Positions 1 to 64,000 of a DNA stretch of 64,000 nucleotides are shown in pieces. Source of the DNA: an uncultured Candidatus Rokubacteria bacterium (lineage in GTDB: Bacteria; Methylomirabilota; Methylomirabilia; Rokubacteriales; CSP1-6); contig CAVXJS010000014.1 in NCBI GenBank assembly GCA_963762145.1, positions 512,001 to 576,000 on the forward strand, read 5' to 3'. The notes under the pieces are model-generated. The model worked only from the letters and a program-made list of their open reading frames with translations. It was not told where the DNA came from and did no database searches. Every line of letters begins with the position of its first letter. Positions within the stretch are counted from its first letter, which is position 1. A program made the translations under genes and the position numbers.

Positions 1-31
1 CAGCGGCGGTGGCGGCGGTAACTGGCGGTAG
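1..31 (+). CDS. 3' end of a gene entering from the left, Gly-rich tail (SGGGGGNWR*); possibly an RRM RNA-binding protein
   Basis: Frame from position 2 reads AGC GGC GGT GGC GGC GGT AAC TGG CGG TAG. Only 9 codons are visible. Confidence 0.35.
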   Translation, partial: SGGGGGNWR

Positions 32-37
32 ACAATC

Positions 38-108
38 GAAGGGGGCCTCGACGGCCCCCTCCGAGCCTCCCCCAAGGCTGGGATTGCGCCGGCGAAGCCG
101 GCGCTCGA
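38..108. repeat. Double-hairpin intergenic element (REP-like) downstream of leuA
   Basis: Hairpins GGGGGCC-tcgac-GGCCCCC (41-59) and GCGCCGGC-gaa-GCCGGCGC (86-104). Single copy in this window. Confidence 0.45.
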
Positions 109-129
109 ACGAAGCTAAAAACCTAGCTC

Positions 130-1911
<1,782 letters not shown>

Positions 1912-1956
1912 CTAACTCAGTAGCAGGGCCTCGAAGCGTCTACTCACCTGCGTCAT
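1912..1956 (-). CDS. leuL: Leucine attenuator leader peptide MTQVSRRFEALLLS
   Basis: 14 codons with tandem Leu codons CTG CTA CTG (CTA is rare at this GC content). Followed by a GGCGCGCGCC hairpin and the terminator. Confidence 0.8.
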   Translation of the reverse strand: MTQVSRRFEALLLS

Positions 1957-2014
1957 GTGCCGGGAATTGTGCCCAGACCGGGGTCGATTGTCAAGCTTCC
2001 GGTAGAATGCGGGG

Positions 2015-2761
2015 GTGATCGAGGTCCACGAGGTCACGAAGCGCTTCGGCGCCACCCCGGCCCTCGACGCGGTGTCCCTGGAGGTACGCCCGGGCACTAC
2101 CCACGTCCTGCTGGGGTCCAGCGGGTCCGGCAAGTCCACCGTGCTGCGGCTCATCCTCGGGCTGATCTGGCCGGACGCGGGCTCGGTGCGCGTGGACGGC
2201 ACCCCGGTGGAGCCCGGCACGCGCGACGGCCTCCTGGCCCGGATGGGCTACGTGGTACAGGACGGCGGGCTCTATCCCCACCTGAACGCCTTCGACAACG
2301 TGGCGCTGGCCGCGGAGGCGCAGCGCTGGCCGCGCGCCCGGATCGCGGGGCGGGTGGGGGAGCTGGCCGACCTGGCCGGGCTCGACGGCGACATGCTGCG
2401 ACGCCATCCGCGCGAGCTCAGCGGGGGCCAGCGCCAGCGGGTGGGGCTGATGCGTGCCCTGGTGCTGGACCCGCCGATCCTGCTGCTCGACGAGCCGCTC
2501 GGCGCGCTGGATCCGATCGTCCGGGCGGAGCTGCAGGAGCAGCTCGGCGCACTCTTTGCCCGCCTCGCCAAGACGGTGGTGCTGGTCACCCACGACATCC
2601 GGGAGGCCGCGCGCCTCGGCCACACCATCACCCTGCTCACCGCCGGCCGTGTGGTCCAGCACGGCACCTTCGCGGACCTGGCCGAGCGCCCGGCCAGCCC
2701 GTTCGTCACCCAGTTCCTCACCGCCCAGACCCTGTCCGCGGCCGCGCGGCCGGGCGGCTGA
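2015..2761 (+). CDS. ABC transporter ATP-binding protein, osmoprotectant/quaternary-amine (OpuA/OsmV/EgtV-like) family
   Basis: Walker A GSSGSGKST, signature LSGGQRQR, LLLDEPLGALD, VTHD. Confidence 0.93.
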   Translation: MIEVHEVTKRFGATPALDAVSLEVRPGTTHVLLGSSGSGKSTVLRLILGLIWPDAGSVRVDGTPVEPGTRDGLLARMGYVVQDGGLYPHLNAFDNVALAAEAQRWPRARIAGRVGELADLAGLDGDMLRRHPRELSGGQRQRVGLMRALVLDPPILLLDEPLGALDPIVRAELQEQLGALFARLAKTVVLVTHDIREAARLGHTITLLTAGRVVQHGTFADLAERPASPFVTQFLTAQTLSAAARPGG

Positions 2762-2764
2762 CGC

Positions 2765-4270
2765 ATGCGCGCGCTCCGACGATCGATGGGGGGCGGGCTG
2801 GCGCTCGCCGCGGTGCTGTCGATCGCGGCGGGCGCGGACGCCGCGCCGGACGGGCTGATCCGCGTGGGCTCGAAGTCCTTCACCGAGAGCTACATCCTGG
2901 CCGAGATCGCGGCCCAGGTCATCGAACAGGTCGGCGAGGCGCGGGTCGAGCGTCGGGTGGGCCTGGGCGGGACCGGCCTCACCTACCGGGCCCTCGAGTC
3001 CGGCGCGATCGACCTCTATCCCGAATACACCGGCACGCTCGCGCGTGTCCTCCTGAAGGACGCCGCGCTCGAGACGCCGGAGGCCATCCGAGGGCGCCTC
3101 GTGCCAATCGGGCTCACGGTCAGCGGCTCCCTCGGCTTCGCCAACACCTACGCGCTCGCGGTCCGCGCCGACATGGCGGAGCGACTCGGGCTCCGGACCA
3201 TCGGCGACCTGGCCCGGCACCCGGAGCTGCGCGCCGCATTCAGCTCGGGCTTTCTCGAGCGCGATGACGGCTGGCCCGGTCTGCGGACGCGCTACGGCCT
3301 GACCCTGGCCCGGACGGAGGTCATGGAGCACGCGCTGACGTATCGCGCGATCGCGAGCGGCCAGGTGGACGTCATGGACGTCTTCTCCACCGACGGGCAG
3401 CTCGAGCGGTTGAAGCTGCGGCTCCTCGACGACGACCGGCGCTTCTTCCCGGACTACTCCGCGGTGCTCCTGGCCCGCCGCGAGATGATCGAGCGCTACC
3501 CGCGCACCTGGGCGCGGCTGCGCGAGGCGCTCGAGGGTCGCCTCGACGGCGCGACGATGGCGCGCCTGAACGCGATGGCGGACCTGGACGGCCGGCGCGT
3601 TTCCGAGGTGGCCGCCGCGTTCCTGGGCGCCGCCGCCCGCGACGGCGCGGGGGGCCACCGGGAGATGCTGGCCGAGCTCGCCGCGCTCACGCTGGATCAT
3701 CTGGTCCTCGTGCTGATCTCGGTGGGCGTGGCGATCGTGCTCGGCATCCCGATGGGCATCGTGGCCGCGCGCCATCGGCGGACCGGCCAGCTCGAGCTCT
3801 CCGCGATCGCGATGCTGCAGACCGTGCCCGCCCTGGCGCTGCTGATGTTCATGATCCCGCTCTTCGGCATCGGCAAGGGCCCCGCGCTCGTCGCGCTCTC
3901 GCTCTACGCGCTGCTGCCGATCGCGCGGAACACCTACGCGGGGCTGATCGCGATCGACCGCACCCTGCTCGAGATCGCGGGCGTGCTGCGGCTCGCCCCC
4001 CTGCGCCGCCTGCTCCGGATCGAGCTCCCGCTCGCCGCGATCCCGATCATGGCCGGCATCAAGACCGCCGCGGTGACCACGGTGGGCACCGCCACCCTGG
4101 CCGCGTTCATCGGCGGCGGCGGCTACGGCGCCCTGATCGTCCGCGGACTGGCGCTGGACGACACCGCCACGATCCTGGCCGGCGCCGCGCCCGCGGCGGC
4201 GATGGCCCTCGTCTTCCACGCGCTCTTCGAGCTGGCCGACCGCGCGGTGGTGCCGCGTGGTTTGCGGTGA
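2765..4270 (+). CDS. Fused substrate-binding + permease subunit of a betaine/quaternary-amine ABC importer
   Basis: N-terminal OpuAC-like domain (GSKSFTE, YPEYTGT, NTYALAV). C-terminal permease (QTVPALAL, YALLPIARNTY, IELPLA, GGGGYG). Confidence 0.92.
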   Translation: MRALRRSMGGGLALAAVLSIAAGADAAPDGLIRVGSKSFTESYILAEIAAQVIEQVGEARVERRVGLGGTGLTYRALESGAIDLYPEYTGTLARVLLKDAALETPEAIRGRLVPIGLTVSGSLGFANTYALAVRADMAERLGLRTIGDLARHPELRAAFSSGFLERDDGWPGLRTRYGLTLARTEVMEHALTYRAIASGQVDVMDVFSTDGQLERLKLRLLDDDRRFFPDYSAVLLARREMIERYPRTWARLREALEGRLDGATMARLNAMADLDGRRVSEVAAAFLGAAARDGAGGHREMLAELAALTLDHLVLVLISVGVAIVLGIPMGIVAARHRRTGQLELSAIAMLQTVPALALLMFMIPLFGIGKGPALVALSLYALLPIARNTYAGLIAIDRTLLEIAGVLRLAPLRRLLRIELPLAAIPIMAGIKTAAVTTVGTATLAAFIGGGGYGALIVRGLALDDTATILAGAAPAAAMALVFHALFELADRAVVPRGLR

Positions 4271-4438
4271 CGGGAGGAGACGGGCGGCCTTCTGGGGGTG
4301 GGTGGAGACGGGTCCCCTTCCGGCTGACACCGGGACTTCTCTTTCTAATTCGCTCGGCTCGCCTTCGGCTCACCTCGCACGGCTTCGGCCCCAGTCAGCC
4401 CGGTCTGCAGTCGACCGTTCCGAGTCGCGCGTGGGCGG

Positions 4439-5249
4439 TCAGGCGCGCGGTGGTTCTATCAGCGCGTTAAGCTGCTGGCACACCGCGAGGATTTCGGCGT
4501 GCGCGCCCGGAAACCACGCGCGGATCCACTCGGGCCGCTCGAAGAACGCGAGAGACGGCTGCCCGGCCCGGCGGATGGCCACGCGCCGCACCAGCCCGCT
4601 CGCGTTGATGAAGCTCACGTCGTCGAGCCGGCGCCCCGGCGCGGCGACGCCCGCGGTGATGGGGCAGAGCGCCGCCGCCACCGCCGCGATGGACTCGGCG
4701 ACGCCCCGCAGGCAGAAGGCGTGAGCGCGCCGGCGCGCCGCCTCGGGGAGCGCCTCGATCAGGGCCCGCATCGTGATGCCGGAGAACACGGTGTCGTCCA
4801 CCACCGCGAGCGTGGCGCAATCGGCGACGCCGTCGAGCTGGGCCGCGAGACCGCCCGCCTCGGTGCTGATCACGCGGTAGCCGCCGCGGCCGTCCTCCTC
4901 GCGGGTGAGGCCGACGCGGCGGATGCGCGGGAACCACCCCGCGCGCGCGTGCAGCGCCGCGGCCACGCGGAGCCCGGCCGTGCCGATCCCGAGGGCCAGC
5001 GCGAACGGCGCGTGGTCGCGCTGGGCCACCACGCATTCGACCTGCTCGCCGAGGGTCAGGATGCGCACGCGCTCCGCGTCGCGGGCGAGCAGCGCGAGCA
5101 GGCTCGCGGACGAGCCCGGCGGCGGGTGAGCTCGCGCCCTCGTGGCGCGCCACCTCGTCGGTCAGATCGTCGTGGACGTAGAGGACGCGCGGGGTGGGCT
5201 GCGCGTACGCGGCGCCGTCCGCGGCGGCGCTCACCGCGGCGGTGCTCAC
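4439..5249 (-). CDS. Type I phosphoribosyltransferase-fold protein with one frameshift near 5100
   Basis: PRPP-loop motif LAVVDDTVFSGITM in the 4439-5068 frame. The N-terminus VSTAAV...VLYVHDDLTDE lies in another frame, starting at GTG 5249, which overlaps the egtD stop (GTGA). Removing one base at GAG-C-CTG joins the two. Confidence 0.65.
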
Positions 5250-6220
5250 CGCGGTGCGGCGAGCGCCAGGGCGAAGTAGTTCGCGGGATCCACGTGCCAC
5301 TTCTCGAGGGCGAGGGAGGCGCCCGCCAGCATCTCCACCACCCCGTCGCGCGTGAACTTGTAGGAGTTCTCGGTCCAGATGTCCTCGCCGGGCTCGAAGC
5401 GAACGGTGAGCCCGAGGCGCCCGAGCTTCACGGTCTGGGCGCGGTCGGCCACCAGGTGCATCTCGATGCGCGAGGCCTCCTCGTTGTAGAACGCGTGGTG
5501 ACGGAAGGCCTCGGGCTCGAAGTTGCCGTCCACCGCGTGGTTGATCACGTGCAGGATGTTGCGGTTGAAGTCGCGGGTGACGCCGGCCGAGTCGTCGTAG
5601 GCCGCCTCGAGCACCTTGACGTCCTTGACCAGGTCCACGCCGAGCAGCAGCCGGTCGCCGGGGTGGCGCAGAAGCGCGCGCAGGCCGGCGAGCAGGCGCT
5701 GCCGCTCCGGCGCGTCGAGATTGCCGATGGTGCTCCCCAGGAACAGCACGAGGCGCCGTCCGGCGGGCGGCGGCACGTGGGCCAGATCGCGCTCGAAGTC
5801 CCCCACCACCGCGTGAACGGAGAGCGCCGGGTAGTCCCGGGTGAGCCGGGCGGCGGTGGCCTCGAGGGTGAGCCGGTCCACGTCCAGCGGCACGTAGCGG
5901 ATCGCCCGTCCCCGCGCGGTGGCCGCGTCCAGGATCAGGCGGGTCTTCTCGGAGGAGCCGGCCCCGATCTCGACCACGTCATCGGGAAGAATTTCCCCGA
6001 TCAACCCGGGCACTATTTCCCCCAGGAGCGCCGCCTCGGTGCGCGTCGGATAATACTCCGGCAGCTCGGTGATCCGCTCGAACAGGAGCGACCCCGCGCG
6101 GTCGTAAAAGTACTTCGGCGGCAGGGACTTCTGCCACGCGGTGAGGCCCTCGCGCACATCCGCTTCGAGACGCTCCTGGCGCGCCGATTCATCCGTATGA
6201 ATTTCTAGCCGGTAGCGCAT
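5246..6220 (-). CDS. egtD: L-histidine N-alpha-trimethyltransferase (hercynine synthase)
   Basis: Motifs KSLPPKYFYD, LPEYYPTRTE, EIGAGSSEKT, FLGSTIGN, GVDLVKD, AYDDSAGVT, RIEMHL, TENSYKF. Start at ATG 6220. Confidence 0.95.
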   Translation of the reverse strand: MRYRLEIHTDESARQERLEADVREGLTAWQKSLPPKYFYDRAGSLLFERITELPEYYPTRTEAALLGEIVPGLIGEILPDDVVEIGAGSSEKTRLILDAATARGRAIRYVPLDVDRLTLEATAARLTRDYPALSVHAVVGDFERDLAHVPPPAGRRLVLFLGSTIGNLDAPERQRLLAGLRALLRHPGDRLLLGVDLVKDVKVLEAAYDDSAGVTRDFNRNILHVINHAVDGNFEPEAFRHHAFYNEEASRIEMHLVADRAQTVKLGRLGLTVRFEPGEDIWTENSYKFTRDGVVEMLAGASLALEKWHVDPANYFALALAAPR

Positions 6221-6281
6221 GGCATCGTCCTGCTGCAAGCTAGACGCCACGAGCGGCCCCCAGGGGTCCGGAAGGAGTGAC

Positions 6282-7580
6282 ATGGTCGAGACCATAGCAG
6301 ACCGGCTGACCGATGCGTGGGCACGGACCGATCGGATCTTCGAGATCCTGGCGCCTGGAAGCTGGCTCGCCCAGCCGATCGCGCTGCGCCACCCGTTCAT
6401 CTTCTACCTGGGCCACCTGCCGGCCTTCGCCTGGAACCACGTGAGCGGCGGCGTGCTCGAGCGCCCCCCGTTCAACGCGGCCTTCGACGAGCTCTTCTCG
6501 CGCGGGATCGACCCCGACGTGGACGATCCGACCCATTGCCACGACCATCCCGAGGTGCCCGATCGCTGGCCCGCGGTGGAAGAGATCGTCGCGTACCGCG
6601 ATCGCGTCCGCGAGGCCCTGCTCGCGTCGGTGGATGCGGTGGCGGCGCGCGCGGACACGCACCTGATGGCCCGGGAGGGCCGCGTGTTCAGCATGGTGAT
6701 CGAGCACGAGCTCATGCATCAGGAGACTCTGCTGTACATGCTGCAGCGACTGTCCCTCGAGCGCAAGGTCCGTCCGGCCTGGCTGCCGCCGTACGTGCTC
6801 GGGCCCGGCCGCCCCGCCGGCCCCGTCGAGGTTCCGGCGGGCCCGGCCACCATCGGCGCCCGCTTCGACGAGCTGCCCTTCGGGTGGGACAACGAGTTCT
6901 CCACCCTCGAGGTCCACGTGCCCGCCTTCTCCGTGGACGCCACCGCGGTGACCAATCGCCAGTTCCAGGTCTTCGTCGAGGACGGGGGCTACCAGCGCGC
7001 CGACCTGTGGACCGACGAGGACTGGGTGTGGCGCGGCCACGACGCGGTCGAGCATCCGGCAGTGTGGGAGCTGGTGAACGGCGCGTGGGTCTATCGCACG
7101 CTCTTCGATCTCCTCCCGCTCGATCGGGTGGCGGACTGGCCGGTCTACGTGAGCCTCGCGGAGGCGCGGGCCTTCGCGCGCTGGCGCGGTGGCCGCCTGC
7201 CGAGCGAGGCCGAGTTCCATCGCGCGGCGTCCGCCCCCCAGAAGGGGAGCCGGCCGGAAGACGGCAATGTCGGCTTCCGCCACTGGGCTCCAACCCCCGT
7301 CGGCACGCATCCCGAGAGCGCGAGCGCGTGGGGCGTGCAGGACCTGGTCGGCGACGGCTGGGAGTGGACGGGTACCGTCTTCGCGGGCCTGCCCGGCTTT
7401 TCCACGTACATCCCGGGCTACGAAGGCTACTCGGCCGACTTCTTCGACGGCAAGCACTACGTGCTGAAGGGCGGCTCGTGGGCCACCGCCGACGCGCTGG
7501 TGCGCCCCAGCTTCCGCAACTGGTTCCAGGCCCACTACCCCTACGTGTTCGCCAAGTTCCGCTGCGTCACGGATGACTAA
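6282..7580 (+). CDS. egtB: Sulfoxide synthase (DinB-like + FGE-sulfatase domains), EgtB/OvoA family, resembling the fungal Egt1 domain
   Basis: Iron ligands LGHL and HELMHQE; motifs FGWDNE, RLPSEAE, GWEWT, DFFDGKHYVLKGGSW. SD GGAG before ATG 6282; divergent from egtD. Confidence 0.88.
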   Translation: MVETIADRLTDAWARTDRIFEILAPGSWLAQPIALRHPFIFYLGHLPAFAWNHVSGGVLERPPFNAAFDELFSRGIDPDVDDPTHCHDHPEVPDRWPAVEEIVAYRDRVREALLASVDAVAARADTHLMAREGRVFSMVIEHELMHQETLLYMLQRLSLERKVRPAWLPPYVLGPGRPAGPVEVPAGPATIGARFDELPFGWDNEFSTLEVHVPAFSVDATAVTNRQFQVFVEDGGYQRADLWTDEDWVWRGHDAVEHPAVWELVNGAWVYRTLFDLLPLDRVADWPVYVSLAEARAFARWRGGRLPSEAEFHRAASAPQKGSRPEDGNVGFRHWAPTPVGTHPESASAWGVQDLVGDGWEWTGTVFAGLPGFSTYIPGYEGYSADFFDGKHYVLKGGSWATADALVRPSFRNWFQAHYPYVFAKFRCVTDD

Positions 7581-7602
7581 CCGATCTCGAGGAGAGCGTC
7601 GC

Positions 7603-8007
7603 ATGCGGCCACGGATGTTCCTGATCGCGATCCTGCTGATGGCGGCGGGCACGAGTAGCGGGTGCGCCACCGGCGGCACCTCCACCACGGGCGGCCCCTC
7701 CATGGACTATCCCAGCCGCGGCTACGGAGGCTACTCCGGCTATGGCCTCGGCGGCTACGGGGGCTATTCCGGCTATAGCCTCGGCGGCGCCATCTACGTC
7801 AACGCGTTTCCGTACTTCGCGGACGTGAGCCTGAACGGCAAGCCGATCGGCATCGCCAATGATCTCCAGGCCTCGCTGGTCGACACCCGCGCGGGCGTGC
7901 ACGCGCTGACCGTGACCGCGCCGGGCTACGAGCCGGCGACCGTGTACGTGCGCGTCGTGCGGGACTGGACGACGCGGGTGCGGCTGACCCTGATCCCGGC
8001 GCGCTAG
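7603..8007 (+). CDS. Exported (probable lipoprotein) PEGA-domain protein with a Gly/Tyr-rich repeat
   Basis: Signal peptide ending SSGC; PEGA-like ADVSLNGKPIG...GVHALTVTAPGYE. Confidence 0.75.
   Translation: MRPRMFLIAILLMAAGTSSGCATGGTSTTGGPSMDYPSRGYGGYSGYGLGGYGGYSGYSLGGAIYVNAFPYFADVSLNGKPIGIANDLQASLVDTRAGVHALTVTAPGYEPATVYVRVVRDWTTRVRLTLIPAR
7720..7785 (+). repeat. Imperfect 33-nt in-frame tandem duplication (GYGGYSGYGLG / GYGGYSGYSLG)
   Basis: 7720-7752 and 7753-7785 differ at 3 positions. Confidence 0.85.
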
Positions 8008-8026
8008 CCGGCGCGGCGCGCCCCGC

Positions 8027-10237
8027 CTATCCGGCGGGCTCCACGTCCACGAAGCAGGAGTTGAACGGCGTAGCCCCCGCGGGTGACGAGCGGTCGTCGG
8101 TCAGGAGGTTCGAGCAGCCGCGCGTGTCCTGCCCGTCCGCGTCGAGGGCGAACCACGCGCCTTCCTTGATGGAGACGGCGCCCGGCGCCACCCGGTCGGT
8201 GACTCGCGCCGGGATCAGGGTGCGGCCGCGCCCGTTGAACACGCGCACGCGCTGCCCGTCCACGATGCCGCGGGCGGCGGCGTCGGCCGGGTGGATCCAC
8301 ACGTCGTCGCGGTCGGCGCGCGAGAGGATCGCCTGGTTGTCGTGGATCGAGTGGGTGCGCGCGCGCGACTTGGGCGTCACGAGCCGCAGGGGGTGGCGCG
8401 GATCCACCACCTCCGGGATCCAGGTTGGGATCGGCGGGATGGAGCCGAGGCCGTAGGGATCCGGCTTGGCGGCCAGGCTCATCGAGTAGATCTCGATCTT
8501 GCCCGACGGGGTCGTGAACCGGTACCGATCCGGGTCGCGGATCTCGTTCGCGAAGGCCACCGCGTCGTCGGGGGCAGGCAGCCGCGCGAGGCCCTTGGCC
8601 CGGAAGGTCTCGTAGTCGTCGATGGTGTCCTTCGTCAGCTCGCGAAGCCACTCGTCTTCCGTCTTGTCGTTGTAGCCCTTGATCCCGAGGCGCTCGGCCA
8701 GGGCCGCGCAGATGTCCAGATCGTTGCGGCACTCGCCCACCGGCTCGATCGCCTGCTGCATGAAGATCGCGTAGTGGCCGGCGCCCGCCCACGGGGTGTG
8801 GACGTCGTTGCGCTCCCAGAAGGTGGTGGCGGGCAGCACGATGTCGGCGTAGCGCGCGGTGGGGGTGATGAAGTGATCCTGGACCACCACGAAGTCGAGC
8901 CGCTCGACCCCGGCGATGATTCGCCGGACGTTCGGGAGCTGGTTGAAGAGATCGCCCGCGCAGGAGTAGATCATCTTCACGTCGGCGGGGTAGCCGCCCG
9001 CCTTGCCGCGCTCCAGCAGATCGGCCAGCAGCGGCGAGGAGACGCGCCCGTCGATCGGGTTCTCGCCGGTGGGGAGCGCCTGGATCCCACCGCGCCCGGT
9101 GGCGCCGTTGCTGGTGCCCGCGTTTCCGCCCGGGATGCCCACGTTGCCGGTCATCGCGCAGAGCGCGTAGGCCGCGCGGTGGAACTGCTCGCCGTGCAGC
9201 GTGCGGCCGGGCGCGTAGCCGGTCTGGAGCGCGGCGGGCTTGGCGGTCGCGTACTCGATCGCGAGGGCGCGCAGGGTCTCCGCGGGCACGCCGGTGATCG
9301 CGGCCGCCCACTCCGGGGTCTTGGGCACGCCGTCGGCCTCGCCGAGGAGATAGCTGCGGTACGAGGCGCCCGCGGGAGCCCCGGGCGGCAGGTGCGCCTC
9401 GTCGACGCCCAGCACGTGCCGGTCGAGATAGGCCTGGTCGTGCAGCCCCTCGGTGAGGATCACGTGGGCCATCGCGATCAAGGCGGCGGTGTCGGTCGCG
9501 GGGTTGATGAAGACGTGCTGGTCCGCGAGCTCCCAGCTCGTTCGGGTGCGCCGCGGGTCCACGCAGATGATCTTCACGCCGCGCTGCTTGGCGCGCTTCA
9601 GGTACTGGAGCGTGCCGGTACCGAAGGTGCCGTCGGCCGGGCTCCAGCCCCACATGACGATGAGCCGCGAGTTCTCGTAGTCGGTGGGCTCGCGGCCCGC
9701 GCTCTTGTAGTCGGCCTTGGCCCCGTAGGTCTGGCGCACCGCGAAGACCTCGGCCTCCGCCGAGATGTTGGTCCACAGCTCGGTGCAGCCCCCGAACATG
9801 TAGAGCAGGCGCTTGACGGTGGAACGGCTGTGCAGCATCGAGAGGCTGCCGGTGCGCGAGCAGTCGAGGATGGCGGCCGGCCCGTGCGCCTCGCGGATGC
9901 GGAGCATCTGCCGCGCCACCTCGTCGAGCGCCTCGTCCCAGCCGATGCGCTCGAACTGTCCGGCGCCGCGCGGGCCCACCCGCCGCATCGGGTGGAGCAG
10001 CCGGTCGGGGTGATTCAGCCGCTCGAGCTGGCCGAAGCCGCGCACGCAGGCGTGGAGCGGCGCCTCCTCCGGGGTCCACTTGCGCGGATCGGTGCTGATC
10101 TTGAAGATCTGCCCGTCGCGCACGTGGGCGTTGACCACGCAGCGGCCGCCGCAGTTGTGGCCGCAGGTGCTCGTGACGATGGTCTCGCCCGGCGCGGCGG
10201 CCGGCCGGGGCGCTTCATAGCGGATGGCTTTGGGCAT
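8027..10237 (-). CDS. DMSO-reductase-family Mo-bisPGD oxidoreductase (DmsA-like, no Tat signal)
   Basis: Fe-S motif CGHNCGGRC...C; HPDRLLHPM, ERIGWDEAL, TARYADIVLPA, TPSGKIEI; probable Ser ligand in TNIS. Confidence 0.93.
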   Translation of the reverse strand: MPKAIRYEAPRPAAAPGETIVTSTCGHNCGGRCVVNAHVRDGQIFKISTDPRKWTPEEAPLHACVRGFGQLERLNHPDRLLHPMRRVGPRGAGQFERIGWDEALDEVARQMLRIREAHGPAAILDCSRTGSLSMLHSRSTVKRLLYMFGGCTELWTNISAEAEVFAVRQTYGAKADYKSAGREPTDYENSRLIVMWGWSPADGTFGTGTLQYLKRAKQRGVKIICVDPRRTRTSWELADQHVFINPATDTAALIAMAHVILTEGLHDQAYLDRHVLGVDEAHLPPGAPAGASYRSYLLGEADGVPKTPEWAAAITGVPAETLRALAIEYATAKPAALQTGYAPGRTLHGEQFHRAAYALCAMTGNVGIPGGNAGTSNGATGRGGIQALPTGENPIDGRVSSPLLADLLERGKAGGYPADVKMIYSCAGDLFNQLPNVRRIIAGVERLDFVVVQDHFITPTARYADIVLPATTFWERNDVHTPWAGAGHYAIFMQQAIEPVGECRNDLDICAALAERLGIKGYNDKTEDEWLRELTKDTIDDYETFRAKGLARLPAPDDAVAFANEIRDPDRYRFTTPSGKIEIYSMSLAAKPDPYGLGSIPPIPTWIPEVVDPRHPLRLVTPKSRARTHSIHDNQAILSRADRDDVWIHPADAAARGIVDGQRVRVFNGRGRTLIPARVTDRVAPGAVSIKEGAWFALDADGQDTRGCSNLLTDDRSSPAGATPFNSCFVDVEPAG

Positions 10238-10299
10238 GGGGGTTCCCGAGAGATTACCGCCGGGCGGGGCAAAAGGCCAGTCTGCTAGACTCGGGCGCC

Positions 10300-11487
10300 A
10301 TGGCGACCCGGGTCGTGATCGTGGGCGGCGGTCTCATGGGGCTCTCCGCCGCGTTCCACCTGCGGCGCGCCGATCCCGGCGGGCGCGTCACGGTGCTGGA
10401 GCGCGCCCGCGTGGGCGACGCCGCCTCCGGGGCCAGCGCGGCCGGCGTGCGGGCGATGGGACGCGATCCCGCGGAGCGGGCGCTCGCGCTCGCGAGCCTC
10501 GCGCGCTGGCCCGGGCTCGATCGCGAGCTGGAAGCGCCCACGCGATACTGGCGGACCGGCGGCCTGCGCCTGGCGCTCGACGAGGCGAGCTGGCGCGCCG
10601 CTGCGCCGTGGGTGGCCGAGCAGCGCGCGGACGGGGTGCCGGTGGAGCTCGTGGACGCCGCGGCGGCGCGCGCGCTCGCGCCCGGGATCGCGGCGGGTTG
10701 CCTGGGCGGCGTGCACGCGCCGATCGACGGGCAGGCCGAGGCCCGGCCCGCGACCGAGGCCTTCGCCCGCGCCGCGCGGCGGCTCGGCGCGCGCGTCGAG
10801 GAGGGCGTGGATATTGGCGCGCTCCTGGTCGAGGGCGGGCGGGTCGTTGGCGTCGAGCGCCGTGACGGCGCGCGGGAGGTCTGCGACGCGGCGATCGTGG
10901 CCGCGGGCGCGTGGAGCGCGCCGCTCCTCGCGGGCGTCGGCGTGACGCTGCCGATCGAGACGCGCCCGCTCCAGATGCTGCTCACGGAGCCGGGCGCGCC
11001 CGCGCTCCGGCCGGTGCTGGGCGCGTTCGACCGCCGGCTCAGCCTCAAGCAGCTCGACGACGGCGCCTACCTGATCGGCGGGGGCTGGCCCGCGCGCGTC
11101 ACCGATCACGCGGGCAATCGCTACGAGATGCTGGAGGCGAGCGTGACCGCGAGCCTCGAGACGGCGCGCGCGGTGTTTCCTCCCGCCGGCGCGTGCGCGC
11201 TGGCGCGGGGCTGGGCCGGCCTCGAAGCCTTCACGCCGGACGACTTGCCCATCCTGGGCCCGGTCCCCGGCATCGCCGGCCTGCTGGTCGCGGCCGGCTT
11301 CTCGGGCCACGGCTTCGCCCTGAGCCCGATGATCGGCGACATCCTCGCGCGCCTGGCCCTCGGCCAGGACGCGCTGGAGCCCATCTGGACCGGTCTACGC
11401 TTCGATCGGGGTCAGGCTCGAATTACGACATTTCCCGGCCTCGGCGATGAGTCGCCGCCCGCCGCGAATGTCGTAATTAAGACCTGA
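10300..11487 (+). CDS. FAD-dependent amine/amino-acid oxidoreductase (DadA/sarcosine oxidase beta family)
   Basis: VIVGGGLMG Rossmann motif, AAGAWS, TPDDLPILG, GFSGHGFALSP. The last ~27 codons come from a repeat element. Confidence 0.9.
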   Translation: MATRVVIVGGGLMGLSAAFHLRRADPGGRVTVLERARVGDAASGASAAGVRAMGRDPAERALALASLARWPGLDRELEAPTRYWRTGGLRLALDEASWRAAAPWVAEQRADGVPVELVDAAAARALAPGIAAGCLGGVHAPIDGQAEARPATEAFARAARRLGARVEEGVDIGALLVEGGRVVGVERRDGAREVCDAAIVAAGAWSAPLLAGVGVTLPIETRPLQMLLTEPGAPALRPVLGAFDRRLSLKQLDDGAYLIGGGWPARVTDHAGNRYEMLEASVTASLETARAVFPPAGACALARGWAGLEAFTPDDLPILGPVPGIAGLLVAAGFSGHGFALSPMIGDILARLALGQDALEPIWTGLRFDRGQARITTFPGLGDESPPAANVVIKT

Positions 11488-11490
11488 CCC
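11408..11490. repeat. Family-A palindromic element, copy 1 (two inverted ~27-bp arms around a unique spacer)
   Basis: GGGGTCAGGCTCGAATTACGACATT ... AATGTCGTAATTAAGACCTGACCC. Confidence 0.9.
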
Positions 11491-11496
11491 GCAGGC

Positions 11497-12771
11497 TTAG
11501 CGGCCGCGGGTGAGCTGGGCGGGGCGGGCGCCGTGGGCGCTGCGCCGCTCGGCGTTGGCGCGGGCGCGCTGCCGATCCTCCGCCTTGCGGGCGCGGATCT
11601 GCGCGATGCGCTCGGCCAGCGGGATCTCCAGCTTGTCCGCCGGCCGCTTGGTGTAGTCGAAGCCCTGCAGCTGCGTGCGCGGGAAGCGCGAGCCCACCGC
11701 GCGCTCGATGCCGCGCAGGTCGCCCTCCTCGTCCGGCGAGACCAGGGTGAGCGCGTCGCCCACCGCCTCGGCCCGCGCGGTGCGGCCCACCCGGTGGATG
11801 TACTCGTCGGGCATGCCCGGCACGTCGAAGTTGATCACGTGGCTGAGCGCGTCGATGTCGATGCCGCGGGCCGCGATGTCGGTGGCCACCAGCACCTGGA
11901 AGCGGCCGTCCTTGAACCCGGCCAGCGCCTGCGTCCGCTGGGCCTGGCTGCGGTTGCCGTGGATGCGGTCGGCCTTGACCCCGTGGCGGGCCAGGTAATC
12001 GGCCAGCCGGTTGGCCCGGTGCTTGGTGCGCGTGAAGGCGAGCACGCTGCGGGTGCCGGGCTGCTTGAGCAGCTCGACCAGCAGCGCCGACTTCAGCTCC
12101 TGCGGCACCGGGTACACGGTGTGGGTGATGCCGACCGCGGGCGCGGACGGCCGCTCGATCTGGATCGCCACCGGATCGTGGAGGATCTGCTTCGCGAGCG
12201 CCGCGATGGGGCCGGGCATGGTGGCGGAGAGCAGCAGCGTCTGCCGGCGCGCCGGGAGCTGCTTCAGGATCCGCTGGATGTCCGGCAGGAAGCCCATGTC
12301 CAGCATGCGGTCGGCCTCGTCCAGCACCAGCACCTGGAGGCCGTCGAGCTTGGTGTAGGGATAGCGCATGTGGTCGAGCAGCCGGCCCGGCGTGGCGACG
12401 AGGATGTCCACCCCGCGGCGGAGTGCCGACTCCTGCGGGCCCATGCCCACGCCACCGAAGATGGCCGCGCCGCTGACCCGCGTATGGCGGGCGAGCTGGC
12501 CGCGGTGCTCGTCGATCTGGGCCGCGAGCTCCCGGGTGGGGGCGATGATCAGGGCACGCGTGGTGCCTCGGGGAAGCCCGATCAGCTTCTGCAGAATCGG
12601 CAGCAGGAACGCCGCGGTCTTGCCGCTGCCGGTCATGGCGCAGGCGAGCACGTCCCGCCCGGCCATGGCCGGGGGAATGGCGTCACGCTGGATGGGGGTC
12701 GGGGCCTGGAAGCCCAGGGCCTCGACGCCACGGAGCAGATCGGGATGAAGCTGGAATTCGGAGAAAGACAT
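11497..12771 (-). CDS. rhlE: DEAD-box ATP-dependent RNA helicase (RhlE-like)
   Basis: Q motif PTPIQ, TGSGKT, PTRELA, DEAD, SAT, ARGID, HRVGRTAR. Confidence 0.93.
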   Translation of the reverse strand: MSFSEFQLHPDLLRGVEALGFQAPTPIQRDAIPPAMAGRDVLACAMTGSGKTAAFLLPILQKLIGLPRGTTRALIIAPTRELAAQIDEHRGQLARHTRVSGAAIFGGVGMGPQESALRRGVDILVATPGRLLDHMRYPYTKLDGLQVLVLDEADRMLDMGFLPDIQRILKQLPARRQTLLLSATMPGPIAALAKQILHDPVAIQIERPSAPAVGITHTVYPVPQELKSALLVELLKQPGTRSVLAFTRTKHRANRLADYLARHGVKADRIHGNRSQAQRTQALAGFKDGRFQVLVATDIAARGIDIDALSHVINFDVPGMPDEYIHRVGRTARAEAVGDALTLVSPDEEGDLRGIERAVGSRFPRTQLQGFDYTKRPADKLEIPLAERIAQIRARKAEDRQRARANAERRSAHGARPAQLTRGR

Positions 12772-12935
12772 GGAGCGAGTAACCTCTTGCGGGCACAGCC
12801 GGGCCCGTACAGTCTTCCGCGGATTTCTTGGCGCGCCCCACGATGCGGAAGAGGACGGGAAACGCGGTCTGCGATGTTGCAGTGACTACAGCATACACGC
12901 GGCCGGCGGCCGGCGCGAAGAAATAACGCTGGGCG

Positions 12936-13157
12936 TTACTCCGTGCGCTGGGCCATCCGCTCCGCGATCTCCGCCTCGAAGAGCTGGAGCGTCAGCGGGC
13001 AGGGCGGCTCGTTGGTGTCGATGTGCTGGCACTCGGTCTCGCTGCAGCGGACGAAGAGCTTGCCGTGGCCGCCGAGCGACTGGCGGCGGCGCAGCGAGAT
13101 GGAAACGGTTTCCGAGACGACGCTGCAGTCGTACGACTTCGTGGGAGTCCGGGGCAC
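12936..13157 (-). CDS. Small hypothetical protein with four Cys (possible metal binding)
   Basis: Fills an intergenic gap. GTG 13157 is preceded by AGGAAAGGA (alternative start ATG 13181). Sequence pattern YDC...RCSETECQH...PPCP. Confidence 0.6.
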   Translation of the reverse strand: MPRTPTKSYDCSVVSETVSISLRRRQSLGGHGKLFVRCSETECQHIDTNEPPCPLTLQLFEAEIAERMAQRTE

Positions 13158-13303
13158 GGGGGATCCTTTCCTCGCGGTCATTGCGACCGAGGGCCCCAGT
13201 ATACACGTTCTCGACGGGTAAATCAGGCCCCACGGGTAGCCGCGCCCCGCGCGCGGATCGGCCGGACAGCGCCATGTAGCACGCTGAGTTATACTCCACC
13301 GCG

Positions 13304-14281
13304 ATGCGCGCCCTGATCTGTCGTGCGTGGGGACCGGTCGACGACCTGAAGGTGGAGGAGATCGCCCCGCCCGAGCCCGCCGCCGACGAGGTGCTGATCG
13401 ACGTGCGCGCCACCTCGGTGAACTACGCGGACTCCATCATGGTGGCGGGCAAGTACCAGACGCGCCCGCCGTTCCCGTTCAGCCCGGGGCTCGAGACCGC
13501 GGGCGTGGTGGCGCGCTGTGGCGCGGGGGCCACGCGCTTCAAGCCGGGCGACCGGGTGATGGCCACGCTGGCCTGGGGCGGGCTCGCCGAGCAGGCGGTG
13601 GCCAAGGAGTCGGAGACCTTCCCGATCCCCGACGGCATGTCCTTCGACGAGGCGGGCGCCTTCCCCATCGCGTACATCTCGAGCGACGTGGCGATCCGCT
13701 GGCAGGGCCGGCTCGAGGCAGGCGAGACGCTGCTGGTGCTGGGCGCGGCGGGCGGGGTCGGACTCACCGCGGTCGAGATCGGCAAGGCGATGGGCGCGCG
13801 CGTGATCGCGGGGGCGAGCACCCCCGAGAAGCTCGCGGTCGCGCGGGAGCACGGCGCGGACGAGGGGATCAACTACGCGACCGAGAACCTGACCGAGCGG
13901 GTGATGGCCCTCACCGGGGACCGGGGCGCGGACGTCTGCTTCGACCCGATCGGTGGCGAGCTGGCCGACGCCGCGCTGTCCTCGCTCGGGTGGGGCGGCC
14001 GCATGCTGCTGGTGGGCTTCGTGGGCGGCGTGCAGCAGATCCCCGCCAACCGGCTCCTGGTCAAGAACCGCTCGGCGCTCGGCTGCTCGCTGCGGCACTA
14101 CCGCTTCAACGCCCCCGACAAGCTGCGCTCGTCCGTGCAGGCTCTGATCGGCTGGTACGCGGCGGGCAAGCTCAAGCCTCACGTCAGCCACCGGCTGCCC
14201 CTCGACCGCGCGGTGGAGGCGATCCGCCTGCTGACCGACCGCCGAGCTCTCGGCAAGATCGTCGTCACGCTCGGGAGCTGA
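13304..14281 (+). CDS. NADPH:quinone oxidoreductase (MDR family)
   Basis: GKYQTRPPFPFSPG, LGAAGGVG, GKIVV. Confidence 0.92.
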   Translation: MRALICRAWGPVDDLKVEEIAPPEPAADEVLIDVRATSVNYADSIMVAGKYQTRPPFPFSPGLETAGVVARCGAGATRFKPGDRVMATLAWGGLAEQAVAKESETFPIPDGMSFDEAGAFPIAYISSDVAIRWQGRLEAGETLLVLGAAGGVGLTAVEIGKAMGARVIAGASTPEKLAVAREHGADEGINYATENLTERVMALTGDRGADVCFDPIGGELADAALSSLGWGGRMLLVGFVGGVQQIPANRLLVKNRSALGCSLRHYRFNAPDKLRSSVQALIGWYAAGKLKPHVSHRLPLDRAVEAIRLLTDRRALGKIVVTLGS

Positions 14282-14285
14282 GCCG

Positions 14286-15041
14286 GTGGAGATCCGCGTC
14301 GAGGCGCACGGTCCGCACGTCACGGTGGTCACGATCGACAACCAGCCGAAGCTCAACGCGATGCCCCGCGCGATGCTCGCGGACCTGGGCCGGATCTGGG
14401 ACGAGCTCGAGCGCGGGAGCTGCCGCGCCATCGTGCTCACCGGGGCGGGCCCGCGCGCTTTCTGTGCGGGCGCGGACATCAGCGGCGACCTGAGCGCCTC
14501 CGCGGAGACCGCGCGGGTGGTGGGCCACGCGCTGCTCAAGCAGGACGCGTACGCCAAGCCGATCGTGGCCGCGGTCAACGGTGATTGCGTGGGCGGCGGC
14601 GTGGAGCTGCTGCTCTCCACCGACATCCGCGCGGCCGCCCCGCACGCCCGCTTCGGCCTGCCCGAGGTGAAGTGGTCCATCTACCCGTTCGGGGGCGCCA
14701 CCCTCAAGCTCCCGCAGCAGATCGGCCACGTGCACGCGATGGACCTGCTGCTGACCGGGCGGCTGATCGACGCGGCGGAGGCGGCCAGACTGGGCCTCGT
14801 CAATCGGATCGTCCCCGCCGAGGGCCTGATGGCCTGGGCCCTCGAGACCGCGGAGGCGATTGCGGCCAACAGCCCCTCCGCGGTGCAGGCGGTGAAGCGG
14901 CAGATCAGCGCGACCATCGCCGATCACGCGCGCGGCCGCGAAGCGCTGGAGCAGGAGCTGGGCGACCAGGTGCGGGCGAGCGCGCACTTCCGGGAAGGCG
15001 TGGCCGCGTTCCGCGAGAAGCGACGGCCGCGCTACGAATGA
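14286..15041 (+). CDS. Enoyl-CoA hydratase/isomerase family protein
   Basis: AFCAGAD, KPIVAAVNG, GGGVE, FGLPEV. Confidence 0.92.
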   Translation: MEIRVEAHGPHVTVVTIDNQPKLNAMPRAMLADLGRIWDELERGSCRAIVLTGAGPRAFCAGADISGDLSASAETARVVGHALLKQDAYAKPIVAAVNGDCVGGGVELLLSTDIRAAAPHARFGLPEVKWSIYPFGGATLKLPQQIGHVHAMDLLLTGRLIDAAEAARLGLVNRIVPAEGLMAWALETAEAIAANSPSAVQAVKRQISATIADHARGREALEQELGDQVRASAHFREGVAAFREKRRPRYE

Positions 15042-15066
15042 TCGAGCGTCGAGAGAGGAGTGTCCG

Positions 15067-16116
15067 ATGACCGCGCCGGTTCGCGTCCACATCCGGGTGC
15101 CGGGCACCGCGCCCATGCCCGAGCTGATGCGCCTGATCCAGTCGATCGAGTCGGCCGGCTTCGACGGGGCCGGCATCCTCGACAGCCAGATGATCTCCCG
15201 CGACACCTTCGTCACCCTCGGCCAGGCCGCGACGCATACCTCGCGGATGCAGCTCTTCCCCGCGGTCACCAACCCGTTCACGCGCCACGCTTCGGTGCTG
15301 GCGGGCGCGATCCAGACCGTGGAAGAGCTGGCCCCGGGCCGGGTGAAGTTCGTGATGGGCACCGGCTACACCTCGGCCACCACCATCGGGCGCAAGGCGG
15401 CCACGCTCGCCGAGATGCGCGAGTCCATCGCCACCATCAAGACGCTGCTCGCGGGCGAGAGCGCGCGGTTCGGCGAGATCGCGGGGCGCCTGGGCTACGC
15501 GGGCGGCCGGCGCATCCCGGTGCTGATGGCCGCGTCGGGGCCCAAGGCCATCGAGGTCGCGGGCGAGGTGGCCGACGGCGTGCTGCTGCTCGTGGGGAGC
15601 AACCGCGGCATCGTGCAGCGCGCGCTCGAGCTGCTCGAGCGCGGGGCCAAGCGTGCGGGGCGCAAGGTCGAGGATCTCGAGGTCATCTGGGCGGTGCGCA
15701 CCGCCGCGCTGCCGACCACCGCGGAGGCGCTGCGCCAGGCGCGGCCCACGTCGGTGCACTGGGGCATCCTGCGCTGGGGCGGCTACTGGCTCGAGCCCGC
15801 GGGCCTGAAGCTGCCGCCGCTCACGATCCCCGACGCGGTGTGGAAGATCTATCCCGATCTCTCCCACGCCCACGACTGGGAGGCGGCCATCGCCGCCACG
15901 TCGTTCGTGCCCGACGAGGTGGTGGCCCAGCTCTGCGAGGCGATGGGCCTGATCGGCACTCCCGACGACTGCGCCACCCGCATCGGTGAGCTGACCAAGC
16001 TCGGCGTGCAGAACCTTTACCTGATGCCGCTCGAGACCTTCACCCCGCCGGTCCGCGAGATCGCGGCCTTCCGCGACACCGTCTTCCCCCGCCTCGCCAC
16101 CGCCGGCCTTCGTTAG
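15067..16116 (+). CDS. LLM-class flavin/F420-dependent oxidoreductase (Mer-like)
   Basis: AVTNPFTRH, AASGPKA, GEVADGV, IGTPDDC. Confidence 0.9.
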   Translation: MTAPVRVHIRVPGTAPMPELMRLIQSIESAGFDGAGILDSQMISRDTFVTLGQAATHTSRMQLFPAVTNPFTRHASVLAGAIQTVEELAPGRVKFVMGTGYTSATTIGRKAATLAEMRESIATIKTLLAGESARFGEIAGRLGYAGGRRIPVLMAASGPKAIEVAGEVADGVLLLVGSNRGIVQRALELLERGAKRAGRKVEDLEVIWAVRTAALPTTAEALRQARPTSVHWGILRWGGYWLEPAGLKLPPLTIPDAVWKIYPDLSHAHDWEAAIAATSFVPDEVVAQLCEAMGLIGTPDDCATRIGELTKLGVQNLYLMPLETFTPPVREIAAFRDTVFPRLATAGLR

Positions 16117-16242
16117 GGGTCAGGTCTTACATTCCGACATTGCGCTCGGGGTCAGGTCTTGAAATACGACATCCCGGCGAACGCGGCCGAGATGAGAGCG
16201 ATCTCCCGCGTAGCGGGAATGTCGGAATGTAAGACCTGACCC
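16116..16242. repeat. Family-A palindromic element, copy 2 (three arms)
   Basis: Forward arms 16116-16141 (GGGGTCAGGTCTTACATTCCGACATT) and 16148-16172 (GGGGTCAGGTCTTGAAATACGACAT); inverted arm 16218-16242. Confidence 0.92.
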
Positions 16243-16246
16243 TAGC

Positions 16247-17842
16247 CTAGCGCTGGGCGGCGAGGTGCTCGGCTAGCTTGAACTTCTGGACCTTGCCGGT
16301 GCTCGTGAGCGGCAGGTGCTCTCGCGCCATGACGTGGATCTCTTGCGGGACCTTGTAGGCCGCGAGGGCGTCGCGGCAGAGGGCGCGGAGGGCGGCGGGA
16401 TCGGCGGCACGGCCGGGCTTCGCCACCACCACCGCGACCAGGATCTCTTCTTTTCGGGGATCGGGGATTCCCACGACGTAGGCTTGCTCGACGCCCGGGT
16501 CCGACAGCAGCACCTCCTCGACCTCGAGCGGCGCCACGTTGATCCCGCCGGTCTTGACCATCTCCTTGATGCGCCCGCGAAACCGCAGCCGCCCGTCCTC
16601 CCCGATGAACCCGATATCGCCGGTGAGCAGGAAGCCGTCGGCGTCGAAGGACTCGGCGTTCTTCTCGGGATCGCGGTAGTAGCCCGGCGTGAGCAGCCCG
16701 CGCACCAGGATCTCGCCGACCTCGCCCACCGGCAGCGGCTTCCGGCTCTCGCGGTCCACCACGCGCACTTCCTGGCCGGGCAGGGGGAAGCCCACCGTGG
16801 TGAGCCGCACCTCGGGCGAATCGTGCGCGTCGGTCACCGAGCAGTTGCCGTAGCACTCGGTGAGCCCGTAGACGTTGCAGATCTCGCGCGCGCCGAGGTC
16901 CATCACCATCTGCATGGCCGCGGGCGGGCCGATGGCGGCACCGGTGCGGAGCGATGACAGATCGCGCCGCGCCCGGTCGGGATGCTCGGTGAGCGCCAGC
17001 GCGATGTTCGGCGTGCCGTAGTACACCGTGCAGCGCTCGCGCTCGATCAGGGCCAGCGCCTCCCCGGCGTCGAGCTGCTCCTGCAGTACCAGCGTGCCGC
17101 CGTGACTCATCACCGCGACCAGCGCGTTGGCGCCGAAGCTCCAGAAGAGCGAGATGCCCATCCACATGCGGTCGGCCGGGGTCAGATGCTGCCGCTCACC
17201 GATGTTCCACATGTTCTCGAGGAGGCCGCCGTGGCAGAGCTGCACGCCTTTCGGTGTCGAGGTGGTGCCGGAGGTGTAGAGGATGCAGGCCACGTCCGCT
17301 GGCGTCACCCCTCGCTGCGCGGCGTCGATCTCGGCGTCGGGCACGTCGCAACCCATGGCGTCCAGGTCGTCCAGCGCGATCGTCCCCGGCGCGCGCTCGA
17401 CGCCCGCGACCACCACGCGGCGGAGGTCCGGCAGGCGGGCCGAGCCCGGGCCGCCCATCTCGGTCACCGCGTCCGTGAAGCGCTGCGCGCCGAGCCGCGG
17501 GATCGTGATGAGCGTGCTGACGCCGCAGTGGGCCAGCACGTACTCGAGCTCGCGCGGGCGCGACCACGTGCTGATCGGCACCAGCGTCGCCCCCAGCGTG
17601 GTCACCGCGAAATCGATCAGCAGCCACTCCGGCCGGTTGGTCATGATCAGCGCGACTCGATCGCCCGCGACGACGCCGAGCCGCCGCAGCCCCTTGGCGA
17701 GCCGCCGCGCCCGCTCGCGCGTCTCCGCGTAGCTGAGCCGCTCCCCGGCTCCCACGATCAGCTCGTGATCCGGCTGGCGCGCGGCCAGCTCGTCCAGGAG
17801 GTCAGGAAGGGTGCGGCTCCGCGGCCGCGGCGCGCCACTCAC
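16247..17842 (-). CDS. AMP-binding acyl-CoA synthetase
   Basis: YTSGTTSTPKG, YGLTE, TGDIG, GRIKEMVKTGG, TGKVQK. Confidence 0.93.
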   Translation of the reverse strand: MSGAPRPRSRTLPDLLDELAARQPDHELIVGAGERLSYAETRERARRLAKGLRRLGVVAGDRVALIMTNRPEWLLIDFAVTTLGATLVPISTWSRPRELEYVLAHCGVSTLITIPRLGAQRFTDAVTEMGGPGSARLPDLRRVVVAGVERAPGTIALDDLDAMGCDVPDAEIDAAQRGVTPADVACILYTSGTTSTPKGVQLCHGGLLENMWNIGERQHLTPADRMWMGISLFWSFGANALVAVMSHGGTLVLQEQLDAGEALALIERERCTVYYGTPNIALALTEHPDRARRDLSSLRTGAAIGPPAAMQMVMDLGAREICNVYGLTECYGNCSVTDAHDSPEVRLTTVGFPLPGQEVRVVDRESRKPLPVGEVGEILVRGLLTPGYYRDPEKNAESFDADGFLLTGDIGFIGEDGRLRFRGRIKEMVKTGGINVAPLEVEEVLLSDPGVEQAYVVGIPDPRKEEILVAVVVAKPGRAADPAALRALCRDALAAYKVPQEIHVMAREHLPLTSTGKVQKFKLAEHLAAQR

Positions 17843-17856
17843 GATGGAGTCACGAT

Positions 17857-17939
17857 GGGGTCAGGTCTTGAAATACGACATTCGCAGTGTCGCGGGGAGT
17901 GCGCGGCGCCCGAAATGTCGTAATTCAAGACCTGACCCC
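17857..17939. repeat. Family-A palindromic element, copy 3
   Basis: GGGGTCAGGTCTTGAAATACGACATT ... AATGTCGTAATTCAAGACCTGACCCC. Confidence 0.92.
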
Positions 17940-17941
17940 GG

Positions 17942-18463
17942 CTAGGAGGCGTAGTGGTCGCGGGCGAGCGGGGGCTTCACGTCCTCGCCGGTGAAGAGCA
18001 CGGTGAGGACGACCTCCACCGAGTGGTTGATGGCGAGCCCCTGGCAGCCGATGGCCGCGCGGGTCGGCTTGCCGCGGTCGCCGTAGAGCTCGACCAGCAG
18101 GTCGGTGGCGCCGTTGATCACGCGCGGCTGCTGGGCGAAGCCGGGCGCGGAGTTCACGAAGCCGATGAGCTGCACCGCCTGCTGCACGCGGTCGAGATCG
18201 CCGAGCGCGTACTTGACCGCGGACAGGCTCGTGATCGCGGCGTAGCGCGCGGCCTCGTAGCCCTGCTCGATCGAGAGGTCCGCGCCGACGATCCCGGGCA
18301 GGTACGGCCGGCCGTCCTTCACCGGCGTGGTGCCGGAGAGGTAGAGCATGTTGCCGACCGCCAGGTGCGAGATGAACCGCGCCCCGGAGGCGTTGCCGCG
18401 GTAGTGCTGATCGAGATCGGGCAGGGTCAGGCCGAGCTGGGCGAGCTTCGCCTCGACGAGCAT
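17942..18463 (-). CDS. RidA/YjgF family protein (Rid1-type)
   Basis: MLYLSG, GADLSIEQGYEAA, QPRVINGATDLLVELYGD, TRAAIG. Confidence 0.88.
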   Translation of the reverse strand: MLVEAKLAQLGLTLPDLDQHYRGNASGARFISHLAVGNMLYLSGTTPVKDGRPYLPGIVGADLSIEQGYEAARYAAITSLSAVKYALGDLDRVQQAVQLIGFVNSAPGFAQQPRVINGATDLLVELYGDRGKPTRAAIGCQGLAINHSVEVVLTVLFTGEDVKPPLARDHYAS

Positions 18464-18478
18464 GGCGGCCGGGTCCGG

Positions 18479-19288
18479 TCAGCGGCCCTGGAACTGCGGC
18501 CGGCGCTTCTCCGAGAAGGCCTTCACGCCCTCCTGGTAGTCCTGGCTGTTGAAGCAGTCGGTGATCAGCCGGTCCAGCATGGCCAGGTCGCGGTCGGCCG
18601 ACGGCTTCAGGAGCTGCTCCACCGTGGCCTTGGCCGAGCGCAGGGTGAGCGGGGCGTTGCGCGCCATGGTCAGCGCGTAGTCCCGGGTGAAGCGCTCGAG
18701 GTCCGCCTTCGGCACTACCTGGTTCACCAGCCCCATGCGCAGCGCGTCCTGGGCGCTGAAGTCGGTGCGCGCGGTGAAGAACAGCTCCTTCGTGTACGCG
18801 GGGCCGATCAGGTGCATCAGCTTTTCCATACCCTTGTAGTGATAGCCAAGGCCCAGGCGCGCGGCCGGGATGCCGAAGCGGGCGTCGTCGGCCGCGATGC
18901 GCATGTCGCACGTGATCGCGATGCCGACCCCGCCGCCGATGCAGAAGCCGTGGATCATGGCGAGCAGGGGCTTGCCGAGCGTGGCCAGCGACTCCGATCC
19001 GGCCGCCGAGATGCGCCGGTACTCCTCCTCGTCGGCCGCGTTGCGGCGGCGGTCCTTGAACTGGGAGATGTCGGCCCCGGCGACGAAGGCGGTCTCGCCC
19101 GCCCCGCGCAGGATCACCACCCGGATCGCGGGGTCCCCGGAAAGGTCGCGCACGTACTCGGGCATGCGCTGCCACATCTCCTGGCTCACCGCGTTGCGCT
19201 TGTGCGGCTGATTGAAGGTGATCCAGCCGATCGGCCCGTCCTTCTCCATCAGCAGCGTCTCGGCCTGGCTCGTCACGGTCTCGCTCAT
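18479..19288 (-). CDS. Enoyl-CoA hydratase/isomerase family protein
   Basis: AFVAGADISQF, KPLLAMIHGFCIGGG, FGIPAARLG. Start ATG 19288 after GGAG. Confidence 0.92.
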   Translation of the reverse strand: MSETVTSQAETLLMEKDGPIGWITFNQPHKRNAVSQEMWQRMPEYVRDLSGDPAIRVVILRGAGETAFVAGADISQFKDRRRNAADEEEYRRISAAGSESLATLGKPLLAMIHGFCIGGGVGIAITCDMRIAADDARFGIPAARLGLGYHYKGMEKLMHLIGPAYTKELFFTARTDFSAQDALRMGLVNQVVPKADLERFTRDYALTMARNAPLTLRSAKATVEQLLKPSADRDLAMLDRLITDCFNSQDYQEGVKAFSEKRRPQFQGR

Positions 19289-19385
19289 GGGCGGTCTCTC
19301 CTGGTCTCGGGGTGCCGTTCGCCCACTGGTGTATCCCGTCCGCCGGCTTCGCGCAAGTGCGGTATCCTCGGCCGCACCCCGGACC

Positions 19386-21011
19386 ATGAGCCGCCCGAGC
19401 CATCGCGACGCGTGCCAGGCCTTCCGCTGGGAGGAGAGCGCCCGCGCCATGGGCCTCCCGCCGGGCGCGCCGGTGAATCTCGGCCGGGCGATCGTGGACC
19501 GCCACGCCGCCTCCGGCCGCGTCGCGCTGCGGTGGTTCGGCAAGGGCGGAGAGGCGCGGACCTACACGTTCGACGAGCTCGCGCGGCTGACCGCCCGGTT
19601 CGCGAACGCGCTGCGGGAGCTGGGCGTCGGCCCCGGCGACCGGGTCGCGGGCTTCATGCCGCGCATTCCCGAGATGCTGATCGCCATGATCGGGACGTGG
19701 AAGGTGGGCGCGGTCTACGTGCCGATCTTCACCGGCTTCGGGCCCGACGCGGTCGAGTTCCGGGTGCGCCACAGCGGGGCACGGGTGCTGGTCACGCAGT
19801 GGGAGCAGCGTGGGCGGCTCCCCGCGCCCCTGCCGGACGGGGTCACGGTCGTCACGGTGGCCGGCGGCGCAGCCGGCACCGGAGGCGACGTGGACTTCTG
19901 GCGCGTGATGGACGGGCCGCCCGACGTGGCCCGATCGGTCGACGTCCGTGGAGACGATCCCGCGGTGCTGCTCTACACCTCGGGCTCGACCGGGCCGCCC
20001 AAGGGCGTGAAGATCGCGGCGAACTTCCTCGTGGCGATCCATCCCCACCTCGTCCACGGAGCGGATCTGCTGAGCGACGACGTCTTCTGGCCGACCGGCG
20101 ATCCCGGCTGGGGCTACGGGCTGGTCTGCTACATGGGCGCGCTCGCCCTGGGGGTGCCGGTGCTCTCGCACGAGGCCGCGCCGACGCCCGAGTTCTGCGT
20201 CGCGCGGGTGCGCGAGCTGGGCGTGACCAACCTCGCGACGACGCCGACGCTGCTGCGCGGGGTGATGGCCCTCGGCGCGGTCGCGGCGGGCGGCGGGACG
20301 CTGCGGGTGCGCAGCGCGAGCAGCTGCGGCGAGCCCCTCAACGCGGAGGTGGTCCGCTTCTTCCGGGAGCACTGGGGTGTCACCGTCCGCGACCAGTACG
20401 GCTCGAGCGAGTTCGGCCTGCCGATCGGCAACTTCGCCACCATCGAGATGGCGGTCAAGCCGGGCTCGATGGGGCTGCCGCTGCCGGGCTGCGAGATCGC
20501 GGTGGTCGACGACGCCGGCCGCGAGGTGGGCCCGGACGTGGTCGGCCACGTCGGGATGAAGCCGCACCCGGCGGGCTACTACTCCCTCGGCTACTGGGGC
20601 GACGAGGACCGGGACCGCGCGATGTACCGCGGCGAGTGGATGACCTGCGGGGATCTGGCGCGGCGCGACGGGGAGGGCTACTTCTGGTTCGAGGGCCGCG
20701 CCGACGACGTGATCAAGAGCGCGGGCTACCGCATCGGCCCCTTCGAGGTCGAGAGCGCGATCCTCAAGCACCCGGCGGTGGCCGAGGCCGCGGTGGTGGG
20801 CAAGCCCGACGCGCTGCGGGGCCACATCGTGAAGGCCTACGTCGTCCTCAAGCCGGGCCGCGCGGCGCAGACCGGGCTCGAGGCCGAGATCGTGGACGTG
20901 GTGAAGACGCAGCTGGGCCGGCACCAGTACCCCCGGGAGATCGAGTTCCTCGATCAGCTCCCGAAGACCGAGACCGGCAAGATCCAGCGGTTCCTGCTGC
21001 GGGGGCGATGA
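19386..21011 (+). CDS. Acetyl/medium-chain acyl-CoA synthetase
   Basis: YTSGSTGPPKG, DPGWGYG, YGSSE, GRADDVIKSAGYRIGPFEVE, KTETGKIQR. Confidence 0.93.
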   Translation: MSRPSHRDACQAFRWEESARAMGLPPGAPVNLGRAIVDRHAASGRVALRWFGKGGEARTYTFDELARLTARFANALRELGVGPGDRVAGFMPRIPEMLIAMIGTWKVGAVYVPIFTGFGPDAVEFRVRHSGARVLVTQWEQRGRLPAPLPDGVTVVTVAGGAAGTGGDVDFWRVMDGPPDVARSVDVRGDDPAVLLYTSGSTGPPKGVKIAANFLVAIHPHLVHGADLLSDDVFWPTGDPGWGYGLVCYMGALALGVPVLSHEAAPTPEFCVARVRELGVTNLATTPTLLRGVMALGAVAAGGGTLRVRSASSCGEPLNAEVVRFFREHWGVTVRDQYGSSEFGLPIGNFATIEMAVKPGSMGLPLPGCEIAVVDDAGREVGPDVVGHVGMKPHPAGYYSLGYWGDEDRDRAMYRGEWMTCGDLARRDGEGYFWFEGRADDVIKSAGYRIGPFEVESAILKHPAVAEAAVVGKPDALRGHIVKAYVVLKPGRAAQTGLEAEIVDVVKTQLGRHQYPREIEFLDQLPKTETGKIQRFLLRGR

Positions 21012-21067
21012 CTACTCATGAGGGTGGGCCCGCGCCCGAGCCCAAGCCCAACTCCGAGGAGAATGCG

Positions 21068-21481
21068 ATGCCAGCCTACGAGGTGATCACCGGGCCGAGC
21101 CCCTGGCCGGCCCGCTACACGTTCTCGCCCGCGGTCCGCGCGGGCAACCTGCTCTTCATCTCGGGCATGACCGCGGGGGACGAGAGCGGCAAGATCGTCG
21201 GGCCCGGCGACATCGCGGCCCAGACGCGCTACATCTTCGAGAAGTTCGCCAGGCTCCTGGCCGCGACAGGCGGCGGCTTCGAGCACATCGTGCAGACCAC
21301 CGAGTACGTCACCACCACCGAGAACTACGGCAAGACCGCCGATGTCCGCCGCGAGTTCTTCAAGGGCCGCTTCCCGACCGCGACCGGCGTCATCGTGGCC
21401 GGCCTCCTGCGCGAGGGCGCGCTCATCGAGATCTCGGCCATCGCCGTCCTGCCCGATCCCAAGGGAGAACCTCATGCCTGA
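21068..21481 (+). CDS. RidA/YjgF family protein
   Basis: FSPAVRAGNLLFISG, GDIAAQ, LIEISAIAV. SD GAGGAG before ATG 21068. Visible only as the tail of the 17954 ORF in the track. Confidence 0.88.
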   Translation: MPAYEVITGPSPWPARYTFSPAVRAGNLLFISGMTAGDESGKIVGPGDIAAQTRYIFEKFARLLAATGGGFEHIVQTTEYVTTTENYGKTADVRREFFKGRFPTATGVIVAGLLREGALIEISAIAVLPDPKGEPHA

Positions 21482-22196
21482 TACGCGCCTGATCGACCAG
21501 GCCTTCCAGCGCATCATGCGGAGCCTCGTGGACACCGGCCGGGCGCCCCACCACGCGGAGCTGGCGCGCGCCCTCGGCCTGGCCGCCGAGGAGGGCCGGA
21601 GCCTGCTGCGCGACGTCATGCAGGCGTACCCGATCGGCTGGCTCCATCCCGAGACCGACTACATCGCCTCGTTCCCGCCGCTCAACAACCTGCCCACCCA
21701 GTACCGGATCACGGTGCGCGGTGAGCAGCGCTGGTTCGCGCAGTGCGGGTTCGAGGCCACCTCCGCGACGTGGCTGTTCCCCGGCGAGACCGTCCGGGTG
21801 GACGCGCCGTGCCTCGACTGCGGCGATCCGGTCACGGTGGAGATGCGCGGCGGGCGCATCACCTGGGTGGATCCGCCCGAGGTCGTCGGCCATCTCGCCT
21901 TCGGGTTCGGCCCGTCGCGCGGCCGACCGTACTACCTCTGAACCGGCATGAACCTCTTCCGGTCGGAAGAGCACGCGCGCCGCTGGAGCCAGTTCGAGCC
22001 GCGGTCCGAGCAAGGCTTCATCAGCCTGGCCGAGCTGGCCGGGTTCTTCGGCACCGAGAGCCGCCGGCACATGCTGGACGGCGACTATCTCTCGTCGTGG
22101 TATCCCCGCCGCGCCGCCGAGCGGCGCGCGTACCTCGAGCGGATCGGCAAGACCTCGCCGTTCTGGATGGGAACGCCGGACCCGCCGGCGTCCTGA
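21474..22196 (+). CDS. MerB (organomercurial lyase)-like protein, probable selenoprotein (Sec156 encoded by TGA 21939-21941)
   Basis: The ORFs ending at 21941 and starting at 21948 are in the same frame, separated by TGA ACC GGC. N-terminal HTH-like region, WFAQCGFE (cf. MerB YAWCALD), CLDC, then U-TGMNLFRSEEH (cf. MerB C..VHFFAS). SECIS-like hairpin follows the TGA. Confidence 0.82.
21942..21971 (+). promoter_or_regulatory. Bacterial SECIS-like element
   Basis: Perfect 7-bp stem CTCTTCC/GGAAGAG (21954-21971) with apical loop GGTC starting 19 nt after the UGA. Confidence 0.78.
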
Positions 22197-22230
22197 TGAG
22201 GTAGACTCTGGGGCCGAAAGGAGCCCATCC

Positions 22231-23193
22231 ATGAAAGCGATCCGCGTCTCCGAGTACGGTGGTCCGGCGGTCCTGAAGCTCGAGGAGATTCCCGCGCCCC
22301 AGCCGGGACCCAACCAGGTGCTGGTGCGCAACCACGCCGTCGGCATCAATCCGGTGGACACCTACCTGCGGAGCAACACGGACAACCGCGGACCCAAGCT
22401 GCCCTACACCCCGGGCAGCGACGCGGCGGGCGTCGTCGACGCGGTGGGCTCGGGCGTGACCGCGGTGAAGAAGGGCGACCGCGTCTACGTGGGCGGGACG
22501 GCCACCGGCGCGTACGCCGAGTACGCGGTGTGCGAGCAGACCCAGGTGCACCCGCTCGCCGCCAACGCCACCTTCGCGCAGGGCGCGGCCGTGAACGTGC
22601 CCTACGCGACCGCATACCACGCGCTCTTCAACCGCGCCCACGGCGAGGCGGGCGAGACGGTGCTGGTGCACGGCGCGAGCGGCGGCGTCGGGATCGGCGC
22701 GGTGCAGCTCGCGCGGGCGCGCGGCCTCACCGTCATCGGGACCGCGAGCACCGAGAAGGGGCGGCGCCTGGTCGCCGAGCAGGGCGCGCACCACGTGCTC
22801 GACCACAGCGCGCCGGGCTATCTCGAGGAGTGCGCCAAGCTGACCGGCGGGCGCGGTCCCGACATCATCATGGAGATGCTGGCGAACGTGAATCTCCAGA
22901 AGGATCTGGGCGCCATCGCGCTGCGGGGGCGCATCGTGGTCATCGGCAATCGCGGCAACACCGAGATCAACGCGCGCATCGCCATGAACAAGGACGCGGC
23001 GATCCTCGGCATGGCCCTCAACCACGCCACCCCGGCCCAGCTCGCGGGCATCCACGCCGCGCTCGTGGAGGGGCTCCGCAACGGCTCGCTCCGCCCGGTC
23101 ATCGCCCAGGAGCTGCCGCTCGCGCAGGCCGCGCGCAGCCACGAGGTGGTGATGGAAGCCGGCCACCACGGCAAGGTCGTCCTCGTCCCCTGA
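22231..23193 (+). CDS. qor: NADPH:quinone reductase (zeta-crystallin/Qor)
   Basis: GINPVDTY, LPYTPGSD, PYATAYHAL, VHGASGGVG, GKVVL. Confidence 0.9.
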   Translation: MKAIRVSEYGGPAVLKLEEIPAPQPGPNQVLVRNHAVGINPVDTYLRSNTDNRGPKLPYTPGSDAAGVVDAVGSGVTAVKKGDRVYVGGTATGAYAEYAVCEQTQVHPLAANATFAQGAAVNVPYATAYHALFNRAHGEAGETVLVHGASGGVGIGAVQLARARGLTVIGTASTEKGRRLVAEQGAHHVLDHSAPGYLEECAKLTGGRGPDIIMEMLANVNLQKDLGAIALRGRIVVIGNRGNTEINARIAMNKDAAILGMALNHATPAQLAGIHAALVEGLRNGSLRPVIAQELPLAQAARSHEVVMEAGHHGKVVLVP

Positions 23194-23194
23194 T

Positions 23195-23340
23195 GGGGTC
23201 AGGTCTTACATTCCGACATTTCTGCGCGCGGCGACTCGGTCGGGTCCCGTAACGGGGTCAGGTCTTGAATTACGACATTTCCTCGCGTGCGGCCTTCTGG
23301 CGCCGCGCGGCGGAAATGTCGTAATTCAAGACCTGACCCC
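23195..23340. repeat. Family-A palindromic element, copy 4 (three arms)
   Basis: Forward arms 23195-23221 and 23254-23280; the arm at 23314-23340 is a perfect inverse of the second. Confidence 0.92.
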
Positions 23341-24105
23341 TCAGAACGAGGCGGTGACGGGGCCGAGGGGGGTGAAGGTGGCCGCGATGCGGTCGCCGCG
23401 GGCGATGGGGTACTGGCGGGTGAACGAGCCCGACATCACCTTCATGCCGGCTTCGAGCGCCAGGCCGAGCTCGGCGAGCTTGTTGGCGAGCCACGCGATG
23501 GAAGCCGCGGGCGTGCCCAGCACCTCGGCGCCGGTGGCCCGGTCGGGGGCGCCCCCGTTCACGGACAGCTCCAGCGCCACCGTGGCGAGGTCGAAGCCCG
23601 CGGGCACGGGCACCGCCGCGCCGGTCACGTAGGCGCGCTGCTGGGCGTTGTCGGCCAGGCTCACGTTCAGGTCGGCCGCGAAGTCGCCGCGCTTCTCGAT
23701 GATCTCGAAGGCCGGCGCCATCGCGCTCAGCGCGGCCTGCGCCTGGTCGTCGGTGACGCCGGGCCCGCGCAGGGTGCGGCCCACCGTGAGGCAGAGCTCG
23801 TTCTCGAAGCCGGGATTGATCAGGTCCGCGAACTGAAAGCGCGTGCCGCTCGGCCGCTCGCCGCTGGCGAGCAGGAAGCCCAGTACCGGCTCGTGCACCT
23901 TCTGCTGGATCTGCATCGCCTTCGAGGTGAGGCCGACCTTCCAGCCGGCCTGCCGCTCGCCCGCGGCCACGTGGCGCGCGAGCACGCCGAGCTGCACCCG
24001 ATAGGCCTCCTCGCGGCTCAGCCGGCTCGTCCACTCGGCAGGCGGCGCGGTCCGGCAGCGGGCCGCGGTCCAGAACGCGGCGATGGCTTGCGCGGTGGTG
24101 CTCAC
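23341..24105 (-). CDS. 2-keto-4-pentenoate hydratase / FAH-family protein (MhpD-like)
   Basis: EAYRVQ, GWKVGLTSKAMQ, EPVLGFL, LADNA, WLANKL, MSGSFT. GTG 24105 overlaps the upstream stop. Confidence 0.9.
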   Translation of the reverse strand: MSTTAQAIAAFWTAARCRTAPPAEWTSRLSREEAYRVQLGVLARHVAAGERQAGWKVGLTSKAMQIQQKVHEPVLGFLLASGERPSGTRFQFADLINPGFENELCLTVGRTLRGPGVTDDQAQAALSAMAPAFEIIEKRGDFAADLNVSLADNAQQRAYVTGAAVPVPAGFDLATVALELSVNGGAPDRATGAEVLGTPAASIAWLANKLAELGLALEAGMKVMSGSFTRQYPIARGDRIAATFTPLGPVTASF

Positions 24106-26477
24106 GGCTCTCCCCGGCGGACCTGGCACACGTAGGACCGCAGCGCGACCGTCCCGCTGATCGGATCGGCGGAGTCGGGATCGATCAGGTTGTTGTAGTT
24201 GGCGCTGGCCGCGCCCTCCGCCGGGTAGCCCCCGAGCTGGAGGGGCTCGCACGGCTGCCACCAGCCGAACTGCGCGCAGACCACGTCGGGCGCGAGGCTC
24301 GGATTGAGGCGCGCCCGCGCCCGCATGGTGGCGCGCGGCGTCTCGATCAGCACCCAGTCGTCGCCCGCGATGCCGCGGGCCAGGGCCGCGTCCGGATGCA
24401 GCTCGACCTGCGGGTCGGGGCTGTGCCGCCGCAGGCGCGCCAGGCTCCGGTGCTGGCTGTGGCAGAACTGCACGACCTTGGCGGTGGTGAGCTGCAGCGG
24501 GAACCGGGCGGCGAGGTCGGGGCGGCTGACCGGGCTCGCGGCGGGCTCGACGAACTCGGGCAGCGGCGCCTGGCCGCACTGCTGGAGCTGCGCGGAGAAG
24601 ATCTCCACGCGGCGGCTCGGCGTGGCGAAGCCGACCGGGCCGTTGGCGCCGCGGGCCGCGTAGCGCTTGAAGCGCGGCTCGACGGTGGTGCGCACGCCGC
24701 CTGGGTTGTCGCGGAGCTGCTCGAGAGTGACACCGGTCGGCTCGAGCATGAAGCGGTGGCCCGCGTCCTCGTCGCCCTCCCAGAAGCGCTCGCCCAGGCC
24801 CAGGCGGCGGGCCAGCTCGCAGACGATCCAGATGTCCGAGCGCGCCTCGCCCCTCGGCTCCACCACCGCAGGCCGGAGCTGCACGTGCTGCTCGCCGTCC
24901 TGCGTGGGCCCGAAGCCCACCCGCAGCCCCTCGCGCTCCCACGCGGTGGACACCGGCAGCACCACGTCGGCGAGCGCGGCGGTGGGCGTCAGGAAGAGAT
25001 CGGCGTAGACGAGGAAGTCGAGGCTCGTGAGCGCGGCGCGCGCGGTGGCCGCGCCCGGCGCGGAGAGCAGCAGGTTGGTGCCGAAGCCGACCATCCCGCG
25101 CACCGGGTAGGGCGCGCCGTGGAGCATCGCGCGATAGGTGTCGGCCGAGACGGGCCACCCCTGGCGGGCGGGCCCGAGGGGCCGCCCGGCCAGGCCGAGC
25201 GCCTTCGCGCGCTGCCGCTCCGGAAGCAGCGCGAGCGGGGCCAGGTCGTTGACCGCCGGGCGGCTCGGCCGCACGTTGCCGCCGGGCGCGTCGAAGCACC
25301 CGGTGAGCGCGTAGAGGAGCGAGAGCGCGCGCACGGTCTGGCTCGCGTTGGTGTGCTGCTCGAGCCCCGTCCAGTGGAAGTAGGAGACCGGGCGCCGCTC
25401 CCACAGCAGGCGCGCGGTCTCGACGATCTGGGCCGCCGGGACGCCGGTGATCTGCTCCACGCGCTCGGGCGAGTACTCGCGGCAGAGCGCGGCGTAGGTC
25501 TCGAATGCGGGCACGCACGTGACGGGGCCGGAGCGCGTCATGCACCGCACGGTCCCGTCGAGCTGCGGGTCGCCGATCGGCTCGATGTAGTCGGCGGTGG
25601 CCGGATCGTACGCCACCGGGCGAAGAGCGGCGCGATCCCACGCAACATAGTGTCCGGGGCTGCCCACCGCGGAGAGATCGGCCGCGCTGAGGAGGCGGCC
25701 GTTGTCGGCGCGCACCAGGAACGCTCCGTTCGACCAGTCGCGGATGAAGTCGCGGTCGTACCAGCCCTCCGCGATCATGACCGCGGCCAGCCCCAGCGCG
25801 AGCGCGCCGTCGGTCCCGGGGCGCACGCGCAGCCACTGATCCGCGCGGGCCGCCGCCCCCGCGTGGCGCGGGTCCACCACGATCAGCGCCGCCCCGCGCG
25901 CCGTCATCTCGGAGACGGCGGTGGCCTGGGCCAGATAGGTGGCCGACGGGTTGTGCCCCCAGAGCAGGAGACAGCCGGTGCGATCGAAGTCGGGGGTGCC
26001 GATGTCCACCCCGAACGTGAACGGGGTGACGAAGTCCCGGTGCCAGGCGCACAGCTCCTCGCCCCAGACCAGGTTCGGGCTGCCGAAGGCGCGAATCAGC
26101 CGGAGGATCCAGAGGAAGCCGTCGGAGACCGCGGTTCCCGCCGGGGTCGTGCAGCCGAAGGCCACGCCCTCCGGCCCGTGCCGCCGCGCGACCTCGCGCA
26201 TCTTCGCCGCGGTCCAATCGAGCGCGGCGTCCCAGCTGATGCGCTCCCAGCCCGCGTCCGGGTCCGACTTGGGCCGCGTGCGGCGCATCGGGTAGAGCAG
26301 CCGGTCCTCCGCGTAGACCAGCTCCGGGGCGGCGCGGCCCTTCACGCAGAGGCTGGCGCCGGTGGGGTGCGAGGGATCAGGCTCGACCGCGACGAGCCGC
26401 CCGTCCTCCACCACCGAGACGCAGCCGCACCGGGAGCGGCAGAGCGCGCAGAAGCCCTGGATCCGCCGGGTGGCCAT
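24102..26477 (-). CDS. Mo/W-bisPGD oxidoreductase (acetylene-hydratase-like clade), cytoplasmic
   Basis: CALCRSRC...LCVKG, DRLLYPMRRT, WERISWDAAL, putative Cys ligand in ELCAWH, ADVVLP. ATG 26477 overlaps the SDR stop. Confidence 0.9.
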   Translation of the reverse strand: MATRRIQGFCALCRSRCGCVSVVEDGRLVAVEPDPSHPTGASLCVKGRAAPELVYAEDRLLYPMRRTRPKSDPDAGWERISWDAALDWTAAKMREVARRHGPEGVAFGCTTPAGTAVSDGFLWILRLIRAFGSPNLVWGEELCAWHRDFVTPFTFGVDIGTPDFDRTGCLLLWGHNPSATYLAQATAVSEMTARGAALIVVDPRHAGAAARADQWLRVRPGTDGALALGLAAVMIAEGWYDRDFIRDWSNGAFLVRADNGRLLSAADLSAVGSPGHYVAWDRAALRPVAYDPATADYIEPIGDPQLDGTVRCMTRSGPVTCVPAFETYAALCREYSPERVEQITGVPAAQIVETARLLWERRPVSYFHWTGLEQHTNASQTVRALSLLYALTGCFDAPGGNVRPSRPAVNDLAPLALLPERQRAKALGLAGRPLGPARQGWPVSADTYRAMLHGAPYPVRGMVGFGTNLLLSAPGAATARAALTSLDFLVYADLFLTPTAALADVVLPVSTAWEREGLRVGFGPTQDGEQHVQLRPAVVEPRGEARSDIWIVCELARRLGLGERFWEGDEDAGHRFMLEPTGVTLEQLRDNPGGVRTTVEPRFKRYAARGANGPVGFATPSRRVEIFSAQLQQCGQAPLPEFVEPAASPVSRPDLAARFPLQLTTAKVVQFCHSQHRSLARLRRHSPDPQVELHPDAALARGIAGDDWVLIETPRATMRARARLNPSLAPDVVCAQFGWWQPCEPLQLGGYPAEGAASANYNNLIDPDSADPISGTVALRSYVCQVRRGEP

Positions 26478-27226
26478 CAGACGGCGAGAAAGCCCCCGTC
26501 CACCACCAGCTCGGTCCCGGAGATGTACGAGGCCTCGTCGGAGGCCAGAAACAGGACCGCGTGGGCCACCTCCTCGATCCGGCCCTCGCGCCTCAGGGGG
26601 ACGGCGTCGAGCAGCGGCTTCCGCCAGACCGGGTCGGCCGAGCCCTTGGAGGTCCGCATCGGGGGAAGAAAGCCCGGGTGCACCGAGTTCACCCGGATGC
26701 CGTCCTTCCCGTACTGCACCGCGCCCGACTTGGTCATGATGCGCACCGCGCCCTTGGAGGCGTTGTAGCCCATGTGGATCTTGTCCTGCCCCACGAACCC
26801 GGAGATCGACGAGATGTTCACGATGGACCCGCCGCCGCTCTTCCGCATGACCGGGACCGCGTGCTTCATGCCGAGGAAGACGCCCTTGGCGTTGATGTTC
26901 ATCAGGCGGTCCCACGCGGCGGTGCTCTCGTAGTCGGGATCGTGCGTGCCGCTGATCCCCGCGTTGTTGACGAGGATGTCGAGCCGCCCGTACGCGGCCA
27001 CGGTGGCCTTGATCGCGGCTTCCCAGTCCGCCTCGCTCGCGACGTCGAGTTTCACGAACTGCGCGCGGCCGCCCGCGCCGGTGATGTTCGCCGCGACCTT
27101 CTGCCCGTCGGCGTCCACGTCCGCGACGATGACGCTCGCGCCCTCGCGCGCGAAGATCACCGCCTCGCTCTCGCCCATTCCATGCGCGGCGCCGGTGACG
27201 ATGGCCACTTTGTCCTTGAGTCTCAT
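26477..27226 (-). CDS. Short-chain dehydrogenase/reductase
   Basis: TGAAHGMG, NNAG, YNASK, NSVHPG. Confidence 0.94.
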   Translation of the reverse strand: MRLKDKVAIVTGAAHGMGESEAVIFAREGASVIVADVDADGQKVAANITGAGGRAQFVKLDVASEADWEAAIKATVAAYGRLDILVNNAGISGTHDPDYESTAAWDRLMNINAKGVFLGMKHAVPVMRKSGGGSIVNISSISGFVGQDKIHMGYNASKGAVRIMTKSGAVQYGKDGIRVNSVHPGFLPPMRTSKGSADPVWRKPLLDAVPLRREGRIEEVAHAVLFLASDEASYISGTELVVDGGFLAV

Positions 27227-27261
27227 CGCGGTCTCCTCCTTGAAGTCAGGATGATAGAGGT

Positions 27262-27280
27262 TTATCCACAGCTATTCACA
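27262..27280 (+). promoter_or_regulatory. Tandem DnaA boxes
   Basis: TTATCCACA (perfect, 27262-27270) and CTATTCACA (27272-27280). Confidence 0.7.
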
Positions 27281-27300
27281 AAACTTTCTTTGTCATCGTC

Positions 27301-27330
27301 TTGACACATCACCACCGACTTCACTAGGCT
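27301..27330 (+). promoter_or_regulatory. Sigma70-type promoter, probably leaderless
   Basis: TTGACA-N18-TAGGCT, 8 nt before ATG 27339, with no SD. Confidence 0.65.
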
Positions 27331-27338
27331 CCTCATCC

Positions 27339-27581
27339 ATGCAGGCGAGTCGCAAGCCGCTGGCGAAGGTGGAAGGGCGTCGGAAGCTTCGGCTGAGCGG
27401 CCTCACCATCGCGTGGCGCGGCACGCCGGACCTCGATGACTGGGTTGCGTATCTCGCGACCCGCACGAAGTCGAAGAAGCTGATCCTCGCGGACCAGGTG
27501 TCCGAACGAAAGGTCAACGCGCTGCTGTCGCGGCTGTCCAGCCTCTCGCGGCGACAAGTCGAGAAGCTGGCCAAGGGGTAA
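27339..27581 (+). CDS. Small basic hypothetical protein (80 aa)
   Basis: Clean ORF with its own promoter; Lys/Arg-rich; no recognisable family. Confidence 0.75.
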   Translation: MQASRKPLAKVEGRRKLRLSGLTIAWRGTPDLDDWVAYLATRTKSKKLILADQVSERKVNALLSRLSSLSRRQVEKLAKG

Positions 27582-27606
27582 ATCAGGGCCCAAGGTGGGC
27601 ACGCGA

Positions 27607-27638
27607 CTATCCACAGTTGTGGATAGGTCTGTGCATAG
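27607..27638. promoter_or_regulatory. Cluster of three DnaA-box-like 9-mers
   Basis: CTATCCACA (27607-27615, +), TGTGGATAG (27618-27626, -), TGTGCATAG (27630-27638, -). Confidence 0.65.
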
Positions 27639-27684
27639 CTCCACCCATATCTCCCTAACTACCTGTTTCTGTAGGGTAATTCTT

Positions 27685-28551
27685 CTACCCCTTTTCCACG
27701 GTTCGGCGCTCCACGGCGAGCAGTTTCTCGAGGTCGATCACGCCCAGCATCTCGTGCTCGAGCGGGCCCCAGTCGGCCTTCGCCTGGCCCGCCCCGAAGC
27801 CGGCGGCCAGATCCGCGTAGACCTTCTTCCACGCCGCGAACGCGGCGAGCAGCGGCGTGGACGGATCCGCGACGATGCGGAAGCCGAGCGCGCCGAGATC
27901 CGTGAGCGACATGCCGAGGCCGGCGAGACCGCCGCGCCCCGCCAGATACATGAGCGGGCCGCCGAGCCGCTCGCCGATGAGCCGGAGCTGCTCGGACGTG
28001 TTCGCCATCGAGAGTAGCAGCACGTCGGCGCCCGCCTTGCGATAAGCCTCGCCGCGACGGAGCGCGTCGTCCATCGTGCTGGCGCGCACCGCGTTGGTGC
28101 GCCCGATGACGAGGAAGTCCGGGTTGCGCCGCGCCGCCACCGCGGTCGCCACCTTGGCCGCCATCAGCTCCACCGGGATCATGTGCTCGATGCCGATGTG
28201 GTGGTGCGCGCGCTTCGGCACGAGCTGGTCCTCGATCTCGATGCCCGCGAAGCCGGCCGCCTCGCTCATGCCGATGGTGCGGTGCATGTGCATCGGGTCG
28301 CCGTAGCCGCAGGCCCCGTCCAGGATGAGCGGCAGGCGCGAGACCGCGCCGATGTCGAGGGCGGCCTGGCACATCTCGGTGAGGTTGAGATTCGCCTCGA
28401 GGGCCACCTTCTGATACCCGGTGGCGCCCCCGCCCAGGTAGCCGGCGGGAAAGCCGGCCGCCTCGACCATGCGGGCCATCAGCGGGTTCAGCACGAGGGG
28501 CGCGGTGACGGGCAGCGGGCCCTGCATCAGGGCGCGGAGCGGCGTGGGCAT
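27685..28551 (-). CDS. Isocitrate lyase/PEP mutase superfamily protein
   Basis: PLILDGACGYG, IEIEDQLVPKRAHH, LVIGRT, YRKAGAD. Confidence 0.9.
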   Translation of the reverse strand: MPTPLRALMQGPLPVTAPLVLNPLMARMVEAAGFPAGYLGGGATGYQKVALEANLNLTEMCQAALDIGAVSRLPLILDGACGYGDPMHMHRTIGMSEAAGFAGIEIEDQLVPKRAHHHIGIEHMIPVELMAAKVATAVAARRNPDFLVIGRTNAVRASTMDDALRRGEAYRKAGADVLLLSMANTSEQLRLIGERLGGPLMYLAGRGGLAGLGMSLTDLGALGFRIVADPSTPLLAAFAAWKKVYADLAAGFGAGQAKADWGPLEHEMLGVIDLEKLLAVERRTVEKG

Positions 28552-28574
28552 GCGTTCTCTCCCGGGCTCGAGGG

Positions 28575-29036
28575 CTAGAGGGGAATCGCGAGCAGCGTGT
28601 CCACGCGGCTGCTATCGCAGACCACGAGCCGCTCGCGGAAGCGCAGGGCCCCGCCCTCGTCCACCATGGTATCCACGTAGCGGCCGGTGGCGAAGAGGGC
28701 CATGCTGCCGTCGCGCATCACGCGCACCACCAGGAACGGTGTCTCCGCGTGGACCGCGCCGCCGGCGCCCGCGCGGATGGCGGGGAGGCCGACCAGGTGC
28801 CGGTAGGCCTGCCGCTCGTAGATGTTGGCCTCGCGCAGGGCGGTGACGCGGTCCTTCAGCATGCCGCGGGAGTCGGCGTAGACGAGGCCGGCGGGCAGGC
28901 CGCGCCGGTAGTTGTCCGCCGAGGTGATCTTGTAGACGCAGGGGTCGGTGAAGAAGTCCGGCCAGCTCTCGAGGCGGTCGTCGTCGATGGCCCGCGCGTA
29001 CTCCGCGTTGAGCTGGGAGACGCGCTCGGCCAGCAT
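28575..29036 (-). CDS. tphA3: Rieske aromatic dioxygenase beta subunit, terephthalate dioxygenase TphA3-like
   Basis: DRVTALREANIYER..YRHLVGLP and the C-terminal VCDS..DTLLAIPL match TphA3 as recalled; substrate unproven. Confidence 0.72.
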   Translation of the reverse strand: MLAERVSQLNAEYARAIDDDRLESWPDFFTDPCVYKITSADNYRRGLPAGLVYADSRGMLKDRVTALREANIYERQAYRHLVGLPAIRAGAGGAVHAETPFLVVRVMRDGSMALFATGRYVDTMVDEGGALRFRERLVVCDSSRVDTLLAIPL

Positions 29037-29037
29037 G

Positions 29038-30279
29038 CTAGTCGGCCATGTACCGCCGGTACGCCTTCCAGAAGCCGCGCACCGACGCCTCGGTGGCGCG
29101 CGTCTCCTGCGACTCGGCGCCCTCGCCGCCCATGTTGACGACCGAGACCTCGTCGCCCGCCGCCGCGACCCCGCGCTGCACGAAGCCGCCCACGCAGCCG
29201 TCCTCCATCGAGACGTAGCCCGCGGGCCCGACCAGGTTCGACTGCTTCATGCGGCGGCGCTGCATGTCCGCGTCGTCGTCGGCGAAGCCGAGATAGGTCC
29301 AGTGCAGCTCCATCGCACCCGGCCCGCGGGGCAACACCTGCCGCACCGCGAGGGAGTTGTGGATCTGCTGGAGGACGAAGTTCGGGAAGACGGTCAGGAT
29401 CTGGAGCTGGATGTCGTCGCCGAACTCGTTGACCGCGTCCAGCAGGCTCGGATCGGCCAGGCGGTAGTTCTGGTGCTCGGAGCGGATGCCCTGGTCGCGA
29501 TAGGCGGTGCTGTGGGCGTCGTCCGCGCGCTGGATGGTATAGCTGGCGTGATGGCCGCCGTCGGGGCTCACCAGAATCCCACCACCCTGGGTGAGCCGAG
29601 TGATTCTGAACGTCCCGAAGAAGGTGTGGAGCAGGCTCGCGTGGTAGGTGTCCTTCACGTTCTCCACGTAGAGCTTCCAGTTGTTGGGCAGGGCCTGGGT
29701 GAAGCGACCCATCACCCGCGCTTCCTTGTGCAGCACGCGCTGGAGCCGGCCCAGCACCTCGGCGCCCAGGTACTCCTCGATGGGCGGCGTGTCGGGCGAC
29801 AGCGTCGCGAAGACGAGCCCGGCCAGCACGGTGGTCCGCAGCCGGCGCGGCCCGTGGTCCGCCTTGCAGAAGGACGCGGGCATGCCGCCCTTGCCGTTGC
29901 TGCCCTTCTCGAACGCGATGCCGACCAGGCCGCCGGTGAGATCGTAGGTCCACGCGTGGTACACGCACTGGAAGTGGCTGCCGGTGGAGCCACTGTCGTC
30001 CAGCGCGATCAGCGCGCCGCGGTGGGCGCAGCGGTTCTCGAAGGCGTGGACTTCGCCCTGCGCGCCCCGCACCGCGATGACCGGCATCTCGCCGAGGAAG
30101 CTCGTCCGATAGTCACCCGGCTTCGGGAGGTCGGAGGCGAGGCAGAGGTAGTTCCAGACCGGGCCCTCGAAGATGCGGCGCAGCTCGGCGCGGTAGTTCT
30201 CCTCGTCCTGGTAGACCCAGTACGGCACGCGCGCCAATGACGCGCCCGGCCATTCGTGGCGCGAGCCCCGGTCTGTCAT
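29038..30279 (-). CDS. tphA2: Rieske aromatic dioxygenase alpha subunit, terephthalate dioxygenase TphA2-like
   Basis: Rieske motif CAH...CVYH; [19 protein letters not shown]; [14 protein letters not shown]; SMEDG; [15 protein letters not shown]. Confidence 0.75.
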
Positions 30280-30314
30280 GCGCCGGGGAGGATAGCACAG
30301 GCCCCGGCACCCCG

Positions 30315-30413
30315 CCCCTCACCACTCGACCCCTCACCCTGCCCTCTCCCCAGAGGGGAGAGGGTTCTCTGCCGACTCCCTCTCCCCTCTGGGGAGAGGG
30401 CCGGGGTGAGGGG
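30315..30413. repeat. Family-B REP-like palindrome (CCCCTCACCCTGCCCTCTCCCC...GGGGAGAGGG), inverted pair
   Basis: One unit at 30315-30364 and an inverted unit at 30378-30413. Confidence 0.88.
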
Positions 30414-30420
30414 TCCCGCG

Positions 30421-31443
30421 CTACGCGAAGGCGGGCATCACCTCGCCGGCGAAGAGCTCCATGGAGCGCAGCACGCGCGCCTGGTCGAGGTCGCCGAACC
30501 AGAAGCTGCAGTTGAAGTGGGTGATGCCGACGTCCCGGCGCAGGCGCTCGATCTGGCGGATGCAGGTCTCGGGCGTGCCGATGACCAGGTAGCGGTCGAG
30601 CAGATCGTCCACGTCGGGCTCCTTCGGGGCGGGCACCGGGATCGCGCGGCCGTCCTCGACGCGCTCGTAGTGATTCCGGAGGCTGAGCGTCACGCGCATG
30701 TTCCACCGCGCCTCCTCGGCGGCGGCGCGGGCGTCCGATTCGCTCCTCGTCACGTAGACCGCGCGCTGCACGCCCACGTGGAGCGGCTGCGGCGGCTTCA
30801 CCTCGGACACCACGCGGTCGAACAGCTTCCGGAACTCGGCCATGCGCTCGACCGGGACGCCGAACCCGCCGGTGAGCACGTTGAAGCCGCGGCGCACCGC
30901 GCCCTCGACGGAGTCCGGGCTCTGCGCGGTGATCCAGATCGGCGGCCGCGGCCCTTCCATCTGCGGGAAGATCGTGGTCTCGGGAATCCGGTAGAGCTTG
31001 CCCTCGTAGCTGAACCGCCCGCCCGCGAGCGCCTTCAGGATGACGTCCACCGACTCCTCCCACCGGGCGCGCCCGCTCTCGAGCTCGAGCCCGAAGCGCT
31101 CGAACTCGTAGTGCTGGTAGCCGCGGCCGAGGCCGATGTCGAGCCGTCCCGGGGCGAGGAGCGAGAGCGTGGCGATCTCCTCCGCGACCACCAGGGGGTG
31201 GTGGAGCGGCACCACGATGACCGCGGTGCCCACCCGGATGCGGGTGGTGCGTCCCGCCAGGTAGGTGGCGAGCTGCACCGGGCGGGAGAGGTAGCCGTAG
31301 GTCGAGAAGTGGTGCTCGGCGAGCCAGATGTTGTTGAAGTTCAGGCGCTCGGCGGCCAGGGCCATCTCGACCGCGCGCGCGTAGATCTCCTTGGACGACC
31401 GGGCGGACGGCGACTGCATCAGCAGGAAGGTCCCGAAGTTCAT
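30421..31443 (-). CDS. LLM-class luciferase-like monooxygenase
   Basis: WLAEHHF, RIRVGTAV, HHPLVVAEE, GRLDIGLGRG. Start ATG 31443. Confidence 0.92.
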   Translation of the reverse strand: MNFGTFLLMQSPSARSSKEIYARAVEMALAAERLNFNNIWLAEHHFSTYGYLSRPVQLATYLAGRTTRIRVGTAVIVVPLHHPLVVAEEIATLSLLAPGRLDIGLGRGYQHYEFERFGLELESGRARWEESVDVILKALAGGRFSYEGKLYRIPETTIFPQMEGPRPPIWITAQSPDSVEGAVRRGFNVLTGGFGVPVERMAEFRKLFDRVVSEVKPPQPLHVGVQRAVYVTRSESDARAAAEEARWNMRVTLSLRNHYERVEDGRAIPVPAPKEPDVDDLLDRYLVIGTPETCIRQIERLRRDVGITHFNCSFWFGDLDQARVLRSMELFAGEVMPAFA

Positions 31444-31450
31444 GATGTCC

Positions 31451-32449
31451 TCATGGTAGGGCGAGGAACTGCCGGGCATTGTCCACGGTGAGCCGCTGCC
31501 GCGTGGCCGCGTCGAGCGCGAGCGCGTCCAGCGCGCTCACCGGATCGTCCACGCCCATCTTGAACGGGTAGTCGCTCCCGAGCACGATGCGCTCGGGCCC
31601 GAAGGTGTCGAGCGCGAACGCCAGCACCTTGGGCGAGAGGGTCAGCGAGTCCACCCAGACCCGCCGCGCGTAGGCGCTCGGCGGCTGGCCCAGCGCCTGC
31701 TTCGCGTCGGGGATCGCGCTCCAGCCCTGATCGAGCCGCGGCAGGATGTAGGCGAAGGCGCCGCCGCCGTGGGCGAAGCACCAGCGCACGGTGGGCCAGC
31801 GGTCGAGCACGCCGCCGAAGATCACCCGCGTCATGGCGAGCGCGGTCTCGAGGGGGAAGCCGGCGACCTGCGTCAGGTTGTTCTTGCGGAAGCGCGGATC
31901 GCCCAGGATCGGCGCTTGCGGGTGGACGAAGATCGCGACGCCGAGCGCGGCCGCCGCGTCCCACACCGGGGCCAGGCTCGGGTCGTCGAGATCGTTGCCG
32001 CCGACGTTGGCGCCGATCTCGACCGCGGGAAAGCGCAGCACGGTGGTCACGCGCTCCAGCTCCTTCACGGCCAGGTCGGGCGCCTGCAGCGGCAGCCCGC
32101 CCGCGCCGAGGAAGCGCGCGGGGCTCCGGCCGACCAGCTCCGCGATCGCGTCGTTCTGCATCCGGCACCACTCGGCCGCCGCGGGGCCGGGCGCCCAGTA
32201 GCAGAAGGTCGGCGGGGCGGGGGAGAGGAGCTGGCGATCCACGCCGGTCCGGTCCATCTGCTCGAGGCGGCGCGCGGGGTCGAAGGCGTGCGGCGTGAGG
32301 TTGCGGTTGAACGTCGCGCCCAGGTAGAGCTTGCACCCGGTGGCCGGGTCGCCCTCGAGCCGCGGCCAGCGGTCGCCGCCGTGGCGCGCCGCGAAGTCCG
32401 GCCAGCCGCTCGCGAAGATGTGCGTGTGCACGTCGATCGGTCCGGTCAT
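31451..32449 (-). CDS. Amidohydrolase-2 family decarboxylase (ACMSD-like)
   Basis: IDVHTH, LPLQAPDLAVKELER, IFVHP, FAHGGG, LGSDYPF. Confidence 0.9.
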   Translation of the reverse strand: MTGPIDVHTHIFASGWPDFAARHGGDRWPRLEGDPATGCKLYLGATFNRNLTPHAFDPARRLEQMDRTGVDRQLLSPAPPTFCYWAPGPAAAEWCRMQNDAIAELVGRSPARFLGAGGLPLQAPDLAVKELERVTTVLRFPAVEIGANVGGNDLDDPSLAPVWDAAAALGVAIFVHPQAPILGDPRFRKNNLTQVAGFPLETALAMTRVIFGGVLDRWPTVRWCFAHGGGAFAYILPRLDQGWSAIPDAKQALGQPPSAYARRVWVDSLTLSPKVLAFALDTFGPERIVLGSDYPFKMGVDDPVSALDALALDAATRQRLTVDNARQFLALP

Positions 32450-33942
32450 GCGCCCTCCGCCAGGCCGCGCAGCCGCTCCAGCAGCCTGACCAGCCCCCAC
32501 GTGTCCTGATGGCAGTACGCGAGCAGATCCGCGCGCAGCCGTGCCCGCTCCCCCGGCTCCATCTCGTCCCCGTGGAAGAGCAGGCGCCCCAGCTCGAGGC
32601 TCGCGGTCTCACCCTCGGCGATCGCGAGCCCACGATAGCTCATCTCGGGCACCAGCGCGGGCAGCACGCGCTTGAGCGAGAAGGCGCCGCCGAAGTCCGG
32701 ATGATAAACGTGATTGCGCACCACCGGCAACAGGTCCACCAGGCGCGCGGCGAGGGCCTCGAGCGGCGCGGCCAGGCCCGGCAGCGCCGCCGCGAGCTCC
32801 CGGATCCGGTCGCGCTCGAAGCGCGCGTTGTACGCCACGATGGGGTGGGCGCCCTCGCACGCGGCGAGCAGGCGCGCGGCCAGCGCCGGGCGCGGGTCGC
32901 CGGGCCCCTCCGCGAGCCAATCGTGGGCCTGCAGGGCGCCGCGTCCGTCCGGCACCTGCGCGCTGAACTGCACCGGCACCTGGTCGTAGGGGTGGCAGCC
33001 GCTCCACACCGGAATGGCCAGGCCGACCGTCTCGAAGTCGAGGAAGGCCACCGGAGGCGTGAACGGGGCGAGCGCGGCGGACAGGGTCGGCTCGACGATC
33101 ATCCGCCCGGCCTGCACCGCCCGGCGCTGCCGGTCGGCGGCGGCCCCGAGGGCGAAATCCTCGGGCAGATCGAAGATGGTGCGGTAGCCGAGCTCGTCCA
33201 GCTCGAACGCGCGCCGTCGCATCGCGTAGAGCGTGCTCACGTGATGCGGCGGCAGCACCGGCCAGCAGCGCTCGGTGAACGGGCACTCGTAGGGCGACGA
33301 GCAGTGCGGGCCGGTGGCCACGTACGGCAGGGGGCCCGCGAGCATGGCGGTCATCGCCACGACCTCGCCGGGGACCGCGGCCAGGCGCGCCTCGACCAGC
33401 TCGGTGACGTCGGCCCGCGTGAAGAGATTGCTCAGGTCGGGGTACGCGCAGGCACGGTTGAGGTGCATGACCTCCATGCGGACGACGTCGATGCCGCTCC
33501 GGCGCAGCACGTGGGTCTGGACCGCCACGTCGGGCAGGTGCTGCGCCTTCACGCTCGTGGTGGACTTGACCTCGATCAGGCGGAAGCCGCCCTCCACGCG
33601 CTCCAGGATATCCACCGAGACGAAGACACCGTCGGCGCGGAAGGCGGCCTCGTAGACCGCGGGGGCGCCCTGGGCGAGGGCACGCCGGGTGTCCTCGAGC
33701 CGCTGCTCGTAGGCGTTGTGCGGGAGGTCCACGAGCACGCCCCCCGGCACGTAGGTCCGGGCCAGGGCGCCCACCCGGTGGCCCTGGTCGTAGACGGCCT
33801 GAAGCGCGTCGTCCACGTCGAGCTCGGCCGCGGCCGGCTCGTGCGCCGTCCACCAGAGCAGTCTGTGGCACTGCAGTCCCGCCATGACGCGGGACTTGGA
33901 GAGACCGGGCGCCCGGGCGGGGTCAGGCGGAGACGCCGCCAC
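32446..33942 (-). CDS. DUF2779-domain protein (PD-(D/E)XK-like N-terminus, RNase H-like C-terminus)
   Basis: LSKSRVMAGLQC, VDIL...IEVKS, C..PY.CPF...C, FLDFET, QVPVQFS, YNARFE, SLKRVLPAL, YCHQDT. Confidence 0.85.
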   Translation of the reverse strand: MAASPPDPARAPGLSKSRVMAGLQCHRLLWWTAHEPAAAELDVDDALQAVYDQGHRVGALARTYVPGGVLVDLPHNAYEQRLEDTRRALAQGAPAVYEAAFRADGVFVSVDILERVEGGFRLIEVKSTTSVKAQHLPDVAVQTHVLRRSGIDVVRMEVMHLNRACAYPDLSNLFTRADVTELVEARLAAVPGEVVAMTAMLAGPLPYVATGPHCSSPYECPFTERCWPVLPPHHVSTLYAMRRRAFELDELGYRTIFDLPEDFALGAAADRQRRAVQAGRMIVEPTLSAALAPFTPPVAFLDFETVGLAIPVWSGCHPYDQVPVQFSAQVPDGRGALQAHDWLAEGPGDPRPALAARLLAACEGAHPIVAYNARFERDRIRELAAALPGLAAPLEALAARLVDLLPVVRNHVYHPDFGGAFSLKRVLPALVPEMSYRGLAIAEGETASLELGRLLFHGDEMEPGERARLRADLLAYCHQDTWGLVRLLERLRGLAEGA

Positions 33943-33951
33943 GCTCCGGGC

Positions 33952-34200
33952 TCAGCGGAAGAAGCCCATCGCCCGCAGGATCGCGATCAGGATCACCGCC
34001 CCGAGCAGCGAGACGATGAAGCTGCCGACAGAGCCGATCGCGGCGATGCCGAACGCCCCCGCCACCCAGTGCCCCAGGACGGAGCCCACGATGCCGACGA
34101 CGATGTTCGCGATCAGCCCCATCTGGGCGTTGGTCTTCATGATGAGGCTGCCAAGCCATCCGATGATCCCGCCGATGATGATGGCCACGATGAAGCTCAT
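33952..34200 (-). CDS. GlsB/YeaQ/YmgE (transglycosylase-associated) membrane protein
   Basis: IIGGIIGWLGSLIMK...GLIANIVVGIVGS...SLLGAVILI. SD GAGGAGG. Confidence 0.9.
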   Translation of the reverse strand: MSFIVAIIIGGIIGWLGSLIMKTNAQMGLIANIVVGIVGSVLGHWVAGAFGIAAIGSVGSFIVSLLGAVILIAILRAMGFFR

Positions 34201-34327
34201 GGATTGTGCCCTCCTCGGGGAAGTCTGAGCGGGCCGACGGTCGCGGCGACGGTAACACAGCCTCCGCGCGCCGGGCCGGCCAATGTATACTCCCGCCACA
34301 GAGCAGCCGCCCAAGGGAGGGCCGACC

Positions 34328-35311
34328 ATGGCGACGCAGATGACCGAGCCGCGGATGGACCTGGAGCAGCACCTCCACATGTACCGTCAGATGGCCAAGA
34401 TCCGCGCCTTCGAGGAGCAGGTGAACGAGCTCTACAAGGGCGCGAAGATGCCCGGCCTGGCCCACCTGTACGTCGGCGAGGAAGCGGTCGCGGTCGGGGT
34501 CTGCGAGGCGCTCAAGCGCGACGACTACATCACCAGCACGCACCGCGGCCACGGCCACTGCCTGGCCAAGGGCGCCTCGGTGAGCCGGATGTTCGCCGAG
34601 CTGCTGGGCAAGGAGGCGGGCTACTGCCGGGGCAAGGGCGGCTCGATGCACATCGCGGATCCCGAGACCGGGAACCTCGGCGCCAACGCGATCGTGGGCG
34701 GCTCCGCCGGCCTCGCCACCGGCGCCGCGCTCTCGGCCAAGATGCGCAAGAGCGGCCAGGTCGCGGTGTGCTTCTTCGGCGACGGCGCGCTGGGGCAGGG
34801 CCTGCTCTACGAGGCCATGAACATGGCCTCGCTCTGGAAGCTGCCCGTCATCTATGTCTGCGAGAACAACCTCTACGGCGAGTACACCCCCGGCACCGAG
34901 ACGATCGGCGGCGAGATTCTGTCCCGCCCCCGCGCGATGGGCGTGCACGCCGAGAGCGTGGACGGCCAGGACGTGCAGGCGGTGCACGCCACGATGAAGC
35001 GTCTGGTGGAGCGGGCGCGCCGCGGCGAGGGCCCCGCCTTCCTCGAGTGCAAGACCTACCGGTACTACGGCCACCACGTGGGCGACGTGAACCGGGAGTA
35101 CCGCACCCGCGACGAGGAGCGGGACTGGATGACCAACCGCGACCCGCTCGAGACGCTGTCCACGCGGCTCATGCAGCAGCGGCTCGCCGAGCAGTCCGTC
35201 TTCGACCGCATCCAGGCGGACGTGAAGACCGAGATCGAGAGCGGCGTGCAGTACGCGCTGGCCGCCCCGTACCCCGCCCCGGGCCAGGTGGACGAGGATG
35301 TCTACGCCTGA
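34328..35311 (+). CDS. TPP-dependent 2-oxoacid/acetoin dehydrogenase E1 alpha subunit
   Basis: HLYVGEEA, STHRGHGH, GKGGSMH, FFGDGA...ENN, TYRYYGH. Confidence 0.95.
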   Translation: MATQMTEPRMDLEQHLHMYRQMAKIRAFEEQVNELYKGAKMPGLAHLYVGEEAVAVGVCEALKRDDYITSTHRGHGHCLAKGASVSRMFAELLGKEAGYCRGKGGSMHIADPETGNLGANAIVGGSAGLATGAALSAKMRKSGQVAVCFFGDGALGQGLLYEAMNMASLWKLPVIYVCENNLYGEYTPGTETIGGEILSRPRAMGVHAESVDGQDVQAVHATMKRLVERARRGEGPAFLECKTYRYYGHHVGDVNREYRTRDEERDWMTNRDPLETLSTRLMQQRLAEQSVFDRIQADVKTEIESGVQYALAAPYPAPGQVDEDVYA

Positions 35312-36569
35312 CGGCGAGCCCCGCGCCCGCATCGACTACAAGGCGCTGGTGCAGGACGATCGCATCCACGCCTCGCTCTACACCGACCCGCGCATCTTCG
35401 CCGACGAGATGGAGCGGATCTTTCACCGCGGGTGGGTCTTCGTCGGCCACGCCAGCGAGATCCCGCGCCCGGGCGACTACGTCACCCGCCGCATCGGGGC
35501 CCAGCCGGTCATCATGGTCCGCGGCCGCGCGGGGCAGGTCTCGGTCTTCGTCAACCGCTGCCGGCACCGCGGCACCATGCTCTGCCCGGCCGAGCGCGGC
35601 CATGCCCGCACGTTCGCCTGCCCCTATCACGGCTGGACGTACGATGTCGACGGCGCGCTCACCGGCGTGCCCTACCCGGGCGGCTACGCCGCGCTGGACC
35701 GGAGCGAGTACGGCCTCGAGCCGGCCGCGCGCGTGTCGAGCTACCGGGGCTTCGTCTTCGCGTCGTTCGCGGCCTCCGGCATCACGCTCCTCGAGCACCT
35801 GGGGGCCGCGACCCGGCTGATCGACCGCTCGTGCGATCTCTCCCCCACGGGGGAGATCGAGCTGACCGCGGGCTGGGTGAAGCATCGCTGCGCGGCCAAC
35901 TGGAAGACGCTGCCCGAGAACGACAGCGACGGCTATCACCTGGGCTTCGTGCACCTCGCGCTCTTCAAGACGGTGCGCATGCAGTACCAGCGGGTGGTCG
36001 GCGACGAGAAGGCCATCAAGGCGGTGGTGCGCGACTGGGGCCACGGCCACATCGAGATCGACTGGTCCCCCGGCTACCAGGGCCCGTTCGAGTGGTTCGG
36101 CGGGGCGTCGGGCCCGGTGGTCGCGGACTTCGTAGCCGCGCTCGAGCGCCGCGACGGGCCGGAGCTGGCGCGGCAGCGGATCATGCAGGGCCCCGCGCAC
36201 GCGCTCATCTTCCCGAACCTCTTCCTCGGGGAAACCAACATCGCGATCGTCGAGCCGGTGGACGTCGAGGAGTGCGTGCACTGGCACACCCCGATGTTCT
36301 GGAAGGGCGTGCCCGAGTTCAACGGCCGCCTGCTGCGCATGGCCGAGGCGGGCATGGGCCCCGCGTCGTTCCTGATGCCGGAGGACCTGATCATCGCGAC
36401 CCGGAATCAGCAGGGGCTGCGCGCGCGTACCCCGGAGTGGCTGCTGCTGAGCCGGGGGCTGAACCGCGAGTACACCGACGACCAGGGCCGGGCGGTCTCC
36501 CACGTCACCGACGAGACCACGAACCGGGCGCTCTGGCGGCACTATCGCGCGGTGATGACCGAGGCGTAG
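35298..36569 (+). CDS. Rieske aromatic ring-hydroxylating dioxygenase alpha subunit
   Basis: CRHRG...CPYHGW, NWKTLPENDSDGYHLGFVH, PED. Overlaps the E1a stop. Confidence 0.92.
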   Translation: MSTPDGEPRARIDYKALVQDDRIHASLYTDPRIFADEMERIFHRGWVFVGHASEIPRPGDYVTRRIGAQPVIMVRGRAGQVSVFVNRCRHRGTMLCPAERGHARTFACPYHGWTYDVDGALTGVPYPGGYAALDRSEYGLEPAARVSSYRGFVFASFAASGITLLEHLGAATRLIDRSCDLSPTGEIELTAGWVKHRCAANWKTLPENDSDGYHLGFVHLALFKTVRMQYQRVVGDEKAIKAVVRDWGHGHIEIDWSPGYQGPFEWFGGASGPVVADFVAALERRDGPELARQRIMQGPAHALIFPNLFLGETNIAIVEPVDVEECVHWHTPMFWKGVPEFNGRLLRMAEAGMGPASFLMPEDLIIATRNQQGLRARTPEWLLLSRGLNREYTDDQGRAVSHVTDETTNRALWRHYRAVMTEA

Positions 36570-36583
36570 CGCGCGCCGCCCCG

Positions 36584-37075
36584 ATGGTCAGCGAGCAGGA
36601 CCACCGGGCGGTCGTCGGGTTCCTGTACCGGGAGGCGCGCCTGGCCGACGAGGCCCGCTACGCCGAGTGGCTCGCGCTCTGGACCGAGGACGCGGTGTAC
36701 TGGGTGCCGGCCAGCCCCGATCCCGACGCGGATCCGGAGACGCGCATCTCGCACATCTACGACAACCGCGCACGCCTCGAGACCCGGATCAGGCTGCTGC
36801 AGACCGGCCACCGCTACAGCCAGGAGCCCGCGTCGCTGATGCGGCGGCTCGTCTCCAACATCGAGGTGGAGGAAGGGCAGGACGGCGAGCTCGTGGCGGG
36901 CTCGAACTTCATCCTGGCCGAGCTCTCGGTGCAGGCCAAGGCGGAGATGCACTGGTGGGTGGGGCGCACCACGCATCACCTCCGACGGGTGGACGGCGCG
37001 CTGCGGATGAAGCTCAAGAAGGTGGTGCTGATCAACGCGGCGGAGCCGCTGCCGAACCTGTCGTTCCTGATCTGA
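36584..37075 (+). CDS. Ring-hydroxylating dioxygenase beta subunit
   Basis: FLYREARLAD, WLALW..DAVYWVP, KKVVLIN. Confidence 0.9.
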   Translation: MVSEQDHRAVVGFLYREARLADEARYAEWLALWTEDAVYWVPASPDPDADPETRISHIYDNRARLETRIRLLQTGHRYSQEPASLMRRLVSNIEVEEGQDGELVAGSNFILAELSVQAKAEMHWWVGRTTHHLRRVDGALRMKLKKVVLINAAEPLPNLSFLI

Positions 37076-37088
37076 AGTCCCGGGGCCA

Positions 37089-37127
37089 CCCCCTCACCCT
37101 GCCCTCTCCCCCTCACGGGGGAGAGGG
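37089..37127. repeat. Family-B REP-like palindrome
   Basis: CCCCCTCACCCTGCCCTCTCCCCC-tcac-GGGGGAGAGGG between convergent genes. Confidence 0.88.
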
Positions 37128-37138
37128 AGGAGCGCAGG

Positions 37139-38332
37139 CTAGGTCGCGCCGTCGGCGGCGAGCGCGCGGATCTGCTCCTCGGTGTAGCCCAGCTCGGCGA
37201 GGATCTCGTCGCGGTGCTGGCCCAGCAGCGGCGACGGGCCGATCGTGGTCGGCGAGGCGGAGAGCTTGATCGGGTTGCCCACCGTCACGTAGCGCCCGCG
37301 CACCGGGTGCTCGACCTCCACGATCATCTCGCGCGCGAGCAGGTGCGGATCGGCCAGGACCTCGCCGGTGTCCAGGCAGGCCCCGCACGGCACCCCGGCC
37401 TCGCCCAGGATCTTCATCACGTCGTGCTTCGGGCGCTCGGACGTCCAGCCTTCTATGAACTGGTTTACCTCGTCGCGGTGAGTCCAGCGCGCGTCCGGCG
37501 CCTCGTAGCGCGCGTCGCCGATCAGGTCCTCGCGGCCGATCGCGCGGAGCAGCGGATGCCACATCTGCTGCTGCACGAAGATGAACACGTAGTCGTTGGG
37601 GCCGCCCGGGTGGCAGCGGTACGTCGTGCCCGGCACGCCCGCCCCGAGCTGGTTGCCGGTGCGCTCCATGACCTTGCCGAAGCGCTGGTGGTCCCGCAGG
37701 CTGACCCGGATGAGATTCACCACCGCGTCCTGCATGGATACCTCGACCCGCTGTCCCTGGCCGCTGGCGTGACGCTGCATCAGCGCGGCGAGGATGCCGA
37801 TCACGCAGTGCATGCCGGTGCCGGAGTCGCCGATGGACGGCCACGCGAAGGTGGGCGGACCGCCCGGAAAGCCGGTGACGCTCATGGCCCCGCCCATCGC
37901 CTGGGCGATCGGCTCGTAGCTCTTGTAGTCGCGATAGGGTCCGTAGGAGCCGAAGCCCTTGATGCTCGCGTAGACCAGGCGCGGGTTGAGCGCGCGGACC
38001 GCGTCGTACCCGAAGCCCAGGCGCTCGATGACGCCGGGCCCGAAGTTCTCCAGCAGCACGTCCGCCTTCCCGAGCAGCGCGCGGAAGACCTCCTGGCCGC
38101 GCGCGTGCTTCAAGTTGAGCGTCAGGCTCCGCTTGTTGGCGTTGAAGGACAGAAAGAACAGCGCGTCCTCCCCGGGCCGGTCGCGCTGGGAGTACCGGGC
38201 CACGTCGCCCTTGCCCGGCTCCTCGACCTTGATCACGTCGGCGCCCAGCCACGCCAGCATCTGGCCGCACGAGGGCCCCGCCTGGTTGTTCGTCACGTCG
38301 ACAACTCGGATGCCTGCGAGCGCCTTGTCCAT
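37139..38332 (-). CDS. Family III CoA-transferase (formyl-CoA transferase-like)
   Basis: QAGPSCGQ, LGADVIKVE, NKRSLTLNLK, ENFGPG, GDSGTGMH. Confidence 0.92.
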   Translation of the reverse strand: MDKALAGIRVVDVTNNQAGPSCGQMLAWLGADVIKVEEPGKGDVARYSQRDRPGEDALFFLSFNANKRSLTLNLKHARGQEVFRALLGKADVLLENFGPGVIERLGFGYDAVRALNPRLVYASIKGFGSYGPYRDYKSYEPIAQAMGGAMSVTGFPGGPPTFAWPSIGDSGTGMHCVIGILAALMQRHASGQGQRVEVSMQDAVVNLIRVSLRDHQRFGKVMERTGNQLGAGVPGTTYRCHPGGPNDYVFIFVQQQMWHPLLRAIGREDLIGDARYEAPDARWTHRDEVNQFIEGWTSERPKHDVMKILGEAGVPCGACLDTGEVLADPHLLAREMIVEVEHPVRGRYVTVGNPIKLSASPTTIGPSPLLGQHRDEILAELGYTEEQIRALAADGAT

Positions 38333-38427
38333 AGGCCGCATGCTTACCACAGCCGCCGGTGCGGGTCGAGGCCCGCGCTTGACGAGCCCGCCGGCGCGGC
38401 GCACCCTGCGCCCGATGCGTGAGCCCG

Positions 38428-40137
38428 ATGCGTGACAGGAACGATGCCCGCGCGCTCGCGGTGGTCGAGCGCCTGGCCGCCCAGGGCGCCGACGAGCCGG
38501 GCGTCGCGGTGTCGGTGATCCGCGGCGGCGACGTCATCGTGCGGCGGTACGCCGGGCTGGCCGGCCTCGAGCCCCGGATCCCGATCGGTCCGGCGACCCG
38601 CTTCCACATCGTCTCGGTCTCGAAGACGTTCGTGGCCGCGGCGGTGCTCGTGCTGGCCTCGCGCGGGGCGCTGCGCCTCGACGACGACGTCCGGCGATAT
38701 ATTCCAGAGCTGCCGGGGCCAGGGCCGGACGGGCCAGCGCCGGCCCGCGCGGTCCCGGTGACGATCCGGCATCTGCTGTCGATGACGAGCGGCCTGCGGG
38801 ACGTGCTCGAGATCGAGCGGCTGCGCGGCGTCTGGACGTCCGCCCCGTCGAGGACGCGGGAGCTGCTCGACCTGGCGTACCGGCAGACCGCGGCGAGCGC
38901 GTCGCCCGGCGCGCAGTACATGTACGCGAACGTGAACGTCCTGCTCCTGGACGAGCTGATCGCGCGCGCGAGCGGCATGCCCGCCGACGCCTTCCGGCGC
39001 TCCGCGCTCTACGAGCCCCTCGGTCTGGCCGCGACGATGGCGCGCCCCCACGACGGGCTCCGCATGCCGGACCTGGCCGAGCCCTACGTGCCGGATGGCC
39101 GCGGCGGGTGGTCCCGGTCCCACGATCTCCTCGGCATCGCGGCCGACCCCCTCACGACCACGCTCGACGACCTCACCCGCTGGCTCCTGGCCCTGCGGAC
39201 CGGCACGGTGAACGGGGTCGCGGTGACCGCCGCGATGGCCGATCGGACGCGGTTGCAGGACGGCACGCCGATCCACTACGGGCTCGGCCTGGCGGTGCGG
39301 CGCTATCGCGGGCTGACCGTGCTCTGCCACACCGGCAGCCAGCCCGGATACAAGGCCCACGTCGCCTACGTCCCGGCGCGCGACCTCGGGGTCGTGATTC
39401 TCTCGAACCGGGAAGACACGCAACCGGCGGCGCTGGCCGCGTCGATCATGGCGGCGCTGATCGGCGACGACTTTCCCGGGCCGCACCCGGCCGGCGCGGC
39501 CGGCCGGCGCTCCCGGCAGATGACGGCCGCGGAGCGGTCAGCGGTGGAAGGCGGCTACGTGAACGTCGAGACCGGGGAATGGGCGACGGTCGCCGTCGAG
39601 GGCGGCGTCCTCCGGGCGGAGACCCTGGGCGACCCGCTGGTGCTCTACGACGAGGGCGGCGGCGTGTTCCGGGACGGTGACGACTACCGGGCCACGGTGC
39701 CCGCCGAGCTCCGGATCGAGCACGGCCCGCGCCCGGGCGACGTCACCGCGCGCCTGGATCTGGGCGGCCAGCGCATCGCGCTGCGCCGGTGCGGCGCGCC
39801 TCGCTATGCCGCCGAGGTGCTCGGGGCCTTCGCCGGCCGCTACGAGAGCGCGGAGATCGCCAGCCGGCACGCGATCCGGGCCCAGGATGGCGCGCTGACC
39901 GTCGAGTACGGTTCCGGCGTGGACCACGCGCGGCGGTTCGCGATGGAGCCTATCGCACCGGACATCTTCCTCGTCCGCCCGACGGCTCCGGGCATCGCGT
40001 ACCGGCACGTGTTCCGGTTCGAGCGCGACCCCGACGGAGCCGTCGTGAGCGCTGTCGTGACCATGGAGCGACTGAAAGGCGTGAGGCTCCGGCGCGTGCC
40101 CGGCTACTTGCCCTCCAGCGCGGCGAGCGGCGCGTAG
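38428..40137 (+). CDS. Serine hydrolase, beta-lactamase class C/D-aminopeptidase family
   Basis: SVSK, HLLSMTSGL, YMYAN, HTG. Start uncertain (38419 or 38428). Confidence 0.88.
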   Translation: MRDRNDARALAVVERLAAQGADEPGVAVSVIRGGDVIVRRYAGLAGLEPRIPIGPATRFHIVSVSKTFVAAAVLVLASRGALRLDDDVRRYIPELPGPGPDGPAPARAVPVTIRHLLSMTSGLRDVLEIERLRGVWTSAPSRTRELLDLAYRQTAASASPGAQYMYANVNVLLLDELIARASGMPADAFRRSALYEPLGLAATMARPHDGLRMPDLAEPYVPDGRGGWSRSHDLLGIAADPLTTTLDDLTRWLLALRTGTVNGVAVTAAMADRTRLQDGTPIHYGLGLAVRRYRGLTVLCHTGSQPGYKAHVAYVPARDLGVVILSNREDTQPAALAASIMAALIGDDFPGPHPAGAAGRRSRQMTAAERSAVEGGYVNVETGEWATVAVEGGVLRAETLGDPLVLYDEGGGVFRDGDDYRATVPAELRIEHGPRPGDVTARLDLGGQRIALRRCGAPRYAAEVLGAFAGRYESAEIASRHAIRAQDGALTVEYGSGVDHARRFAMEPIAPDIFLVRPTAPGIAYRHVFRFERDPDGAVVSAVVTMERLKGVRLRRVPGYLPSSAASGA

Positions 40138-41708
40138 TCCGCGGTGGTGCCGTGCCCGCCCGCGAACTTCGCGGGCGCGATGCCCGCCTTCTTCACGCCG
40201 GTCACCAGCGAGGTCAGGGCCGGGTTCAGCTTGTCCGGCAGCGGACCGGCGCCGGGGCTCCAGATATCGGTCACGAAGCCGAGCTTGACGTCGGCGACGT
40301 AGCCGATCAGCAGGCCGTCCGCGTGCGGGTTGGGGTCGAGCACGTAGAGCTCCACCTGGCGCGTTCCGTCGGTCAGCACGTGCTTGCCGGTCACCTCGAC
40401 GATCGGGGTGCGGGTGAGGTCGCTCGCGGTCATCACCGGGTTGCGCGTGAACGGCGCGGCGAGCACGCTCTTGTAGTGGGCGGCGGTGCCCTGGCCGGCG
40501 ACGATGGTGGCCCCCGCGTCGGCGTAGGCGCGCAGGCCGCCCGCGTGGTCCATGTGGTGGTGCGTGAGCACGAGGTACTTGACCGGCTTGCGCACGTACT
40601 TGCCCCGCGCGGCGCTGATCGTCCAGGTGGACTGCCAGTCCGAGACGGGAGCGTCGAACACGATCACGTAGTCCTTCATCTCGACGATCAGGCTGTTGTG
40701 CGAGCCGCCCACCACGTGCTGGACGCCGGGGGCCAGCTCCTCGAGCTTCAACCCGGGCGAGGCCTGCGTATCGTAGCTCGGCTGGTCCGAGTCGAGGTAC
40801 GTGCCGATGAACTGCCGCCGGATGATCCACTGGTACGGCACCCCGGCCGCCGCGGCCCGTCGGGCGGTGGCCAGGAAGGGGGCGGGGATCGCGAAGCGGT
40901 CCGCCGCGACGGGCGTGTTCACGGTGATGTCGCTGAGCTTCACGTCCATCACGGTGCGGCCGTTCAGCTCGTACTTGCGGGACGCCGCGATGCGGGTCGT
41001 CCCCACCGTCTGCCAGTCGGCCAGCACCAGGTCCCAGGTCACGTCGCCCCAGATGTTGTCGTAATCGAGCGCGCGCACGCGGGCGGGCAGCCCGGTGGCG
41101 GGGTCGAAGAGGACGGTGAGGGTATGGCCGCCCACCCGGTAGTCCACCGCGGGATGGGAGACGCCGCCGACGGTCACGCTCGGCGCGCCGGCGACGCGGT
41201 CCGGGCTCTTCGACATGTCGAACGCGAGCAGGGGCGAGGCGGCGAGCAGCTCGCGCTGGACGGTGGCGAGCCGGAGGCTCGACATCGAGTGCGCCGGCGG
41301 GGTCGCCTCGCGGCTCTGCTTGGTGCGGCCGTTGCTGTCGATGCCGGCCACGTAGCCGGCCTCGGGCGTCACGATCTCGGTGAACGTGAAGGTGCGCGGG
41401 GCCGGGTACTGGAAGTTGCGCACCCAGTCCATCCGCGTGGCGCCCGCGGCCACGTCGGTGACCGCGACCACCGTCGAGTCGCCGGCCAGGCGCATCTCGC
41501 CGCCGGCCTTGGCGGACTGCTCGGGCTCCCACTGCCGCACGGTCGCCTTGTAGGAGATGGTCTTGACCGCGGCGAGCGCGTCGGCGCCGCCCTGGGCCGT
41601 GACGGCGCGGGTCACGAGGTCCTTGCCGCCGGACTGCATGGACGCGCAGGCCGCGACCACCATCGAGACCGCCAGCGACACCACGAGCATCTTCGAGAAG
41701 CGCTTCAT
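40104..41708 (-). CDS. Exported (lipoprotein) MBL-fold metallohydrolase
   Basis: Signal ending VAAC; THHHMDHAGG, PHADG, GGHG. Confidence 0.88.
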   Translation of the reverse strand: MKRFSKMLVVSLAVSMVVAACASMQSGGKDLVTRAVTAQGGADALAAVKTISYKATVRQWEPEQSAKAGGEMRLAGDSTVVAVTDVAAGATRMDWVRNFQYPAPRTFTFTEIVTPEAGYVAGIDSNGRTKQSREATPPAHSMSSLRLATVQRELLAASPLLAFDMSKSPDRVAGAPSVTVGGVSHPAVDYRVGGHTLTVLFDPATGLPARVRALDYDNIWGDVTWDLVLADWQTVGTTRIAASRKYELNGRTVMDVKLSDITVNTPVAADRFAIPAPFLATARRAAAAGVPYQWIIRRQFIGTYLDSDQPSYDTQASPGLKLEELAPGVQHVVGGSHNSLIVEMKDYVIVFDAPVSDWQSTWTISAARGKYVRKPVKYLVLTHHHMDHAGGLRAYADAGATIVAGQGTAAHYKSVLAAPFTRNPVMTASDLTRTPIVEVTGKHVLTDGTRQVELYVLDPNPHADGLLIGYVADVKLGFVTDIWSPGAGPLPDKLNPALTSLVTGVKKAGIAPAKFAGGHGTTADYAPLAALEGK

Positions 41709-41859
41709 GGGTTCTCCCTCCCGGGAAGTGTGGGTGGCGGCACAGTACCCGGGCGCGCGCGGAACTGTCAAGCCGGCGCCCCCCACCGCACGCCGAGAGC
41801 GTGATCTTGCGATAGGATATGCGCCGGACGGCAGGCCGAGGACGCGTGGGGGATAGCGT

Positions 41860-43374
41860 GTGAGAACCGGCAGCGAGTACCGTGACGCCCTGCATGACGG
41901 ACGCCGGGTCTGGGTCATCGGCGAGGGGCTCATCGAGGACGTGACGCTTCACCCGGCCACGCGGCCGATGGTGGACGAGTACGTCGCCTGGTACGACCGC
42001 CACCACGACCCCGCGTGGCAGGACGTCCTGCTCGCCCCGTCCGACGGTAGCGGCCCGCGGACCCCGTGGGCCTTCGCGCTGCCGAGGACCTCGGCCGATC
42101 TGCGCGCGATGGGGCGGAGCTACGCCGAGACCATCTTCCTGACCGCGGGCAACATGACCCACACGCCCGGCTACGGGAACCTGATCGCCCTCGGCCTGCT
42201 CGACGTGGTCCAGCAGCGCAACGTCTCGCCGGAGCAGATCGGCGCCGCGGCCGCGTATCGCGATCTGATCGTCCGCACCGGCCGCTTCCTGACCTTCTCC
42301 GCGGGCGCCGCCACCATCGGTTACCGGCTCCGCGAGGACGCCGATCAGCGGGCGGCGCTCCGGGTCGTCCGCGAGACCGGCGCGGGCCTCGTGCTGAGCG
42401 GCAAGGTGGGGATGCACACGAGCCCGGTCTACGCCGAGGACGTGTACATCGGTGCGCACTCCGGAGTGGACCGCGACGGGCACCGGGCCACGTTCGTCGT
42501 GCCGGTGAACGCGCGCGGCGTCACGGTGGTGTGCCGGAAGATCTCGGCCCGCCACGCGAACCCGTTCCTGGCCCCGCTGAGCAGCCGCTTCGACGAGCTG
42601 GACGGGCAGATGTGGCTCGAGGAGGTGCTGGTCCCGTGGGACCGGGTCTTCCTCACCGAGGCGTCGCCCGACCCGATCGCGGCGTGGTGCTTCTGGCATC
42701 AGCTCTACGCCTGGCTCGCCAAGGCCGAGTTCACGCTGGGGCTCGCGCTCGCCTGTGCGCACGCGATGGGGCTCAAGGATCACGAGCCGACGATCGAGCA
42801 CCTGATGGATCTGGTCGTGGACGTGCAGACGGTCCGGAGCTGCCAGACCGCCGCGGAGCTCGACTCGGACGTCTCGACCGCGGGCTACTCCATGCCGGGC
42901 CGGGGCCACGTGGCGGCGGGCAGCATCGCCATGCAGAAGGCGCGGCAGCGCATGGCCGAGATCCTCCGGATCGTGCCGGGCTCGTCGCTCGTGGTGGCGC
43001 CGTCCGACAAGGACCTGACGTCCCCCGAGGTCGGGGCCGGGTTCGAGGAGTCCTTCGGCGGGGGTCAGTACACCGCGCTGCAGCGCGCGGCCCTGCTCCA
43101 GCTCGCCGCCGATCACGTGTCCTCGGCCCTCGACGGCCGCGAGTCGGCCTTCGAGCTGCACGCCAACGGGGGACTCCTGGCCTGGCGCGCGCGGCTCCGG
43201 CGCGCATTCACCGGGTACAACGCGCTGGCCAACGGGGTGCTCCGCTCGCTGGGCCTCGACATGCCCGCGATCGACCTGGACGGTCTCCGGGCCATCGCCC
43301 TGCCGCAGCGCCGGCCCGTCGCGCCGCCCGCCGCCGCCCCGGGGCGGGCCCCGGAGCCGCCGCGATTGGGATAG
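41860..43374 (+). CDS. 4-hydroxyphenylacetate 3-monooxygenase (HpaB)-family flavoprotein
   Basis: MRTGSEYRDALHDGRRVW, DVTLHPA, PLSSRFDELD, VLVPWDRVF. Confidence 0.88.
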   Translation: MRTGSEYRDALHDGRRVWVIGEGLIEDVTLHPATRPMVDEYVAWYDRHHDPAWQDVLLAPSDGSGPRTPWAFALPRTSADLRAMGRSYAETIFLTAGNMTHTPGYGNLIALGLLDVVQQRNVSPEQIGAAAAYRDLIVRTGRFLTFSAGAATIGYRLREDADQRAALRVVRETGAGLVLSGKVGMHTSPVYAEDVYIGAHSGVDRDGHRATFVVPVNARGVTVVCRKISARHANPFLAPLSSRFDELDGQMWLEEVLVPWDRVFLTEASPDPIAAWCFWHQLYAWLAKAEFTLGLALACAHAMGLKDHEPTIEHLMDLVVDVQTVRSCQTAAELDSDVSTAGYSMPGRGHVAAGSIAMQKARQRMAEILRIVPGSSLVVAPSDKDLTSPEVGAGFEESFGGGQYTALQRAALLQLAADHVSSALDGRESAFELHANGGLLAWRARLRRAFTGYNALANGVLRSLGLDMPAIDLDGLRAIALPQRRPVAPPAAAPGRAPEPPRLG

Positions 43375-43418
43375 GATAGGCAACCGGCAGGCACCGCAGG
43401 CCACATCGGACCGGAGGC

Positions 43419-44429
43419 GTGATGTCGCAAGGTCGGCTCGGGCAAGGGAACGCGATTCCGCGCCGGTCCGTGCTCGCCCTGGCTCCGGGGCTGGTGGCCC
43501 TTGGCGCCTCCCGCGCGCTGGCCCAGCGCCCGCCCCGCCAGGCCCGCATCGGATGGCTCGGATACGTCAATCCGCCGGACCCGGGGTTCGAGAATCTGCG
43601 GCAGGGCCTCGCGGAGCTGGGCTACGTCGAGGCGAAGGACTTCGTGCTGGTCCCGCGCTTCGCGAACGGCGACTTCACCCGGCTGCCCGCGCTGGTCGAC
43701 GAGCTGCTGGCCGAGCGCCTGGACGTGCTGGTCTCGCGCGGCCCGTCGACCGACTACCTCAAGCCGGCCCGCACGCGCGTGCCGGTGGTGTTCGCCTACA
43801 GCGGCGACCCGGTGGCGGCCGGATTCGCGGATAGCCTGGCCAGGCCCGGCCGCAACATGACCGGCATCACCTTCATGGCGCTCGAGCTCTCCAGCAAGCG
43901 CGTCGAGCTGCTCAAGGAGCTGGTGCCGCAGGCCACGCAGATGGCGCTGCTGTCGAATCCGGAGCACGCAGGCGAGCTGGACGAGTACCGGGTGACCGAG
44001 GACGCGGGCCGCCGGGTGGGCGCCACCATCACGCGGTATCTGGCCCGGAGCCCGGTGGAGCTGCCCGCGGTCATGGAGAAGATCCGCGCGAGCCGTCCGG
44101 GGGCGATGATCGTGTTCCCCGATTCGCTCACGCTCGTCCGCCGGCAGGAGATCGCCGAGTTCGCGGCCCGCGAGCGGATCCCCAGCATGTTCGGCTGGAC
44201 CGAGTTCACGGACGCCGGCGGCCTCGCGAGCTACGGGCCGGGCGTGGTCGACAGCTTCAAGATCCTGGCGAAGTTCGTGGACAAGGTTCTCAAGGGAGCC
44301 GACGCGAACCTGGTGCCGATCGAGCAGGTGAGCCGGATAAAGCTGACGATCAACATGGCGGCGGCGCGTCGGATCGGTCTGACGGTGCCTCCGTCGATCC
44401 TGGTCCGGGCCGACCGCGTCATCGAATAG
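43419..44429 (+). CDS. ABC transporter substrate-binding protein (ABC_sub_bind type), standalone
   Basis: GLAELGYVE, DPVAAGFADSLARPGRNMTG, KRVELLKELVP, GGLASYG, ILVRADRVIE. Confidence 0.9.
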   Translation: MMSQGRLGQGNAIPRRSVLALAPGLVALGASRALAQRPPRQARIGWLGYVNPPDPGFENLRQGLAELGYVEAKDFVLVPRFANGDFTRLPALVDELLAERLDVLVSRGPSTDYLKPARTRVPVVFAYSGDPVAAGFADSLARPGRNMTGITFMALELSSKRVELLKELVPQATQMALLSNPEHAGELDEYRVTEDAGRRVGATITRYLARSPVELPAVMEKIRASRPGAMIVFPDSLTLVRRQEIAEFAARERIPSMFGWTEFTDAGGLASYGPGVVDSFKILAKFVDKVLKGADANLVPIEQVSRIKLTINMAAARRIGLTVPPSILVRADRVIE

Positions 44430-44443
44430 CAGAGGAGAAGCTC

Positions 44444-45430
44444 ATGGCCGAGCGCGAGCTGACGTACGGGGAAGCGGTCAAGGAAGCCATCGCGGAGGAG
44501 ATGCGCCGGGACCCGAGCGTCTTCATCATCGGGGAGGACATCGCCGAGGCCGGGCATCCGTTCAAGACCCTGGTCGGACTGGTGCAGGAGTTCGGCACCG
44601 AGCGCGTGATCGACACCCCGATCTCGGAGCCGGGCTACGCGGGCATCGGGGTGGGCGCGGCGATGACCGGCATGCGGCCCATCGTCGACGTCATGTTCGG
44701 CGACTTCATCACCCTGACCATGGACCAGATGGTCAACCAGGCCGCCAAGGCGCACTACATGTCGGGCGGCAAGATCAGGGTGCCGATCGTCTTCCGCACC
44801 ACGCTCGGGGCCACCCGCCGCTCCGCGGCCCAGCACTCGCAGTCGCTCCACGCGTGGGTGAGCCACGTGCCCGGCCTCAAGGTCGCGCTGCCCTCGGGCC
44901 CCTACGAGGCCAAGGGGCTCATGAAGACCGCGATCCGCGACGACAGCCCGGTGGTCATCTTCGAGGACAAGATGATGTACCGCGTGAAGGGCCCGGTGCC
45001 CGAGGGCGACTACACGATCCCGTTCGGGGTGGCCGAGACCAAGCGGGTGGGCAAGGACATCACGATCGTGGCCACCAGCAGCATGGTCCCAGTTTCGCTC
45101 GGGGCCGCGAAGCTTCTGGAGGACGCCGGCATCAGCGCGGAGGTGATCGACCCGCGGACCACGTGGCCGCTCGACAAGCAGGCGCTGATCGACTCGGCGA
45201 AGAAGACGTCGCGCGCCCTCGTGGTGGACGAGGGCTACGAGCGCTACGGGGTCACCGCCGAGATCGCCGCGGTCATCGCGGAGGGCGCCTTCTACTACCT
45301 CGACGCGCCCGTGAAGCGCATGGGCGCGATGGACGTGCCGGTGCCGTTCTCGCCGGTGCTCGAAGACCTCACGGTGCCGTCGGAGCAGACGGTGTTCGAG
45401 GCCGCCAGAGCCCTCTGTCGCAAGGCGTGA
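44444..45430 (+). CDS. 2-oxoacid/acetoin dehydrogenase E1 beta subunit
   Basis: GEDI, RVIDTPISE, AAQHSQS, PGLKV, EVIDPRT, LDAPVKR. Confidence 0.95.
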   Translation: MAERELTYGEAVKEAIAEEMRRDPSVFIIGEDIAEAGHPFKTLVGLVQEFGTERVIDTPISEPGYAGIGVGAAMTGMRPIVDVMFGDFITLTMDQMVNQAAKAHYMSGGKIRVPIVFRTTLGATRRSAAQHSQSLHAWVSHVPGLKVALPSGPYEAKGLMKTAIRDDSPVVIFEDKMMYRVKGPVPEGDYTIPFGVAETKRVGKDITIVATSSMVPVSLGAAKLLEDAGISAEVIDPRTTWPLDKQALIDSAKKTSRALVVDEGYERYGVTAEIAAVIAEGAFYYLDAPVKRMGAMDVPVPFSPVLEDLTVPSEQTVFEAARALCRKA

Positions 45431-47871
45431 GCTTGGCCGCCTCGATCGTCCGCGCCGTCTCCCTGGCCTGCGCCGCCCTGCTCTGGCTGGGCATCGGCGC
45501 GCCGACGGCCCTGGCCGCCGGGCGCGAGCCCGACGCGAGCTCGACCGGTGCCGCCGGAAACGGAGCGGTCAAGAGCGTCCTGTGGCTCGCGGTTTCCCCG
45601 AGGCTGACTCCCGGGCTGCTGGCCCAGGAGCAGGTGTTCCGGGCGACGCTGAAGGCGGGGCTGCCCGAGGGGGTCACGGTCCACGCCGAGTATCTCGAGA
45701 TGACCATCGTCGACGACGAGGCGCTCGAGGAGGACGTGGTGAAGTACCTGGCGGCGAAGTACGCGCGAAAGAAGCTCGACCTCGTGGCCGTCGTCAACAG
45801 CCGAGGGCTGCGCTTCGTCGTGCGCCACCGCGACCGCCTGTTCCCCGCCGTGCCCGTGGCCTTCGGCGGGGTGGACCGGCGCGCGGCCGCCGACATCGCC
45901 CTCACCCCCGACGTCTCCGGCGCCTGGCTGCAGCTGGGCTGGGTGGGCACGCTCGACGCCGCGCGCCGGCTACAGCCGGACCTCGAGCAGGTGGTGGTGG
46001 TCACCGGCGCATCCGCCATCGACCGGAGCTGGGAGGCCACCGCGCGCGCTCAGCTCGAGCCCGCCCGGGGGACCCTGGCCATCATCTACATGGGCGGCCT
46101 GTCGATCGAGGCGGCCATGGAGCGGGTAGCCGCGCTGCCCGCCCGGACCGCGGTGCTCCTGGGCGCCTTCCTGCGCGACGGAGCCGGCCGCGATTTCCTC
46201 GGTCCGGAGATCGTCGGTCGCTTGACCTCGGTCTCGGCCGTCCCCGTCTATGGGATCAGCGACACGTTCATCGGCCACGGGGTGGTCGGCGGACACGTCG
46301 TGAGCTGGGAGGGCCAAGGGCGTCGGCAGGCCGAGATTGGAATCCAGCTCCTGCGGGGAGAGCGCCCGGGTCCGGACGAGACGGGGATGAACGCCTACCG
46401 CTTCGATGCCCGCCAGCTGCGCCGCCTCAACCTGGACCCACGCCGGCTTCCGCCGGGCAGCGTCCTCCTCTTCGAGGAGCCGTCGGTGTGGCAGCAGTAC
46501 CGCGTCTTCATCGTGGGCGCGGCGATCCTGCTCGCGCTGCAGAGCTGGCTCATCGTGGGCCTGCTCGCCAGCCGGGCCCAGCGGCGGGGCGCCCAGGCCG
46601 CGCTCGCGGAGCAGCTGCGGTTCGAGACGCTCGTCTCGAAGGTCCTGACCACGCTCATGACGTCGCCCCACGAGGCCGAGACTCCGGTGGAGCGGGCGCT
46701 GGCCCTGATCGGGGCCGAGCTGGACGTGGACCACGTCCTGCTCGCGGAGCGGAATCCGGCGCGGCGCGCGGCGGACGTCACGCACGCCTGGATCCGCGAC
46801 GGGCTTGGCCCGCTGCCGCCGTGGATCGAGTGGAGCGCGTTTCCGCGGATGGCCCGCCACCTGGGGGAGAAGCGGGCGGTGATCGTGTCGCCCCGGCATC
46901 CCCTGCCCGCGACGGCGGAGACGGATCGCCAGAGCATGCGCGCGATGCGCATGCGCTCGCTCCTCGCGGTCCCGCTGATCCTGGAAGGCACCGCGGCGGG
47001 CTTCCTGAGCCTGGCGACGGTGCGCACCGCGCGGGAGTGGCCCCACGAGCTGGTCGAGCGGTGCCGGCTCCTCGCGGAGGTCTTCGTCAACACGATGGCG
47101 CGTCGCCGCGCGGAGGCCGCGGTCCTCGTCGCCGAGGAGCGCTTCCGGCGCCAGCGGGAGGAGCTGGCTCACGCCCTGCGCGTGAACACCCTGGGGGAGT
47201 TCGGCGTCTCGCTGGCCCACGAGATCAACCAGCCGCTGACCGCCATCACCCTCAACGCGCGCGCCATGGCCGGGCTGCTCACGGGCGGCCCCGCCGAGCG
47301 GGCCAGCGCGGCCGAGGCGCTCGCCGACATCGCGGCCGACGCCCAGCGCGCGAGCGCGACGATCGCCCGGATCCGCGCCCTCTCGCGCCGGGAGCACGCG
47401 CCGAAGGAAGGGCTCAATCTGGACGCGCTGATCGACGAGGTGACCGGCCTCCTCCGGCCGGATTTCGCGCGGCGGCGCATCGCGGTGGGTCGTGTGTCCG
47501 AGCCCGAGCTGCCCTCGGTGTTCGGCGATCCCATCCAGCTGCAGCAGGTCTTCCTGAACGTGCTCATGAACGCGAGCGAGGCCATCAACGACAGTGGCGC
47601 GCCCGACCGCCGCGTCACCGTCGTGTCCACCAGCCCGGCTCCCGGCCTGGTGGAGATCGCCGTCGCGGACACCGGCGGCGGCGCCAAGGACCTGGATCTC
47701 GAGCACATGTTCGAGAGCTTCGTCACGACCAAGCCGGGAGGCCTCGGCATGGGGCTGGCCATCAGCCGGTCCATCGTCGAGGCGCACGGCGGACGAATCT
47801 ACGCCAAGGCCAATGCCGACCACGGCCTCACCGTGCACGTCGAGCTGCCCGTGCTGGGGGCGCGCGGCTGA
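45427..47871 (+). CDS. Membrane sensor histidine kinase (periplasmic binding-protein-like sensor, GAF, HisKA, HATPase)
   Basis: LAHEINQPL, QQVFLNVLMNA, DTGGG, F.TTKPGGLGMGL. GTG 45427 overlaps the E1b stop. Confidence 0.9.
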   Translation: MSLAASIVRAVSLACAALLWLGIGAPTALAAGREPDASSTGAAGNGAVKSVLWLAVSPRLTPGLLAQEQVFRATLKAGLPEGVTVHAEYLEMTIVDDEALEEDVVKYLAAKYARKKLDLVAVVNSRGLRFVVRHRDRLFPAVPVAFGGVDRRAAADIALTPDVSGAWLQLGWVGTLDAARRLQPDLEQVVVVTGASAIDRSWEATARAQLEPARGTLAIIYMGGLSIEAAMERVAALPARTAVLLGAFLRDGAGRDFLGPEIVGRLTSVSAVPVYGISDTFIGHGVVGGHVVSWEGQGRRQAEIGIQLLRGERPGPDETGMNAYRFDARQLRRLNLDPRRLPPGSVLLFEEPSVWQQYRVFIVGAAILLALQSWLIVGLLASRAQRRGAQAALAEQLRFETLVSKVLTTLMTSPHEAETPVERALALIGAELDVDHVLLAERNPARRAADVTHAWIRDGLGPLPPWIEWSAFPRMARHLGEKRAVIVSPRHPLPATAETDRQSMRAMRMRSLLAVPLILEGTAAGFLSLATVRTAREWPHELVERCRLLAEVFVNTMARRRAEAAVLVAEERFRRQREELAHALRVNTLGEFGVSLAHEINQPLTAITLNARAMAGLLTGGPAERASAAEALADIAADAQRASATIARIRALSRREHAPKEGLNLDALIDEVTGLLRPDFARRRIAVGRVSEPELPSVFGDPIQLQQVFLNVLMNASEAINDSGAPDRRVTVVSTSPAPGLVEIAVADTGGGAKDLDLEHMFESFVTTKPGGLGMGLAISRSIVEAHGGRIYAKANADHGLTVHVELPVLGARG

Positions 47872-49197
47872 TGCCCACCACCGTGATCATGCCCGCGCTC
47901 GAGCTGGCGCAGGAGACCGGCAAGGTCCTGCGCTGGATCAAGGCGCCGGGCGACACCGTGCGAAAGGGCGAGCCCCTCCTCGAGATCGAGACCGACAAGG
48001 TCACCGTCGAGATCGAGGCTCCCGCCTCGGGCGTCCTGACCAGCGTCACCGCGCAGGAAGGCGACGTCGTCCCGGTCGGCCAGACCATCGCCCTCATCGC
48101 CGCAGCGGGCGAAGCCCCCTACTCCCTTCCACCCTCTCCCCTCCGGGGAGAGGGCAGGGTGAGGGGCTAAGAGGTGAGGGGCCCGCGGTGAGGGCGGGAC
48201 CGTGAAGGCCTCCCCGCTGGCCCGCCGCATCGCGGAGGAGCACGGCGTGGACCTCTCGAGCATCAAGACCTCGACGGGCAAGATCGAGAAGGCCGACGTG
48301 CTCGCGTTCGTGGAGAGCCGGAAGCCGGCGGCGGCCAACGGCGCGGCGACGGGGCAACTGATCGCGGCGTCTCCGAAGGCGCGGCGGCTGGCGGCGGAGC
48401 GCGGGGTGGACCTGCGCGCGGTGCGCGGGTCGGGGCCGGGGGGCGCCGTGCTGGTGGCGGATGTTCCGGCGGTTGCCGCACCTGCACCCCTCACCACCGG
48501 ACCCCTGACCTCACCCTCTCCCCAGAGGGGAGAGGGTGTGAGCACGGTGTGGCGGATCATGGCGGAGCGGATGACCGCGTCGTGGACGACGGCGCCGCAC
48601 TTCTACCTGGTGCGGGAGGTCAACGTGGCGCGCCTGGTCGCGTGGCAGGCGACGGCGCGCAAGCAGACCGGGGCGCACATCACGTACTCGGACCTGCTCG
48701 TGAAGCTGGTCGCCGCGACGCTGGCCCAGCACCCGCGGGTCAACGTGTCGTGGAAGGACGGCGCGCTCGAGCGGCACGCCGAGATCAACATCGGCCTCGC
48801 GGTCGCGCTGGAGGACGGCCTGGTGGTGCCGGTGATCGCGCGGGCCGACACGCTCGGCCTCAAGGACATCGCGGCCCGCCGCGAGGACCTGGTGGCGCGC
48901 GCCCAGGCCGGCAAGCTGCGCCCGGCGGACATCCAGGGCGGGGTGTTCACGATCAGCAATCTCGGCATGTACGGGGTGGATGCCTTCAGCGCCATCGTCA
49001 ACCCGCCGCAGGCCGCGATCCTGGCGGTCGGCCGCATCGCCGACCGCGTGGTGCCGGTCAACGGGCAGCCCGCCGTGCAGCCGACCATGACGCTCACGCT
49101 GTCCTGCGACCACCGTGCCCTCGACGGCGCCCGCGGCGCCCAGTTCCTGGGAGCCCTCGCGGACCTGATCGAGGAGCCCCTGGCCCTCCTCACCTGA
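47871..49197 (+). CDS. Dihydrolipoamide acyltransferase E2, interrupted (frameshift and stop) in its first linker
   Basis: Lipoyl domain with ETDK (47871-48170); two E3-binding domains (ASPLARR, ASPKARR) and a catalytic domain (TISNLG, DHRALDG) in a different frame from 48202. Confidence 0.88.
48132..48195. repeat. Family-B palindrome in E2 linker 1, followed by GGTGAGGG tandem copies
   Basis: CCCTCTCCCC-tcc-GGGGAGAGGGCAGGGTGAGGGG, then two further GGTGAGGG units. Confidence 0.85.
48487..48536. repeat. Family-B palindrome translated in frame in E2 linker 2 (PLTTGPLTSPSPQRGEG)
   Basis: Near-copy of intergenic 30315-30364. Confidence 0.88.
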
Positions 49198-49210
49198 GAC
49201 CGGACACCCC

Positions 49211-50518
49211 ATGCCCCTGACCGACCGCTACGGCTTGCCCGTCACCACGTCGTCGTCCACCGCCTTCGACCGGTTCCAGGAGGGCGTGGACGACCTGCTG
49301 GCCTACGGCCCCGGCGCGGAGGAGCGCTTCGCGGCCGCGCTCGCCGCCGACGAGCGGCTGGCGCTGGCGCACGTGGGACAGGCACTCCTCGCGGCGGTGC
49401 AGGGGGACGCGGCGGCCGCCCGGGCCGCGAGCGCGCGCGCGAGCCAGACGGTGGACGGCGCCACGCGGCGGGAGCGCCAGCACGTCCTGGCGGTGAGCGC
49501 GTTCATCGCGGGCGAGACCGCGCGCGGCCTCGCGCTGGTGGACGAGCACGTGAAGGAGTTTCCGCGCGACGCGATGCTCGTGAACCAGGCGAGCAGCGCG
49601 ATCGCGCTGGCCGGGCGGAGCGACCGCGAGGCGCACCGCGTGGCCTTTCTCGAGGGCCTGGCCCCCGCCTACGGGGACGACTGGTGGTTCCAGTCCGCAC
49701 TCGCCTTCACCTACCACGAGGTGGACCGCTTCGACGAGTCGCGCCGGCTCTCCCAGGCCTCGCTCGACCAGTATCCCCGCAACGCGAGCGCGGCCCACAA
49801 CCTGGCCCACATCGCCTTCGAGACGCTCGACATCCAGGCCGGCTCAGCATTCCTCGACGACTGGATGGCCGGCTATGACCGGCGCGCCCACTTCCACTGC
49901 CACCTCGCGTGGCACCAGGCGATGTTCGCGCTGCACGAGCGCCGCTACGCGCAGGCGCTCGAGCTGTTCGAGCGCGAGATCCTGCCCGCGAGCAATCCGC
50001 GCTCCACCATGACCGACGGCACCGCGCTGCTCTGGCGCGTGCGCCTCGACGGGGCGAGCCCGGCCGCGCTGCCGTGGCGGGCCCTCGCCGACATCGCGGG
50101 ACGGGTCTCGCGGCCCGGCTACCTCTTCGGCGAGTGCCACGCCGCGCTGGCCTACGCCGCGTGCGGTGACGAGGCGGCCCTGACCAAGATGATGGACGGC
50201 CTGCGGGCGCTCGACGCCAAGGGCAATCCGATCGCGGGCCGCGTCGTGCTGCCGCTCGTGCAGGGGACGGCCGCGTTCGCGGCGGGCGACCACGCCGGCG
50301 CGCTGGCCCACTTCGAGCCGGTGGAGGTCGAGATGCACCGCATCGGCGGCAGCCACGCCCAGTGGGAGCTCTTCGAGGAGACCATGGTGGTGTGCTACCT
50401 CGAGCTCGCGCGCTACGACGACGCCCTGCGCCTCGTGCGCCGGCGCCTGGCGCGGCGCGCTTCGCCGCGGGACCAGAAGTGGCTCGCGCGGGCTAGCGCC
50501 CGCGGCGCGGCGGCGTGA
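49211..50518 (+). CDS. Tetratricopeptide-repeat protein (TTC38-like)
   Basis: DRYGLPVTT, AAHNLAH, HCHLAWH, IGGSHAQWELF. Confidence 0.82.
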   Translation: MPLTDRYGLPVTTSSSTAFDRFQEGVDDLLAYGPGAEERFAAALAADERLALAHVGQALLAAVQGDAAAARAASARASQTVDGATRRERQHVLAVSAFIAGETARGLALVDEHVKEFPRDAMLVNQASSAIALAGRSDREAHRVAFLEGLAPAYGDDWWFQSALAFTYHEVDRFDESRRLSQASLDQYPRNASAAHNLAHIAFETLDIQAGSAFLDDWMAGYDRRAHFHCHLAWHQAMFALHERRYAQALELFEREILPASNPRSTMTDGTALLWRVRLDGASPAALPWRALADIAGRVSRPGYLFGECHAALAYAACGDEAALTKMMDGLRALDAKGNPIAGRVVLPLVQGTAAFAAGDHAGALAHFEPVEVEMHRIGGSHAQWELFEETMVVCYLELARYDDALRLVRRRLARRASPRDQKWLARASARGAAA

Positions 50519-50535
50519 TGAGTGGCCGGGCGCAG

Positions 50536-50566
50536 CCCCTCACCCCGACCCCTTGAGGGGAGAGGG
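50536..50566. repeat. Degenerate family-B palindrome
   Basis: CCCCTCACCCCGACCCCTTGAGGGGAGAGGG. Confidence 0.6.
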
Positions 50567-50580
50567 AGGAAGAGAGACGA

Positions 50581-51057
50581 ATGGCCAAGCTGACGCTCAA
50601 GGTGAACGGGACGAGTCGGGAGGTCGAGTCGGACGATCCCGACATCCCGCTCCTCTACGTGCTGCGGGGGGATCTCGGGCTGACCGGCACCCACTTCGGC
50701 TGCGGGCTCGCCCAGTGCGGCGCGTGCACGGTGCTGGTCAATGGCCGCGCGGTGCGCTCGTGCATCGCGCCGGCGCAGTCGGTGGCCGGGCAGGACGTGG
50801 TGACCATCGAGGGCCTGGGCTCGCCCGAGCGGCCCGATCCGCTCCAGGCCGCGTTCATCGCCGAGCAGGCCGCCCAGTGCGGCTACTGCACCGCGGGCAT
50901 GGTGATGAGCGCGCGCGCCCTGCTGGTCCAGACGCCGCGGCCGAGCGAGACGCAGGTGCGCGAGGCGCTGGCCGGCAACCTGTGCCGCTGCGGCAGCCAC
51001 GCTCGCGTGATCCGCGCGGTGCTCCGCGCGGCCGCCGCGAAGCCGGGGGCGCGGTGA
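50581..51057 (+). CDS. (2Fe-2S)-binding small subunit of a xanthine-oxidase-family enzyme (CoxS/IorA-like)
   Basis: GCGLAQCGAC, QCGYC, NLCRCG. Confidence 0.95.
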   Translation: MAKLTLKVNGTSREVESDDPDIPLLYVLRGDLGLTGTHFGCGLAQCGACTVLVNGRAVRSCIAPAQSVAGQDVVTIEGLGSPERPDPLQAAFIAEQAAQCGYCTAGMVMSARALLVQTPRPSETQVREALAGNLCRCGSHARVIRAVLRAAAAKPGAR

Positions 51058-53292
51058 TGGCCGCGCGCGTCTCCCGGCGGAGCTTCCTCGCCGCGGGCGG
51101 GGTGTTGATCGTGGGACTCGGGCTCGACGGGCTCGGCCGGGCCGGCGCGCAGTCCATCCCCGACGCGGACCGCTTCCTCGGGAAGTCCCTCGCCCCCGAC
51201 GCGGTGGACTCGTTCCTGGCCGTGCACCGCGACGGCTCCGTCACCATCTTCGTCGGCCGGGTGGATCTCGGCACCGGCGGGCGCATCGCGATGCGTCAGC
51301 TCGCGGGCGAGGAGCTGGACATCCCGCTCGAGCGCATCGCGATGATCGAGGGCGATACCGCACTCACGCCCAACCAGGGCGGGACCGGCGGCAGCTACGG
51401 CATCGCCCGCGGCGGCTCCCAGCTCCGCCTGGCCGCCGCGACCGCGCGCCGGGGCTCGTCGACCTGGCCGCGCAGCGCCTGGGCCGGCCCGCCGGCGATC
51501 TCGAGGTCGCCGACGGCGTGGTGCGGGGCAAGGACGGCACCGGGTCGGTGAGCTACGGCGAGCTGATCGGCGATCGCGCGCTGAATCTGAAGGTGGACCA
51601 GGCGGCGCCGCTCAAATCCCACGACCGCTTCCGCTTCATCGGCAAGTCGCTGCCCCGGCCGGATCTGCCCGCGAAGATCACCGGGCACCACCGCTACCTC
51701 CAAGACCTGGTGCTGCCCGGACATGCTCCACGCCCGGGTGATCCGCCCGCCCGCGTTCGGCGCCACGCTGGTCTCGGTCGACGAATCGTCGATCGCCGCC
51801 ATCGGGGGCGCCCGCGTGGTGCGGATCCAGAGCTTCCTCGCGGTGGTCGCCGAGCGCGAGTGGGACGCGCTGCGGGCGGCGCGCGCGCTCAAGACCCAGT
51901 GGAGCGGCGGGCACCGGTCTGCCGGATCATGCCAAGGAGTTCGAGGCGATGCGGACGAGCCGGGTTGTCCGTGACCAGGAGGTCGCCAGGAAGGGCGATC
52001 TCGCGGCCCTGAGCGCGCCGCCGGCCGGGACGCGCACGCTCGCCGCCTCCTATCGCTGGCCCATGCAGACCCACGGCTCCATCGGGCCGTCCTGCGGCGT
52101 GGCCGACGTGCGGGCCGATCGCGTCACGGTGTGGACCTCGTCCCAGAACGTGCACGGCTTCCAGGGCACGTGCGCCCGGGTGCTCGGCGTCGAGCGCGAC
52201 CGCGTGCGCGTCATCTACATCGACGGCTCGGGCTCCTACGGTCCCAACGGGGCCGACGACGCGGCTGCGGAGGCGGCGCTCCTTTCCAAGGCCGTCGGCC
52301 GGCCGGTACGGGTGCAGTGGAGCCGGCAGGAGGAGCACGGGCTCGATCCCAAGGGCCCGGCCCAGCTTCTCGACCTGCGCGCCGCGGTGGACAAGGACGG
52401 CGAGGTGGCCGCGTGGGAGACGCAGGCGTGGCTGCCCATCGCCACCGCCAACCTGCCGAACATCCCGCTCCTGGCCCTGGACGCGGCGGGCATCCAGCAG
52501 ACGCAGGGCCGCTCCACCGGCCTGATCTACCAGAACGTGGACCCGCCCTACGCGATGCCCAACCTGAACGCGGTCGTGCACTGGCTGCCGGACGCGCCGC
52601 TCCGCACCTCGGCGCTCCGCGCGCCCGGCAAGATCGCCAATACCTTCGCGGTGGAGTCGTTCACCGACGAGATCGCCGCGCTGGCCCGCGTGGACCCGCT
52701 GGAGTTCCGGGTACGCCGGCTCTCCAATCCGCGCGGGCTCGAGGTGCTGCGCCGGCTCGCCGCGCGCATGGGCTGGCAGCCGCGGCCGTCACCCCGACCG
52801 GTCGACCGTCGGGCGGCCGTGCTCACCGGCCGCGGCCTCGCCTACGTGCACTACAAGCACGAGGAGACGATCGTGGCGATGGGCATGGAGGTGGCGGTGG
52901 AGCGCGCCACCGGGCGCATCCGGGTGACGCGGGTGGTGTGCGCGCACGACTGCGGGCTCATGATCAACCCCGACTGCGTGCAGGCCCAGCTCGAGGGCAA
53001 CATCCTCCAGACCCTCTCGCGCTCCCTGCACGAGGAAGTGGTCTACGATCGGGACCGCGTCACCAGCGTGGACTGGGGCTCGTACCCGATCCTCACGTTT
53101 CCGGAAGTGCCCAGGCTCGAGTTCGAGCTGATCCAGCGGCTCGACCAGCCCCCGCTCGGGGCGGGGGAGGCGGCCTCCACGCCGGTGCCGGCCGCGCTCG
53201 GCAACGCGGTGTTCGACGCGACCGGGGTGCGGCTGCGCACGGTACCGTTCCGGCCCGAGCGGATGAAGGCCGCGCTGGAGGGCCGCTCATGA
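51057..53292 (+). CDS. Molybdopterin-binding large subunit (IorB/nicotinate-dehydrogenase-like) with a Tat motif; three frameshifts
   Basis: SRRSFL Tat motif; GRVDLGTG, GDTALTP, MLHARVIRPP, DCGLMINPD, GAGE, GVRLRTVPF. Spread over frames that switch near 51453, 51721 and 51910. Confidence 0.82.
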
Positions 53293-54119
53293 TCGAGGTG
53301 CGACGCCTGGGCCCGCAGATCGGCGCCGAGATCCTGGGCGTCGACGTCCGGACGCTCGACGACGCGGGATTCGCGACGATCTATCGCGCGTGGCTCGACC
53401 ACAACGTGACGGTGGTGCCGGGGCAGGACCTCGCGCTCGACGACTTCGTGACCTACAGCCGCCGCTTCGGCCAGGTCGTCCCGCATCCGTCGAAGATGAC
53501 GCGCCACCCGGAGCGGCCCGAGGTCACCCTGCTCGGCGTCAACAAGTTCGGCGCCGACGGCGCGCTCGACATGGCGATCTACCGCCGCGGCGCCGAGGGC
53601 TGGCACACCGACGGCGCCTACGACGAGGTGCCGTTCAAGGCGACCCAGCTCTACGCCCTCGCGGTGCCGAGCCGCGGCGGCGACACGCACTTCGCCAGCA
53701 TGTACGCCGCCTACGACGCGCTGCCGCCGCGGTTGAAGGAGCGCCTGGAAGGCCGCAAGGGCGCCTTCACCTACGGGGGCCGCAAGAAGGCGACCGCGCT
53801 GCTGAACGCGGAGGACCGCGACTGGACCCCGGTCTTCCACCCGATCATCCGCACGCACCCGGAGACCGGCCGCAAGGGCCTCTACTTCGACCCGGGCAAG
53901 ATCCTGCATATAGAGGGACTCGAGCCGGCGGAGAGCGACGCGCTGATCGACGAGCTGACCGAGCGCATGATCCAGCCCGAGGGCCAGTACACGCACCAAT
54001 GGCGCAAGGGCGACATCGTGATCTGGGACAACCGCTGCTCGTACCACAAGGCGGCCGGCGACTATCCGCCGGAGGAAGACCGCATCCACTGGCGCGTATC
54101 GATCAAGGAGCGGACATGA
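53289..54119 (+). CDS. TauD/TfdA Fe(II)/2-oxoglutarate dioxygenase
   Basis: WHTD, GGDTHF, HPIIRTHPETGRK, WDNR..YH, R. Confidence 0.93.
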   Translation: MIEVRRLGPQIGAEILGVDVRTLDDAGFATIYRAWLDHNVTVVPGQDLALDDFVTYSRRFGQVVPHPSKMTRHPERPEVTLLGVNKFGADGALDMAIYRRGAEGWHTDGAYDEVPFKATQLYALAVPSRGGDTHFASMYAAYDALPPRLKERLEGRKGAFTYGGRKKATALLNAEDRDWTPVFHPIIRTHPETGRKGLYFDPGKILHIEGLEPAESDALIDELTERMIQPEGQYTHQWRKGDIVIWDNRCSYHKAAGDYPPEEDRIHWRVSIKERT

Positions 54120-54832
54120 ACGTCGTCGCGCGAATGCTCACGCAGGAGGAGGACGGCATCCCCGGCTACATGGCGCATCCGGAGGGCCCCGGGCAGCGGC
54201 CGGGTATCCTGATGGTCCACCACGCCCACGGGGTCACCGCGGACTACAAGATCGACGCCTATCGTCTCGCGTGCCTCGGCTTCAACGTGCTCGCGCCGGA
54301 CCTCTTCAACATGTTCGGCATCGCGGGTACCACCCACATCGGCATGGGCGCGGATCTGCAGGCCAAGCACGGCGACGACGAGTTCCTGGGCAAGATGGAC
54401 GAGGCGTGGCGCTACCTGATCGACCGCATGCGCACCGATCCCGCGCGCACCGGCTGCATCGGCCACTGCATGGGCGGGCGGCTGCTGATCCCCTTCGCGG
54501 CCGATCACCCGTCGGTGAAGGCGATCGTGCTCTACTACCCCTCGGTGCGCGACGAGCCCGAGACCTCGCACCGGCCCCGGCACGCCTTCCACCTGGCCAG
54601 GACGCTCCAGTGCGCCTCGCTGGTCTTCGCGGCGGGCCAGGACTACATCGCCACGCCGGCCATCCAGGGCCCGCTCTGGCAGAGCTTCATCGCCAATGGC
54701 AAGCTCGTGGAGTGGCACTTCTTCTCCGACGCCAACCACGGCTTCCGCCACCCGGACAACGCGGGCTTCCAGCCCTACTACGCGGATCTCAGCTGGCCCC
54801 TGACCACGAGCTTCCTGCAGCGCACCGTCTGA
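54116..54832 (+). CDS. Dienelactone hydrolase family protein
   Basis: LAPDLF, nucleophile motif GHCMGG, ANHGF. Confidence 0.9.
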   Translation: MNVVARMLTQEEDGIPGYMAHPEGPGQRPGILMVHHAHGVTADYKIDAYRLACLGFNVLAPDLFNMFGIAGTTHIGMGADLQAKHGDDEFLGKMDEAWRYLIDRMRTDPARTGCIGHCMGGRLLIPFAADHPSVKAIVLYYPSVRDEPETSHRPRHAFHLARTLQCASLVFAAGQDYIATPAIQGPLWQSFIANGKLVEWHFFSDANHGFRHPDNAGFQPYYADLSWPLTTSFLQRTV

Positions 54833-54852
54833 TCGCAAAGAGGAGATCGACA

Positions 54853-55278
54853 ATGAGCGAGCCCAAGCAGAAGTTCAGCGCGAGCCTGGCCAAGGACGCC
54901 GTCTACCAGCAGGGCCTCCGCAGCTTCATGGAGTACCGGGACCTCGGTATCGCGGACGCCACCCACGGCAAGATGCGCGCCCACATCGTCCGCGTGAAGC
55001 AGGGCGGCGACACCCACGACCTGCACACCACGGGTCTCCACAAGCACGAGTGCGACTTCCAGATGTTCTACGTGCTCAAGGGCACGATCAAGTTCGTCTA
55101 CGAGGGCGTGGGCGAGCGCACCTTCGGGCCCGGCGACTGCGTGCTCCAGCCCGCTGGCATCGTCCACAACGAGCTCGAGTGCACCGACGACCTCGAAATT
55201 CTGGAGATCTACTCCCCCGCGGTGCACCCGACGGTTGCGGTCGAGAAGATGCCCGAGGTCGTGGCCGCCGCTCACTAG
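54853..55278 (+). CDS. Cupin-domain protein
   Basis: GLRSFMEYRDLG, HKHECDFQMFYVLKG, QPAGIVHNE. SD GAGGAG. Confidence 0.9.
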   Translation: MSEPKQKFSASLAKDAVYQQGLRSFMEYRDLGIADATHGKMRAHIVRVKQGGDTHDLHTTGLHKHECDFQMFYVLKGTIKFVYEGVGERTFGPGDCVLQPAGIVHNELECTDDLEILEIYSPAVHPTVAVEKMPEVVAAAH

Positions 55279-55290
55279 ACTCCCGCTTCT

Positions 55291-55330
55291 CCCTCTCCCC
55301 CTAAAGGGGGGAGAGGGTAGGGTGAGGGGG
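55291..55330. repeat. Family-B palindrome (reverse orientation)
   Basis: CCCTCTCCCCC-taaag-GGGGGAGAGGGTAGGGTGAGGGGG. Confidence 0.88.
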
Positions 55331-55370
55331 GTCGCTCTCGAACGGATCACAGCGAGGCCCGAGGCCAACC

Positions 55371-57104
55371 ATGCGCAAGACCATCACCGGCACCGGCGGC
55401 ATGCTGCTCCTCCAGACCCTCAAGGACGCGGGCGTGGAGTACCTCTTCACCAACCCGGGCTCCGCGGAGACCGGCCTCTTCGCCGCCATTGCCGAGGACG
55501 GCGACAACCGGTTGGTGGTCGGCAAGCACGAGGGCCTGGTCGCCGCGATGGCCGACGGCTACCACCGCATCAGCGGCAAGGTCGGCGTGGTCATCGCGCA
55601 CGTGATGGGCGGCTCCTACCAGCTCGCCGGCCAGCTGTTCAACGCGCAGGTCGCGGGCTCATCCCTGCTCGTGATCGCGGGAGACTGGGCTTCGGAGCTC
55701 CAGGACTATCGCGGGCTCGCCCCGTTCCCCGGGCTGAGCCAGGCGGAATCCATGCGCCCGATCACCAAGGAGGCGCGCTGCGCCTACCAGGTGCACACGA
55801 ATCCCAAGGCGATCAGCGTGGCCACCATCCGCGCGCTGCGCGAGGCCACCACGCCGCCGACCGGGCCCGTGTACCTCTCGATCAGCGCGGAGCTGCTGCA
55901 CACCGAAGGGCTCGAGGCGACGATCGGCGAGGGCGCGAAGTATCAGATCGAGCGGCCGGGGCCGGCGCGGGCCCAGACGGTGGCCGCCATCGCCAAGCGG
56001 CTGGGCGAGGCGCAGTGCCCGGTGCTGATGTTCGGCGACGACGTGTGGCGCGAGGGCGCGCAGGCGGAGGCGGTGCGGCTGGCCGAGGCGCTGGAGGCGC
56101 CGGTGTTCGCGAGCCGGCAGATCTTCCAGAACTTCCCCACGCGGCATCCGCTCTTCTGCGGCAACTATCCCGTCTCCAAGGACTTCGAGAAGGCCACCGG
56201 GCTCAAGCCGGATCTGATCTTCCTGGTGGGCTGCCAGGGCGTGCACGGCAGCGTGAACGAGCCGGTCATCATGCAGATCGGGCCGAACCCGCTGCTGATG
56301 GGCCGGCACTATCCGCTCGACCTCGCCGCGCAGTGCGAGACGACGGAGACCCTGCGCGGCATCACCCAGGCGCTCGGCCGCGTGCACGGGCCCGAGAAGG
56401 CGGGGGCGTGGGCCACCCAGCGCGCGAAGGTGCGCACCTACGCCGCGATGCTGATCGAGCGGGAAGAGAACCTGGTGCGCGAGCACGAGCACGATTCGCC
56501 GGTGCACCCGGCGGTGCTGGAAGCGCACCTCGCGTCCATCCTGCCGAAGAACACGGTGATGGTGCAGGAGAGCTCGACGGCGCGGACCACGCTGCTGCCG
56601 TTCGGCCACGGCGGCATGGACTGGACGCGCAGCGGCGGCGGCTCGCTCGGCTTCGGAGTGGGCGCGGCCATCGGGGCCAAGATCGCGGTCGGGCGCGAGC
56701 GGCCGGTCGTCCTGCACCTGGGCGACGGCGCGCTCGGCTACAGCGCCTCGGGCTTCTGGACGATGGCGCGCTACAACACCGCGGTGCTCACGATCGTCTC
56801 GAACAACGAGAGCTACCAGATCGTGCGGCACAACTGGGCCAAGGAGATGCCGGACAGCAAGATGATCCGCGAGGGCAAGTACCCCGGCCTCTGGCTGAGC
56901 GCCCCCGCCACCGACCACGTCGCCCTGGCGCGCTCGCAGGGCGTGGACGGCGAGGCGGTGACCACCGTGAAGGAGCTGGAGCCGGCGCTCCGGCGCGGCA
57001 TGGACAAGATCACGCGCGAGAACCGGCCGTACCTGATCGACGTGTCGGTGCAGCGCGAGGGAATCGGCGCCGAGTCCACCTGGTACCAGGACTGGCAGCT
57101 CTAG
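55371..57104 (+). CDS. TPP-binding enzyme (benzoylformate decarboxylase-like)
   Basis: FTNPGSAE, HEGLVAAMADGY, PTGPVYLS, GDG...NN. Confidence 0.9.
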   Translation: MRKTITGTGGMLLLQTLKDAGVEYLFTNPGSAETGLFAAIAEDGDNRLVVGKHEGLVAAMADGYHRISGKVGVVIAHVMGGSYQLAGQLFNAQVAGSSLLVIAGDWASELQDYRGLAPFPGLSQAESMRPITKEARCAYQVHTNPKAISVATIRALREATTPPTGPVYLSISAELLHTEGLEATIGEGAKYQIERPGPARAQTVAAIAKRLGEAQCPVLMFGDDVWREGAQAEAVRLAEALEAPVFASRQIFQNFPTRHPLFCGNYPVSKDFEKATGLKPDLIFLVGCQGVHGSVNEPVIMQIGPNPLLMGRHYPLDLAAQCETTETLRGITQALGRVHGPEKAGAWATQRAKVRTYAAMLIEREENLVREHEHDSPVHPAVLEAHLASILPKNTVMVQESSTARTTLLPFGHGGMDWTRSGGGSLGFGVGAAIGAKIAVGRERPVVLHLGDGALGYSASGFWTMARYNTAVLTIVSNNESYQIVRHNWAKEMPDSKMIREGKYPGLWLSAPATDHVALARSQGVDGEAVTTVKELEPALRRGMDKITRENRPYLIDVSVQREGIGAESTWYQDWQL

Positions 57105-57110
57105 GACGCG

Positions 57111-58034
57111 CTAATCGCCGGCCGGGATGGGGACCTTCGGTCTCCAGTCGAGCCATTCCTTCTGGGGCTTGTCGTGCAGCAGGAAGACCGTCGTCTCCTT
57201 CGCGGGAGGCGCCTCGGCATCCTCCGGGGTGGCGAACGCGATACCGCCGGTCACGAGCGATCGCAGGGAGTCCACGTTGACCTGCAGACCGCGGAAGAGG
57301 CCGAAGTCGACGTCCACGCCGCCGATGATCCAGAACCGCGAGCCGATCCGGACCAGGCGCGCATACCGCTGGGGGATGAACACGCGTGCCTGCGCGGCCG
57401 TGGCGTCGCGGCTGAGATCGGTCGCGGTGACCGAGCCGATCTCGATGCCGCGATAGAAGAGCGGCGAGCCCTGACGGACGGATCCGAGCTGGCTCGCGGT
57501 CAGCGTGATGTTGAGCCCGGCCTGGCCCATGCTCGGCGAAGCGCTCTCGAGCCCGACGAAGTCCTTCTTCTCCTTGCCCTTGCCGGGCAGCGCCTGGATG
57601 TAGGAGCCGGTGAGGACGGTGCTGAGGCCGCGCACGGTGCCGAAGCCGACCTCGGGGCGCACGATCCAGAAGATCGATCCATCGCGGGCGAGGGCGGCGG
57701 CGCTCTGTCGGAGCTGCGCGGTCACCACCACGTGCGCCTGGTCCGGGCTCAGCTCGGCGACGGTGACGTGGCCGACCGGCACGCCCCGGTAGCGGATCTC
57801 GGTCTGATCGGGCTTCACGCCGCTGGCGTCCCGGAACTTGATCCGGATGGTCGGGCCGACCTCCTGCATGCGCTGGTAGACGAGACTGCCCGCGACGAGC
57901 GCCGCCACCAGGGGAACGACCCATACCAGCGAGAAGCCCCACCGCCGCCGGCGCACCGTCGCCCGCGGGAGCGCCGCCTCCGGCGGCGGCTCCGGGGCGC
58001 GCTCCGGCGCCGCTTCCTCCGTCGGGTCCGTCAT
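57111..58034 (-). CDS. pqiB: MlaD/MCE-domain protein (PqiB-like)
   Basis: WVVPLVAALV anchor, YRGVPVGHV, FWIVRPE, TGSYI; second domain GSPLFYRGIEIG...GGIAF. Confidence 0.82.
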   Translation of the reverse strand: MTDPTEEAAPERAPEPPPEAALPRATVRRRRWGFSLVWVVPLVAALVAGSLVYQRMQEVGPTIRIKFRDASGVKPDQTEIRYRGVPVGHVTVAELSPDQAHVVVTAQLRQSAAALARDGSIFWIVRPEVGFGTVRGLSTVLTGSYIQALPGKGKEKKDFVGLESASPSMGQAGLNITLTASQLGSVRQGSPLFYRGIEIGSVTATDLSRDATAAQARVFIPQRYARLVRIGSRFWIIGGVDVDFGLFRGLQVNVDSLRSLVTGGIAFATPEDAEAPPAKETTVFLLHDKPQKEWLDWRPKVPIPAGD

Positions 58035-58660
58035 GGCTGCCGGTCGGGCTCGGCCCAGATCAGCGTGGGGTCGAAGCTGCTCGAGGCCAGGATGGTCAGC
58101 ACCACGACCGCGCCGAACGCGAACAGGCCGGGCCCGGGAAGGACGGTGGCGAGCTCGCCCAGCTTGACCAGCGAGACGAGGATCGCGAGCAGGAAGACAT
58201 CGAGCATGGCCCACGGGCCGATCCGGTCGATGGCCCGGTAGATCCAGGTCCTTGCCGGGCGCCGCCGCCGGTAGCCGAGGCCTACGGTCACGACCAGGAA
58301 GAAAAGACCGAGTAGTTTGAGGAAGGGAATGACCAGGCTGGCCAGGAACACCACGATCGCGACGAGCGTCTCGCCGCGCTGGAACAGGGTCTGGGTGCCC
58401 TCCCAGACCGTGCTCTCGGAGTGGACCCCGTAGAGGTCCATGCGGAGGATCGGCAAGGTATTGGCGGGTATATAGAAGGAGAGCGCCGCCAGCGTGAACG
58501 CGGCGGTGCGGGCGAGGCTATTGGGCTTGTGGTCCGCGAGCCGCCCCCCGCACCGCGCGCACGCCGCCACCATGCCCGGGGCGAGCGCCTCCAGGCGCTG
58601 CACGAGGCCGCAGATCCGGCAGCAGACCACGGTGTCCAAGGTGTCAGGCCAGTACTGCAA
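58031..58660 (-). CDS. pqiA: Paraquat-inducible protein A (single-domain PqiA)
   Basis: CxxC...CxRC, YIPANTLP, IGPWAMLDVF, SFDP. Start uncertain. Confidence 0.88.
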   Translation of the reverse strand: MQYWPDTLDTVVCCRICGLVQRLEALAPGMVAACARCGGRLADHKPNSLARTAAFTLAALSFYIPANTLPILRMDLYGVHSESTVWEGTQTLFQRGETLVAIVVFLASLVIPFLKLLGLFFLVVTVGLGYRRRRPARTWIYRAIDRIGPWAMLDVFLLAILVSLVKLGELATVLPGPGLFAFGAVVVLTILASSSFDPTLIWAEPDRQP

Positions 58661-58748
58661 TTCCAGGGCCTAGCGCGGGCGGGAGGGTTTGTGCGCCCGG
58701 ACGCCTTGCACTATGATGCCTGTGCCCTGGCCGAGACAGCCGCCCATC

Positions 58749-60050
58749 GTGACTGACCGTGACACGCGAGACGCCTTCCCGCCGCCCGCGCGGAGCCGGC
58801 GCTGGCGCGCCCTGGGTCTCGTCCTCATCGCGCTCGTCGTGCTCGCCGCCGCCGCGTACGGAGTCCACTCCTGGCGCTACTGGAGCCGCCACGTCTCGAC
58901 CGACGATGCCTTCGTCGAGGGACATGTCTCGCCGGTCAGCGCTCGGGTTCGAGGCACCGTGCTGGAGGTCCTCGTGCGCGACAACCAGGAGGTGGCGGCG
59001 GGGGCGCCGCTGGCGCGCCTGGACCCGCGCGACCTGGAGGTGAAGGTTCACCAGGCCCGCGCCGCGCTCGCGACCGCCGCGGGCCGGCTCAACATGGCCA
59101 CCGAGGGCGTGCCCCTGACGGACGAGTCCACCCGGAGCCTGGTGACGCGCGCGGAGGCGACGGTGGCGGGGGCCGCGCTCGGCATCGACAGCGCGCGGCG
59201 GACGCTCGAGGAGCGGCGCAGCCGGCTCCGCGCGCGTCGGGCCTCGGTCCAGGCCGCGCAGGCCGACGTCGCGGCCCGCCAGGCGGACTTCGAGCGCGCA
59301 CGGCTCGACCATCGGCGCATGCGGGAGCTGCTCGATCGCGGGCTGATCGCGCATCAGGAGTTCGACCACGCCGAGGCCGCGTTCCGGACCGGCGAGGCGG
59401 CCCTCGAGGCGACGCGGCAACGCGTGGACGTGGCGCACGCCGAGGTCGCCCAGGCCGAAGCCGAGATCGCCGCCCAGGAGGTAGCCCTGGTCCAGGCGCG
59501 CCGGCTGCACGAGGGCGCCGAGGCCACGCTCGCCGAGGCCCGGAGCCGCCGGCGCGAGGTGACGATCCGCGGCGCGGAGGCGACGAGCGTCGAGGCGCAG
59601 GTGGCCGAGGCGCGCGCGAACCTGCGCGAGGCCGAGCTGAACCTCGAGTACGCGACGATCACCGCGCCGGTCGCGGGCCGCGTCACCCGCCGGACGGTGG
59701 AGGTGGGGCAGACCGTGCAGCCGGGCCAGCCCCTGCTCGCCATCGTGGACGCGGCCAGCGTGTGGGTGGTCGCCAACTACAAGGAGACCCAGCTCACCCA
59801 CGTGCGCGCGGGCCAGCGCGCGTGGGTCTCGGTGGACACGCATCCCGACCTGGTGTTCCGCGCGCGGGTGGACTCGATCCAGAGCGGGACCGGCTCGCGC
59901 TTCTCGCTGCTGCCGCCCGAGAACGCCTCGGGCAACTTCGTGAAGGTCGTCCAGCGGGTCCCGGTGAAGCTCGTGCTCGAGCCCGGGCAGAACGGGCACG
60001 CGCTCCTCGTGCCCGGCATGTCGGTCGTTCCCACAATTGAGTTGAGATGA
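58749..60050 (+). CDS. emrA: HlyD/EmrA membrane-fusion protein
   Basis: STDDAFV, WVVANYKETQL, FSLLPPENASGNFVKVVQRVPV. Start uncertain. Confidence 0.9.
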   Translation: MTDRDTRDAFPPPARSRRWRALGLVLIALVVLAAAAYGVHSWRYWSRHVSTDDAFVEGHVSPVSARVRGTVLEVLVRDNQEVAAGAPLARLDPRDLEVKVHQARAALATAAGRLNMATEGVPLTDESTRSLVTRAEATVAGAALGIDSARRTLEERRSRLRARRASVQAAQADVAARQADFERARLDHRRMRELLDRGLIAHQEFDHAEAAFRTGEAALEATRQRVDVAHAEVAQAEAEIAAQEVALVQARRLHEGAEATLAEARSRRREVTIRGAEATSVEAQVAEARANLREAELNLEYATITAPVAGRVTRRTVEVGQTVQPGQPLLAIVDAASVWVVANYKETQLTHVRAGQRAWVSVDTHPDLVFRARVDSIQSGTGSRFSLLPPENASGNFVKVVQRVPVKLVLEPGQNGHALLVPGMSVVPTIELR

Positions 60051-61618
60051 GCCCGCGAGTGCTGCGGGCGATCGTGGCCATCACCACCATGATGGCCACG
60101 TTCCTGGTGGTCCTCGACGTCACGATCGCGAACGTGGCCCTCGACCACATGCGGGGCAGCCTCTCCGCGGGGGTGGACGAGATCACGTGGGTGCTGACCT
60201 CGTTCCTCGTCGCCAACGCGATCAGCCTGCCCATCACCGGATGGCTGACCGACCTGCTCGGGCGCAAGCGCCTCTTCATCGTGGCCACCGCCGCGTTCAC
60301 GATCACCTCCGCCGCGGTGGGGGCGGCCCCGAGCCTCGCGGTCATCGTGCTCGCGCGGTTCCTGCAGGGGCTGGCCGGCGGGCCGCTCGTGCCGCTCTCG
60401 CAGTCGACGATGATCGAGACGTTCCCCGCGCGCCAGAGCGGCATGGCGATGGCGATCTGGGGCATCGGCGTCATGTTCGCTCCGATCATCGGGCCGACGC
60501 TCGGCGGCTGGATCACCGACAACTGGAGCTGGCGGTGGGTGTTCTACATCAACGTGCCGGTGGGGGCGGCCGCGGTGGTGATGGGCTGGCTGTTCCTCCC
60601 CGACTCCGCCGAGGCCCGGCCGGCGGTGCGGCGCGTGGACGTGCCCGGCCTCGTCCTGCTCGTGGTCGGGGTGTCCGCGCTCCAGTTCGTGCTCGATCGC
60701 GGCCAGCGCGAGGACTGGCTCGCCTCCCCGCTCATCGTCTGGCTCGGGATCGTCGCCGCGGTGGCGCTGGTCGCCCTCGTGGTGCGCGAGCTCTACGCGG
60801 AGGAGCCGGTGGTGGACCTGCGGGTGCTGCGCCACTCGACGTTCGCGGTGGCGACCGCGGCCATGTTCGTCATCAGCATCGCGTTCTACGGGATCATGGT
60901 GCTCTCGCCGCTCTACACCCAGATCCTCATGGGCTACACCGCGATGCTCGCCGGGATGGTGCTCGCCCCGGGGGGCGTGGCCACCCTGATCACGATGCCG
61001 GTCGCGGGAGTGCTGATGCACCGCATCGATCCACGCTGGGTCATCGCGACGGGCTGCGCCCTGAACGCCTACGCGATGTACCTGATGGCCACCCTGACCC
61101 TCGAGGCGAGCTACTGGCACATCATGTGGCCGCGCTTCGTCCAGGGGCTCGGCATCGGCTTCACGTTCGTGCCGCTGTCCACGATGGCGCTCAGCTCGGT
61201 GCCGCGGCGCGAGCTGGGCCACGCTTCCGGGCTCTTCAACTTCACCCGGACCGTCGGGGGCAGCATCGGCATCGCGGCGGTGGCCACGATGCTGGAGCGG
61301 GGCTCGCAGGTGCACCAGTCGCGCCTGTCCGCCCACGTGAGCCTCTACGACCCCGAGGTGTGGGAGCGCTACCAGACGCTGGTCGGGCTCTACGCCACGC
61401 GCGGGGCCGATCCGGCCACCGCCGAGCAGCAGGCGTGGGCGCACCTCTACGAGATGGTGCAGCGCGAGGCGCTCGCGCTCTCGTTCATCGACAACTTCTG
61501 GCGCCTGGTGTGGATCTTCGCGGCGGTCATCCCGTTCGTGCTGTTCCTCCGCCGCGGCCCGCGCACCGGTGACAGCCCGGCCGAGGTGGAGCGGGCCGCC
61601 GCGATCGTCGAGGGGTGA
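60047..61618 (+). CDS. emrB: DHA2 MFS efflux permease (EmrB/QacA)
   Basis: LDVTIANVAL, GPTLGGWITDNWSWRWVFYINVP, RTVGGSIG. Confidence 0.92.
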   Translation: MSPRVLRAIVAITTMMATFLVVLDVTIANVALDHMRGSLSAGVDEITWVLTSFLVANAISLPITGWLTDLLGRKRLFIVATAAFTITSAAVGAAPSLAVIVLARFLQGLAGGPLVPLSQSTMIETFPARQSGMAMAIWGIGVMFAPIIGPTLGGWITDNWSWRWVFYINVPVGAAAVVMGWLFLPDSAEARPAVRRVDVPGLVLLVVGVSALQFVLDRGQREDWLASPLIVWLGIVAAVALVALVVRELYAEEPVVDLRVLRHSTFAVATAAMFVISIAFYGIMVLSPLYTQILMGYTAMLAGMVLAPGGVATLITMPVAGVLMHRIDPRWVIATGCALNAYAMYLMATLTLEASYWHIMWPRFVQGLGIGFTFVPLSTMALSSVPRRELGHASGLFNFTRTVGGSIGIAAVATMLERGSQVHQSRLSAHVSLYDPEVWERYQTLVGLYATRGADPATAEQQAWAHLYEMVQREALALSFIDNFWRLVWIFAAVIPFVLFLRRGPRTGDSPAEVERAAAIVEG

Positions 61619-61663
61619 GGGCGCTGGTGGGGCGCCCCGAGAAGCGATAGGATCGGGGCCACC

Positions 61664-62851
61664 ATGGCTCCCACGACCGCACTCCCCCTGGCGCGATACT
61701 CGGTCCTCGACCTCACCCGGGCGCGGGCGGGCCCCACCTGCGTCCGGCAGCTCGTGGACTGGGGCGCCCGCGCGATCAAGATCGAGATGCCGGGCGGGCG
61801 CTCGGGCGACGGCATGGGCGGCAATCGCCACGGGTTCGACTTCCAGAACCTGCACCGCAACAAGCAGGCGATCACGCTCAATCTCCGCGAGCCGGAGGGG
61901 GTCGCGATCTTCAAGCGGCTGGCGAAGGACGCCGACGTGGTGGTCGAGAACTATCGGCCGGACGTCAAGCGGCGCCTCGGCATCGACTACGAGAGCCTGC
62001 GCGCGATCAACCCGCGGCTGATCTACGGCTCCATCTCCGGCTTCGGGCAGAGCGGGCCCTATCGCGATCGGCCCGGGGTGGATCAGATCGCGCAGGGCAT
62101 GGGCGGCCTGATGTCCATCACCGGGATTCCCGGACAGGGCCCGGTGCGCGTGGGCATTCCCATCGCCGACCTGTGCTCGGGCATCCTGCTCGCCCAGGGC
62201 ATCCTGGTGGCGCTGATCGAGCGGGAGACGACGGGAGAAGGGAAGTGGGTGCACACCTCGCTGCTCGAGGCGATGCTCTCGATGCTGGACTTCCAGGCCT
62301 CGCGCTGGCTGATGAGCGGGGAGATCCCGCCCCAGGCCGGCAACAACCACCCGACCGGCATTCCCACCGGCGTCTTCGAGACCCGCGACGGCCACATCAA
62401 CATCGCGGCGGCCGGCGACGAGATCTACGAGCGGTTCTGCAAGGCCATCGAGCGCCCGGACTTGCGCACCGACGCGCGCTTCGCGACTTCCAGCGCCAGA
62501 TCAACGAATCGGAAAATCCTGATGGAGGTGCTGATGCCGGTCACCCGGCAGAAGAGCAGCGCGGACTGGGTGCGGATCATGAACGAGGCCGGCGTGCCGT
62601 GCGGGCCGATCTATCGCATCGACGAGGCATTCGCCGATCCGCAGGTGCAGCACCTCCAGATGGCGCAGCCGGTGCGGTCGCCGGCGTTGGGCGACCTCAC
62701 GATTCTCGGGCACCCGGTCTCGCATGGCGAGCAGCGCCAGCCCATTCGTGCGCCGGCGCCGGAGCTGGGGCAGGACAACGACGCGATCCTGGCCTCGCTC
62801 GGCTACTCCAAGGATCAGATCGCCGATCTCGCGAAGCGCGGAGTCGTCTGA
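61664..62851 (+). CDS. Family III CoA-transferase (CaiB/BaiF)
   Basis: AGPTC, NLHRNK, ENYRP, SISGFGQSGPY, GIPIAD. Confidence 0.92.
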   Translation: MAPTTALPLARYSVLDLTRARAGPTCVRQLVDWGARAIKIEMPGGRSGDGMGGNRHGFDFQNLHRNKQAITLNLREPEGVAIFKRLAKDADVVVENYRPDVKRRLGIDYESLRAINPRLIYGSISGFGQSGPYRDRPGVDQIAQGMGGLMSITGIPGQGPVRVGIPIADLCSGILLAQGILVALIERETTGEGKWVHTSLLEAMLSMLDFQASRWLMSGEIPPQAGNNHPTGIPTGVFETRDGHINIAAAGDEIYERFCKAIERPDLRTDARFATSSARSTNRKILMEVLMPVTRQKSSADWVRIMNEAGVPCGPIYRIDEAFADPQVQHLQMAQPVRSPALGDLTILGHPVSHGEQRQPIRAPAPELGQDNDAILASLGYSKDQIADLAKRGVV

Positions 62852-62852
62852 C

Positions 62853-63015
62853 GGTGGGCCGGCGGGCGGGGGGCGGGGGGTGGGTCTCTGACCACGTCGC
62901 GCTGTTCTCCGGTCACGCGGAGAGTAGTTCCCAATCTGGGTTGTTGGCGGCTTCGGTTTGGTTGGCAGGAACGGGTCACCCGACCCACCCCCCGCCCCCC
63001 ACCCGCCGGCCCACC
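62853..63015. repeat. 34-bp G/C-run inverted repeat flanking a ~95-bp spacer (MITE-like)
   Basis: 62853-62886 and 62982-63015 are reverse complements with a single mismatch. Confidence 0.85.
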
Positions 63016-63032
63016 TCACGCGAGCTTCATCA

Positions 63033-64000
63033 GTGACGAGCCCTCGTGCGGCGCTCGAGCAGGTCTGGGCGGTGGCGGGGGGTGAGTCTGTCGCGCTCGA
63101 GCGGGTCATGGTGACGGGCGACGATCCGATGCTGCCCACGGATGTGCGGATCGGGACTGCGGCGGCTGGGGTGATCGCGGCTACCGGGCTGGCGGCGAGC
63201 GAGGTGTGGCGGCTGCGGACCGGGCGGGCGCAATCGGTGGCGGTGGACGTGCGCGCGGCCATCGCGGCCTTCCGCAGCGAGCGCTACCTGCGCGTGAACG
63301 GCGGCCCCGCGCCCGACGGCCGCAGCCCGCTCTTCGGCTTCTATCCCACCGCCGACGGCCGCTGGATCCAGATCCACGCCAACATGCCCCACCACCATGC
63401 AGGCCACGTGCGCTTCATGGGCTGCGAGGAGACGCGCGAGTCCATGGCCGCGGCGGTCGCCAGGTGGAAGGCGCAGGATCTGGAGGATGCGCTGAACGCG
63501 GCCGGGCTCCCCGCGGGCATGGTGAGGCCCCGGGAGGAATGGCTCGCGCATCCGCACGCGCGAGCGGTGGCCGAGCTGCCGCTGCTCGAGATTGTCCGCA
63601 TCGGCGATTCCGCGCCCGAGCCTTTCGGGGCCGGCGAGCGGCCGCTCGCCGGCGTGCGCGTGCTCGATCTCACCCGCGTGATCGCGGGGCCCGAGGGCGG
63701 GCGGATGCTCGCCTCGCACGGGGCGGACGTGCTGCACGTCTCGGCGCCGCACCTGCCGAACCTGCCGTCGCACGTGATCGACTTCGGGCTCGGCAAGCGC
63801 GCCGCCTCGCTCGATCTCCGGCGGGCTCCGGACGCGGACCGGCTGCGGGCGCTGATCGGGCGCGCCGACGTGTTCGCGCAGTCCTACCGCCCCGGCGCGC
63901 TGGCCCGGCTCGGCTTCACTCCCGAGGAGGCGGCCCGGCTGCGGCCCGGGCTCGTCTACGTCACGCTCTCCGCCTACGGCCATGCGGGCCCCTGGCGCGA
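63033..64000 (+). CDS. Family III CoA-transferase (two-domain type), partial, runs off the window
   Basis: From GTG 63033: ...FRSERYL..., RPLAGVRVLDLTRVIAGP, GADVL, GKR, QSYRPG, LSAYGHAGPW. Absent from the ORF track because there is no stop in the window. Confidence 0.88.
   Translation, partial: MTSPRAALEQVWAVAGGESVALERVMVTGDDPMLPTDVRIGTAAAGVIAATGLAASEVWRLRTGRAQSVAVDVRAAIAAFRSERYLRVNGGPAPDGRSPLFGFYPTADGRWIQIHANMPHHHAGHVRFMGCEETRESMAAAVARWKAQDLEDALNAAGLPAGMVRPREEWLAHPHARAVAELPLLEIVRIGDSAPEPFGAGERPLAGVRVLDLTRVIAGPEGGRMLASHGADVLHVSAPHLPNLPSHVIDFGLGKRAASLDLRRAPDADRLRALIGRADVFAQSYRPGALARLGFTPEEAARLRPGLVYVTLSAYGHAGPWR

Follow-up and report, generated by a model that had tools for sequence, protein, structure and literature searches.

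The window analysed here, a 64,000-nucleotide stretch of an uncultured Candidatus Rokubacteria genome (assembly GCA_963762145.1, contig CAVXJS010000014.1), carries on its forward strand a complete gene of the MerB (PF03243) superfamily at positions 21474-22196. The gene runs in a single frame from ATG 21474 to a terminal TGA (22194-22196) and is interrupted by one internal TGA. A second TGA directly follows the terminal one. The start region (21460-21481, forward strand), as read from the sequence, comprises a GGGAGA Shine-Dalgarno-like stretch and ATG 21474, which overlaps the TGA stop codon (21479-21481) of the upstream gene, the overlap being ATGCCTGA. The upstream ORF (21050-21478) matched Pfam Ribonuc_L-PSP with 77.8 bits and belongs to the RidA family. 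TGA is an ordinary stop codon in this genome, terminating both the RidA gene and the MerB-like gene itself.

The internal TGA is codon 156 (21939-21941, forward strand), the proposed selenocysteine (Sec) codon, and is followed by ACC GGC ATG, the ATG lying at 21948. Gene calling with translation table 11 yielded a piece ending at 21941 and an 82-aa piece at 21948-22196 in the same frame; the 82 residues of the latter (21948-22193, forward strand) are the C-terminal part of the MerB fold, mis-called as an ORF of its own. The first-pass annotation of this DNA had described two ORFs in one frame, separated by TGA ACC GGC, whose read-through product of 240 residues would contain Cys91 (within AQCGFE), a CLDC motif and the UGA at codon 156. 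The sequence, the translation (CLDC at residues 113-116) and the ORF list agreed with this description in full, and no purine-rich Shine-Dalgarno sequence was present upstream of ATG 21948, as had also been noted. The expectation that standard pipelines would report two fragments was correct for both table-11 calling and the existing database records. The stretch 21474-22196 was confirmed as one gene encoding one 240-residue protein.

Homology, fold and active-site residues

The joined protein matched the Pfam MerB profile with 58.5 bits (cut-off 27) over residues 73-187 (profile positions 4-116 of 126), and the match passed through the TGA at codon 156. The N-terminal half alone scored 36.6 bits and the C-terminal part added 22 bits once joined; on its own, the C-terminal 82-aa piece gave no Pfam or NCBIfam match. 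When the whole genome was searched with the same profile, the match (51.2 bits) contained one TGA. The best match in a sequence search of the PDB was MerB2 (5c17, E 4.6e-7, residues 22-198), and MerB was found at E about 3e-3. The AlphaFold2 model of the joined protein (pLDDT 95, pTM 0.90) had 11 Foldseek matches in the PDB at E <= 0.001, all of them MerB or MerB2, with the next match at E > 0.4. The match to MerB (E 5e-11) had TM values of 0.58 by query length and 0.69 by target length, at about 20-24% identity.

Pairwise HMMER alignments with MerB (3f2g) and MerB2 (5c17) paired Cys91 with Cys96, Glu94 with Asp99 (Ser in MerB2) and codon 156 with Cys159. The codons Cys91-Gly-Phe-Glu94 lie at 21744-21755 on the forward strand. 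All three positions of the canonical Cys96/Asp99/Cys159 set are conserved, and two of the three residues differ (Glu94 and TGA/Sec). Among 36 homologues in Sec and Cys forms, Cys91 was invariant and Glu94 was kept in at least 90%. These alignments supported the earlier proposals that the UGA takes the place of the second catalytic Cys and Glu that of Asp99, with a Cys-to-UGA spacing of 65 compared to 63 in MerB; the Sec residue itself, like the chemistry and the substrate class discussed below, is inferred. Cys113, assigned by position only, is probably the counterpart of MerB Cys117.

Conservation of the TGA codon and of the downstream hairpin

Folding and comparison pointed to a SECIS-type hairpin at 21954-21971 (forward strand), within codons 161-166 (L-F-R-S-E-E). 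It consists of a 5' arm CTCTTCC (21954-21960), a loop GGTC (21961-21964) and a 3' arm GGAAGAG (21965-21971), which form a perfect 7-bp stem. The hairpin starts 12 nt after the UGA and its loop 19 nt after it, in accordance with the first-pass annotation. A search of both strands of the 6.26-Mb genome found the 18-mer at this one place only. In a fold of 21939-21985 (47 nt) the hairpin was the minimum free energy (MFE) structure (-17.9 kcal/mol, z -1.86 versus shuffles), and in an 81-nt fold around the site it was not selected (z -0.72). Since both z-scores are unexceptional, the folding energy is weak and was not used as an argument. RNAalifold on 20 sequences gave a consensus hairpin of -7.55 kcal/mol with six invariant pairs and no compensatory change; covariation was dropped as evidence for the stem, as none of the six pairs had a two-sided change. 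The case for the stem was consequently built on frozen synonymous sites, a single U-G change and the fit to the model of bacterial elements, each described below.

An Rfam search (E up to 10) returned chance-level matches only, none of them SECIS-like, and a bacterial SECIS model is not known to us from that database. The loop of the SECIS element of E. coli fdhF contains GGUC. The bacterial SECIS (bSECIS) criteria given in PMC13188914, after Zhang & Gladyshev, comprise a loop of 3-9 nt, a stem of 4-16 bp, a G within the first two loop positions, a distance of 16-37 nt from the UGA and an MFE <= -7.5. The hairpin described here lies within each of these limits (4-nt loop GGUC starting with GG, 7 bp, 19 nt, -17.9 kcal/mol for 47 nt), in line with the earlier remark that it resembles bacterial elements in lying just 3' of the UGA with a G early in the loop. 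The hairpin next to the TGA of the genome's own selD gene differed in sequence and had no motif in common with that of the MerB-like gene; bSECIS elements of different genes are usually dissimilar, according to the same source (PMC13188914).

The site was compared across homologous loci, of which 80 from species-representative genomes were used for the TGA alignment and 83 were fetched for the hairpin module. The TGA was present, with an open frame beyond it, in each of the 77 loci alignable at the site. The other three were L077 and L081, which carry TGA and hairpin and have a frameshift elsewhere in the gene, and L084, which is cut short where its contig stops. TAA, TAG, Trp or Arg, listed in the first-pass annotation as states that would speak against Sec, did not occur at the codon-156 site among the homologues compared. 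The module of TGA, exactly 12 nt, CTCTTCC, a 4-nt loop and GGAAGAN was found in 81 of the 83 loci, and the loop was GGTC in 77, GGGC in three and GGGG in one. One of the two remaining loci is cut by a contig end and in the other (L115) the module sits on the opposite strand of the locus; its 3' arm is GGAGGAG, which changes one U-A pair to U-G.

For the synonymous-site test, the 77 rows were thinned to 52 at <88% nucleotide identity; all 52 retained the TGA at codon 156, as well as ATG 21948. Each of codons 161-165 (Leu CTC, Phe TTC, Arg CGG, Ser TCG, Glu GAA) was represented by a single codon in all 52 rows (50/50 for Ser). None of the 57 other conserved degenerate columns was uniform in this way, and their mean majority-codon share was 0.685. 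At the flanking A168 and R169 the residues were conserved in the thinned rows and the codons varied freely. Within the gene, the three longest stretches of invariant nucleotides are all located in 21948-21970.

Cys was found at the aligned column in seven full-length distant homologues (P0127, P0137, P0144, P0219, P0222, P0260 and P0266; 22-46% identity), as read at the protein level from public gene calls. The LFRSEE peptide is not conserved in these Cys forms, which fits a constraint at the RNA level that is present only in the Sec forms. A metagenome scan with P0144 recovered one locus, another Sec form rather than a Cys form, and a search with P0127 of 301 genomes of Chloroflexi (the phylum of G204) gave two matches, both with TGA. 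TGA was also read at the site in soil DNA from an independent run (X5, with records that end at 21941), in answer to the earlier concern that raw reads might have TGC or TGG there. In this read-record search, stretches without cover carry no meaning. Contigs of three RNA libraries covered both halves of the gene; none bridged the TGA by the 31-letter rule, the best being record 7 of X16 (21882-21962). As DNA is possibly present in such libraries, no claim of transcription is made.

Selenocysteine machinery, distribution and readings of the TGA

The genome encodes a full set of Sec machinery, whose absence had been named beforehand as a possible refutation. The selB (363 bits, cut-off 242), selA (577, cut-off 268) and tRNA-Sec (selC; 69, cut-off 47) genes are clustered on contig C9 of the same assembly, a contig other than that of the window; completeness of the assembly is 88% and contamination 5.4%. 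The selD gene also scored above its curated cut-off (341 bits) and itself contains a TGA, and another selD is encoded on the same contig as the window. The selA gene was above cut-off in all five carriers of the MerB-like gene checked from other phyla. In a sample of 201 genomes of the phylum, 60 carry the MerB-like gene and 173 carry selA, the latter being present in 51 of the 60 carriers and 122 of the 141 non-carriers by hand count; with selA so common, co-occurrence within the phylum is uninformative. Every one of the 61 match rows that span residue 156 in these genomes contained at least one TGA somewhere within the match. The hosts of the family are mainly Methylomirabilota/Rokubacteria, and other carriers, by record title, are Acidimicrobiia, Chloroflexi/Dehalococcoidia, Nitrospinae, Tectomicrobia and Deltaproteobacteria. 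Deng et al. 2026 (Cell Rep), as cited in PMC13188914, reported 63 selenoproteins in a Methylomirabilota MAG.

The Pfam families of the window neighbours are ECH (enoyl-CoA hydratase), AMP-binding (acyl-CoA synthetase), RidA, zinc-ADH/quinone oxidoreductase, FAA hydrolase and molybdopterin oxidoreductase. Synteny of the RidA, acyl-CoA synthetase and quinone oxidoreductase genes was limited to 17 close relatives (L024-L039 and L071, with L028 and L029 lacking RidA), and was absent in the other 63 loci, save weak single ECH or RidA matches in four. Pfam searches of the 10 immediate neighbours at other loci returned unrelated families or none, among them CoA-transferase III, ABC transporter parts and DinB/MST, and single-linkage clustering of the flanking ORFs revealed no neighbour common to the family. 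The neighbourhood was dropped as a clue to function, being conserved only among close relatives. No mer genes were present among the window neighbours, and in a genome-wide search for MerA, the one mer gene covered, the best match (392.5 bits) was below the cut-off of 454.45.

Three ways of reading the locus without Sec were weighed. The TGA might be a true stop that ends a 155-aa truncated MerB-like protein, followed by an 82-aa protein re-initiated at ATG 21948. Table-11 calling yields exactly these pieces, the invariance of ATG 21948 would suit a start codon, and hundreds of database records have 155 aa or about 80 aa; many database fragments of 70-100 aa start at residue 159. The first-pass annotation would have counted a usual occurrence of the halves as separate genes against its proposal; separate records do exist, but only since gene callers stop at the TGA. 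We give the two-gene arrangement very little credence, as the stop is always TGA (77/77 loci), the pieces are always 6 nt apart in the same frame, the TGA is paired with the catalytic Cys159 in the alignments and the MerB match extends beyond it. Moreover, the 82-aa piece has neither a Shine-Dalgarno sequence nor a family of its own, and Met159 also occurs in four of the seven Cys forms, where there is no stop. Judging from the MerB literature cited in PMC8261052, a MerB fold deprived of its second ligand and C-terminal helices would presumably be inactive. A pseudogene or an assembly or sequencing error, with a Cys codon (TGC/TGT) mutated to or misread as TGA, would take a single-base change from TGC, and P0002, a protein-level assembly 82% identical otherwise, has Cys at the site. 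This explanation carries next to no weight with us: the same TGA occurs in 81 independent assemblies from several phyla and in the independent soil DNA run, the downstream frame is under purifying selection, and P0002 is a singleton with a 24-residue internal deletion.

Read-through of the UGA by other means, with near-cognate insertion of Trp or Cys or another type of recoding programmed by the hairpin, is conceivable, as a hairpin located 3' of a stop codon can, in general, promote read-through and the inserted residue is here a prediction from sequence. We nevertheless regard it as very unlikely in view of the full Sec machinery in the genome, the presence of selA in the five carriers from outside the phylum and the agreement of the hairpin with the bSECIS model in loop, spacing and position of the G. 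A catalytic Cys position with Cys in homologues is, in addition, the classic Sec/Cys signature. All the computational checks suggested in the first-pass annotation gave results in its favour. That the MerB-like gene is a real selenoprotein gene is, in our judgement, very probable.

Proposed activity and comparison with known MerB-type proteins

We further consider it highly likely that this one MerB-superfamily gene has its UGA read as Sec by means of the hairpin and encodes an enzyme with a Cys91/Glu94/Sec156 site that probably cleaves metal-carbon bonds. During translation, the mRNA hairpin CUCUUCC-GGUC-GGAAGAG, with its G-first apical loop, would recruit SelB and Sec-tRNA(Sec), Sec being supplied by the genome's own selA, selB, selC and selD, and codon 156 would be decoded as Sec. 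In the predicted active site, Cys91 and Sec156 would bind the metal and Glu94 would donate the proton, making cleavage of the metal-carbon bond by protonolysis the most likely activity; the substrate may be an organomercurial or another organometal compound.

A selenoprotein of MerB fold could also act otherwise than as an organomercurial lyase, in the binding or trafficking of a metal or metalloid (Hg, Cu, Se, As) or on another organometal(loid) or a non-metal substrate, and we rate this as a serious possibility that falls somewhat short of an even chance. It would suit the lack of a MerA match above cut-off and of mer or SAO neighbours, the variable neighbours of the family (CoA transferase, ABC transporter parts, DinB/MST) and the score of 28 against a cut-off of 200 with the NCBIfam MerB equivalog model. 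Glu in place of Asp99 points the same way, MerB2 with Ser at this position and the D99S mutant being structurally known variants (by PDB titles). A Hg-Se bond would, from established chemistry, be expected to hamper product release, which counts against an organomercurial function. On the other hand, the fold and the Cys/acid/Cys(Sec) triad are conserved, as a protonolysis site requires, and we know of no alternative activity for PF03243 proteins.

A broader reading of the protonolysis proposal, which we hold only tentatively and think rather unlikely, is that the locus represents an unrecognised, widespread family of MerB-type selenoenzymes of aerobic environments, with a Cys/Glu/Sec site, that cleave carbon-metal bonds (for example in methylmercury demethylation) without MerA. 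The hosts would then be Rokubacteria of soil and groundwater, sponge-associated and marine Acidimicrobiia, Nitrospinae, Tectomicrobia and Chloroflexi. Among enzymes able to break Hg-C bonds, MerB is, to our knowledge, the only one that has been studied well, and merB genes are counted by the Cys96/Asp99/Cys159 signature when the potential for mercury detoxification is surveyed. As pipelines truncate the gene at the UGA, it would be left out of such surveys and organometal turnover in soil might have been overlooked. If this were true, Sec would occupy the Cys159 position in at least two separate MerB-type families, and 60 of the 201 genomes sampled from a major soil phylum would hold a candidate organometal lyase that is now annotated as a 155-aa fragment. 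The chemical question posed would be how the metal is released from a Cys/Sec chelate without MerA. The 18-nt SECIS candidate hardly changes from one phylum to another; it may move together with the gene as a recoding unit complete in itself, and would offer a useful natural system in which to test how SelB recognises a SECIS element. The annotation rule of TGA, 12 nt and CTCTTCCGGTCGGAAGAG could repair hundreds of records.

MerB-related selenoproteins had already been reported, as the first-pass annotation acknowledged, and SaoL (NF040728) is such a case: a MerB-like organometallic lyase with Sec at the position of MerB Cys159 (Haft & Gwadz, bioRxiv 10.1101/2022.07.06.499078). SaoL was the only MerB-type selenoprotein found in the main texts of the literature searched. 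It is likewise the only MerB-type entry in the selenoprotein catalogue table in section 7 of PMC13188914 (May 2026), and the word 'MerB' is absent from the main text of PMC2398784, PMC5029168 and PMC12013277. None of the curated models compared or papers searched describes the MerB-like Sec family, which, by sequence comparison, is distinct from canonical MerB and from SaoL.

The proposed selenoprotein and SaoL have in common the PF03243 superfamily, Sec at the Cys159 position and a location outside the classical mer operon. They differ in sequence, as the MerB-like protein reached only 32.8 bits with NF040728, whose cut-off is 140. SaoL has a CU motif, whereas the residue preceding the proposed Sec is Leu here and L, I, M, R, S or A, never C, in the homologues (77 loci), and the acidic residue is Asp in SaoL and Glu here. 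SaoL is encoded in a nine-gene SAO neighbourhood (SaoB/P/C/T/E/X and others), none of which was seen here among the Pfam families of the neighbours. The reported hosts of SaoL are strictly anaerobic Firmicutes, spirochaetes and deltaproteobacteria (10.1101/2022.07.06.499078), in contrast to the Methylomirabilota/Rokubacteria, Acidimicrobiia and others found here by record titles. Canonical MerB (EC 4.99.1.2; 3f0o/3f0p) has the same fold, the same first Cys and an acidic residue three positions after it, but carries Cys159 and Cys160 where the MerB-like protein has the proposed Sec and no Cys160, and Asp99 where the latter has Glu; the MerB equivalog models scored the MerB-like protein far below their cut-offs (NF033555, 27.9 versus 200; NF009710, 30.7 versus 193). 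MerB2 of Bacillus megaterium (5c17) also departs from Asp at position 99, with Ser there and Cys as the second ligand, compared to Glu and the proposed Sec here. The hairpin, like other bacterial SECIS elements, lies directly 3' of the UGA within the coding sequence, and differs from them in being unusually invariant, with the same 18 nt across several phyla and single-base exceptions in 14 of the 81 loci.

Structure of the interrupted MerB-like gene

The MerB-like gene extends on the forward strand from the ATG at 21474 to the TGA at 22194-22196. Sequence and translation confirmed that its single frame is split only by the TGA at codon 156 (21939-21941), as the first-pass annotation had proposed. 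Table-11 ORF calling reproduced the two expected pieces, one ending at 21941 and an 82-aa ORF from the ATG at 21948, and inspection of the sequence upstream of this internal ATG revealed no purine-rich stretch, in agreement with the claimed lack of a Shine-Dalgarno sequence. GGGAGA stands before the start ATG at 21474, and this start overlaps the stop codon of the gene before it (ATGCCTGA). On the same strand, the hairpin (CTCTTCC, 21954-21960; loop GGTC, 21961-21964; GGAAGAG, 21965-21971) lies exactly where it had been placed, with its stem 12 nt and its loop 19 nt past the UGA, and this 18-mer is unique in the 6.26-Mb assembly. The gene ends in TGATGA (22194-22199), the first TGA being the true terminator, followed by the Shine-Dalgarno sequence of a quinone oxidoreductase gene (22231-23193) and by no SECIS-like hairpin. 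In the source assembly, TGA otherwise serves as a stop.

The joined protein matched Pfam MerB (PF03243) with 58.5 bits over residues 73-187, crossing the TGA, compared with 36.6 bits for the N-terminal half; the C-terminal piece by itself had no Pfam match. The top PDB sequence match was MerB2 (5c17, E 4.6e-7), followed by MerB. In pairwise alignments, Cys91 corresponded to MerB Cys96, Glu94 to Asp99 (Ser in MerB2) and codon 156 to Cys159, which upheld the earlier placement of codon 156 at the second catalytic Cys and of Glu at Asp99. An AlphaFold2 model built from 36 aligned homologues reached a mean pLDDT of 95 and a pTM of 0.90. All 11 Foldseek matches in PDB at E <= 0.001 were MerB or MerB2 (TM 0.58 by query length, 0.69 by target length), and no other fold scored better than E 0.4.

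Conservation of the TGA and constraint on the hairpin

A locus scan with one genome per species yielded 80 loci, 77 of which align at the site. The first-pass annotation had set TGA or Cys at codon 156 against Trp, Arg, TAA or TAG; all 77 carry TGA with an open frame beyond, and no TAA, TAG or sense codon was found among the loci. Two others (L077 and L081), kept from aligning by a frameshift at another point in the gene, retain both TGA and hairpin, and in L084 the gene runs out at the contig end. The stop follows this TGA by 60-90 codons, or by approximately 217 in a group of Acidimicrobiia. Ten Acidimicrobiia or 'Poriferisodalis' records (L092, L094-L097, L099-L103) have about 130 extra C-terminal residues without a Pfam match (334-366 aa in total); these genes lie at approximately 3445-4098 in nine loci and at 876-1457 in L095. 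Sequencing error was addressed with an independent soil DNA run, which also gave TGA rather than TGC or TGG. Contigs from RNA libraries covered both gene halves, and none bridged the UGA under the tool's bridging rule.

The gene was present in 60 of 201 sampled genomes of the phylum, among them 12 of the 13 others in the genus. At least one TGA occurred in all 61 match rows spanning residue 156 in the 201 genomes, a count per row and not of position. In one genome (G032) the gene is split between two frame pieces that overlap, apparently through a frameshift. Divergent paralogues in the phylum (41-48% identity; G139:C37:9548-10204, G064:C102:28601-29275 and others) contain 2-3 TGA inside the match, which may be accounted for by the Sec codon and the final stop together, or by extra Sec codons. 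Nine contigs whose encoded proteins are 74-94% identical to that of the window gene (L024, L030, L031, L035, L036, L040, L053, L065, L071) carry MAG labels of Acidoferrum, Nitrosotalea, Nitrosocosmicus (archaea), Dormiibacterota, Limnocylindria, Verrucomicrobiia, Burkholderiales and Deferrimicrobiaceae. Flanking genes are as in the window in L024, L030, L031, L035, L036 and L071, and the odd labels look like mis-binned Rokubacteria contigs rather than true distribution. A lower-GC metagenome contig (L113:1299-1997) encodes a Sec-form homologue in which the 18-nt hairpin is unchanged although codon usage elsewhere differs.

When 1.84 billion representatives were searched exhaustively with phmmer, 531 relatives were recovered, the majority being fragments ending at residue 155 or starting at 159. 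Seven, all of them protein records predicted on contigs by ordinary gene calling, extend across site 156, and each aligns a Cys with it. Cys91 and position 156 were invariant in all 36 aligned sequences, and Glu94 was kept in at least 90% (one exception noted, Asp). Position 156 is also Cys in P0002, a 217-aa record assembled from soil at the protein level that shares 82% identity with the window protein and lacks 24 internal residues; it may be a genuine Cys variant or an assembly chimera.

Among 83 loci (the scan set plus three more), 81 showed, on the strand examined, TGA, exactly 12 nt, CTCTTCC, a 4-nt loop and GGAAGAN. In L115 the module lies on the opposite strand with GGAGGAG, which puts U-G in place of one U-A pair. 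Four loci have U>G at the third loop position, and ten differ in the outermost base of the 3' stem. In support of the SECIS-like nature claimed for it, the hairpin agrees with the published model of bacterial SECIS elements in all four features that PMC13188914 quotes (section 5; legend to Fig. 2). Folding energy was unremarkable against shuffles, and no covariation was detected in the stem because it hardly varies. The encoded LFRSEE peptide is invariant in the Sec forms, but Cys forms carry LFCSED, IFVSKE, IFRSDE, LFASEA and others at this site, so protein function alone does not explain that invariance. RNA-level constraint is visible at synonymous sites. Thinning to <88% pairwise nucleotide identity left 52 sequences, in which Leu161, Phe162, Arg163, Ser164 and Glu165, three of them six-fold degenerate, each used one codon throughout (52/52; Ser 50/50), the conserved GAA of Glu165 pairing with TTC. 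In comparison, none of 57 other conserved degenerate columns was uniform (mean majority-codon share 0.685; 0.50 to 0.83 in six other conserved Leu/Arg/Ser columns), and Ala168 and Arg169, just past the hairpin, used four or five codons each.

Selenocysteine machinery and predicted function

The source assembly (25 contigs, 88% complete, 5.4% contamination) contained all the Sec genes that the first-pass annotation had suggested seeking. Outside the window, selB (363 bits, cut-off 242), selA (577, cut-off 268) and tRNA-Sec, i.e. selC (69, cut-off 47), cluster within 5 kb on one strand (C9:751777-756726), and selD (341 bits) is located at C11:419505-420437. This selD is a selenoprotein gene as well, with a perfect palindrome of 20 nt, GTCCTGGAGATCTCCAGGAC, after the in-frame TGA at C11:419535; its SECIS sequence differs from the hairpin studied here. 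A second selD sits on the window's own contig. selA exceeded the cut-off in all five carriers examined from other phyla. Within the phylum, it was present in 173 of 201 genomes (by hand count, 51/60 carriers versus 122/141 non-carriers), a frequency at which co-occurrence says nothing. The TGA conservation, Cys homologues, hairpin constraint and Sec machinery support, as a prediction, Sec in place of the second catalytic Cys, and 21474-22196 is very probably a genuine selenoprotein gene.

By homology, the product is predicted to hold a soft metal between Cys91 and Sec156 while Glu94 donates the proton, an arrangement that would give it MerB-like carbon-metal lyase activity. Mercury is bound far more strongly by Se than by S, so a Cys/Sec site would have difficulty releasing Hg(II) without MerA, and no MerA in the genome reached the cut-off. 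Together with the status of the gene as the only PF03243 member of the assembly and its non-mer neighbours (enoyl-CoA hydratase, acyl-CoA synthetase, RidA, quinone oxidoreductase and an FAA-hydrolase-family protein), these points argue against classical mercury resistance. Activity on other organometals, or a metal-handling role, is an alternative of slightly less than even probability. The RidA gene is translationally coupled to the MerB-like gene, and the window-type context is kept in close relatives only; at other loci the adjacent genes encode a DinB/MST protein, a CoA-transferase or components of ABC transporters. A molybdopterin oxidoreductase (Fe4S4, Molybdopterin, Molydop_binding) is encoded 2 kb downstream on the reverse strand (24105-26504).

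Relation to known MerB-type families

No model of NCBIfam release 20 claims the window protein. Both canonical MerB models failed (28 against 200 and 31 against 193), and the SaoL model (NF040728) gave 33 bits where its cut-off is 140. Of 5.8 billion clustered proteins, only six, of 132-422 aa, contained the C-terminal part, with no clean full-length record among them, and the 155-aa stubs are named 'organomercurial lyase', 'alkylmercury lyase' or 'hypothetical protein' in NCBI/JGI. The family is well supported, widespread and systematically mis-annotated; it introduces no new principle, but its SECIS is unusually invariant and it poses the chemical question of metal release from a Cys/Sec site without MerA. 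As first noted, the class itself was already known. SaoL is the only MerB-type entry in the available text of a 2026 catalogue of prokaryotic selenoproteins (PMC13188914). Supplements and two relevant papers apart, no other MerB-type selenoprotein was found in print, and the present family appears undescribed. In the available text of its description (Haft & Gwadz, bioRxiv 10.1101/2022.07.06.499078), SaoL likewise has Sec at the MerB Cys159 position; however, it is characterized by a Cys-Sec dipeptide and Asp, whereas the window protein has Glu94, and by a nine-gene SAO neighbourhood and anaerobic hosts.
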